Shown piece by piece: positions 1-64,000 of a stretch of DNA of 64,000 nucleotides (the stretch's first letter is position 1; every line of letters begins with the position of its first letter). Below the pieces are notes generated by a model. It was not told the origin of the DNA. It worked only from the letters and a program-made list of their open reading frames with translations, and ran no database searches. Location: the NCBI GenBank assembly GCA_000708835.1, contig DF237078.1:1-64000 (forward strand), given 5' to 3'. The position numbers and the translations under genes were made by a program. Origin of the DNA: Klebsormidium nitens. Lineage: Eukaryota > Plantae > Klebsormidiophyceae.

Positions 1-590
1 TTGGGAGTGGCTGCTACATTACGTAGCTGTCTGTGCACATCCACGCCCGCACTTGCCTAGCAATCTGCGTTCGTCATTCGTGTGCACTCATGCAATCTGC
101 CTGCGGCATATAGCAACAAGAGAACGTTTTGGGACCTAGCCAAGTCGTTCTGACCTTGTGGGCAGTTTGGATATGATAATTCCGCCCGCTTACAATTCTG
201 CTCGCGCCGACATTTTGGCTGGCATCTGCGCCCTCTGACAGCAGGCTACCCCTCGGCCTCAGGCTCAGGCTCCAAACTCCATCTTCTTGCGAGTTGCCCC
301 ATCCAGCAAGAATTCAGACCCTGGCAGGGTCAAAGAGAGCTTTGAAAGTCGGACATGGGCATGGCATTGAAGATAGGAGGCGCATAGTTAGGGTGTTGGA
401 GAAGGCTTACGATGCAGAAGAGACAGCAGATAGGGCGGAGAGTCTAGGATAAGTGCATGTGTATGGCTGCCGAAGTGCGGTGATTTGTGCTGGAATTATA
501 TGTACAGAGTGGTAGACACAGCCTTGGAGAGGAGAGACCCGCCGGGATTGTGCAGACATTGATTGTGATTGGATTTTAGTGACGAGGGGC

Positions 591-7595
<7,005 letters not shown>

Positions 7596-8719
7596 GAACA
7601 GGTGGTCTATGAAGTTTAAAAGCGAGTCGTATGTTGTCACAAGGGGTCGTCCTGGGAGGATGCTGATGACATCTCTACAAGTTGTATAAAGCAAGACGTC
7701 ATCGGGTTCAGAATTGTCTTTCTTTATTGCTTTTCCAACCAAAGCTGGCCAGGGCGGTCAAGCAATAATCCCATTTGAATAACGCTTCGACGCACCTTCT
7801 TTCAAGGAGTTGATTGAAAAGGCTGCTCCGGAGATTGCTTACTTGAGAGTCTCAGCATTACTTTGAGGTGGTGAATTCATGTGCGGCCAGTGGTATCCCA
7901 TGCTGTTTGGCACATGCATAGGACCGTGTACTAGGTATGCGTGTTATGAGGTTGAACAGCGAATAACTTGGCTAAATCTTGCTCAGTATATGATGACGGT
8001 TTGCATGGTCTAATTTGTTGGGTACCATGCGCTCTGATTCAGTGATCTGAAGCATTTTCTAAAAAGCATGCAGTACTTGTATCTGTATCTACCGGTAGCT
8101 CCTCAGTGCACCATGCATAGAATCATGGGGCCAATGATATGCATGAACCAAAATGATGCACTGGCGGAGCTAGTAGGACAATCAGGGAGAAAGGGGGATC
8201 ATCATCTAATTGATCATTATCCTGTCCATGTGGTCAGATCGCGCGGCTGGGCCCGCCCATGCAGCCTGCAGGTCGTGACTGTGCGACGTTATAGCAAATC
8301 GCTGATGCGTGCATGCACCGAGCCACGCAGGAGCTGACTGACGGATGCCGAAATTTTAGACATTTGAAGACTGCCTAGCGTGGAGAGAGGAGAATCGAGT
8401 CTCTGCGACATTTGGTCAATTGGCACGGAAAATCTCAGAGCAGAATCTGAAAATCCAGGTGAAAAGGTGGCAGCCCGAACTGGCGTTGGCGCAAGTTGGC
8501 GGCCGCCGGGCCGCGGCTAGCTGGCCATGCTGGGCAATACGATTGACCATGCTGTCGCCTGCTTGTGAAGCGAAGTACCATGACATGGTATGGTATGTAT
8601 GAGAGGGAGACTCGGAGAGAGAGAACGGGGTTGCAGTCACAGAAAGCCACAGAGGCCCATGGGCCATGCAGGGCCAAACTGAATGAGGGAGGTGCTCACA
8701 GGCAAGCTGGAGCTGCTCA

Positions 8720-11700
8720 ATGAGGACAGAGCCCGGCGAATCACTCCAAAAAATGAGAGGTGCAGCGGAAGAAGAAAGCTACGAGAATTGTCCGATATGT
8801 GATGAGAAAGTCTGCACATCGACCATTCAAAGGTCAGTTGCAAGCTGCATCTGAAGTTTGGAATTGTGCCGGCGTACTGTTAAAGAAGGGAATCGACTGG
8901 ATTAAAAGCAAAGCTAGCTTGAAAGTCTAGCTTTATTTGTCGCCTTGGCAGCTTGTTCCAAGCAGATGTTGATCTTGCAAGAAGTTTACTGCAACTGTCT
9001 GAAAACGTTTGCGATGTGTTGCACATGCAAATATGCACTTTGAACCCTGAATTCGAGAAATCAATCAGAAGACGTGACATAGAATGTGATTCTTGCTCCT
9101 GCTTCAGTGCCAACACATGCACTTCGGCATGGTGGCATGCACACGCGCTGACAAGGTGCAATTGGGTTCAAAAGTTTCATTCCATTTCCCAGATGATTTG
9201 CGAGAGTCAATTACAGTGTGATCTCTCCAATTCTAGGCATGCTCGGTTGAAAGGCATCCAACACTGCATGACATGTGCACCTTATCTCATTTGCAATTAC
9301 GGGTTCACAGTATCAATTATGTCATACGGGTACTGCTTTGCTTCCTTACATGCCGGGTTCACAGTATCAATTATGTCATACGGGTACTGCTTTGCTTCCT
9401 TACAGGCATGTCAACGCACACCTGGATTCTGAGGTAGAGGCTGGAGACCGGGAACTAGCTGCCAAAGTTGATCTTGGATCTCCTGAAACCAATTATCCTG
9501 TGAATTTGCAACAAAGTGAGGAAGCTCCAAAAGCATTGAGAAGGCGCGATGAGAGTGGTGACAGGGTGACGTGCACGCTTGGTTGCGAGCAGGTGGTGCC
9601 CCTCTACGAGTGGGATTCGCATCTGATTATGCACCAGGTAATTGCACCTCATGCCTTTTGCATCAGAAATAGTCACAGGTGGTCGTCTATGATATCTATG
9701 CAGCTCGTCGTGTGAATAGTGCATGCTTGTCAAGTCAAGGCACGCTGTTCTCATCAGAGCGATTGATTATGTCACCACCTCCGCTGTGAAAGAAAGATTC
9801 CCATTAAGCAATTCAGGTGTTTCGCTTTCTTAAGCCCTCAGATTCAACAGGTTGAGTGAGCGCTTGCTATTCTTGTCTTGCATTTCCAGCTAGAAGCGGA
9901 GGAGATAGCAGCGGAGATGGACCGTCAGGAGCAAGACAAGCGCTCGGAGCTGGCAGCTCGAGTTGCACAGCATGGGTTCTTTGCTCCACTGCAATTGCAG
10001 CATGGTATGTCCAAAGGAGAGAGCAGTCGAGGGGGCAGTGAGGCTTGGAGACATGTCAGTCCGCATGCTGGCATGACTGTCCGAGGGGGTGCTGAAACAG
10101 GCGGTGGTGCAGAAGCTCAGGACCCCCCTGTGGCTGAGCAAAGAGAAACAATTTGCCGACGCGCTCCTGAGGGCATCGTGGAGCTTTTGCGACAGTAAGC
10201 AGACCTCTGTATCCACACTTACTCAAATCGAATCTTTGTTTTCACGCTCACTTCAGAAGGGAACGCAGACGCTATTCTGCTCTCAACCCATTGGTTGAAG
10301 TATGATATCCAGTCAAATATAAGCAGACCACACCTGCCAGACGAGATCATTCATGTAAGTTGAGGGCCGTATTGAATGACATGGTCTAAAGAGGTCACTC
10401 TTTGCCTGCATTGACTCCCCAGCCCCGGCATGTGCAGGGCGCTAGAAGCTGATTGCAAAGGGAACTGCAGGGCAGCCTTATCAGGTATGATAGGCTGTTT
10501 GCTTGCTGCAACTCACTGTGCGTCGTTGCTTCAGCAGATCTACAGGTAGTAGATGTAAGTACCTGACATGTTCCATGTCTTGTTGATTTTGGCTGTGTAT
10601 ATGCTGCTTGCTCGATTTTGTCATGTGTTCAATGGCGTTGTGAGCACAAATTTCCTCTTCTGCATCATTTGTGCCACCATCAGGTTATGTGGACCACTAC
10701 GAAAGCCGACGGAGAGACGACCTTGGTTGGGGCTGTGGTTGGAGGAACATACAGGTAAGAGCCACTTTATTGAAGAGAAGGATGCTGTGTAGACCAAGAG
10801 GTCACAAACACTAGGCCCCTTCTTTGACCACCTGATTCTAGTGCAAATGAACCTAGTATGTAACTATGGGCCTCTGTTTCCTCTTCTTTGAGGACTTTCC
10901 GGTTGAGAATGTTTACTCCTGTTTGGAAAAGCATTTGGCGCAAGTTCCAAAATAACCTTGCAGTAAAGATCGCCCTGTACTCTGCTCTGCAGATGCTTTG
11001 TTCGAATCTGGTTGAAGACCCTGAGATCTGTGGAGCAATCTTTGGGGGCCGGGGGACTGTTCCAGAGATTCCTGAGCTCCAAAAGGTAAGGAGATTGAGT
11101 GACTTGCCCTATTATGTTTTTCCAGTTAAGCAGCGGAAGTTTCAGCCCCTCTTTGACTGTAGTGTAAGTGACATACAAAGCTGGCAGAGCAACTAATCAT
11201 GTGTCAAGCACTTAAGCAGAACCAGATGCTGCTAGCAGGATCGCCGTCCTTGGGTCTTCTTCTGGTCTGAAAACGTGTTACGCAAGCACAGCGGCCTTTT
11301 AAAGGACACTCGTGTTTTTCCTGGCCCTTGTTAGTGGCTTCCAAGCGATCATCTCTGCTTCCTGAATGCCTGGCCCCTTCTGTTACAGTGGCTGGAACAA
11401 GCGTGGAAGGAGGGCTTTGATGTCATGGGAGCTGACCAGCTGGGTTGGAACGTCCGGGTAAGCGTTGAACCTCTGAGGAGGGGTCTTCGATTTCTGCAAG
11501 TCGAGTACCCGTCTCTTCCTTTCTTATTACAAGACAATGGTCGGACGAAGACAAGCATTAATGTGCATAACTGCCCATCTGTTCACACAGGCATGGCTCG
11601 TCATCGTGCAGATGATCAATTTGGGCAAGCGAGATCGGGGCAAACGTCGTATCTCTGAGTTGGCTACTAAGTTAGTATTGTTCTCTTTCTGGTGCCAAGA

Positions 11701-14046
11701 TTGCGGACAGAACCGTTGCAAAGTGCTTCGGCATAATCCAGCGGAGCTCAACACTTCGAGTTTGAAAGTTTCTGAACTTTCCCCTTTGTCTGGTGTTCAT
11801 ACAATCGGCTCGCCCTTCCAGGTCATATGCTTATGAGGACTATGCTCGAATCAGTGTGATTGTCTCTGTTTACCTGAGCGGAGCCGCGTTGTGTCGAGGG
11901 GCTGAAGTCGTTTAAGCTGCCCTGCACGCGCTGCTGTCTGCGCAGCAGTCCCCCTCGATTTGGCAAGTTTGTCGAGTGGCCCTTTCCACAAAGCTCGTGC
12001 TTCTTATGCAGGAAACCCAGAAGTGGATTGGCACGACCGAGTGTGCCGCTCTGCTCCGCTCCTTTGGGCTGCGCGCGCGCATTGCCGACTTCCGAGCCTC
12101 CAACGTGAGAAACAAGAGGGAGCCACGAGGCGGGGACAGCCAGGCGGGCGACAGAGGACAGTCTGCTAAACGGCCTCGGACGGACGGCGCCGCGCCCGCC
12201 GAGATAACCGGGGGCAACCAGGATGGGGACCACCGGGACCACGCGGTGCATAGTGGGGTGCAGTGTGACCACTGCGGGATGAATCCAATCCGAGGGGCAC
12301 GCTTCAAGAGCACGGTCAAGGACAACTTTGATCTCTGCGAGCAGTGCAAAGACGTGGCGGACGACCAGGTAAGGCATCCGCTCGTCCTGGTTACACCACA
12401 TGGTCTCGTGTGTTGGATAGTTGCTGTAACCGTTGGTCCTTCGAGGTCGGTCTTGACATTGGCTGTCGCGTCATTTGAGAAAGTTAAAGAGCACAGAGCA
12501 AACGTTGAAGAGCACCGGGCAGACGGTTCTACTTTGTTGATTCACTAGTATTGCGTTCAGTCTAGCGTTTGGACCACACCAGCAGGACTCACCGATGCTT
12601 GGTCGTGACGTTGCGCATTCCTGGCTGGTGCAGGAGGCGAGTCGGGGCGTGACGCGGCTGCACCTGTACCTCAAGATGGACACGCCCCACGTAATGGAAG
12701 ACAAGACCGAGAGTACGCAGAAGGGAGGCGGGGCGGGATCGGGGGCCCGGACAGAGAGTGCGAACGCGCACATGAGGCTGATCGAGTGGGTCTGGAAGTA
12801 CTTCACCACTGGGGCGGGGGCGGCCGAAGACAGTGAAGCAGAGGAGGCCCCGACAAACCAGCGCCGGCATGTCATCATGAGCAACAGACCGTAAGCTGCA
12901 GCAACTTTTGAACCGTGCTTGCAACGGCATGCGTGTGTCGGACAGTGGAGTCGAGGTTTCCAGGGATAGCAGCATGTTGAGCGGCCCGCTGCCCACTAGT
13001 CTCTCACTTCGGAATCATTCAATTCACTTTGGAGCAGCCAGTACTGTCCAACAGGCCTTTTCCGGCTGCTACATCAACGAAATGAGAGAGGAAAGAAGCT
13101 GCTGGAGTTCTGATTCTCCGCTTGTGCCTCTGACGCCTTTTTCGCCTCGTTCTCTGCAGTCCTCTTTATTTCCAGCACGAAGGCCATTCCCGGACCATTG
13201 TTGGGATTGAGCGCCGGCGGTCGCGACCTGATGCACCGGAGGAGGCCTTTTTGCTGATACTCGACCCCTCGCAGGTAGGCAGACGGGTCACACAGATAGA
13301 GCAGACAGTAAGCACATGTTGCACGCTTCATTACCAATTCTTCCCGCCAACTCAAGTATCTACCAGAAATTCGAGCGCTTGGAATTGTCGGCGAGATGCG
13401 GCAACCACGTACAAAAGGACCTTTCTTATCTGTGTTTCCAGTTTAAAGGGGCCTTGTGAGAACTTAACCGGAAGAATGAGACAGCTGCGTAAGAGGTTGC
13501 CCCCATTAGTGACAGCATGTTTCCTCTTCGCCTGTTGTCTGTGCATACCAGAATCTGATGCTCCGTGCATCCCCCAAGTTGTGCAAAGGGCACGCATATG
13601 TCCTGAGGCTCGTTCATTGCGCCAGTCTTTCTGCACGAGGAATCTAGTGTTCTGACCGTCGTCCCCTGGTCGATCATTGTCAGCGAACTGCCGAAGTGGT
13701 GGAGGCACTTCGCCAAAAGAAGGGGTGGCAGCGGCTCATCAAACGAGGCGTCCACACCCTGCGGAAGCCAGAGTATCAGGTAGGTTTCGGTTCTCATCTC
13801 GACAGTAGACCTGTCCATCAACTCCACCTTGAAATAGGTGCGAGACTTGGGAATTCAGGTTGTATACTTAGGCTTTGTGGAGCTGGTTAAAACGGTTCGT
13901 CTCATCGTTATCATGCTGCCGGAAAGCGTTTCGTATCTGACGTATCCACAAGTTTTCTGCAGTTGTGCTTTGTCGAGCCGGGCATAGCCACGGGAGAGGA
14001 GCTGGAAAAGCTGAAAGTGCTGGACAGTGTTCTCCATCAGTATTAG
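8720..14046 (+). CDS. ZUP1: ZUP1/ZUFSP/Mug105-like deubiquitinase (peptidase C78 fold) with N-terminal zinc fingers and an internal ZZ finger
   Basis: Exon 1 (8720-8832) CPICDEKVCTSTIQR joins HVNAHLD (9406-) to form a UBZ-like finger. A second finger reads CTLGCEQVVPLYEWDSHLIMH. Catalytic motifs: DDLGWGCGWRNIQ (Cys codon 10734), WLEQAWKEGFDVMGA, KWIGTTECAALLRSFG, PLYFQHEGHSRTIVGIE and LILDPS. Last exon 13963-14046 reads LCFVEPGIATGEELEKLKVLDS...*. Confidence 0.9.
9300..9404. repeat. Tandem direct duplication of 51 bp (period 54) at the 3' end of ZUP1 intron 1
   Basis: cgggttcacagtatcaattatgtcatacgggtactgctttgcttccttaca occurs identically at 9300-9350 and 9354-9404. Copy 1 is followed by T and copy 2 by G, so only copy 2 ends in the AG acceptor. 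Confidence 0.95.
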
Positions 14047-14450
14047 TCTGTAGCAGTCTGTACAATTCAAAGCTGTCTGTTATCTGTGCTAGTATAGGAC
14101 ATTGCTCTGTGAAGGTTATTTGCACGCGGTTGCCAGGAGTTTGTGGTAATTTTGATACGGGAGGATAGAAGGGCATGATTGGTATGGATCGCCAGGTATC
14201 AAGGTAAACAAGGACTGAGCATTGGGTGAGACGGTTTGACAGAGGTTGTGATCGAGACCCCCAGTATGTCATTGTCATACTATTGTGGATGCCACAGGGT
14301 CTCTTCTTCTTCTTCTCAGATCTCTGTACACCTCTTGTTTACATGATGGTTCAACCAACATTCTATCTTCGGTTTCCTATATGTTGAATACGCTTTTCAT
14401 ATGCCAGAGCTTCGGCAGATCCTCGACTGTATTTAATAAAAGTTTCTGCG

Positions 14451-16431
14451 TCATACCCCGTTTTCAATGGAACCTCGCGCATAGACCGTCATGTTCAAAC
14501 TCCTGTGCGTTTCGTTTCCGTTACCCAAATGACATCGTGCTTTCCTCGTTCTCCCGCAACCGGACCGGTGCATATGATCTACTGCATGGTTTTCGTGCAT
14601 ACTACCGTTGATCACCTGTCCAGAGCTTATGCAAAAAATATTCCACGCTATGCAGAAATTTGAATCGTTACACAGATCATACCCACTCGATCTGTCGAGC
14701 ATACTTGTCTAAGTTTTCATGCTACTTAACTGGAGTGTAAGTGTAGCAGTAGAACTGCATAGGAAGGTCGGACTAGCTTGACTGCGGGGGCCACCGTCAG
14801 TAACTATTACCTTTCATATACGATTGTCCGGGTCCCATGCTTTCGAGTTCATCAGACGCGATCAAATCCCTTCAGTAGTATAACCCACTGACACTTGCAT
14901 TGGGGCACAAAGCCATTACAAGCGCAGCCAAAATAGTTCGAACCAAGCATGGAAGTAGATTCCTGGTTCCAACCCCTCAACGCCAGCTTGCTCACTTTGT
15001 TGGGCTTGGAGCGAATTTTCAACCTCCGCAACACTAGGAGCTGGTGATCCAGTCACTCATCAATGATGCTATCAAGCTAAACAGCCAATAATTATCTCAT
15101 CATGTAGTAAATACTCCAGCTACAACCAACTGCAACCGTAGATGCTGCCAAGATGGGCTGGTTCTATCCATAATACGGTACATGGAAATGTCTGTGTCCA
15201 ATGACATTGTTATAGAAGGAACATGCGAAACTAGGTCACCAGGTGCAAGAACAAAACTACACTTTTCCAGTTAAAACACGTTCCAGAACTTGGTTTTGCA
15301 CCTCAACCATTCTCAAGCAATCTATCTGTTCAAGCCTTGCTTTTCTGCCCTAGAGGTAGACTACTGATTGAGAATGTGCGTTCAATGTTTGGAGTCTGTA
15401 ACTTGTACCAAACTTTCCATAAAATTGTCCCCTCGCCATGGTATGTGGAGTTCGGCAGTGCAGCACCAGGCCCTTGAGATCCCCGCTTGGACTGTAAACA
15501 CCTCCTTCTTTTTTGACAGTGCACGTATCTGAAGTGGTAAGGAAGCCCTTATGGAAGAACATGCTCTGTATCCATGAGCACCGATGAGGAGAGCAAACCT
15601 GGAGGGCTTGTCTGACAGGTGATGCGGACAGAACTCTGCATGCTCCTCTGGCTTTCGCTGGGTTATCTTTCAACCAGTGTACAGTCCTTGCTAAGAAAAG
15701 CAAGTTGAACAAGCCGTTCAAATGCTCAACATAAGTCACTGACCCTTAAAGTGTGACACCATTAACAATACAGCATCTCTGTGCAACATCATGTATCATA
15801 AGAACACTCGCATAAGCATCATTGCCTCAAAGACTTTCTGACAAAAACTCACACCCGCAGTAGGCACATGTAACAAATGAAACACAGGTAAGTACTCCTT
15901 AAATACTGCACCAGCAAACCATCACAACAATAAGCCTGAGCTGAGCAAAAGAATGGCACCACCAATTTCCGAACAAAACACCAGAGATCATTGCAACAAA
16001 CCGTTATCACAATATCGATTTCTATAGCTGCAACCTATGTGCGCAGTCGATGAGGTCTGTCCACCGTAATGTGGTCTTCCACTAATAGCAGCTGAAGGAA
16101 TGTCAAGACAAAGGATCAGAACGGACCTGCATAATCAATCAATCAATCAACGGCATCAGGACAAGCAAAGGGTCAGAGGGTCACAAAAGAGGGCCAAAAA
16201 CTGCGACAATAATGACCGTTGCCGCTGAAGAAAACCGCGACACCACAAACAGTCTCACCACCAGCGAACGTAAAATCACAAAAAAAGATCCCCCTTTCTT
16301 GGCGCACTCGGGGGTGTGGGTCAGAATGGATAGGTTGCCCCTGGCGTAACAAGAATGTTTGGCGGGCACCTGTCACACATCCCTGTGTGAAACCTCCGTT
16401 CATCATATAGAAAACCCCATGGCGTTGCCAT
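14451..16431 (-). CDS. Putative spliced gene of unknown function; boundaries poorly resolved
   Basis: A chain of canonical minus-strand splice signals (acceptor at 16126; donors near 15850, 15744 and 14996) flanks short open frames. These include the 129-aa ORF 15350-15739 (ARTVHWLKDNP...LVLHCRTPH). No motif recognised. It would be head-to-head with RH22. Confidence 0.3.
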
Positions 16432-16829
16432 GAAAGGAAGGATCTGAACAACTGGGGCTCTGCAACGAGCTTTTATATGGCAAGGACTAGCACATTCACA
16501 TCGTCTGTTCTTGGTTCGGCTCTCCTCCCCCAGTGCCTGGGAGAGCACTGTGTTGGTCTATAAAGTCATCGGGTGTGTCTGGCGACTCTGGCCGTGGTTC
16601 AGACATGCATTTAACCAATCACCCAGTCGTTACCGTTTCGAGTTCATTTGCACCTTGCTGCAAGGCTTGTAAGTCGCAGCATGATGCAGGAGAGCATTTT
16701 GGAATTTGGCAGGCTTTAAAAATGGCTTCGTGATGGTGGCCTAGCTCTCCCTGTCATGGAACGGGATCGGAAGGTTACATTGACAGGCATTGAAGGCTTT
16801 GAGTAATTGTGGAGGCACTGCGCGTGCGC

Positions 16830-19800
16830 ATGTTTCGGTGTTCCATCATGGCGCTCTCAAAGGTGCTGCTCAGGGGAGCGCCAGCTGCTTCCGTGCCCCT
16901 GGTCCTTTCCCAGCACTTGAGCGAGTGCAGGATTCTGACGAAAGCACATTCCTGCTTGCTTTTTCGTAGCTGCAATGCGGAGCTCACTTTGGGTGACCGC
17001 CAATTGTGCAACTTTACTTTTCTAGGCCCATACCTCCGCACACAACACTCAGCCAATGACCATTGTTCCGCGCACTTTGCGGAACCCAGAAGAGGAATTT
17101 CTTGTAGGAGCGGAGTGGCCCAGGCTGGGGCGCCCGCAGGCGAGAGCCGTGCCGAAAGTGCAGCACGGCGGGATAGCAGGAAACATCCGCTAGACAAGGA
17201 CGACATCAGCACCCACCCTGGCAGCTCTGCTACGTCAGCTCCCGACGTCACCGTCATCGCCAAGGGTGACCACCTCTTCTTCTCCGAGTCTGCGACTTCC
17301 TGGGAGTCTCTGGGGATAAACCCCACTGTGGGTGAGGCGCTGCAGGGCGCTGGGTTTGAGCGTCCATCGCGGGTGCAGGAGGCGGCAATCCCCAAGATCC
17401 TTGAGGGCAGGTGCGGGATCTACTGCTTGTGATGGTCGCAGGAGGGTGGTGTGATTAATCCCTGTTGCGATGCTGGTGGTGGTGCACCCAGTGGACAAGG
17501 CCACATTCATGCCCTTTCACTGTGAGCTAGTGGTCACGGTTTGTTAAATTGAGGAATGAATTGCGGGGCCAGAGGTCAGAATCCCTCACATGTGCAGCAG
17601 TAAAAGCCCTCTGACTGGGTGCAGGGACGTCGTGGTGGCTGCGGAGACCGGCAGTGGCAAGACCCACACATACCTGGCTCCGCTCATCCAAGTCTTGCTC
17701 GACGGGAGGCAGTCCGGCCCAGCGCCTTCCCCTGCGACCTTGACCCCCGCCACCGTCGCCTCCGCACTAGCAGAGGGCCAGGAGGTGCGGCTCCCGTTGT
17801 GGGCGCAGGAGGAGAGCCACCGCGCGTCCGCATTTGTCCTCGTGCTGTGTCCGAACGCCACCCTGTGCCAGCAAGTGGCTGACATGGCGCATGCGCTTAA
17901 GGACCCCGAAGGCGGCTCGCTGCTCAAGATTGCGGTGGTTGCGGGGGGACAGCAGCCGCCCGCGTTCACACCCGACATTGTGGTGGCCACGCCTGGGGGC
18001 CTGCTGAACATGCTGTACGCCTTTGATAGGAAGAGGCGCCGGAGGACGGCTTTTGCAAGGGACGTGCGCTATGTGGTGAGGGGCTGCTCCTCGGCCCTTA
18101 ATTGTTGGAAATATTCTTGGGGATCATTGGCCAACTTTTGGTTTGAACAAATGGTGGCGTAACTGGAGTCACGAAGATGGTTTTGTGGAAGTGGTCGAGA
18201 CTGCTTCTCTCGTTTCGCAAGGCGTCGAAAACATGTTTGACCACGAATTGCCCCAGTTTTTCTTGAAGGTTGACATGGTTCCTGAGGGAAAGCCATTCTT
18301 CAGCCGGCGTCTTTCTCTTGATTCGTAAGTCGGTGCCCATGGGCCAGACGTGCTAGGGCCCCTCTGACGCCTCTCTGCCCCCCTCCCTAGGTGGTGGACG
18401 AGGCGGACATGCTCCTGTCAGGCGGCTTTGCTCGCGACGTGGCGCAGCTGCTGCTCATCTTCCGGCAGGCTGAGAAGGACCTCTCGAGACGATTAGAGAC
18501 CGAACCGACAGCGGAAGCAGAGTCGCATTCACCGACTGGGGAAGATTCTGAAGGTGCCAGTGAAACGAGGAACGAGCGCAGCTGGGTGGAGGAGCGAGGG
18601 GAGGAGGGGGCAGCGGAGAGCAGCGCAGGAGGGGCGGAGTGGGAGGAGGACGAGCGGGAGGACCGGCGGCGGGCGCAGGAGGGGGGGATCTGGGACGACG
18701 ACGTGCTGGGTGAGCCACTGGGGTGACAATGGGCTGTGCCAGGCGAGAACTGCTGGTCCGTGTGGGAGGTTGGAAGTGTGTTCACTGCTGCGTCACAGTG
18801 TGTCTCTCCTTGAGAAGCCTTCGTCAGCACAAGCGCTCCACCTGGTTGTCCAGGATAGCGTGCCAAGTAGGACTTTGCTGCGAGGCAATGAAACTTTCTC
18901 TGCGTTCCAATCATTCTTCTGTTGTGGAGACCGTACACTTTTCTTCTCTGCAGCCGCTGAAGGAGGCCCGAGTGTCGCCTCAAGAGGCGGGCCTGCGGGC
19001 GCCAGCTCGGCCCGGCGGCGGGAGCGGCGGCGCAAGGTGTGGGTGCGCAGCAAGCAGTTCATTTTTGTGGCGGCAACTCTTCCTGACTCGGGCAAGATGT
19101 CGGTGGGGGCCATGCTGCGCAAGCAGTTCCCGGAGGCGGCCTATGTGCGGGGGGGCCTGCTGCACCAGCACAACCCGCGGCTGCAGCTGGCGTGGGCGGA
19201 GATTGGACGGGAGAACCGCGTGGCGGCGCTCATGGAGGCGGTGGCGGGGCCGGACTGGCAGGAGGTGAGGGAGGGCTGGCATTGAGGAGTCGGCAAGGGT
19301 GCCGGGGCCCGGCGAAGAGCAGCTGTTGGGCAGCGTTTGCAGCAACATAGGACAGATCGAATATCATTGACGGGCACATTCCAACAGTCAGCTGAAGGTC
19401 GAGATCTAGCAGTGCGTGCGAATGCTCAACTTTTCCGCTCTGTTCTGAACCCTGTTCTCCTCGCTGCGCAGGGCCGGCTCCGGCCGCTGGAGGAGCGCAC
19501 GCTCGTGTTTGCCAACAGCACCGACGCCGCCAAGGCCGTGAGCAAGCTGCTGACGTCACAGGGCCTGAGCCCGCTCAAGTACCACAGCGGACAGACCCCG
19601 ACCGACAAGGCCGCGGCCATCCGAAGATTCTCGGAGCAAGGGGGCGTGCTGGTGTGTACGGATGCGGCGGCGCGGGGGCTGGACGTGCCGGACGTGGGCC
19701 ACGTCATCCAGGTAGGGGGCCGGGGGGGTATTATGTAGCGGGCAGCGTCGGGCTTAAGAGAGCGGCTGTGAGCGTCTGCGGGCTCACGTAGTCTGCCAGT

Positions 19801-21243
19801 CCTTGAGCAGCTGCTGTCGTGCAAGGGACGTGTCAACCTGCGGGTTCTGAATGAGAGGCGAGTGGTCAAATTCAGAGGCAAAACAAAGGACTCACATTGC
19901 ACACGATCCGGTGGGGTCGAACAAGGCTCCCCGCGATTCGGCCCTCCTTCTTGCAGTCGCTCGTTCGCTGGTGTGGTCTGGACGGGTTTGAATAGTCTAG
20001 CAAGTCATTTTTGATGAACTTCCACCCTTTGTATTGCTTGAATACACTCTTCTCGTTATTCCATGGCCCTCTCCGCTCGATTTTACGCAGGCGGAGTTTG
20101 CGACGAGCGCCATCGACTTTTTGCACCGGATTGGTCGCAGTGCGCGAGCAGGCCGCGCGGGGCGGGTGACGAGCTTCTTCACGGAGGACCGCCGGGACCT
20201 GGTGGAGGCCGTCAGGGAGGCCGTCGAGGCGCAGGAGCCAGTGGTGAGCCGCCACGTGTCTCGCCTAGACTGCTCGAGACGACCAGAAGATGCATAAGGT
20301 TGACGTCAAAGCTTGCATGTGGATTGGCGGCATACGTTCAGCCGTCCATATACGAAAGGGCTGAAGCCCAGTAAGAAAGGTGGCATATCAGGCTGGGAGT
20401 CTCAACTTGATTCAGCCAAGTATCTGTGCGAAGCTGGCTCGTTTCTGTGGTGTATTACTAAGGCAGGGGCGGAAGCTCCTTATGCTTAATGCGTCTTTCT
20501 CTTTCCGAGCATCAGTCTCTGTCGGAGCTTCTGTCCCCTCCCTGAAAGGTATCTCGGCTAACAGTACGGGATGGCTGCTGGTCGAGTTAATTGCCTGCTC
20601 AGGTTTTGTTGGGGTCCACTTGTGACTGACTTGGTTCGCCTCTTGTCAGGAGGGGGCGTTCAGCCGCAAGAGGAGTTTCCGAAAGAAGTTCAAAAAGTAC
20701 GGGGTCGGCCGTCAAGGTGAGCGAAAAAGAGCACGTCGGAGGCCGGGTTGGCCTCTTGTGCAGCTCTGGCAGGGAACGTGGAAATAAGGGTGGCAGCAAG
20801 CGGCATGAGAAGACGCGATGGGTCCAAGCTTTGCTCGTCGCCGGCTTATCCGCTGGCTGCAAACTTATCGACAGAATTGCGTCGCCATTCTGCGGATACG
20901 ATCGGACCTAAAGCCAATAACGTTGAGTGTGGAACTTTCTCTATCAAAGATGGACAGTGAAAGGATCCTGAGAGGGCGTGCGTTGAGGCTGACGACGAGG
21001 ATCCATTGCGCTTGCTTTGGAAGTTCAAAGAGAATGTCTTCTTTGGACAACATTCATTGTCGGTCTGAAGGATGGCGCGCTATCGGCAGGCGAACCTCTC
21101 CCAGAAAGTGCGAATTGTAAACATAGATTGTGAATGCATCCAGCGTAGCTGACGGGTTGATTGTTGCAGGTATTCCAAACCAGTCAGTGGGGAGAAGGAC
21201 TGTAGGCGAAGACGAGATGCAAAGGGCGCAACAACGTTTCTGA
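16830..21243 (+). CDS. RH22: DEAD-box RNA helicase, RH22 (chloroplast) type
   Basis: Q motif (WESLG...GFERPSRVQ), motif I AETGSGKT, Ia VLCPNATLCQQV, Ib VATPG, DEAD at 18397-18408, motif III variant AAT (KQFIFVAATLP), IV LVFANS, V CTDAAARGLDVP and VI HRIGRSARAGR. The C-terminal FSRKRSFRKK is typical of RH22. The N-terminus is transit-peptide-like (start 16830 or 16848); last exon 21170-21243. Confidence 0.88.
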
Positions 21244-22185
21244 TCTGGTTATTGATTACCAGTTCACTTGGAAACCAAGTGTTGTCTTATTAGATGTAGT
21301 GACTGGATGTTAGGTAAAAGAAGGGGAACGAAGGAGTAATCTGCTGTTGGTATTTGGAAGGGTCGTCCTTTCAGATGTTGATTGTTGGTGCCTTCTTCAA
21401 GTGACGCACAGTGTTCCCGTCTACCTGGGAAGTAGCAAACCCCTGTGCAATGGCTATTGAGAGTCACGTATGTCAATCGAGTGGGTATTGGGTTCATCAA
21501 AGCTTGCCATTCAATTGACTGTTTGATGTATGGCATATTATGGGTTACATGAATTTTTTGTGCTTATACAGCTTGGGTTGCGGTTTGACATGCACATCTT
21601 CGGTGTAGATGGCACGCTTCAGATGACACGCGCGTGCCACAGCAAAACTGTCGTCAAATGTCCTCGATGATCTGTGCGTATGCATACGGTGCATTGGCCT
21701 GGCAGGACAAAAGCTTTGACTACGCTAGCTTATATATTTGCCCATCGTACTGGGGCCTGGTGGCTCGCAATGATGCTTTGCTCTTTGAGTCCGTTGCATC
21801 GACTGCTAAGCCTGGCGGATGCACATGATTAATGGTTGCAGTCATTCGCATGTATTTTGGAAGGCACACTAAAATAACCATCGATCGTTGCGCGGCTGCT
21901 TGAAAATGCAAAGCATTTGGGATTGCTGCTTGCTTGGTACTCTTGGTTGTATAGCGGCAATCATTCAAACAGCAAGATTGTCGACCGTTAGTAATCAGAT
22001 CTAAACATCATCCAGAAATCCTCGAATGCGGCGCGGACCTATCAACTAACTTGACCATGCTTTCATGCAAAAACATATATCGAAGCCTTCCATTTAAGTT
22101 CGTTGTTAACAGGCTTCGATTCAATTGCCACTAAAAATTGGCCCATGCAAATACTGCAGTCATGATTCAGCACTCCCCCCCGGCT

Positions 22186-22201
22186 ATGAGTCATGACTCA
22201 T
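22186..22201. promoter_or_regulatory. Perfect 16-bp palindrome containing two GCN4/AP-1-like bZIP sites
   Basis: ATGAGTCATGACTCAT is self-complementary and contains TGAGTCA and TGACTCA. It lies ~320 bp upstream of the ATG at 22518. Confidence 0.4.
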
Positions 22202-22517
22202 GACGCGTGTAGCCTCGAGCGACTACCCGGTGACCTAGGCTAAACTCGCGCAAGCTGAAGACTCTGTCACGGCAGAGGGGGCAAATCTGCAGATCTATTT
22301 GATCCAATCGTCTCGTGACACGTCAACATGTGCATAAGAGTCGAACAGTCTAGCATGTGCCGCCATTGTGGTCTGAAATGCGGAGCGAGTCCCGCATTGC
22401 ATTGGGGAGGCAGCAACTTGAAAAGAGTGGGTGAGGAGCTGGACCGGGGTTGGCGCTTACCCATACTAATAGGGTACTCTGCTAGAAGTAAGAAGGTTGC
22501 TGCCAAAGGGAGCCACG

Positions 22518-23786
22518 ATGGCTGCCAAGCAGCAGATACTGGATCATGTCCACGCTCTTGACCACATTACGGACGAGCACGCCCGCGCCAGGCGGCAGCG
22601 GCGTCTCAAGTTTGCGAAGATACAGATTGGTGGCTTCACATTGGACTTTGGGGCGCCCCTTTTCAGAGACCAAAGTATCGACGCCCCCATATCGCAAACT
22701 GAGATTGTCGAGGTCCCAGAAGAAGCCCCCCTGGCAGCCACCATCGTGCGCCAGGAGAATGTGAAGGGGCGCCAAACAAAGAAGAAGCTGGGCGTGCGGA
22801 AGGCAGTCGGCATTGGGCTCTGGTCAGCTGCTGCAGTGTCGCTCTTTCAGCACAGTGCATTACGCGCAGCGGAGTGCCTGACGGGCAATGGGGATGCGGT
22901 TCTGGCGTCAGACGCAGTGATACTTGCCCTGGTGAGCTGGCCCATAATGCACCGCAGTTTCTGAATGGGGCTTTCACAGGGTGTCACTGACGCCACCCAT
23001 ATTGTGAAGTATGAAACCCAGCTGCAGAATGCAGTGATGGAGCAGGACACTGTGGCGGAAGCACCTTAAATTGAGCGCTCACTCCGCTTTAACCTGACCA
23101 CCGATTGGATCCAGCGCCACTCCAGTCTGTGAGACTGAAGTGAAGAAGGATGCGACGGGGCCACTTGGTTCGTGGACAAATGCGTTTTGGCATACCACTT
23201 GTGCCCCTATGACGTATGTAGAAAGCAATTGCGATGCCCAGAAGGAACGCACGACTTGAGTGATGGAACTGTGTCAATCTCAGTCGGCCCCCGGTTGCCA
23301 CCATGTTTCAGCACTGTAAAGTACAATGCCCCATTTGCCCCCTTCCGACTTATCATCAACCTGCCCCCCTTTTGGCTCTCAGGCCCAAAGGAGGATACAT
23401 GGGCTGACACCTGTCGCCCCGTGATGCAGGCCTTTGAGACGTGCCCGTTTCAGAATGTTCGTAACCTGGGGGGCAGCAGAAACACAGCCATCGGAGCGTT
23501 GCTGGCTGCTGCTGCCATTGGGGCGGTGTCGGCCCATGCGAGGAAGAAGCGGCTGAAGAAGGTCGCCAACCAGTCGGTGAGACGCCCCAAACCACTGTGT
23601 ATGATGGTTATCAAGAGTAATCAGATTAGATGGCAACCTTCTCAAACAGACACTCAAATGTCGTTGAAGGCCATATGAGCTTGGGCAATGTATGAGTCCC
23701 ATTCTAAATATCCTCTCACTCAGGCGGCTGCCCGTGTTGTGAAGTTGGTGGGAGAAGAGGCGCTTCAGCGCAGCGGCCTTCTGTGA
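22518..23786 (+). CDS. Three coding exons of unknown family; probably the N-terminal extension of the downstream LACS, or a separate small membrane protein
   Basis: Exons 22518-22931, 23430-23576 and 23724- join in phase 0 at canonical GT-AG sites. They encode hydrophobic stretches (AVGIGLWSAAAVSLF; AIGALLAAAAIGAVSA) followed by a basic patch (RKKRLKK). Reading straight through stops at 23784-23786, but in-frame GT donors at 23739 and 23748 could splice to the LACS exon at 23892. Confidence 0.55.
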
Positions 23787-23891
23787 GGATCCCTCATGTT
23801 CACGGAGTGATTGACCTTAGTGACCCCTCTTCATATTCTGCTTTGCTCTGCTGGGCAGCGCCCCTGACTTGGGTCACTGTTGTTGCTTCAG

Positions 23892-26800
23892 GTGCGGCAG
23901 GGCCAGGACCCCATCTGGCGCAGCGCCCTGTGCCCTGATGGACAGCTGGTGAGTGCGCCTTCCGCTGGGTGACTGAAGTGGCAGGTGGTTAAGAGAGAAA
24001 ACAAGGTCACCTGCTGCGAAAACCTTGTTGCCAGGTTGCCCATGTGGGCACTGAAAACTTGCCGCCGTCTCAGAGATGGCTACGTTGGAATAGCCACTCG
24101 GCGATCCGGTGAGGGGCATCTTTCAGAGTGGGGCCACAGATGACGGGTCTCCTAACCTCAAGACCAAAGTGGGGGGTCCCTCGTAGAATGCAAGACATCA
24201 GCGCCGGTGTCTAAAAAGAGAAGGTGAATAAGGAGTGAGCTGCTGGTCCCTCATGTCCGTTACACCCCGGCTTGCCTCTGTTGAACGCCCGGTCCTTTGT
24301 GCAGGTGGCAACAGCGGTGCCTAGCGTGGACACGTTGTATGACAACTTCTTCAACTACGCCGCGCGCAAGCACGCACAGGTCAGCCCCTCAAACCCAGCT
24401 AAATGCCTTGGGCAGTCGCTGTCCTATACTCCAGCCAAAGCACGAACTGTCATCGTCCCTTGAGGCAAAGGTGGCTTACCCATAAAATGTATGGAAAAAG
24501 CTTCGTACTGTCTTTTTCACCGTCCTACGAAGTGACGAATCACCTTGTGTAGATGGTTTTTTTTCCAGTTGAGAACTTACGAGACCTCTTCAGCAAGGAG
24601 CACTTTGGGGGAATAAACATAGCTGACCGCTGACAAACTTTTGGTTGAACAGTAATCTGACTAGCTACCGACCGTCGTTGCTATTTCCGGCTGTTCTTGT
24701 CCAGGAGCCGTGCCTGGGTCGCCGGACAGCGGACGGCTACTCGTGGACCTCGTACAAAGACGTTGCCGAGGAGGCGTCCGCCTTCGGACGGGGCTTACGC
24801 GCGCTGGGGTTGCAACCAAAGTCGAAACTGGGCATCTACTCGGTCAGGCTCAATGTCTCCAGCCCAGCTTTGCACTGTCCAAGAGTAGTTTCGCTGTTGG
24901 TGGTAGTTGAAAGCCCTGGCTTGAGACCTGCTCGGGAAAATAATGTCACAGAGTACTCCAGGTAGATTTAATGCACAGTGATCCGCTCCAGGGAGCGCCA
25001 TCTTGTCGTACGAAAAGTCAATTCGGTTTCTTTCAGCATCAGGCTGTGACAGCACTCTTGTTGGGCGCTGCAGGTGAACAAGGTGGAGTGGATCGTGGCG
25101 GAGCTGGGCGCGTATGCCCACTCCATCATCGTTGTGGCCCTGTGAGTCCGTCACCCCAATATCCCTCTCCTTCCCACACCAATTTGAACTGATGCCTGCG
25201 GGGCGCCTCTTTCTTGGCTGTTCAAACGTCCTGTTTGCTGCTCCTTTACTGATCACCTGAATGAAAGCATTCCCCGACCAGGCAATCCTGTTACTTGCGC
25301 ACCGCCAAATCTTCGGGCATTCGGGCTGGTCTGCGGCGGCCCTCGAAATCGAAGACGTTTGAAAGATGGACCCGTTTCTTTCTCAGCCTTCTTCTCGAAC
25401 TGGGCGAGGGATCCCATTCCCTCCGCTCCTGATCTTCCCTGTGCGTGTGTTGCCAGCTACTCGACGCTGGGCGAGGACGCAGTGGCCTATGTGGTGGACC
25501 ACTCCGAGATGACAATCGCGCTCGCCAGCATGCAGGTCAGCGCAAGTCGACTTGTTAAGCCAGTTTCAGGGAGCATGTTTGTCCAAGTCATCAGGAGAGG
25601 GGCCATTCAGCGACTCAGTACATCGAACAAGAGTCTGCTTGTGCCGGTTGTCCGGATTGGGTCGAGCCGTTTATCAATGGCCGTCGTAATCTTGGCAATA
25701 TTGTCTATTTTTTGCATGTTGTGGCTGCTTGTGCTGAAGGATGCGTAATGCTTTCGAACCCGCTGGTCTTGTCGGGACTGCTTGTAGTCTGTCTACAACA
25801 TCTCGAACCTGTTTTGGTACGAGTGCGCTCGAACCCTTGCAGAGCAACGCACCTCTCGCGGCAAACTTGGTGATTGTCGATTAGATGCTCGACCTGTGAC
25901 CTCAGAGACTCTCTCCGTGTCGATCCCTGCTGCTGCCACGTGGCAGGCTCTGGCGTCCCTGTTGGGGGTGCTGCCTAGGGTGGAGAAGCTGCACACCATC
26001 ATCTACCTCGACACCGAGCCGGGCGACACGCCCACCGACGCGCAGCGCAAAACCGCCAAGGACGCAGGTCAAGAGCTTCGCATCCGCTTATGTTTCTTTT
26101 ATTCAGGGTCCGCTGGAAGGTTACGCGCTGTCTCGTGTAGCATTTCCCTTCGCTCGAAGAGCCTCCCTTCATCCTACTTTCCCCGAAGTTTGACGTCCGG
26201 GTGTGCAGCAATTCGTGTGTCTGAAAAATAACAAGTGGAGCATCAAAGGATCGCATCCTCGAACGCCCACGCGTTTTCCCCTCAGGTGTGGAGCTTGTGG
26301 CCTACTCGGCGGTGCTGGACAAGGGCCGCGCCTCGTCGCTGCCGGACGTGCCCCCCGCTGCCAAAGACACCGCCACCATTATGTACACGTCAGGAACCAC
26401 TGTGAGCGCTCGGGGAATGACGTCAGCAGATGGCTTCGAACTAGTTTGATTCTGCAGGATTCTTCGACAGACATTTGCAGCCTCGAGGTGCCGGAAGGTT
26501 TCCTCTAGGGAAGGAAAGAGCGCGCGCACATACTGCAGGGTTTATGAGGACTTGGTTGGTTGTGCAGGGCAATCCGAAGGGCGTCATTCTGAGCCATGCG
26601 GCGGTCAATGCCAACGCTGCCTCGGCCGAGCTCGTGCAAGTGGTGAGCTCGTGGCTTTGCGCCGTAACACCGTCATAGCTCTGTACGACTTCGTCTGAGC
26701 TCCCCGCCTCAAGTCTCTCCTGTTAAGAGCCCCGGTAATCTGTGCGGCCGCCGAAAATCATCCTGCTTTCGGCACTCTGTTATACTACCGTGCTTTTGCC

Positions 26801-29800
26801 AGCGACTGCTCGATTGGAGGGAGACGCGGCGCGTCGAGCATTGTTCCGGCACTGCTATGTGGAAGAAGCCAATGTAGAGCAGTATTCGCTTAAGTCCCTC
26901 TTAACTTCGAAAGTTGAACGGCCTGTTTCCATTGCGATGCAGCAACAAGGGTTCCCCATCAAGGCGGGCGATCGGTACCTGTGCTACCTGCCACTCGCCC
27001 ACATCTTCGAAAGGGTCGTGAGTTGCCGGACCGCCTTTCTGTGCCGCTTTATCTGCTGGATGACGTCAATCTGTTGTAATTTTGACGTCTGAAGTGGGCT
27101 CCATCACCTCAGTCTCCCGGCTCTCTAAACAAGAAGGCCCTGTCATGTGTACAAGCTTTGTTCCATATTGCTACGGACGGTCAGATTGTCTTGATATCAT
27201 GTTGACGAAGGGCCATGTTGACTAAGGGAAGTGCCCAGGGAATGGGTGAAGTCGGTTCGGCAATTTGAGGTGGCTACAGATGCGGAGCATGTTCCTTCTA
27301 CATTTCAATTTCTCAATTGCTTTTCACCGAGCACAGTCCTTGGTCGATATGCTCTTTATCAACAATGGGCCGTCTTATCCGCCGTGCCGTGGTTGCTAGA
27401 TGGTGACGGTGATGCTGCGCTACGGCGCGGCGGTGGGCGTGTTTGGCGGCAAGGTGGACGCGCTCCTGGACGACATGGCCGCGCTCAAGCCGACCATCCT
27501 CGCGGGGGTGCCACGTGTCTTCAACCGGGTGCACGACAAGTAAGGCGCCACGCGATCCGCTCTGCGAGGGAGGCTGAGAGAGCCACATCGATCCTGAAAG
27601 CAGCGCTCCAATTGCAGCGAAAACTGTCTTGAATGTCGACCTTACGTCTTCCGCATTTTCGAGTTGAAAAGGCTCGTTCCGCCCATTTGCAGCGGTAGTC
27701 GCGATAGGCGTTTGCTGACCCGTTCAACAGTGATTGCCTCGGACGCAATTCCTTTCAACACTGTAGCCGATGAGCCGTTGACTTAGCACTGGCTGGCTGT
27801 TTGCAGGGTGCTGTCCAAGCTGGCGAGTGGCGGCAAGGTGAAGAAGGCGCTCTTCCAGGCCGCCATGGCCGAGACCAGCCGCGTGCGCGCCGCAGGGGGG
27901 GACCCCGCGACGGTGCCGCTCTGGAACAAGCTCGTCTTCTCTAAGGTGCGGTCACCCTCCTCTGCAAAAGCGCGCAGGTCTTTCTTGCGACGCTTCTGAC
28001 CTCCCTCCCCTTAGTTACTTCCTTCCCTTTGCCCACCGTTTGTAATGATGATGTACTACAGAAGACATACGCTACCCGAGGATTCCCCGTTAGCTCTCTT
28101 CACTGTTCCTCAATGTAGCTTCCTGCTTACGAACAACGTAATCGTCAGAAGTGCCTCAGCCTCGGCCTGATATCTTGTCTGTGTCGTCTCAGATCAAGGC
28201 TGCTCTTGGAGGGGAGTGCCGGCTCATTGTGTCTGGCGGCGCCCCGCTCAGCAAGAGCACGCAGGAGGTAACCGCACCCTCTGCTGACGGACCTCCGACA
28301 CGTCAGCGTCTCAGCAGACGCGTTGGCTGGCCTTTGGAGTTTAGCTACTGCTGGGGCCTCGTCATAGCAGTCCGGTGACGAAGTCTTTTGTTCGTTTTCA
28401 GCCTGCTGAGACAACTGTCTTGCACCCCTTGTCCCAAGTCAAGTGTTCCCGGATCTGCGTAAGCAGAGCCGCTCTTGATCCTTCCGCTGGGATCCGTGAT
28501 ACAAATTCTTCCTCTCCTTTCTGCAGTTCTTGAGCAACGCCTTTGGAGCTCCGGCCATCCAGGTATGCTGCCACTACTTTTTCAATGCCGACTTTGCTTT
28601 AAATAGCTAATCAATTTGTCCGCTTGTTACCAAACCACCCCATCAGAGCACGGGGGGGGTGAAGGACACGGGGCCGGGAAGCTGGGAGCCGAAGAAGAGA
28701 GGCGCCGCCGTACTCGTGTCGTCTTACAATCATAAGCAGCGTCCGTAATCCTACCACCGGATTTCTCTCAAAGTCCCGCCACCCCTCCATTGACTCACGT
28801 TGCGGTCGAGCCTACTTCTTACACCGAATCTGCTTGCCCTCTGTTCGCTAACGTGGCACTCCTCTCCGGCAGGGGTACGGCTTGACCGAGACTTGTGCTG
28901 GGGGCGCTATCGCCATTGCGTCCGACCCCAGCGGGGGCCACGTGGGGCCCCCCAGCCCGAGCCTAGAGCTGAAGCTGGAGGACGTCCCGGAGATGGGCTA
29001 CACTGCGGGGGGGGACGTGCCGCAAGGGGAGGTACGACAGGAAACTCCTTCTGAAACCACGTATGAGCTGCGAACGTCAGTGCCCTCGCCGGCATAGGGT
29101 GACTTGTCGATTGGGTCTATTATTGAGCGAAGCCGTTCAATTTTGGCTCTATCCATCGTGGGGTTCTCCGGCTTACAACATGCGGGTGCCTGTCGTTTTT
29201 GGGTGCATGACTTTAGTCTCCTGAAGAGTAAGGGAAGAGCTGAAGAAGATGGAAACTCATTCACGAGGCTGTAAGCTGCCGTTCATACAGAAGCTGTCTG
29301 GACGTGCGGCACTCGTCCACGGTATTGCACGGTCGCGCCGCAACCCGAACGCCTAGTATTGCCAAGTCTCAAACACAGCTCTTGGTTCGCTCCTTACGTT
29401 ACCGCGTCCTCTTGTGCGTAATATCGTGGTTGATCATCCTCCCCGCTGTTGCGCAGATCGTGCTGCGCGGGTACAGCATCATGGACGGCTACTACAAGGA
29501 GGCCACCATGACTGCCGAGGTGCTCGACGCCGACGGCTGGTTCCACACCGGGGGTGAGCGCCGCCCCACCGCACCGCTGCACGAGTCTCGCCAGCCACAG
29601 TGCTTGCCGCATCCCGCCAAATCGAGCTGCTTGCTCAAGTCACGAGTGGATACAAAGCTGCCATAACCGATCTCTGGTGTTCTGCGTGCTGTCGTTAAGA
29701 GTGCTGATGAGAGGAAGGGGTCTGGATATCAATAGCCTGGAGAAAGAGCAGGTAGTGAGTTGCGCAGGTCGTGTGGCTCAGAGCGTTGGTTTTGGTGCGT

Positions 29801-32556
29801 GCAGACATCGGGCAGATCAACCCCAACGGCACGCTCAACATCATCGACCGCAAGAAGAACATCTTCAAGCTCGCGCAAGGCGAGGTGGGGACAGCGTCCA
29901 TCACGTAGCCTCAATGTGTCGGAACTCCCTCCTGAAACTATCTGTGCTTCGAGTGACAGTAGATACGTCTTTGGGATAGCTCAGCGTTGCAGTCTGATTG
30001 GTGAAGTACCGGTCACATCCGCGACTGAGGCTGAGCTGCAAGGGTTCATGGAGTCGCAGTGCATCAAGTCGACCCAGAAATTGACGAGTCCGTCTGTGGT
30101 TGCAGTATGTGGCCGCGGAGAAGTTAGAGATCCAATACCAGGCCTCGCGCTTCGTCTCTCAAATCTTCGTCTACGGAGACAGGTACGCTTGTCCCTCCCG
30201 TCTTCCGTCCTGCTGGCCTGGGGGTTCCTAAAACCCACTAACGATCGACCATCTTCTACCGGGAGGTTCGTAGATTGAACCTCCGGCTGCGGTCACACGC
30301 AGATTGAACGATTGCAACTGAGCTGCGCTGGGGAACCCATGTTTGACCACAAACAGCAGAGCTTTTGGAAGGCAGCGTGGTTGCGTGTCTGGAGCGTGTC
30401 TCGAGCAGCTGCGTAACACGGCTGTAAAGAGCTTATCGAAATGGATGTCGAAGCCTCCTCTATGGTCTTGCATCTTGTCCACGCTTTTTACTCAAGGGGG
30501 TGGGCCCAATCATCAGGGCAGGCAATGGCTTGCAGGCTCACCGATGACTCTGGGCACATGAACTCCAGAAAAGCGTAGCCACGTGCAGATGGCTACACGC
30601 ACAAGTTGCCGTTGCAAAACGAGCCTCATCAGTGCGAGATACTCACCGCTCGATCCAAAACCATGCGGTGGTGCTATCATCTCTTTACCTGTCCGCACAA
30701 ACGCAGCCCATGCCGCAACACGGAAGGTTTCTCAAGGCGGCTTTGCTCACCTCATATTCTTGCCATACTTGTGCAGCCTGCAGTCGACGCTGGTGGCGGT
30801 GGTGGTCCCCGACGTTGGCGCGCTGCGCGAGTGGGCCAAGACCAGCCAGCCTGCGCTCGCGGACGCGCCCGACGAGAAGCTGTGAGCGGCACGGAAAAAT
30901 GCACACTCTGCATGGATTTGTCTTGCGTTTTGCACTCCCGAAATGGGACTCCGGCTTCCGACTCAGTATAATGCGGGCGAGCGAAGCTTGTCTGCCATAA
31001 TACGGCTAGGTTCGTCAAACCGGGACGTACTAGGCCCTTGAGTACGGTCCTGATTCATGTGCTGAAAGATCCAGAACGAGGAAAATCACCAGAAGGGTCG
31101 CATGTCGACTCACGAGCCGGATCCCCATCCCTTCCGCACGAGAGTCGCAAGGGACCGGAAGCTTCCTGCGTGCATGCATTTCAGACATGCGGACCTGCTC
31201 ATCCACTCTTGCGCTTTCTGACGGGCCTTTCTTCCATTATTCAATGAGAGGAGACGTTTCTTGGTTGCGCACTTGCCAAGACGGTTGGCTCCGACCCCCT
31301 CCTCTTTGCTCACCAGCCCAACCGTTTCCTCTCCGCAGGGCTGCATCGGCGGAGGCAGAGAAGGCCGTGCTGGCGGACCTCAAGGTCGTCGCTAAGGGGC
31401 CTCCCGCCCTTAAGGGCTTTGAGGTGACGTCGCCACTCCCACACAGCTACTGCGTTCCCTGCAATTTCCGCAACCATCACACCCAAAGCTTAGATGATAC
31501 TGGAAACGCTCGCTTGCACTAAAAGCCACTTGCACTAAGATACATAGCTCCCGGGCACTTAAAACTAGAAATCCTAACCAATCAAATCACGCGCTCGCAC
31601 CCTCACCCACCCTAACCACCAAATTGACCCCACCCGTCCCTCGGTTGCTTATCTTAGTGCAAGCCGCTCTTAGTACAAGCTAGCGTTGCCGAACTGCTTA
31701 GATGGCTATAGGCGTGGATCTAATTATGCTCCCCCTCGGCCACGTACCGTCCCCCCTTCTCCTGGGACTCGATCCCTCTGGCCAAGAGAAAGAACAGCAG
31801 GAGCTGAGCTTGCGAGCCGGGTTGGCGCTGACGTCAGTTTTTCTCCCCGCTCTTGCTGACGTCAGCGTTGGGCTTGCAGGTGATCCGGGCCGTCCACCTT
31901 GACCCGGAGCCGTTTTCGGTGGACAACGACCTGCTCACGTGAGGGCCCCTCGTGCTGTACCATGCCTGCTGAACGGCAGTCAAAAGCTGCCAGGCGCAAT
32001 TTTGTCCTCGTAGGAATTGGCAGAAAAGATCATCTGTTCCTCGATGTCGCGAGCCTAGCAAGACAACCCTGCTTTCTGTTGAGACAATGAACAAGATTGT
32101 ATGCTGCAAGTTGTTGATCCGGACGGTCCGTGCGTGCAGGCCGACTTTCAAGAGTAAGCGGCCGCAGCTCAAGGTGCGTGGGAGTACCCTTTCAAAAGCT
32201 TGACTGATCGAATCGCAGTATGCCATCACGGAAGAAACCGTGCATCTCAGGATCAGCTTCGTTTCTTCCATCCTGGTTGCAGCGGAATGCAGCGAAGAGC
32301 GACAGAGCTGCAATGCTTGGCAAATGAACAAAGCAGTGTAGCCGCATGCATTGAGAGCAGATATTGCCCTTCTCATGCCATTCTTTGCACATTCTCCTCC
32401 TAGTGCTCTCTTTTCTAGATTAAGCACGGCCAGCGGAAATCGTGGTAAGCCGACTGTCTTGTCAGCCAGCCAAGCTCACATACGTAATGTCTTCTGGTGC
32501 AGAAAAAGTATGGCGACATCATCGAGAAGCTGTATGCAGGCATGGCAAGCCGGTGA
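23892..32556 (+). CDS. LACS: Long-chain acyl-CoA synthetase (AMP-binding family), multi-exon
   Basis: [18 protein letters not shown]-terminus, AMP-binding [14 protein letters not shown] (~26380-26585), [25 protein letters not shown] (~28873), [24 protein letters not shown] and [19 protein letters not shown]. Stop codon at 32554-32556. Confidence 0.95.
31502..31690. mobile_element. MITE-like non-autonomous element (189 bp) inside a LACS intron
   Basis: 41-bp imperfect terminal inverted repeats at 31502-31542 and 31650-31690 (35/41 matches), each built from two CTTGCACTAA subrepeats. The C-rich core (31569-31640) is homologous to the element at 58618. No target-site duplication found. Confidence 0.75.
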
Positions 32557-34384
32557 ATGGGAACCTGAGGGGCAAACATGCGCACACCTCGTAGGTAATA
32601 GACGTACCAGCAGCGGCTTGAGGCTGCCGGCCTTACTTTCCGCCTTGAGTTTGGGAAGATACGAGTTGCGAGTTGTGCATTTTTTGAAAATCGTGGATTC
32701 TCCTATTAGCACTGCGGACGTGCCGATGTGCTATGATAGGGTCGGCTGGCACCAAAGTTGCTTGTCGCCAGGCACCGGCATCCGTCGCTGGACAGTAGGT
32801 CTTCAGTCTTGTAGAGCAATTGCTCAAGGAAGAGTAATAAGTTAGGCCTTAGTGTTGACAGCTTCCGTTAGTCGACTCAACGAATGACTGCAGTTGCAGG
32901 AGAATCGACATTGAATTCCAGCGCACCAATAGCTGAGGGACGGATGTGGATCGCCCCTGCAACAACGAGTGTTGGTTTGGACAGAGAACGTATTTCGAAA
33001 TGTCGCTCATTGATAAAGTTGCAAGTCAACGGTGCCATAAATATGCAGGCCGCAGTTGCACCTCGACTGCAACCTACACACCCGCCGCCGAGATCATCCA
33101 AGTTTCACGATATCCGGGATCGGTTCAAAAACCCGATGCAAGGATAGCCAGCCCCACATGGGCCTTAAGCCTGGCGGCGGCCAGTGCATGGCCATGGCCA
33201 GCCGCCGGAACCTGGCTGTGTGTCATTATTGCACAATCAGGCATCCCCATGGTTCTGTAGCTCCTTTCGCCTGTTTAATCAACCAATGATCCCAACCCTG
33301 GTATATGTTAAGATGCCAGCTTGCTGTGAATAAGCACGCACGGATTGTATTTAGTAGATCAGTTCTTACCACCCGGACCACCCGTGACCAGCACCACTGC
33401 GAAACCGTATGTGTTGAAAATGTGCATCCGTGCGGAATCATGGTTGCAGCATCCTGCAATGCCAGTCGAGCGGCGGCCGTCCGCCCACAGTGCGTCAACA
33501 ACCACATGGCCATACCGGTATCATTGTGCCATGCATGGCATGAGCTCAAATTGGAAACGAACGGTACAAAACCAGTGAATTGACAGACTCAATAAGCTAT
33601 ATAGCTCATGCACGCTATAGCTAACCTCTCATGGTTAGCTGTCTGCGTGGACGGCTCTAGGCAGGGGTTTAAGAATATAAGAGCCGATGATGCAATAGCA
33701 CTGAGTAATGTAAAACCGCCTTCACATGTATACAAAAATATCTGGGATTTAGGAAATGATCTCAAAAACGTTTCCAAGTTACAACTGAAAACCTGCCGTC
33801 CAGCATGCCCATTGAATACATAGAGGCCAACCATGGAAGATGGCCTCTTTTCGTACTCGCCGTAGCCAAATAGGGCATATAGGCCACCGTTGTAAGATCA
33901 ACCTCACAACAATGCTCAGAGTCCATGCATTCAGCCTCCAGATCATGATGAAATGAAAGTCTTGCTGACCATGCACTGCAAGGCAAAATTAAAACGATGT
34001 GATACCATAGTGCCCAATGCTTGAAGTGAAGTAGAGCTGAAATGGGTTTGCAACGTACTCTTTTGAAAGGCGAATCTCTTTCCGAGCAGATCAATCTGTA
34101 CATGTCAGTAGTGTAACCAATGTTTGATCTTTAGCAAACGCAGATCCTTTGCGCGCCAACCCAGCCAAGCAGGCAAGATTGATCCTGCAAGGCGGTCGCA
34201 TTGAAACTCACAGTCTCCTACTTTAAACAACCCAAGCACTAAAAATCTGGTGGGCTATGATGGCTTTACGCGTATCCCCTCGAGTTGCAAACTGATCTCC
34301 TGGATTACAAAGCCCCCTCCACCCCCCCTTTCTTTTTTCCCTGTTTCTATTTTACAATACCCTTATGACACCAAAAATAATATC

Positions 34385-36704
34385 TCAACTCTGGCTATCC
34401 TCCTCTGAGCCCTCCACATCAGGTGTGGTGCTGTAGCTTTCTAGCCGCCTCCACACGACTGCCGGAGCATCCAGAGCCATTGCCTGCGCCTGCGACCTGA
34501 CCAGCGCCTGGTTGAGAGCACCCAAGCCAATGCTGGTCGCCAGGAGCCGCCTCGGCCATGCGGCCGTTGCTGGCACCTTCTCTGCAGGCTTTGCCAGGTC
34601 CTGCCCCGCCTCCGGCTGAGGCCTGGCCACCTTAACCTTCCCGATCCGCGCCAGGCTCGGCCCTTTCGCATTACGCACTGGGATGCGCGTGAACAGCGCC
34701 CGCCGCGGAAGCATCCCCACCCTCTTCTTCTGCACCTTGCTGGGCGCGACGTTCTCGTTCTCCTCCACGGCCGGTGCAACAACCGGCTCCGCCCCTGCCT
34801 TTGGCCAGGCACACCGGGGCCCCTCCACTCGCGCCTCCTCAGCCCCTGGCAGCTTCAACGCACACCTGGGGCCCAGGACAGTTTCTGCAGGCACCTTCAG
34901 GGCACACCGGGGGCCAAGAGCTCTCTCCTCTGGGAGCTTGATGGGACAGCGGGGACCAAGGGCAGGGGGTTGATCCTCAGAGACAGCCTGCACCCCTCCT
35001 TTCCTGGGCCAAGCACAAGCTGCGCCGAGCACTGGAACGGGGGCAGGGGCAGGGGCAGGGGCGTTCACTCTAAGAGCGCAGCGTGGGCCCAGGACGTCAG
35101 GAGGGGCAGCAGGGGAGAGGGAGGGGACCCCCTGCTTGGCAGGCCACTCGCATCTAGGACCAGCTGGCGTGGGAGTAGACGGGCCGTGTGACCTGAAGAA
35201 GATCAGGCCACACATAAGAAGAGGGTTCACCTAGCGCATAATGCTCAAAATAGACAGCGAGCAATGCAGTGTCTCGGACCACAATGTAAACAAGTATTGA
35301 CAGATTCTACCTACTTCACACTGCACTGTCCTGCGCATGTACAGGTTTTCCCAGCAAACACAGTAATCATCCAGACAAGTTAAGCATTTCCTGCTTGTTG
35401 CATTATAAACGAGATACCCTTCCAAGCCAAGGAGGAAAACTTGGAAACCTGCAGAGCTGAGGATCAAACAACGTCTATTACGCAATCTGCACATGGAATG
35501 GGTCCTAAACACATCAAAAACGGAGCAGCCAACTCACATACTTGTAATAGGAGATGCAGAGTTGCCCTCACCTTGCTGACTGCTCAACTGGAAGTTGAGG
35601 CTGCACCCTGGGCCAGGCGCATCGTGGCCCCTGTGCCAAGTCGTGGTCCGGGATGGGCTCCAGGGCCACAGGGACCACCGCCCACGGCCAACCCTGGACC
35701 TCCTTCTTGGCCTTGCTAGGCTTAGCCACTCTCACGGCTTCCTTCTTGAGTAAAGACGCGGCAGCCGGCCAGGCACACCGTGGTCCCTCTGCAGACGGAA
35801 CTTCCACCATGGCTGCCTCTTTCCTGGGCCATTCACAGCGTGGATACATAGGCTCCACTTCCGGAAGGGCTGTCGAGAGGGCAGACTGGCTTTGTCTCGG
35901 CCAGGCACAGGCTGCCCCAGCAACAACAAGGGGAGCCGCCGCAGACCCCGTGATAGTGTTCCGGGGAAACTCACAGCGTGGCCCCAAGACCCTCTCCTCC
36001 GGCTCCGTCTTCAACACTGTGCGTGGCCAGGCGCACCGAGGACCCAAAACCCTTTCCTCTGCCTCCACTGTCAAAGTAGTGCGGGGCCAAGCACTCCGAG
36101 GACCCGGAAGCCGGTTTGCACTGTCGGTGCTGACTGCTTTCCGGGGCCAGGCGGACCTGGGGCCTAGCTCCGCCTCCTCCAGATCAAGCAAAAGCTGCTC
36201 CGACCTGCTCCTCTTCATGAGCTCCCCAGCAAACTCCTCATGAAGTTGCTGACCTTCTGTGACTTCCTCGTCCACTTCCTCAAAAAACATGACAGGGGTC
36301 GCTTGACCAGACTTGTGCTCTTTGGGCCAACTGCAGCGAGCGGCCTGCGACACTGGTTCAGGGGCTTGGGTCCATGTGGAGGCTGGAAGGGTGGGAGAAT
36401 TTACGGCCTTGACTGCCTGCGCTGCGCTTACAGCATCCACAGCTGTTCGCATTGAATCTTGGACCCAGGACGGAGATGGAAGAGTCTCTGCTTTGCTTCC
36501 GCACATTGCTTGTTGACTGTGCTGTGAGACAGCGAACCCTGTGCTCCGCTGAAAAGTTGACCTGCTGTGCGACCTCATGACCCCGCTCGACAGCTGCCGA
36601 ATCGCGGCCTGCTCACCAAGAAAAGCCCCGCTGCAGGAAGACATGGCACCTGACATTTGCCGCGTCTGCAGGGGGCTGATCGAAGCATACGTTGCAGACG
36701 CCAT
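34385..36704 (-). CDS. Unrecognised 646-aa repeat protein with ~16 GPRC(A/E)WP-like motifs and a plastid-transit-peptide-like N-terminus
   Basis: Exons 36704-35572 and 35192-34385 are joined in phase 2 by a canonical GT-AG intron (1941 nt, 647 codons including stop). The repeat motif is in frame in both exons. The Ser/Ala-rich, acid-poor N-terminus (MASATYASISPLQTRQMSGAMSSCSGAFLG) resembles a transit peptide. Confidence 0.8.
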
Positions 36705-37035
36705 TGCGTGGACACTTTCTCAGAAGAATGTGGTCCACCAAAGTGCCCTGCCCAACTTGTATGTTCGACCAGACCTGACCCTACCGCCTCTGGCGACGTG
36801 ACTTCGAGAACTCCCGCAGCAGCATTCTTCCTGCAAGTTCAACACAGGCGCAGACTTACAAGTTACACAGCCTCACTGTCGCACTGAAGTCTGACAGGCA
36901 CAGTAGCGAATTTGCAGCAACTGGTGCGCGGGACCTTCGCTGATTCGGATAGCCGCCGTGCTGACTAGGAAATTTTGTGGATAACGCTATCCACTTTTCT
37001 TGCTTTCGACAGACACAATGACCTGCTCCAGCCGG

Positions 37036-37344
37036 ACGTAACGCATTGAATTAACTCCTCCAAGGTTATATAAAATGGGGCACAATCGCGCCGTGAGATA
37101 GAAAATGGACCCAAATCCCCAGGTTAACAAGCTGAATGTTACAATCAAATGAGATCAAACACGGCCAGTTGTCGATGGTGACCTTTCGATACCTTCGATG
37201 GGGCGCGACGTCGACAGCGAGAAGAGCAGACACGTAACACGTCAATCATGATGTGTTACACGTCTGTTTGTCAGAGATCTGACTCAGCAGAGAAGGTGAC
37301 GTAACGCCACTTGGCCTGAGTTCTGTTACCCGGCAAAATGACGT
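37036..37344 (-). promoter_or_regulatory. Putative promoter of the repeat-protein gene: TATA-like box plus ACGT-core cluster
   Basis: TATATAA lies on the minus strand at ~37066-37075. Seven ACGT cores occur at 37036, 37208, 37232, 37239, 37260, 37299 and 37341, several within an imperfect hairpin (37226-37268). Confidence 0.4.
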
Positions 37345-37436
37345 GAACGAATTTGTTTTGATTGGTTCACAAGAAGTCCTGTCAGATTCGTAGATCTGTC
37401 AGAGTACCTATCAGTTGCACCTTTCGCCGTTCGAAG

Positions 37437-37929
37437 CAGTGTTTACCACGAAGTTTTGAGGTTGCCGGTCGCCCAGAGGATCGGGGGTCCCCGATCAGTC
37501 GGTTGAGAGCAAGCGACGGCCGGTTTGCCAGGGCCGGCTCTCTGGATTTCGGCCGGTTGGACTATATGTCCGAGCGACATTGCGGCGGTCGGTTTTGCGG
37601 CCATTTCCGTCCGATCTCTAACATTTTGCAGGCTTCGGTGGTCTCCCGAACTCTATTAGCTTCTAAAAGCTACAAAACAGGCCAAATCCAGGTTGGAGGA
37701 CTCAATCGCACGACTAATCGGTTCTAAAACCCTGTATTCTGCTGAATTAAAGTTGGTAATTGCTCATAACGCAATCTGCTGGACTGGATCTGCCCGGTTT
37801 GCTGAACCGACAGCCTCTGTTTGAGCCGGCTTCTCAACCGGCCTCCGGCCGGCTACCCTCGTCTCGGTCGGCTGCAGCCGATTTTAGTCGGTTGCAATAC
37901 CACTGCAAGTCGGTTCGTGGTAAACACTG
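37437..37929. mobile_element. hAT-superfamily non-autonomous DNA transposon (493 bp)
   Basis: Perfect 16-bp terminal inverted repeats CAGTGTTTACCACGAA / TTCGTGGTAAACACTG. Perfect 8-bp target-site duplication GTTCGAAG at 37429-37436 and 37930-37937. Many subterminal CGGTT/AACCG motifs; no transposase ORF. Confidence 0.92.
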
Positions 37930-39785
37930 GTTCGAAGCGGTCAAATCGCCGATTGGTTTGTAGATTGGCACGTTCCCCGCCTTGCTGACACATGGTCGCG
38001 CCTCACTTGCGCCACCTCGATCGAATCGAAAGTGAAAATCGTCAGGTTGAAGGTCTCCTTGGCAGATAGGTACGCCGCTGCCATGGTTCGGCCACAGGCT
38101 TCTTCCATTCTTCGATGGCATATGTGGTGTATTTCTATCGCTATTATGCTACCTATTAGACACTACCAAAGATTTGTCGTTGATCAGATGATTGATAATA
38201 GCCTAAGAACAAATTTATGTCGGTGGAGTCGAGCACAGCCCATTGGATGTACTAGTACCGTACGGGTACGGTTTTGCCATGAGAATCAGTGAAGCCTTTT
38301 GACCTTAGTAATAGCATGGCCGATCATATTGTTATTGTTGTTGTAATTGGCTACGGCGAGTACGAAAGGGACCATTGAGACCATCATATCTTTACGCGCA
38401 CTGATCCATGATGGGTTAAATGATAGCCTGGTTCAACAAAAAACCGGCGAATCCGGAGAAGAGCAGCTGGGTGTGCACAGCTTGTGTGCACATCATTGAA
38501 GAGGCAATAGTGTGGCTCGTGCATTGAAAGGCTTAGTACACACACGCCGCCCCGCGCGGGACCACCGCAGCTGCGGCACCGTGTTCCGTCCCGGCCCGCA
38601 GGTGCCGGCGTCCCCCCAGTCATATTCTGTCAATTCAGGAGACGGCAATTGGTTTCAATTACCTGCCCGGGCTGAGCCACCGGGTGTCTGCAATTTTCGA
38701 TCGTTGGCCAAGCAGCCGGCGGGGACATTCTTCGGCGAGGCGGCCATGAGTACGAGGGTCATGATCCTGATGTTCCCGATTCGCCGTCAGCCTGCCCTGT
38801 CGGAGTTTCTCGCTGGCTTTGGAAACTCTGCTTTTGCCAGGCGAACTGGTATATAGATAGGCACGCCAGTCTTGATATTTCATATTCATGATAAGATCGA
38901 AGCTCACAGGTCATGTGAACATGTGCTACTATACGTATTGTAGATTTGCAGTATGGTATGCTCAGAGCTATCTACCCCGCTCTTTTTACATGCTTTTGCG
39001 GGCTCCTTTGAATGCATGACGGGCTATATTTGAAGCTACAATTGTGACTGTATAAGCTCAAGACCGCGGGAGCCTGAATATGAATCGAAGTGAAGTCGAG
39101 TGATTAGTACTTACAAAGCTACTACGTTTTTCACTAAGTTCCGGGCCCACATGCAATTATAGCAGCTGGCCCTGATGCACAATGATGCGGCACTTGAGGC
39201 CAAGACGGACGCAAACTTCCAAATTGTATCGGATACTAGCCGATCATTCAGGCTACTAAGTGATCTGTCATGTCAAATGCTCTCGCCCCTCAAGCTTGCT
39301 ATTATGCGCCATGTGACTTTCGCCATGACGAGCTAGATTGTCCCTTGATCCGCCCATCATGAGGGAGCACATTGTGGGGCATACGCAAAGTGCAAAGCAC
39401 CTTCACAAACTCCGGGACGTCTTGTAATTACCATGTCATCCCTTATACAAAGCATGTTGAACTTGGGGGACCGCCTGGGACGCGGAGTGAACACAAACCG
39501 ATAAATAACGATTGCAGTGCGCGGCCGCCAGCTTGCAGTAAGAAGCCATGAGATGCACCAGTGACACAGTTCTCGCGAGCTCTGCTTTGGTCAGCTATGG
39601 AAATTCACGCGTAGCTTCTGACAGGATTTGTGGATGACTTCGAACGGATCAACTGGTTGGCACTCCGGCCCAAACAGCTTGCGAGCTGACCGCAAATATA
39701 ACATAATAGTGCATTTTGACGGAATACAAGAGCGAGGAAACCCGACTTCGTACCTGCTATACCTTCCGGGTCATGCCAACCAGAT

Positions 39786-42700
39786 CTACAAAGATGCAGG
39801 CTTTGCTCTGTCACCATTGGTGCCGGTGTCGGATGTTATTCGACTTCTTTCAAGACGCATCACCTGGAAAACGAGAAAGAAGATTGCCATATTAGGCGTG
39901 CCTTCTATGGCACCGTAGGTGCCGAGTCACCGTGCCACCATAGTCGATGGCGATGGGTTGTATCTATGCAAACCGACACTCTCATCGGAGTTATTGTGCA
40001 GCACATCTGGAGTTCCCTTCGGCGCCTGGACCATGTCTGACCATTGGCATTGGCACGGGGCATCGGTGTGACACGCATCCGCACCGGCAGGTCGGACGGT
40101 TCTTCTCAGCGCAGTTACGCAATTGGGCTGCCGCTCACCTTGTCCTCGTTCATGGTCAAGCGCTCCTCAAACATGGCCATGGTCTGCGTCAGCACGTCCA
40201 GCTGGCCCACAATGTGCTGCACGCACGCCACGACAACACGCAGAGTTTCAACGTGCTCACGAGCGGGCAAAAAAGGTTGTTGCCGGCAAAACTCTTCGTC
40301 AATAACCACAAAAGGTCATCGGAGACGGGAAAGACGCACAGAGCAGTTTTGGAGCTGTAGCCTGGTTTCTAGAACTCCATTGGGCAGTGGACGCAGAGCG
40401 CGAAGGATTTGCCCTCGCTCTTGACAACATAAATCTCCCAAAATAGCAACTTAAAGGGTTCGAGTGTAAGAGCTACTTACTTGGAGGGTAGACGCCAGCG
40501 CCTCGTACTCCGTGGCCGCGGCCGGGGCGGTCGCCTGGAGTGCCTCGCGCGCGCGTGCCTCCGCCGCCCTCTCTGCAGCAGGAACTGCTGTCTCCTCCTG
40601 CGTCTCCGGCTGCACAGGATCGAGGAGAAGCGTCGCTCTTCAGTCAGGGATCGCTTCAAGCAGAAGCCACGCCCTGTTGGAGACAAGTCCTGGCGTCGAC
40701 ACTGGGTCAAGGGTCAAGCATCCTATGGAGGCCCCGACGTGTGATGCTCCCCGCCAGGTGGGTTTCCTGCTCCATAATTAGCTACATCTCCAAGTCAAAA
40801 AATCCATACGTTCCAATATAGGAACAACGCACTGGAAAAGTCAACTCCTAGACGATTCTTTGCTACCTTGTTCTCACAGTCCCCCACCTGCTCTCTTTGA
40901 CTTGGCCCCGCTGATGGCCTAGGCTCCCTTCTTGTTGGCCCTGCTTCGTTTCCAACAGGTCCCTGCGCTGCTTCACGCTGTCGCGGAGTTGGCAGGGCCG
41001 GACCGTCTTTCCCAGCCGGCCGCGCCACACCGCCAGCCTTCTTGCTGGCCGCAGGAGCGTCTCTGGCGGCGGGTGGCACGTTCTCCTTGGTGGTGGCAGC
41101 CAGTACGTACCCCTCTGCGAGGAAATGGTGTAATTGACTTTCAGTTAGAGGGATGGCCAGCGGAGACAACATCCGGCTTTCATTTGAGAGTATGACATAA
41201 AGATTGCGTCAATCGGCTCCGTTCAGAGCGCGCGTCTTCAACGTCGAGCCCTCCCGAGAATGTAGGAGGCTTTATCGAGCACGACCAAAATTCGAGGTCG
41301 CGGCGGACCGGTGCTCTGAAGGAACTATGCTGCAAATCGTTGAACTGGTAGAAAGCATTTGCAGAGCTCATTGCAGATTGTCGAAGGGCCAGCAAACAGC
41401 GGCCCTTTGAAGTACAAGCGGCAGCTCGCACGCCCCTCTGCAGTCAGCCGCCAGCGCATATTCGTAGCTCGCGCTGCGCGGCGCTCACCGACGGCCCTGT
41501 CGAAGTTGGTGCGCCAGACCATGACCTGCTCGTCCGCTCCGCCCGACGCAAAGAAGTCGCCCGCTGGCGAGAAGTTTGCGCACGTGGAGGGGCCCTCGTG
41601 GCCGTGCAGCGTGTAGAACAGGTGGCCCTCCCGCAGGTCCCACACCTGGGGCGTATCACGTTTGTAAGATTTTCAGCGCATTCCCAAAACGCCCCTGGAT
41701 ATGCCGATCAGTCAACAAGCTGGATCCTTTCGACCAACCCTTGTCCAAAGGACACATCCTTTGTATTCTTGAAAGCTGCCTCCTCAGCATCTGGCAGACA
41801 AGTAGTTCAAGGTTAGCTGGAGCAAGCAACGCCCCCTGCTCTCTGCATCGACGAAGCACCTTCCAAACGACTGGACGACCATACTTGCCAGCTTGAGGCA
41901 GCTGTTTGGAATGTACCTTGAGAGTGCTGTCCTGGCTGGAGGAGATGAGGAAGTTGCCGGAGGGGTGGAAGTCAACGGACTGGACGGGACCGGTATGCGC
42001 CCCATAGTGCTGCACCAGGGACCGTGTGCGCACGTCGAACACCTGACGACAAGGAAAAGGTCAGCGATCTGGGGGCCTGTTTCTCCATTGCCCTTTCGAT
42101 GCGCTACTCAAAGAAGCTGCCCGAGTCCGACTTGCTTTCTTGTCAAAGCGAGTGGCAAGAGTGCTGTCCCATAAGTGAAATGAATCCTTGTCACGAAGTG
42201 CAGTTTAACGGAGTCTGATGCAAGGTCTGACGTCCTGCTTGCCAGGCGTGGGCGAACCAAAGACAAGGGACTCTTTTTTTGGTAACGTGTTGAGTAGGCG
42301 ACTGACGGTGGAACCGCTGACCTTGATGGACTTGTCGGAGGAGCAGGAGACCATGCAATTGCCGTCGGGGTGGAACTGGACGCTATTCACATTCCTGCGA
42401 ACAGAAGCACCGGCTTACTTGGTTGGCCTGCTTCGGTTGAAAAACAAGACGAGAAGCCCGATGTGAACATATCGAGTTGGCAAGAAGCAGGTGCAACTCT
42501 GCTTCGAGTGCGAACAGCCTGACGGCCTGCTGAATCAAACTCTTCGTTCTTGGGTTTGATTCTCACCCTGTGTGGTCGTCATATGTCTGCAGACATGTAC
42601 GTCTCTCTAGATCCCAGACTTTTGATGTCTTGTCGTCTCCACCAGAGACGGCAAGCCTGCACGTGAGAGCCAGATGATTGAGCGGCTTTTGGAGTATCGG

Positions 42701-44286
42701 CAAGGGGAGAGATCAAACAGAGGTAGTGGATCCTCCTAAGGATACCACAACAAACGTAGGTGGGAAGCACCTCTTGCCTACACCTTGACAGACAAGCAAG
42801 TATCAGATGTTGTTACCAGCGACCAGGACTCAACGATTGTCTTCAGAGTGCTTTACCTGCCATCTGGGCTGAACTGCGCAGACCGGATCCAGTTGCTATG
42901 CCCAGATAACGTGAACTGGAACTTCCGGCTTTGCATTGACCAGACCTGCAGAGGAGCAAAACCCCCACAGCGCTGTAAAGCAAAAGCATCTTGCTTGCTC
43001 CAGGCATCTCACCGCATTGTCACTGCACCTCGGATCATCTGGGGCACCTCTTTCTTATGACAGCGTACGGGAAACGACGCCGGGATGAGGCAAGCTGCTT
43101 AAGAATCTGGAAGCATGGCTCAGAGAGCGGTACTCAAGATGACTAACATCTTCCGCAAGTGGCGGGCAGACTTGCTCACCTTGACGGCCTTATCATCTGA
43201 GCCACTTATTAGGAACTGTCCATTCTGCGAGAAGGCGACACTTCGCACAGGGGCTGTGTGAGCCGACAGGATCGTAGACCGGCCCTCTCTGCAAGAGTCA
43301 AGATCGCAAAGAGGCACATTCAGCACAACGAGCCGCTTGATTGAGTCCATTAAAGTCGAATTACCTTGTCATGAAGCTCAGGACCCAAACAATGAGCAGA
43401 AATCCACACTTGCTTTGGCTTATTGGTACAGGGACTCACACAGTGGGCACCCAGAGCCTGATGGTCTTGTCCTTGGACCCTGACGCAATGATGTCCCCCA
43501 CCGGAGAGAAGGCTACTGCAAAGACAGATGCCTGCAGGAAAGGAGTGGGCAAAGGCTAGGAGTAGACTTGTAGACGCTCGTTCTATGAGGAGATGAATGA
43601 AGGGTGCCAGTGCAAGCACAGCGTGACCTGAGCCGTGCATACGTGCTTGGACTCTATGGGTGCCACAAACAAGCTGCCTACGAGCCTAGATGCCTGCGGA
43701 GCTTGAAGTTCTGTGAGACCGCAGCACTATCAAATTACCAGTCAGAGCAGAGTGGTAATCAGGGGCTCGGTGCAAGGGAGTTGCCTACCTTGTGGCCCAC
43801 AAACTTGAAGGCCCGCAGCTGCGGTTTGAAGTTCCAAACCATCACCACACCATCCAGTGAAGATGAGACGACCTGTTTCATGTTGGGGTTGAAGACGACG
43901 GAGGTGACGGCATCCTTGTGGCCCCGGAAGGATCGCTCCAGAGCAGGGTCCTCACCCTGTGACAGAATTGGGTGCCGTTATAGCGTGCTCAGGCTCCAAT
44001 TCACCTTGGACGCAATTTGAAGCTGCTGCCCGCTGAGGGAGATAGATTCAGAGGGTAACTGCCGTAAGGATCACTTTTCTGCGGTATCCTTAGCTCAACA
44101 AGTTACTGAGTGGTAATTTGCAAGCAGAGTGCCAACCGATGCTGTTATCTAATAGGGAGCAAGAAAGGCCATATGATATTAAAATTGTGTTGTGGAACGA
44201 CTTGCTTTCACCTCCCCATCAGCAAATCACAAGAATAGCTAGCTACTGCAATCAATACCCGAATCATCAGGCTGGCAACTCACCAT
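39786..44286 (-). CDS. POC1: Centriolar WD40 protein POC1 (WDR51)
   Basis: The start ATG (44286-44284) splices to [56 protein letters not shown] (43956-). Successive WD repeats follow ([56 protein letters not shown]). The C-terminal Poc1 coiled coil reads [26 protein letters not shown]; last exon 39863-39786. Confidence 0.93.
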
Positions 44287-44984
44287 GCCTGGCTCAGCGC
44301 TCTCCTTCATTCTGCCAAGCTGCAATACGTGTGGAGTCAAAGATGCTGCTCTGATTAGATGGGTGACCAACTCTGCAACACTGCGCATCTGCCCTCCAGG
44401 ATCAGGTCTCCAACCGTTCGATGGTAGTCCTGCTGGACAATAGCAACACGAGTTTCAAAGACCAACAGCCGGCTGCAAGGATTGGGGTTGAGAAGAGCTC
44501 GGCCGCTCTCACCGTTCTTCTGAGCTCATTTCATGCCGCAATGTTTCTAAATTCTAGGCAAGAGCTTTTATTGTCGAGAAGCTGAAAGGGAGCCCGCGAG
44601 CTGGAAGTGAGAGAACCCTAGAAACTGAACATGGAGTTCAAATTTCTACAAACGGTTGCATGCTCTTGTCGCCAAGAAAGCCTTATTCACACCAGGTCAG
44701 ATTGCAGATATTTGCGGCCCACATCCGTACCAGCGCTGTTTTGGCCTCGAATCGGTGTTAACACCAACCACATGAAGGAAAGGGCGACCTTGGGCAGCTC
44801 TGGCTTTTCTGCACCTTCAATCACAAGTTCTGGCGTCCGAGTTCACCGGATTTGTTGAGCCCAAGAGTTTTCAAACTTGAATCAAAGCTTTTTCAATGAG
44901 AAGGAGGTGAACTTGCAAGTTCTGTGAGCTAGAGTCGCTCAAACTCAGAGGTCATTTTATGTTTGAGGAGTTGCTGTGTCCATA

Positions 44985-47900
44985 ATGGCAGCCTTTCTTT
45001 TGAGAAACAGCTGTCGTCTCCGCTTGCAGATGCTCACCGGGCTGCCAGGTGGATTTTTTGCATTACATTGCAAGGCCTTTGGTCTGAGGAGCTTTTCAGA
45101 CGATGCAGCTGTCAAGAAGAACAAGACAGCCAATGTGATGCTGCCTGAGTCGCCTGGGAAGGAGGAGCCTCGACAACATGCAGCAAGCACGGGGTCTTCT
45201 CAGAGCTGGACAGTGTCTGGTCATGGGCTTTCGGAGGACCAGAAAGACTTTCTGCAGGTGGCACAAGTGAGTTTCTTGCACGCACCTCTCCGCATGCGGT
45301 TCAAAAAAGGTGTCATGAAACAGATTGCATGAGCATGATAGCGGTCTTCATGTTGAAGACGTTGAGTTTGTCAAAAACCCTCTGCAATTCTTGCTTGAAA
45401 GTCACTTTTCTCATCATCTTGGTCCTCCTTGAGCTATCTTTTTTGAGCTTTGACAACACATGCTTAAGGTTCGATATGCCTTGGAAAGTACTATGTAAGT
45501 GGGGGAAGATGATAGAATGGGCACTTCCAATCAAAGACTGGTGAATAATGGGGGTCTCATATATTACTCATTAGTGTTTGTCTCCAGGAGTTTGCACAGA
45601 AGGAGTTGATGCCATTTGCTGCAAAGTGGGATGAAGAGAAGTACTTCCCGATTGAGACGCTGCGGAAAGCTGCGGGCCTTGGGTTTGGGGGCATCTACTG
45701 CCGCGACGACGTTGGTGGCGCTGGGTAGGACACTCTGAGTTGGACTGGCAGCTCTGTCCTGAAGGGAGACGCGTTTATACATGGGCTTCCACATTTGCGA
45801 CACTGCGATGTGCCCAGTCTGGATTGTACGCACACTCTTGACGGTTTGTGGGAAGTGTTGATGAGGTTTTGGAAGTTGCTTGAATGAATAGAGGTTACAA
45901 GCCGCCGCCTACCGATTCTGCAAGTCAAAGCTCTCAGCAGTGGGAGCCCTGTGGCACGCCTGCAGGATTGGTCGGGCAGACGCTGCAGTCATCTTTGAAG
46001 CTCTTGCATACGCGGACGTCTCAACAACAGCCTACCTGACAATCCACAACATGGTCTGCAACATGATAGACAAGTGAGTCGGTTTCTAACCGCTCAGCAC
46101 GACAGCACATGTCAACTCAATTGGTTGTCTCCTCCTTCAATTCTGCCAGCTTGAGGTTTATTAGATTTCTGAAATGCTTCTAGAATTGTAGTAGGATTCG
46201 GATTCCTACAGCTGCAAAACATACTGTCTCAATGGCTGCTCTCAATAAACTCCAGGTTTGGCGACGAAGACCAGAGGCAGAAGTGGCTGCCTAGACTGAC
46301 TTCCATGGTGAGCTTCTAACCTCAATCATCAAACAGAAGCTGACCAGATGCATATTGCGGAAGGCTCTGCAATGAGCGCCATTCCCGCGCAGTGCAGACA
46401 GGAGTTTTCAGGGCAGTTTTGTGATGTGGCAGGTGTACTTCATCGTTCCCTTTTCAGGCAGCCGGATTGCAGTCTGAATCGAAAGGTGCCTGGCTGCAGG
46501 AGCTTCTCTCATCATACTGCTTGACGGAGCCGGGAAGCGGCAGTGATGCTGCCTCCTTGACGGTGAGTGCCCTGGCCTACGTGGCTAGAAAGGGTCAATC
46601 ATGGGTCCGGCTCAGGAAGGGTGAACGTGATCCGAAGTGAATACCCGTTGTCTATCTTTCTGATTCATCCTCTCTCTGAGGCAGCCAAATGAAAGTTGAA
46701 CACTGCTCGTCCAGGAACTGCTTGCACAAGCTCACTCAGACTCGGGGGTCTGCCCGCCTCTTGCTGCAGACACATGCGAAGGCAGTGAACAATGGGTCGG
46801 AGTACGTTCTCAATGGAGCAAAGGTGCGCACCAGAAAACGTTTTCTTGCACCGTCGAAATTGGTCCGGCCTTAATCGTTCATCCAATTCTCGTCGTACAA
46901 GCACAGGCCCGTCAGCCAAAGCAGATTTCGCATCAAACGGTCTCGAGCTACACGATGCGTCCTCTGAAGGGCAGTTTGGCTATTGTCTCGAACTTCTCGC
47001 AGGTGTGCATGCCTTCGTTCCCTCCCTCATTGGTTTTTTGAGCCTGCATCCACTTGCAGGCATTCATCAGCGGAGGCGGCGTTAGCGACATCTACCTTGT
47101 TATGGCGCGGACTGGGGAGGAGGGGGCAAAGGGAATCACTTGCTTCCTGGTTGAGAAGGTGAGGCAATTGTCGTTCTTCGATGTCGTGGTACAGAGCATC
47201 TAGAGAACTCGTTTTTCCCGCTTAGGCTCTACCATACTAGTATAGTGGTTGTGAGTCTGGTGAAATGTTGCGTTCGTCTACGCACGTCCACTCAAGCGGC
47301 TGTCCTTCCGACTTCCAGATCTGATACATTCTAGTTCCACATTTCTCTCGTTTGCCCCCACGACATATCTTGAGTACGCCAGCCTACCCGTGCGGTTCCT
47401 CCCTGCAGGGCACACCCGGCCTTTCGTTTGGAAAGCAGGAGTCTAAGCTCGGGTGGAACTCGCAGCCAACATCGTCGGTAAGTCGCCTGTTCACATCTGC
47501 GAAGTGAACTTGCCGTTGCAAATCATCCAAGGATCCTCTGCATGGCGCACCACTGCCCGAACTCCCCAGGTCGCGGGGATGATGTACGCAGAGACGTCGA
47601 TGCAGTATCTTCGTTCTGTGAGATCTTTCGAACTTTGTTCCCGTTACCTTCCGACCGTCCAACAGGACAAATCCGAGCTTAAATTCCAAGGACGTTACTA
47701 GGGACGTGCAGGAGCGACCAAACGCGAGATCCGTACAGCGGAGCCAAGCTTGCATCAAACTCTGGCAAACGGCGCTGAAGCCCGTGGTTGCACCCGCTAG
47801 AGCCCGCCCGTGCCGCTGCTTCTGCAGGTGATGTTGGACGACGTGCGGGTGCCGCGGGAGCACGTCATCGGCCAGCTGGGCGAGGGCTTCAAGATCGCCA

Positions 47901-48913
47901 TGGCCGGCCTGGACGGCGGCCGCATCAACATCGCCACCTGCAGGTACAGAAACGAAACGTGTCGTGACTGTGAGGGTAGCGGTCGCGAAGTGGACAACAA
48001 AGGGTTCATATGCGTGGCGCGCCGATATCTTATGTTCTGCTCGGGTCCACAAAGACGGGACTTTCAGCTTCCTTTAAGGCGAATCGTCGCGGAAGGGGCG
48101 GCTAATGAGGTGGGGACGACAAGGAACTTTGCTGTTTCACAAACACAATCCCTCTGTTTTGTCCTTGTCGAGCAGTGGCCTTCAGTCCCCGGCCTCACCT
48201 GTCTAAACTGTGTTTGTCGTGATTTACAGTGTGGGCGGGGCGCAGTTCTGCCTCGACACGGCAAAAGAGTACGTGTCCAGTAGAAAGCAGGTAAGTGCCT
48301 CACTTGCCGGCCTTTAAACTGAACCGAGACGCTTCACTTGTCCGCATGGTGCTCGCTCGAGTGTTTGACCGTGCAGAACAGGGAGGCCTGTGGTCACGAT
48401 TTGAATCTGACAACCCTTGAACACGATTGCGGTGTTATTTGGCCAGGGCAAAGTGCCTTCGACACAAGTATCCCTGCTGGAAAAGATACTTATTCTCGCC
48501 AATGGTCGTTTTCAAGGGTCAGACTTTGGCATGTTGCCAATAACAACGACATCTACGCGTCATTGTCTTGTTTGCAGTTTGGGAAGCCCATCGGTGCCTT
48601 TCAGCATACACAATTCAAGCTTGCGGACATGGCTACCTCGCTCGAGGCTTCCCGGTTGCTTATCCGGAATGCGGCGACAGCCATGGACGCGAAGGCTCCC
48701 TGGGCGGGCGCAGCAGCGGCCATGGCAAAGCGGTTTGCGACCGATTCTTGCTACGACATATGTAATCAAGCACTCCAGTTGCATGGTGGCTACGGCTATC
48801 TGAAAGATTACCCGATTGAGAGATATGTGCGGGATCTGCGGGTCCACACGATTCTGGAGGGCACGAACGAGATCATGAGGGTAATTATCTCAAGACAGCT
48901 CATGCAACATTGA
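44985..48913 (+). CDS. ACAD8: Mitochondrial isobutyryl-CoA dehydrogenase-like acyl-CoA dehydrogenase
   Basis: GLSEDQKDF...[72 protein letters not shown] and [39 protein letters not shown]. The basic, Leu-rich N-terminus resembles a mitochondrial presequence. Confidence 0.9.
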
Positions 48914-49920
48914 GGGTTTACACACTTTTGTTGCTCTAAGGCCTCAATTGCTTTCAGTGAGACTCGTAGGTTGTAGCATGTAAATAACCATTCGTGCAAG
49001 AGGAATTCACGTTCACTGTGTCTTAACTTGTGAACATTACGGCATCATACTTGCGATGAGCTGTAAACTATGAAAGGGCTGCTCTTATCGTAACGGTTGA
49101 ATTCATAGTATACAATTGAACGAGTTAGATTCATTGAACCCGTGTGCATATCAAGCACGCCTAAGTTGCATGAGAAGAACATTCCGGCGTACCTATCCAT
49201 AGAAACTTTCCCGGCTTAAAAGGGGCCTAGACCAAAGGCGTCTGTAAATTGTACTGAAGTTGCAGTATCAGCGATCTGCTAGCCGAAGATTGCCTTAAGC
49301 AGGTGCACTGAAAGAGGATTGAATGTCGTATGCGCTTGTGGACATGCACAGTGAGAAGATCCTGATGATGATGCCCGCCGCATCTGTGTGTGCATATAAC
49401 CATTTGAAGCCTTGAAGCTAGAATAACCTACATATCACGAATCATATCGATCCGGTGTAGGACTACAATAGTGAAGATGACCATCTGTACGTTTCGAGTC
49501 TGTGAACCACAAAAGAGATTGCACTGACTGAAACTCGTCAGCTTTGGAGATGGTCGCCTCTGCTCTCCGACTGCTGCAGCTTCAACGTCCACCGTAATTT
49601 CAAGCCCATCTACCTGGACGAATCTGAATCGTCCGTTAGAGTCCTCCCAAGACGTCGAGGCTTTGCAGACGTCCGATGTGCCACGGTGGCGGTCTCGTCC
49701 TGTAGCTCAGCTCAGCCTCAAGTTTCCACTCGATGGTTTCTGTTGCATGAATGGAGATGGATGGGAATTCAAACAGCAACCCAGAGCTAGGGACCTGCTC
49801 TGCATTTGCCTTCGGCGCATGAGCGCTTCCTTGCCGACTTTCTGGGCAAGCTTTCGAACCTCCGTTTCTTTTCTCCACGCCTGACCCCGCAGGCGGAGTG
49901 CACGTCCAACGCCGTGGAGG

Positions 49921-52900
49921 ATGGCAGAGACGTGTACAATTCGGACCTATGGGAGCACAGTTGTCAGCGTAGGGTTGCACAAGACAGCCTTACAGACAGG
50001 AGAAAGTTGCAAGCGGTCCTTAGCAGGCAGGGGAGGACAGAGGCCTTCTCGAGTTGCCGCGCGTTGCTTGAGCAATGCAGGGACAGCTCGCCGGGACAGG
50101 AATGAACGGACACTGTGCAGTATTAAAAGCTGTAATAGTCAATTTCTGGGAGATGGGGCGACATCATCTGAGTGGGGCAGAGTAAAGGCACGGTCTACAG
50201 GCGGCCGCAGGGGAGCCCTGGGGGCCTCATGCGACATGTCCGTGCTGCCGGAAGCGGTATCTCAGGGGCTGAGTGACCTGCCACACAATTTAGCAATGCT
50301 GCCACATTTGATGCTTGGCGTTGGAGTTGGCCTGCCCTGCACGGTAATGGACTGCGGGGATGTCATTTACAGGAGTACGCTCCCCAAGCCCTCAGCATTG
50401 CAGCTGACATATGGAGGCGTGACGCTCTTATCGTTGATTTCGGCGTACTTGTGGGCCACTCCTGGAGTGGCTCCAGGGTTCTGGGACATGTTCATTCTAT
50501 CACCACTGGAAGGCTTCATTAGGCCTAAGTATACACAGGTGAGCACTGGATTGGCGTCTGTGCATTCTGTGTTCAATAGGGGCTACATAATTTTTCCAGG
50601 GAGATGGATGCGTTCCTTTACGAGTCGAAGGTATGAACATGTATCTGGATATTTAATGGAGTAGCTGCTGCTTGCATACAGGAGAAAGATTAACAGGAGG
50701 ATAAGTAGTCGGCAGAAGGCATTAGGTTTCTGCACTTCTTTGCTGACTGCAATGTTCTACTGTCAGAACCCTTGCAATCTACATTGAATGTCAGGTATCC
50801 CTTGCCTCTAATTCCGTAACTACCCAATTATAGCCTGTACTGCCGTAGGTTTTTAAGAGTATTTATGTGGATACTCACCTTGGTTTCTCTTCTGGCCCGC
50901 TTGACTTGCAGGATGATTTGGTCCTGGGGAAGAAGCTAGGGGAAGGTGCATATGGCACCGTGTACAGGGCACAATTGAAAACTGGAAAAGGAGCAGGCAC
51001 GGTAAGCCCGCTGAGTTGCGCTCCTGGTTGGACAGCATGTCTCTGCTTCCTCCCTGTGTAGGTACATGTGGCAGCCTTGCCGGATGCCAAATTGAGAGAG
51101 GGATCAAAGAAGTGCTCTACCTTTCTTGTTGCGGATACCTTGTCATACCTTCTTTTGTTGTGAGTATTGTTTTCAATACACATTTGCAGGCTGGGGCGGG
51201 TTTTGCATCACTTGTCCACGCTCAAGCAAACTGGATTCATATCAGTGTGGCACTTCACACACTTCACACACTTCTACTTCAGTTTGACTGACTTCTATTG
51301 GGTATTGTGCAGGCACTAGTTGTAAAAAAGGCAAGCGAGTTCGGAGCTGCCGAAGCTTGGATGAACGAGAGGGTGCGGCGAGCGTGCCCAAAGGCGTGTG
51401 CTGAGTATGTGTATGGTTTTGTGGAGGTGAGCAGAACGCAAGCCGCTTATGGCAGACAAGAGCCTGGGGATGAACACCAACCTCTCAAAGGTTGCTGGAG
51501 AGTCCTGTGCGGGGCCATTCTTTTTCTTAGACAGTTGCGGTGGCCTTGTGTGATCCCCTTTAAAAGTTGTCGGCGGCAAGAATGACATGGTATTTTTTTG
51601 TGCATAGGGAATGCACTAATAATGTAAGTTTCTCAAGTCAGCCAAACAATCACAAGTTCCGGGCTCTATGCCCCCTCTCGTGTGCTACAACTTCTGAGTT
51701 CATGGATTTAGCTTCTTGCAGCAGCTGATTGCCAGTCATTTTGCGCTTTGTGCAGTGGTACACTTGCTGACGCTTTCACTTCTCCATACAGGAGAAAACG
51801 AAGGGCAGATTTGGCCAATTCTGGCTGGTCTGGAAGTTTGAAGGGTCGAACACTCTGGCGGACGTTTTGGTGGCCAAGGACTTCCCTTACAGCGTAGGTT
51901 CCCGCCACGGATGCTGCACACAAAAGCTGGTGTCCCGCGAAGGCTGGCTTCCAGCATGTTTCAATCACGCGTTAAGAACGTGCTTTTTAGAGTCCTCTGA
52001 ACAGATCAACGATCAGGAATGCTTGTGCCCCTTGCAGATGTTAGACAGAAGCAATGTCACACTGCCTGCATGGTTTCGGGGTCTGATTGAGTTACCTGCC
52101 TTCTGCAGCTGGAGGACTCTTTGTTTGGGGAGCCACAGCGCCTCCGCAGAGGTCCTGAGCGGGAGAACAAGATTATCCAGGTGGTCATGAAGCAGATTCT
52201 TGTGGCGCTCAAGCAGCTGCACCGGATAGGCATTGTGCACCGTGACATCAAACCGCAGAACATTGTGTACTGCAAAGGTAGCCTGCTGTCGCTACTCAAG
52301 TGCATAGTGTCCAGTTGCAAATTGCGTGAAGGAACCATGTAGCAGGAAGGTATTTTATGATTATTGTGGACCCCTCAATGATCTCATGGGTCCCTCGAGA
52401 AATGAAATAGAACACATGGAGATCACAAGCGTTGTCTGTGCTCTCTTCTCTCTTTTACGCTTTCCTTTTACTTATGAGCTTGTGTTCAGGCTGTTCCAGG
52501 CTGTTCCATTCAGATTATGTTGAAAGTGGATAGCCTTGAGAATCGTGGCCTATTACCTCGTAGGCAATCGACCTACTTGGATACTTCTTTTAGCGATGGG
52601 TGCTTGATATCAGCCCTTGTCCAGAAAATTGCCTCATGCCGATGCATCAGCGGTAAGCTATCACCACAATCTGGCTAACACTCTGGCCTTTCGTGTAACC
52701 AGAGACGGGGCAGCTGAAGATCATTGACCTGGGGGCGGCAGCGGACCTCCGGGTCGGCATCAACTACGTGCCAAAGGAGTTCTTGCTGGACCCCAGGTGA
52801 GCACTGGTAGCAGAGATCCACATTCGTTCAATGAAAGGGCGTTTGACGCCGTTTGTAGTGACTCAGGGCAGCACACAAGGATCGGAGAGGGAGTCATGTC

Positions 52901-55059
52901 TTCCTGTGAGCTGAAAACTTATCAGCTCCGGACATGAGTTGTTCTTCATGCGCCCAACCAGAATGTACTGCGGGCTCGGTCTTTAGTAACGAATTATGTC
53001 AGCCTTGTGTTAGGTTGGTGTCAAATTCGTCGTACGTCACTAGAAGTTGGTGTAAATCTTGACGTACGTCACTAGAAAAGAGTGGTGCTCAGCCCGAAAA
53101 GATAATGACCGCGTGTGCTAGCTCGACCAGCCCGCTGCTGCTGCTAGCTTGGCAGCGGGAGGACCTTCCCCAAACCTCACCAGTTGCTTCTCTTGTTTGC
53201 TGCCCCTGTCTCTGCTCTTGTTACTGCCCTTCTTTCCGCCCCTGCATGTCTGGTCGTGAGACACGGAAGATTGAGGTCATTCAGAGGTCTTTCAAGGGGC
53301 TATTGGCGCCATAGGCTTGCTTTTTGCGTCCAATCAGCCATTCGTATTCCCGAAGAGATCTGAAATGATCTTTCCAAACTCTGAGCTCCTTTGTGCGAGC
53401 AGGTACTGCGCCCCGGAGCAGTACATCATGAGCACGCAGACCCCGAGTGCCCCCCCTCCGCCGGTGGCTGCAGCGCTCTCCCCGGTGTTGTGGCAGATGA
53501 ACCTCCCGGACCGCTTTGACGTCTACAGCGCGGGACTCATCATGCTGCAGATGGTGAGGGGAAATCCTGTTAACGGCGGTGCCTTTGATAATTTGGGTGT
53601 ATTTCCGGAGAGTCAAAAGCTCCGATTGACGATTTCGTTCTGAAATCCCCATTAAACATATCGTCATTGGATCCCGTAAGCCTCCAAATCCTTCTTTCGT
53701 TTGTTGAGCAGCTGTGCCCGTCAGAAGTCTTGATGTGCTGGTTGTGGAGTTTCAGGTGCCCGGATTACAGTTCGCCATAATCTGGGCGTAGTTGGCTCAC
53801 GTCTTTGTAAGCAAGTTGATAGCTGTTCCCCTTGGCACCAGTATAGCGCCGTCTTGTTTGAAGTCTTTGATGTGCGCTTTTGCTAGACTGCAGCGGCTTC
53901 AAAGCCAGCATCATGGCTTTCAGGATCCGGGCACATTGTCCGGAGTGGAAGTCTCTTCATAATATCTCTACCTACTTCGGTCCTGAAGTCTGGCGACGGT
54001 CTGGCTAAGCGCTTCACTCTTGAAACTGTCTCAGCAGTTGGCGGAGCTTCGTTTGGTGCCAACGGATCCTCCTCAAGGGTTCTTTGCTTCGCTTCTCGTG
54101 CAGGCCTTCCCGCACATGCGCAGCGACAACGGGCTCATCCAGTTCAACCGGCAGCTCAAGCGGTGCGGCTACGACCTGGACGCGTGGCGCGAGGTGGTCC
54201 TCACGCGGCCCACCGCTGACATCAGCCACGGGTTCGAGATCCTGGACCTGGACAACGGGCTGGGGTGGGACCTGGTGCGCGCCATGGTGCGCTACAAGGC
54301 GCGCAAGCGCATCTCCGCGGGCGGCGCGCTGAGCCACCCGTTCTTCACCACCAACGGCATCCTGGCGGTGCAGGGCGTGGCGGAGCTGCGCTGCGCGCTC
54401 GGGAACTCGTTCCGTGCGGACACGGACGAGTGGGGGCAGTGGATCTTTGACATGATGGCCAAGAGCGGCACCGAGAAGGAGGGCGGCTTCACCGAGGCGC
54501 AGCTCACGGACATTCGGGTGAGGGCGCCGGCTGGGCAGCAGTCCAGCTGCTGGCGCAGTGAATGTCGGGTCTGAAAGAGACTGGCATCATTCAAGTATTT
54601 TGGATGTTCTTAGCTTGGCGTCGTCACTGCGTTTCTGCTCCATGCAGTAATGCTGCTACATTATTTGTGGGGTTTTGTGATTGGGGTGCTTCGATCCCGC
54701 TTTGCTGCTGACGAGCTTGTGGATTTGGTCTTTCAGTGGTAGATCTGTTAATGCCCGGCATGATGGATTCTGCTTGTCGGCTCCTTCTGTGGCCCCGAAT
54801 TCGGAGACCTTGGGGACTCTGGTTAAAGGAGAAGGTTTGATCGGGTCTCCGCTTCTCCCTGCAGCAAAAGTCGAAGAAGCGAAAGGGCACACTGCAACGG
54901 AACTCGCTTGCAGCTGCTTTGAAGCTGCAGCGGAAAGTCGAGAAAACCATTACGTCGATCTCCGAGTCTGCTGACGAGGCAGAGAAGCAGCAAAAGGCCG
55001 ACCAATGGTGGGATCGATGGTCGACCAAAGTGCCGTCTGTCCAGAAAGCGCGAAGATAG
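49921..55059 (+). CDS. STN7: Thylakoid state-transition kinase STN7/Stt7
   Basis: Transit-like N-terminus, luminal [10 protein letters not shown] Cys pair and a TM segment, followed by kinase motifs [44 protein letters not shown] and [36 protein letters not shown]. Last exon 54865-55059 reads [14 protein letters not shown]...WWDRW, matching the STN7 C-terminus. Confidence 0.95.
53014..53077. repeat. Two-copy imperfect tandem repeat (~32 bp) in an STN7 intron
   Basis: gttggtgtcaaattcgtcgtacgtcactagaa is followed directly by gttggtgtaaatcttgacgtacgtcactagaa. Confidence 0.8.
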
Positions 55060-55243
55060 TGGGGTTCTCGGGACCAACCAGGGGAGGCGCCCATTGGTTT
55101 ATTTTTGCTTTGCGGCGTCACTTGTATGCAGTAGCTTGCTGGATCGAAGAGGCGTCATACGAGGGAAATGTAGATAAAGCTGTACAGTGTAGTGCTTGTA
55201 CTTTCACGGGTTGGGGTGGCAGGCACGAGTAATTTGCCTTACT

Positions 55244-55957
55244 ATGGATCATGCATATGGCTTCAAGCTACTCCAGCATTTGGCCTATGCGATCATTGAT
55301 GTTCCTTTTGATTTGAAGAACACGATTCTGGCCGTGACGGTTAGCGTTGATTTAAAGTTAGCATTGGACGATTGCAACTCTGTTGTTGAACTTTTTGGGC
55401 GAAGTCTAGGCCATCACATGTGCAAGTCTAGGCCGTTTCTGCCAGTCCTACCACTGCTATAGCTATCAGTCTTCCGGCCTAGGAAAAAGCCTGTAATATG
55501 TGTCAAGCTGGATATATCTACCGTCTGCAGTAACGAAAAGAAATTCATGAGGTGGATCGACTCCAACATTTTGCATACATGCGACCTGATGCAGTTGATT
55601 GACCGCTTCAAAGTTTTTGAAGTTGCTACAATCTATCATTCGATAGATCTAACAATCATGGCATATGCGACGCTGGAACTACCGTCCGACATCAAGTCGA
55701 CCCCCGGATTCATGGACATCCATGATAGTATACGCGCATATTGAGCTATTGTCCGACGTCTGCTGGGTAACATGTGCATTGCAATCAACATGTGCCATGA
55801 CCATCAATGCAGCCTGAGGTGTGCGACGCAACGGGTGGCGTGGCTAGTGGCTCATGCCACGGGCAGTACACAGATCCTTGTAACCTATAAAGCCCATGCA
55901 CTATATGGAGATGCCGATGTGCCCATGGCGGACAATAATTACACAATAAGGCCATAA
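55244..55957 (+). pseudogene. Possible decayed coding sequence with an internal peptide repeat
   Basis: One reading frame stays open for ~238 codons except for two single stops (55460, 55742). It contains three related motifs: LAYAIIDVPFDLK, MAYATLELPSDIK and ALYGDADVPM. Confidence 0.3.
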
Positions 55958-57125
55958 AATCGAGTTTCTGCTCAGCCTCACTGATTGCATTCAATGAATG
56001 GGCGCCGCACCGAAAGCTTGCAGGTTGAGAGCAGCACATTGCAAAAGCTAAAACGCAGACCAAAGAGCTTGCATTCTGAGTACCTGGCAAGCGTGACAAA
56101 AAGCATGACTTAGGCCTAGAGTAGTTACTCAGAACACCACAGCAGATTTGATGGATTGTATTTGCCGTAGATCTCAACATGACGCAGGGCGTTAATCATA
56201 AATGTGCAAACCTGTAAGCAATTAAGTCGCAGAAGCCACTGGGGCCTCGCCAATGGTCAGGATGCACAACACAAAAGTGTCGATGTCTAGAGGATATTAA
56301 AGTGGGACTGGAGAAGAACCTTGCTCCTGTTGAGTATGCACTCTGTTGTCAGAAGAAAGCTGGTACATCCAGGCTCAAGCCAGGATTGTGGCACAAGATC
56401 AGGCATCCCAAGTATAAACCATCAACGACAAGTGCTTCTTTAGATTTGAAACCTGCTGCAACTGGTTACTTATTAGCGCCATATTGCACAGAAACAGAAT
56501 GAAACGTTACACAATGTTTTATGTGACCATACCGTGCGAACCTCAACTCAAGGAGCATTGCTCAAAACTATGAGAATTTTCTTAACAGAATGTGCGATTG
56601 GGGCCTCTGTAGCTTGCCCTCGGCTTTGCTCGAAAGTCAAGAAAAGCTGTTCAATGACTAGCTCAAGAAATGAAGAAAGACAAGCACCAAAACAAGCATC
56701 AAACATCTGAATAACCAAGCCCGCAAGCCTCGACCACCCACAACCTGCTGATGATGCTGCCAGGATAAGGAGCCCAGCTGTGCGAGGGTTCATCAAAGGC
56801 CAGTGAACCCTATGCCAGCAAACGAACAACCACAAAAAGAGGCAATTGAGCACGCTCAATTGGAGCAGAAGCCAAAATTCAAAAAGACCGAAGGATGAGT
56901 GTACATTCATACAACATAAGGGTGCACCCAAGCCCCAGGCCAGGTTGACCACTCTCACTCGCAAATAATCTTCTCAGTTCCTCGTGAACCCTTGCCTGCC
57001 TGAGTCCTTGCTTAGCAAACGTGACAGAACTCACTATTCATCGTCCCTCGTGTACAGTCCCCTACAAGGATACCCTTCCTATATATGCATACTGTCCAAT
57101 ACAGTAGTAGTGCTCAGATCTGACT

Positions 57126-57746
57126 TTACACGTGGCTGATAGGTTGTTGTGAAGCAGGAGCTCCTGCTGTCAAGAAGGACAGAAAGCCCCCTGCTGCCTC
57201 AGGCTCATCAAGGAAAAGGTCGTCCGGAGTTTTGAAGGCCCCGTGCACAGCAATGAGGAAGATCCCAAGCCCAATGCCTGAGATGAGCACCGATCCAACG
57301 GACGTGAACACAAAGACTATCAGGAGGGTGAGGATGGATGTCCCCAGGAACTTTTCCTTCTCGCTCAGCGTCCTCCCACTGATCACAAGTGGCTCGCTTC
57401 TCACCAAGAAGAGGTATGCCCAGACAAGCCCCAGCAGTCCTGCCACGATGAGCGAGCTAGGGTTCCACAGCATACAGAGGCCGACTACAGACACCATGAA
57501 CACAGCGTAGTTCACGCGGAAGTAAGTGATGTTCTTGCGGATCCGCGTGCTGGCTTCTGTGAGGGACTCTGGCTTTGAGAAGGCATTCCTGTCTGCTAGT
57601 TCTGTCCAAGGCCGCTGCTGAGCAAGTGCTGCTTTGACAGTGTCTCCAACCCTGCCAAGGACAGCTCGGGCTGCAGGGCCACTCCCCCCTGCTGATGCGG
57701 GACTTGCAACCGCTGTGGGAGCTGGCGGCGGGCCAGGAGCCGCCAT
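57126..57746 (-). CDS. PRA1: PRA1 (prenylated Rab acceptor 1) family protein, PRA1.B-like; single coding exon
   Basis: RPWTELADRNAFSKPESLTEASTRIRKNITYFRVNY, two long hydrophobic segments and HGAFKTPDDLFLDE. A probable 5'-UTR intron runs from a donor near 57965 to an acceptor just upstream of the ATG. Confidence 0.95.
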   Translation of the reverse strand: MAAPGPPPAPTAVASPASAGGSGPAARAVLGRVGDTVKAALAQQRPWTELADRNAFSKPESLTEASTRIRKNITYFRVNYAVFMVSVVGLCMLWNPSSLIVAGLLGLVWAYLFLVRSEPLVISGRTLSEKEKFLGTSILTLLIVFVFTSVGSVLISGIGLGIFLIAVHGAFKTPDDLFLDEPEAAGGFLSFLTAGAPASQQPISHV

Positions 57747-58223
57747 GGCTGTAAAATGGATCTGTCCAACTAAACGACGCTGATTTGATAATAACACGGG
57801 ATGACCAGAATGGTAGAATGCAGGATTATTGTCTAGGGACCAATGGCCGCGGGGTACAGCAACCAGAGCAGCTAGCTTTCCTGTCAGATCCTTCGGTATC
57901 GTTGCTGCCGACTTTGAAGAGGGAATCCGTCCTTTGAAGTTTGAATGTGAGCACAGTACTCACGAGATCTCTCTCCGGTATTCTAGCCCTCCCAACTCCG
58001 CTGCAGGAGGCCGCACAGGTTGCGAACTTGAACTTGAAGTGCAGCTACCGCGTCCCTCTCTCCCTACGCCAGCAGGTCTACGCGCGAAGATGGCGGAGGC
58101 AGGCCTGCGCGAAGAGGTCCGTCCGATGAGAGAATTGTTGTATCGGCGTATTTCTGACCGTCAAATGAACATAAAGTAATTTTGACTGGCCAAGATTGAT
58201 CACTTATCTACCGGTTATACTAG

Positions 58224-58508
58224 CCGTACCAACACGCCGGTTGGGCAGAGTTTTGCCCAATAACTACAAATTACGTACGTTTTGAAATTTGGGCAACTCA
58301 TTTTGGAATTTTGAGGATTTGAAATTTTTGAAATATATGCTCAAGAACCCTTTTTCCACCAACCAAAAATTATCAAAGATAAAATATTAGAATTTTGATT
58401 CATATGAAAATTTGAACAGAATGAAAAACAGAATATAAATAGTATTGAAAATTTTGGGCAAAATCAAAAGTAATTGATTGATGCCCAACCGGCCATGTGT
58501 TGGTACGG
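58224..58508. mobile_element. AT-rich MITE (285 bp), possibly Tc1/mariner-derived
   Basis: Terminal repeats CCGTACCAACACGCCGGTTGGGCA (58224-58247) and 58482-58508 are identical as inverted repeats apart from a 3-nt insertion. The interior is strongly AT-rich with repeated TTGGGCA. The right end is followed by TA and the left end preceded by TAG, so any TA duplication is imperfect. Confidence 0.8.
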
Positions 58509-58617
58509 TATAGCTGGGCCCGAGTCCATAGGCTGGGGGCGGGTACGATGGGCGCCATTTCCTTGCATGGTACTCGCTCTAGTTGGGAAGTCTTGGATGA
58601 CGATCTGCCTTGGATGA

Positions 58618-58797
58618 CGGACTAGTTTAGGTATAATAAGAGCTAGGTATAATAAGCTCTAACTACCACTACAAAACCTAACCCAACAATCTACCTGCTC
58701 CGCACCCGTACCCACCCTAACCCCCATACTAACCCCACCCGTCCCAGGCTGGCGAGCTTATTATACCTGCCCCTTATTTAATACCTAAATTAGTCCG
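58618..58797. mobile_element. MITE-like element (180 bp) related to the element at 31502
   Basis: ~40-bp inverted repeats at 58619-58658 and 58755-58796 (4 mismatches, 2-nt indel), each with two AGGTATAATAAG subrepeats. The core (58673-58745) is homologous to 31569-31640. Confidence 0.78.
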
Positions 58798-59478
58798 AGC
58801 TCTGCCTTGGCCCTTTGCGCGATGTCTTTTCAGAACGCCGTAGCCACCTGGGCCATGATGCATACAATGATGTACAGTATATACATTCATGACAAGAAGT
58901 ATCTAAGTTCTAAGTAGAATGCAGTACGTTGCAGAGGACTTTGACATGACTCACTGCTACAAGACCAAACCTCATGTCCATGGTTAGGATCCTGCACTCC
59001 CTCGCTTTCAATGACGACGGGCCAGAATGGACCTGGTCAATGAAGTGACTACAGTAGGTGAACCAGGTCCGAGCGAACAGTACAGTAGAGAACTTATTTT
59101 CAGCGAGCCACCATTTCAAACGAGTTCTCCGTACATCGAGTGAACACCAAATTAGGCCCAATTCACATCGAGCAATCGCTTCAAGTATTTGCATTCAACC
59201 GGGTGACCATGCCATGATCGGTTTGCCAAACAACACAACCTAGACAGGTACAAGATTGTCATTCAATCGATAGAACGCAAAGCAAGAATCAATGAAGAAA
59301 ACCTGCAAGAGATTCTGTAGATGGCGTCCAGGCTCAATGCCGTGCATTTCTTGATCCGAAAATCCTCCCTAAAACAGATTGGTGGCACCGAGCATGTACT
59401 ATTGTAAGCCTCTTCCATGTGATACCATGGTCAGTGACATTTCCTTATGAAGAGCCAATCCCACCTTCCAAGGCACCC

Positions 59479-61693
59479 TCAGACCTTTGATCTTGATCGC
59501 GTCATGGGACTACCCCCAAGATCACTTGTTGTGGCAGCTCGTTTTGTGCCCCTTGCTCGGGCCTTATCTTCCAAGTAGCCCATCACTTTGTCATGCTCAG
59601 CAATGACCTGCAGTGTTTTCACTTCTCAATTGGGTGTTGAACTTCATAGAAGCTGCCCTTGCCCACCCACGTCCAAGGTAGTGTGCAAGCATTGTCCGGA
59701 TCTGTTGTTGGCACGCAAACCTTTACACCTTTGAAGCTGCCAAATGTAGTACACGTAACCAACATATTCATGGATATCCCCTCCAAGTGCATTTTGGGAA
59801 TACAAGTCGTACAATCAGCCCAGCAATGTGTCATTTAAGTTGGACAAGGAGAGTCACAGTAGCACATGTCATACCCACCTGTTCAGTGAGAGAAGGCCCT
59901 CCTCTTGACCGCTCTTGCTCCACCGCATTTACTACCCTGGACGCTTTGGCCTCAGCTAGTTCCAGCCGTTTTTGGAGGCCCAGCAATGTGGTCACAGCCC
60001 CGCCAAGCTTCTCTTGCAACTCTGCCATGGACGGAAGCCCTGAGACAGGCTCCAATCGCGTGTCAAGGTTCTCATCTGCAACAAGGACGAGTGGTACTGT
60101 TGACGAGAGCGCAAATAGAGGGGGCAACGGCTGACCAAGAAGTCCGCTGGACTTGCCCGATACAGCTATCAGCACTGGTACCAGAGTTGGTAATGTGGCA
60201 CTGCCTTGGAAGAAAAGGCGGTGAGCTATATTGGAAACAAGATAAGCAAGTCAGCACTGCCAAAAAGTTGACAGACTGCAAGCGAAAGGACTAGGTTCAC
60301 AGCTGCGACGCTTGGATGCAAGAAGTGGTTTCAAGTTGGGACTCCGCACCTGTTTCCGGTGGATCTGAAGACGTGGCTAACGGTCGTATCCGTTGGAGAT
60401 GCTCCGACAACTGGTGCGCAACACGCTGGGGGAACTCCTCGCAGTGGGCTTCTATTCGGGCAGCCAGCTCTGTCACATCTTTCTCCAGCGCCGGTGTATC
60501 CTCAGCAGGGCCTACACTGGGCTTGGCGTCATCCTCCACTGCAAACATATGACGCCTTTTGTACATTTTCCGGTGTGCAATTACCACCATGTTGATGTCT
60601 GGTACGGTCATCCTTTTGCCCATGTCTCACTGGCAGAGAGGTATCTGCCAGTGAGTATGTTTTTCTCGAGGCATGAGTTTGAAAATTCACCAATCTGATG
60701 GCTTGCATTTTGTTTTGATGCTGGCGTTGTACTGGTAGGGCATAGATATGAGAACCAATGCGATTGCGGTGTACATCAGAAAAGACCAACCATATTGCTG
60801 AATTGCGGTGCGCTCTTGTTGAAATGAATTCTACATGAGTAAGTTGGCAGACTTGATTTACTCGAATCATTGTAAGCTTTGGTATCCTGACAGTCTGCAA
60901 CTCCTAATATTGGCTCTGCAAGCATATCCTGTCCTCAACATCAGAAGCAGTGAAAATAAATTTATACTAATGTTGTTGCACGACCTATTGGAATCAACCT
61001 GTCAACTGTAGAGCAGGTAATGAGCGTGGCCCCTCACCTGCAATATGTTTGGGCCCCTTTCTTTGCTTCCTTCCGCCCCTTTGCTGAGTGTCACTGACCT
61101 TCTGCAGATCTTCAGACAACTCGACGTTCTTTTGAAGATGCACCTTGATATCCGCAGCAATGCTTTGCAAGCGGGCTAGCAGGGCATCCTCATGCCCATC
61201 GGGGATATCCCTTCCAGTTTCCAATGCTATGAATGCTCTTACTTGGTTGTCCAGCTCATCTTCTATTGTAATCTGGTCCTTATGGCTCCTCAACCTCACA
61301 GGAGTCATGCTCCTCTCTTGGAACTTTTGCTCCTGTTCGGACCCCACCAACAAAGCTCAACAAGTGCCACCGCAACACCCAGTGCCCCCTCACCAGAAGC
61401 CAGCACCCTAGGCTCGACCCTGTTGCTGCAGAGACTACCGTACCTAGACTCTAGAGCGCTTTCTCTCTTTCTGCATCTCACAAATTCTCAGTCTGTGCGC
61501 CTGCGCTGGCAACTTTTCTCAAAAGAATGTCGCATCGGTACCACATTGCAATAAGGTATGTACCGTTCAGGGACGATCCATCATCCGACAATTCCATGAG
61601 GGCCCGGGGCATAAATTGGACCAGCAGCGGCTGATACGGCCGGGGCGGAAAGTTGGGATCAGAAGGAGTGCCCGGGCCCGTTTGCTGCAACAT
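59479..61693 (-). CDS. Probable kinetochore MIS12-complex subunit Nsl1/Mis14-like protein
   Basis: Multi-exon frame TPVRLRSHKDQITIEDEL...IKVHLQKNVEL / PALEKDVTELAARIEAHCEEFPQRVAHQLSEHL / LQEKLGGAVTTLLGLQKRLELAEAKASRVVNAVE / ...SPMTRSRSKV* (last exon 59607-59479). Order and helical pattern resemble the Mis14 family from memory; no search was run. The 5' exons are uncertain. Confidence 0.5.
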
Positions 61694-62911
61694 GGTGCCT
61701 CATTTACCGCCAAATTTTGAAATCTGATATCCAGCGCATGCCCTGGCAGGGACCAAAGGTGTCGGAAGCGCCTCGCGGTAGCCACGGCCACCATCTCACC
61801 ATGAAGACCTTTGCCATTGGCTGTTTTGGTGGGGAAGTTTGGTGGTCCGAGTCCGTCCGACCGCGGCTCCTCCGTACCATGCCAGGCTATGATGTGGGTT
61901 AGCCAATAGAGTTAATCTGGAGCTAGACATGAAGCTTCCCGTCTTATGCGCTATTGTCCTATTACCATCCGCGCATCTCAGTCAGTTTACAGCACGGCCA
62001 ATCTCGAGCCATTTATCGGCTCGTGCGGAATTTAGAGCACAGCAGGTACGTGAGGCCCTTGGCAATCTCTGGTTTTCAGTTGCGTTGATTTGTTCACCAT
62101 GCGCAGTGCTGGAGCTAATAGCATTGAGGAGTGACATTTGAAGTGCGTTGTACGTGGGTCTCACATGCAACTTTGAGTCGGCTTGTCCAACAACCATTGT
62201 TGATATTGATACCATAAAATTACTGACATTTTGCCCAGGACTCAGGAGTCAGGACTAGTATGACATCGATCTTTGCAATTGAGAGGAGGAATTTGGACCA
62301 TGTTTATGGAAGATTGCTTGTCAGCACACGGAGCTGCCACCAATGCTCACCACCTTTTGCAATTAAGAGGCAATCGATGGCTCACTGCCAGTATACGAAG
62401 TTGCAATTGGCTAGTGAACGCACTAGGTAGGAGTTGGTAGTTTCCACAAGTCAAACACTCAACTTACCACTCAACCACATCAAGGTATGACCACAAATAG
62501 CACAACCGGCTTGCTATGTGCCTCCACTTGAAGGACTTTCTTCCTCCGCGAGTAAGCCCGTTTCCAACAAACTACTATGTTTTAAGGAGCCATGATGAAC
62601 GTAACAATTCAGGCCCCTATAGCAAGATGCTCCCGCTCCGGTGCTTTTACATCGTCCAAAAGCTTCAAGCATGCTTTACCTAAGGTTTTGTTGCACCACT
62701 GGTACAGGCAAAATTTGTATGCTGAATCACGAACCGTCAGATTGATGAAAACTTTCCACGACAAGGATGACAAAAGCCAACTATGTCAATACGTGCCTTC
62801 AGGTTGAGAACAAAAAGTTCCGAGCTTCATGATTAAAATATCCTGATGATTCTTAAACTCGAAGCTCTTTCCGAACATGCTTGAGAGAACAGCGGTGCCC
62901 AACTTACCGCT

Positions 62912-63483
62912 CTACTTCAAAGGTTTTAGACCCAACTTAGCACGTAGCTTGTTGGCTTCAGCAATTTCTGGGTCCGGGTGATCAGTCCCATCAGCGGCGG
63001 GTGCCTTCTTCTTCTTCTTCTGCGCAATCACATAAGAGAAAGAAGTCATGTCAGTAAACTGCACTGAAGAACGTCAACAGCGGCAGTTTGTGTGAAGGCA
63101 CAACGTTGGGTGTACATCTGTGTAAAGGCACGACGTGGGCTGTACATGTATCGTCCAGAATCGAAACCCTTTTCAAAACAAAACTCGCAGCCTCTTGCTG
63201 AAGTGGATGTTATCTTCCATGCATCGCCTGGCCGTTGCATTGACAGGAGTCCGTTGCATTGATGCATGTTTGTCCTACCTTTCCATCACCATTCTCGCGC
63301 ATCTCCCCTTCTTCAGCGCCCTCGTCCCGCTCTCGCCTGCGCCGCGCCCCTCTTTCCTCGGGTTCTGCTGAAGCAGAGCGGTCCCTAGGCCTGCGCTCCC
63401 GCTCTCGCTCACGGCCCCGGTCTCTGTCACGATCCCTGTCGACTCCCCTTTCGCGACTCCGGCTGCGCTCTCGATCATGATAC
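62912..63483 (-). CDS. PRP38A: 3' end of pre-mRNA splicing factor PRP38A (RS/RD-rich tail plus HIND motif); gene continues beyond the window
   Basis: Exon 63483-63279 encodes YHDRERSRSRERGVDRDRDRDRGRERERE. Last exon 63019-62912 encodes KKKKKAPAADGTDHPDPEIAEANKLRAKLGLKPLK*, matching the plant PRP38 C-terminal Hub1-interaction motif. Confidence 0.85.
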
Positions 63484-64000
63484 CTGCCGCAGCCAAAGCC
63501 TTCAAATACGATCCGAGAAGCAATCGCTGCCACAACGAAGCAGAAAATAAACCCAGCGGCTTGCGACATGACGAAGAGAAGTTCCGAGACCTTATCTCTG
63601 AGCTCCCCAAAAGGGCCCAGGTCATACGCACTTCAGCCCAAACACCCATGCCCCACGGCAAGTGCCAAACGACCTTTCTCCTTTCCTATCAACAACCAGG
63701 CTGAATCGTCATTCCCTCAAAAGGAAGCAAGCTCATACAGCGGTTTGCGTGAACCTTGTCCACATCAATCTTGTCGCATTTTGCCGGTACGCGAAGTTGA
63801 AAGTTCGATCGCCGTACAAAACTTCTCTGAGACCCCCCGAAAAGAGACAGTTGCAAATCTCACTGGCAGGATACGGGTGGTAAGCAGCGCACACGCCAGA
63901 GCTTCATTGGGGGGGTAATCTTCCAACTTTGTGCACAGCGATCGAACTTCCAAGATCGCGGAAAGGCGATTCCGACCGGACTTCGAGGGGACAGGCTTCA

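Follow-up and report, generated by a model that had tools for sequence, protein, structure and literature searches.

Structure and expression of KFL_001290050

The window analyzed in this study comprises the first 64 kb (64,000 nt) of scaffold DF237078.1 of Klebsormidium nitens. It contains KFL_001290050, a nuclear gene composed of two exons and encoding a protein of 646 aa, which is located on the minus strand (the orientation of all transcript and protein features described below). The predicted protein is identical, letter for letter, to the public sequence KFL_001290050 (P0001), where it is annotated as a "hypothetical protein". Exon 1 (35572..36704) starts with the initiation codon at 36704..36702 and encodes residues 1-377 plus two bases of codon 378; its limits are supported by the ORF and a GT donor at 35571-35570, and its product shows a 100% match to P0001. 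It is followed by an intron of 379 nt with GT and AG borders (35193..35571). Exon 2 (34385..35192) supplies the last base of codon 378 and residues 379-646, and ends with the stop codon at 34387..34385.

RNA-like assembly contigs from four runs cover positions 34200-35190 and 35570-36889, which gives a transcribed span of 34200..36889, with a 5′ UTR of approximately 185 nt and a 3′ UTR of more than 185 nt (seen to position 34200 and continuing past it). The contigs of all four runs, which come from four different studies, skip exactly the 379 nt of the intron. The word depth in these contigs, which is unfit for ranking the expression of the gene, ranges from 67 to 484 in the exons versus 0 to 16 in the intron, which is retained at a low level. 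The exact skip, together with this contrast in depth, indicates that KFL_001290050 is transcribed and spliced as modelled. The two-exon, 646-aa gene proposed in an earlier note on this DNA is thus borne out by spliced contigs and by the identity to P0001; the lack of a spliced transcript, named in that note as an observation that would speak against its reading, does not apply.

The RCxWPR motif array

The encoded protein contains 16 copies of an eight-residue Cys/Trp motif, GPRCAWPR, with the general form [G/A]-P-R-C-x-W-P-[R/K]. Exon 1 encodes nine of the copies and exon 2 the other seven; 14 copies have Cys and two have Ser. The copies begin at residues 121, 181, 201, 221, 241, 263, 287, 307, 359, 389, 413, 434, 457, 471, 485 and 502, with start-to-start gaps of 60, 20, 20, 20, 22, 24, 20, 52, 30, 24, 21, 23, 14, 14 and 17 residues (median about 21, minimum 14). 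The same 16 motifs, 14 of them with Cys, had been listed earlier, and each was found in place; a 17th, Cys-less copy (AAWPRR, residues 587-592) can be added to them.

The first motif, AARCSWPK (residues 121-128; 36321..36344), is isolated from the others and is conserved in K. subtile and in P0004, another Klebsormidium sequence. The exon-1 part of the array (residues 181-377; 35572..36164), which is predicted to be disordered, contains eight motifs of the form [G/A/Y][P/A]R[C/S]x[W/F]P[R/K]. A degenerate GWPW is also visible in this part, at residues 338-341. The exon-2 part (residues 378-509; 34799..35192) contains seven motifs, including GPRCAL[K/R] and GPRCPI, which are variants specific to Klebsormidium and are kept in P0029 and P0028. 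Nine copies match the strict pattern R[CS]xWP, compared with a maximum of two in 20,000 composition-preserving shuffles, so the number of motifs is far beyond that expected by chance. The motif does not recur in the other genes of the window, where only two weak chance matches, in unvalidated frames, were found.

Predicted structure of the protein

The N-terminus (approximately residues 1-60; 36525..36704) resembles a transit peptide, as the earlier note had suggested and as a compositional heuristic supports: it contains 30% Ser+Thr, and its first 55 residues include one acidic and five basic residues. The N-termini of orthologues are similar. Judged by this N-terminal composition, the protein is probably plastidial. 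A basic region conserved within Klebsormidium, as revealed by alignment with P0029, is located at residues 525-575 (34601..34753). By inspection, it includes an NLS-like KKRV (residues 533-536), which could constitute a nuclear signal.

The AF2 model, built with the family alignment, has a mean pLDDT of 42, with 517 of the 646 residues below 50. Only two helices are predicted: (i) an acidic helix (residues 145-178; 36171..36272; pLDDT about 65), corresponding to the acidic patch recorded previously, and (ii) a conserved C-terminal helix (residues 593-629; pLDDT up to 76), which begins directly after the Cys-less AAWPRR and reads RLLATSIGLGALNQ... (residues 587-629 for the two together; 34439..34567). 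The array (residues 181-510) is free of predicted helices. The ESM Atlas model of the protein (pLDDT 0.38) agrees with disorder, and a fern paralogue behaves in the same way in AF2, with only short helices and a pLDDT of 45. The sticker-and-spacer anatomy with a disordered array, as originally described, is therefore upheld by both predictions. A feature search of the ESM Atlas gave no usable match; the structural neighbours had TM values below 0.25, which are meaningless.

Selection on the peptide motif

We inspected the nucleotide sequence of the gene for signs that the repeats had arisen at the DNA level. The only tandem repeat revealed by TRF is a (GGGGCA)3.8 microsatellite (35040..35062), which encodes the spacer APAPAPAP. 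Among the motif copies, the full set of synonymous codons occurs for Gly, Pro, Arg and Cys, and Ser is written with both of its codon families. The nucleotide identity between copies is 62% within the motifs versus 29% in the adjacent spacers. Based on these observations, DNA slippage and gene conversion were ruled out as the source of the repeats.

A comparison with other Klebsormidium sequences gave a consistent picture. The identity to K. nitens within and outside the motifs is 98% and 83% for K. subtile, 89% and 57% for P0004, and 92% and 62% for P0029, respectively. Purifying selection thus keeps the peptide motif while the spacers drift, as was suspected from the sequence of K. nitens. 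The associated claim that the spacers vary freely holds in part: they diverge more than the motifs, but residues 181-260 consist of four 20-aa units whose spacers are still mutually related (form T.L..E.EERVL).

A short conserved core set between variable spacers is also the layout of multi-core precursors, and the protein could in principle be cut into many small Cys/Trp peptides in the manner of repeat-type peptides or RiPPs. We consider this highly improbable, since conserved processing sites are absent beside the motif, whose flanks are variable, the spacer lengths are irregular, neither a signal peptide nor an associated modifying domain is present, and the conserved terminal helices suggest that the protein remains intact.

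The RCxWPR family in green algae and ferns

Word-indexed searches and a profile search run exhaustively over 1.84 billion representative proteins (E up to 1e-3) showed that the protein, for which no family had been recognised in the earlier note, is not an orphan but belongs to a conserved family with members in other green algae and in ferns. The whole family, defined in this analysis as the RCxWPR motif-array family, amounts to only 39 clusters from the profile search. KFL_001290050 displays all of its defining features, i.e. multiple motifs, disorder, a transit-peptide-like N-terminus and a terminal WPRR/PRR-LATS tail. The algal members originate from K. nitens, K. subtile, Coleochaete scutata, several Closterium strains, Chlorokybus and Pedinophyceae sp. 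YPF-701, and the fern members from Adiantum capillus-veneris, A. nelumboides, Pteridium aquilinum and Ceratopteris richardii. Contigs of chromosome scale carry the genes of Adiantum and Ceratopteris, and a transcriptome is the source of the Pteridium proteins; family members beyond the species listed are transcript or metagenome contigs. Two types of paralogue are present in the ferns (Adiantum, Pteridium and Ceratopteris). Within the limits set by the sensitivity of the search and the proteomes held in the collections, there was no named match from seed plants, bryophytes, Chara, Chlamydomonas, Chlorella or Ulva.

Neither exon, nor any of 10 relatives, gave a Pfam match above threshold, and a PDB sequence search returned no chain at E up to 1. 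Thus, no curated family or solved structure corresponds to the protein, and the strong match to a characterised family that would have contradicted the earlier reading was not found in either database. A search of 8.4 million full texts from the literature with the motif (CAWPR, RCAWP and variants) and the gene identifier retrieved no relevant paper. On the strength of these searches, this is a small and uncurated family of Viridiplantae, apparently undescribed, whose architecture extends from a pedinophyte through streptophyte algae to ferns.

The number of motifs per member varies from 3 to 16 (4-16 in algae versus 3-5 in each fern protein). The N-termini are Ser/Thr/Ala-rich and acid-poor in composition across the family, and the pI ranges from 5.1 to 9.8. 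The logo of 219 motif instances from 29 proteins is [G65/A/Y]-[P68/A31]-[R74/H13]-[C89/S11]-[A62]-W100-P100-[R84/K11] (numbers in percent), with variable flanks. The residue two positions before WP[RK] is Cys in 188 cases, Ser in 24 and another residue in five.

The prevalence of Cys raises the question of its role. Conservation of this residue may reflect chemistry (redox, metal or modification) instead of docking, and the protein might be a thiol redox polymer or a metal-binding protein, in which the 14 evenly spaced, Arg-flanked Cys residues are the working groups; these would form reversible disulfide networks, or bind a metal, persulfide or cofactor, with the Trp-Pro context tuning the Cys. 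This reading, to which we assign a small but appreciable chance, is favoured by the presence of Cys in 89% of the 219 instances and by the location of 197 of the 292 Cys residues of 30 family proteins inside C-x-W-P. Moreover, the flanking Arg would be expected to lower the thiol pKa, and a precedent exists in CP12, a redox-switched disordered plastid protein. However, Ser occupies the position in 11% of motifs and is stably present in array motifs one and two of every Klebsormidium species, which indicates that a thiol is not essential to every motif; the replacement of Cys by Ser also argues against an obligatory metal or disulfide site. In addition, CxxC or CC clusters are absent, and the conservation of W, P and R equals or exceeds that of Cys, which fits a recognition surface. 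The exchange of Cys for Ser, which can occur by single-base changes from both Cys codons, points to a contact residue that is small and polar, and whose thiol role would be optional.

In most streptophyte members the last motif runs into a tail of the form PRR[M/L]LATS[V/I]GLG..N, which is conserved from Klebsormidium through Coleochaete to ferns; in the metagenomic member P0038, the last motif is followed by a hydrophobic, Gly-rich tail. By inspection, the C-terminal tail resembles a Tat signal, with twin Arg, a mildly hydrophobic Gly-rich stretch and Ala-x-Ala (in ferns, PRRMLATGVGLG...APALA). Tat signals function at the N-terminus and not at the C-terminus, and identification as a Tat signal peptide was rejected since the pattern is C-terminal and is followed by 0-30 residues.

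The conservation and composition of this tail, its predicted helix and its resemblance to a Tat signal could also point to a scaffold in the stroma that a hydrophobic C-terminal helix attaches to the thylakoid or envelope. Such anchoring seems quite unlikely. In each of the 23 members tested, the Hessa scale assigns the most favourable 19-residue window an insertion energy between +3.6 and +9 kcal/mol. Kyte-Doolittle scores of family members peak at about 1.4-1.5, and their hydrophobic moment does not exceed 0.31; on these values of hydrophobicity and hydrophobic moment, a transmembrane or amphipathic tail anchor was rejected. Furthermore, the Closterium and pedinophyte members are devoid of most of the tail. 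We treat it as a putative docking or oligomerisation helix.

Comparison with known scaffold and linker proteins

Multivalent disordered scaffolds with short motifs are already known, and several were compared with KFL_001290050. The protein resembles PYCO1, the subject of work reportedly by Oh et al. in 2023, in being disordered and in having a repeated short, non-helical Trp-Pro-basic sticker; PYCO1 is plastidial, and KFL_001290050 probably so. PYCO1 is a pyrenoid linker of diatoms, with the sticker K-W-S-P-[R/Q], and its binding to Rubisco has been shown (PMC13655443, PMC10927497). The two proteins have no sequence relationship, and the RCxWPR motif differs in having an essential Cys/Ser two positions before Trp, with an Arg before that. 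Moreover, PYCO1 is specific to its lineage, whereas the RCxWPR family spans green algae and ferns, and for the latter family Rubisco binding is hypothetical.

EPYC1, CsLinker and SUPA1 are the Rubisco linkers of Chlamydomonas, Chlorella and Ulva, respectively (PMC11570498; bioRxiv 10.64898/2026.07.16.738900). They share with the K. nitens protein a sticker-and-spacer layout, basic pI, high valency and a likely stromal location. Each is confined to one lineage and has 5-6 helical stickers placed 40-60 residues apart, whereas KFL_001290050 combines 16 stickers rich in Pro and Gly, at intervals of about 20 residues, with conserved terminal helices, and has homologues in ferns. The motif [D/E]-x-P-K-S of the chlorarachniophyte protein PPAP28 was also considered and is unrelated to RCxWPR.

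Two further systems are of interest with regard to plastids. Tic62 and TROL have C-terminal FNR-binding repeats, which are Ser/Pro-rich, contain neither Cys nor Trp, and are limited to vascular plants. These are plastid scaffolds in which repeated Pro-rich linear motifs dock a conserved soluble enzyme, an arrangement that is hypothetical for KFL_001290050; the motif is a different one, and Tic62 and TROL have folded or membrane domains. CP12 is a small protein with two Cys pairs and an AWD_VEEL core, in which Cys gate the binding of partners. It may resemble KFL_001290050 in its disorder, plastid location and (hypothetically for the latter) Cys-gated binding, but it has no motif array, and no similarity between the two was found in Pfam or PDB searches.

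Rubisco as a candidate partner

The proposal that the protein is a pyrenoid linker was considered for streptophyte and early-diverging green algae. According to this proposal, the RCxWPR motifs bind Rubisco, and the array either condenses the enzyme or ties it to another pyrenoid structure. The FLIPPer criteria for such linkers are disorder, at least three repeats, structured (helical) repeats, a spacing of 20-120 residues and a pI above 8 (PMC11570498). The K. nitens protein displays three of these features: disorder (517 of 646 residues with pLDDT below 50 in AF2), 16 repeats and a pI of 9.13. The chemistry of W-P-R also resembles that of the PYCO1 sticker and of the EPYC1 sticker W-[R/K] (PMC10927497, PMC13655443). 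The higher valency of the algal members compared with those of ferns, and the lack of named matches from Chlamydomonas, Chlorella and Ulva, which have linkers of their own, point in the same direction. All the named algal holders of the family belong to what we take to be pyrenoid-bearing genera, and no linker of a streptophyte alga was found in the literature searched.

Several observations argue against this proposal. The family is not confined to organisms with pyrenoids: two paralogues are present in ferns (Adiantum, Pteridium and Ceratopteris), from which, to our knowledge, the pyrenoid is absent. The motif, which holds a Gly and two Pro, is non-helical, a feature for which PYCO1 is the known exception among linkers, and its gaps sit around or under the lower limit of the FLIPPer range (median about 21 residues, minimum 14). 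Some relatives are acidic (pI 5.1-6.4). The known linkers are lineage-specific, mostly with helical stickers 40-60 residues apart (PMC11570498, PMC13655443), whereas the RCxWPR family spans chlorophytes and streptophytes and is older than their divergence. Hornworts condense Rubisco via RbcS-STAR, which serves their pyrenoid (PMC13655443). The pyrenoid-linker proposal made in the earlier note fits the disorder, valency and pI of the protein, but is weakened by the fern homologues, the deep conservation, the acidic relatives and the non-helical, close-set motifs, and on balance we judge it unlikely.

A broader version of the proposal is conceivable. RCxWPR might be an old green-lineage motif for binding Rubisco or assembling pyrenoids, already in place before chlorophytes and streptophytes diverged. 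Its high valency would have been kept in pedinophytes and in pyrenoid-bearing streptophyte algae, while in core chlorophytes it would have been replaced by EPYC1, CsLinker and SUPA1; most land plants would have lost it together with the pyrenoid, and ferns would have retained it at low valency for another purpose. The chance that this joint history is correct appears slim. If true, it would overturn the view of all green Rubisco linkers as recent, lineage-specific inventions, and the sticker might suit plant Rubisco, because RbcL is highly conserved.

A putative multivalent plastid scaffold

In our opinion, the best explanation, with roughly an even chance of being right, is that KFL_001290050 encodes a multivalent, disordered short-motif scaffold, probably plastidial, whose motifs dock one conserved folded partner. 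Following import into the plastid, each motif would act as a weak docking site, presenting an Arg-Cys...Trp-Pro-Arg surface to this partner, and the 16 copies would provide avidity or cross-linking. Docking or oligomerisation of the scaffold may be the task of its acidic N-terminal helix and its conserved C-terminal 'PRR-LATS-GLG' helix, and the near-invariant, Arg-flanked Cys may add redox gating of binding. Rubisco is just one candidate for the partner. Considering the wide range of pI within the family, a single electrostatic partner is not obvious.

While scaffolds of this general type have precedents, the RCxWPR motif and the family that carries it appear to be undescribed. The near-invariance of an eight-residue Cys/Trp motif from pedinophytes to ferns suggests a conserved binding site or chemistry, probably plastidial, and finding the partner to which it binds would establish a new type of interaction module in the plastid. 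Should this partner prove to be Rubisco, the family would address the condensation of this enzyme in streptophyte algae and would be relevant to pyrenoid engineering. If it is another protein, the family would provide a clean test case for multivalent short-motif scaffolds of the chloroplast.

Genomic context and transcripts of KFL_001290050

Five long antisense ORFs of 96, 73, 92, 196 and 91 aa are located on the plus strand between positions 34683 and 36243 of the window, where they overlap the minus-strand gene KFL_001290050. These ORFs are the mirror image of the GC-rich sequence that encodes its repeats. In this interval only the minus-strand gene is called in the public annotation, and the assembled contigs carry no strand information. 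The intron of KFL_001290050 (35193-35571) is retained at a low level: separate intron-covering contigs were present in all four runs, with a depth of 3-16, compared with 67-484 for the exons.

The upstream neighbor is a called gene, also on the minus strand (approx. 39786-44310; positions 2395-6919 of sequence L001), and its 480-aa product has no Pfam match on record. The remaining flanking genes encode an acyl-CoA dehydrogenase and an AMP-binding enzyme, neither of which has an evident link to KFL_001290050.

Composition of the motif-array family

Both land-plant-type paralogues are expressed by one organism, represented in the Logan runs SRR32617105, SRR32617131 and SRR32617137 (sequences L002-L004), which belong to a 2025 run series. 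One of the encoded proteins, P0037, is of type A and contains five RCxWPR motifs, while the other, P0045, is of type B.

Some algal homologues contain a second type of repeat. In the Chlorokybus protein P0034, the four RCxWPR motifs are followed, toward the C-terminus (residues ~283-385), by five copies of (D/H)QLERVRV(R/K)GV.Q, spaced ~17-20 residues apart. This repeat, which is unrelated to RCxWPR, is basic and appears helix-prone; it could constitute a second sticker type or, alternatively, be the product of a fused gene model. In P0048 and P0035, chlorophyte homologues of marine or metagenomic origin, an additional motif, G(R/K)VWKYD, recurs between the RCxWPR motifs.

The conserved C-terminal tail of the KFL_001290050 product (residues 587-629; window 34439-34567) is also found in the fern homologues P0013, P0024 and P0027. 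It resembles a Tat signal peptide in having twin Arg residues, a weakly hydrophobic, Gly-rich stretch and an Ala-x-Ala sequence. However, in the Klebsormidium and fern proteins this Tat-like segment is placed at the C-terminus, with few or no residues beyond it. P0048 and P0035 end in GARSxWPRR, and the terminal WPRR is therefore common to chlorophyte and streptophyte members of the family.
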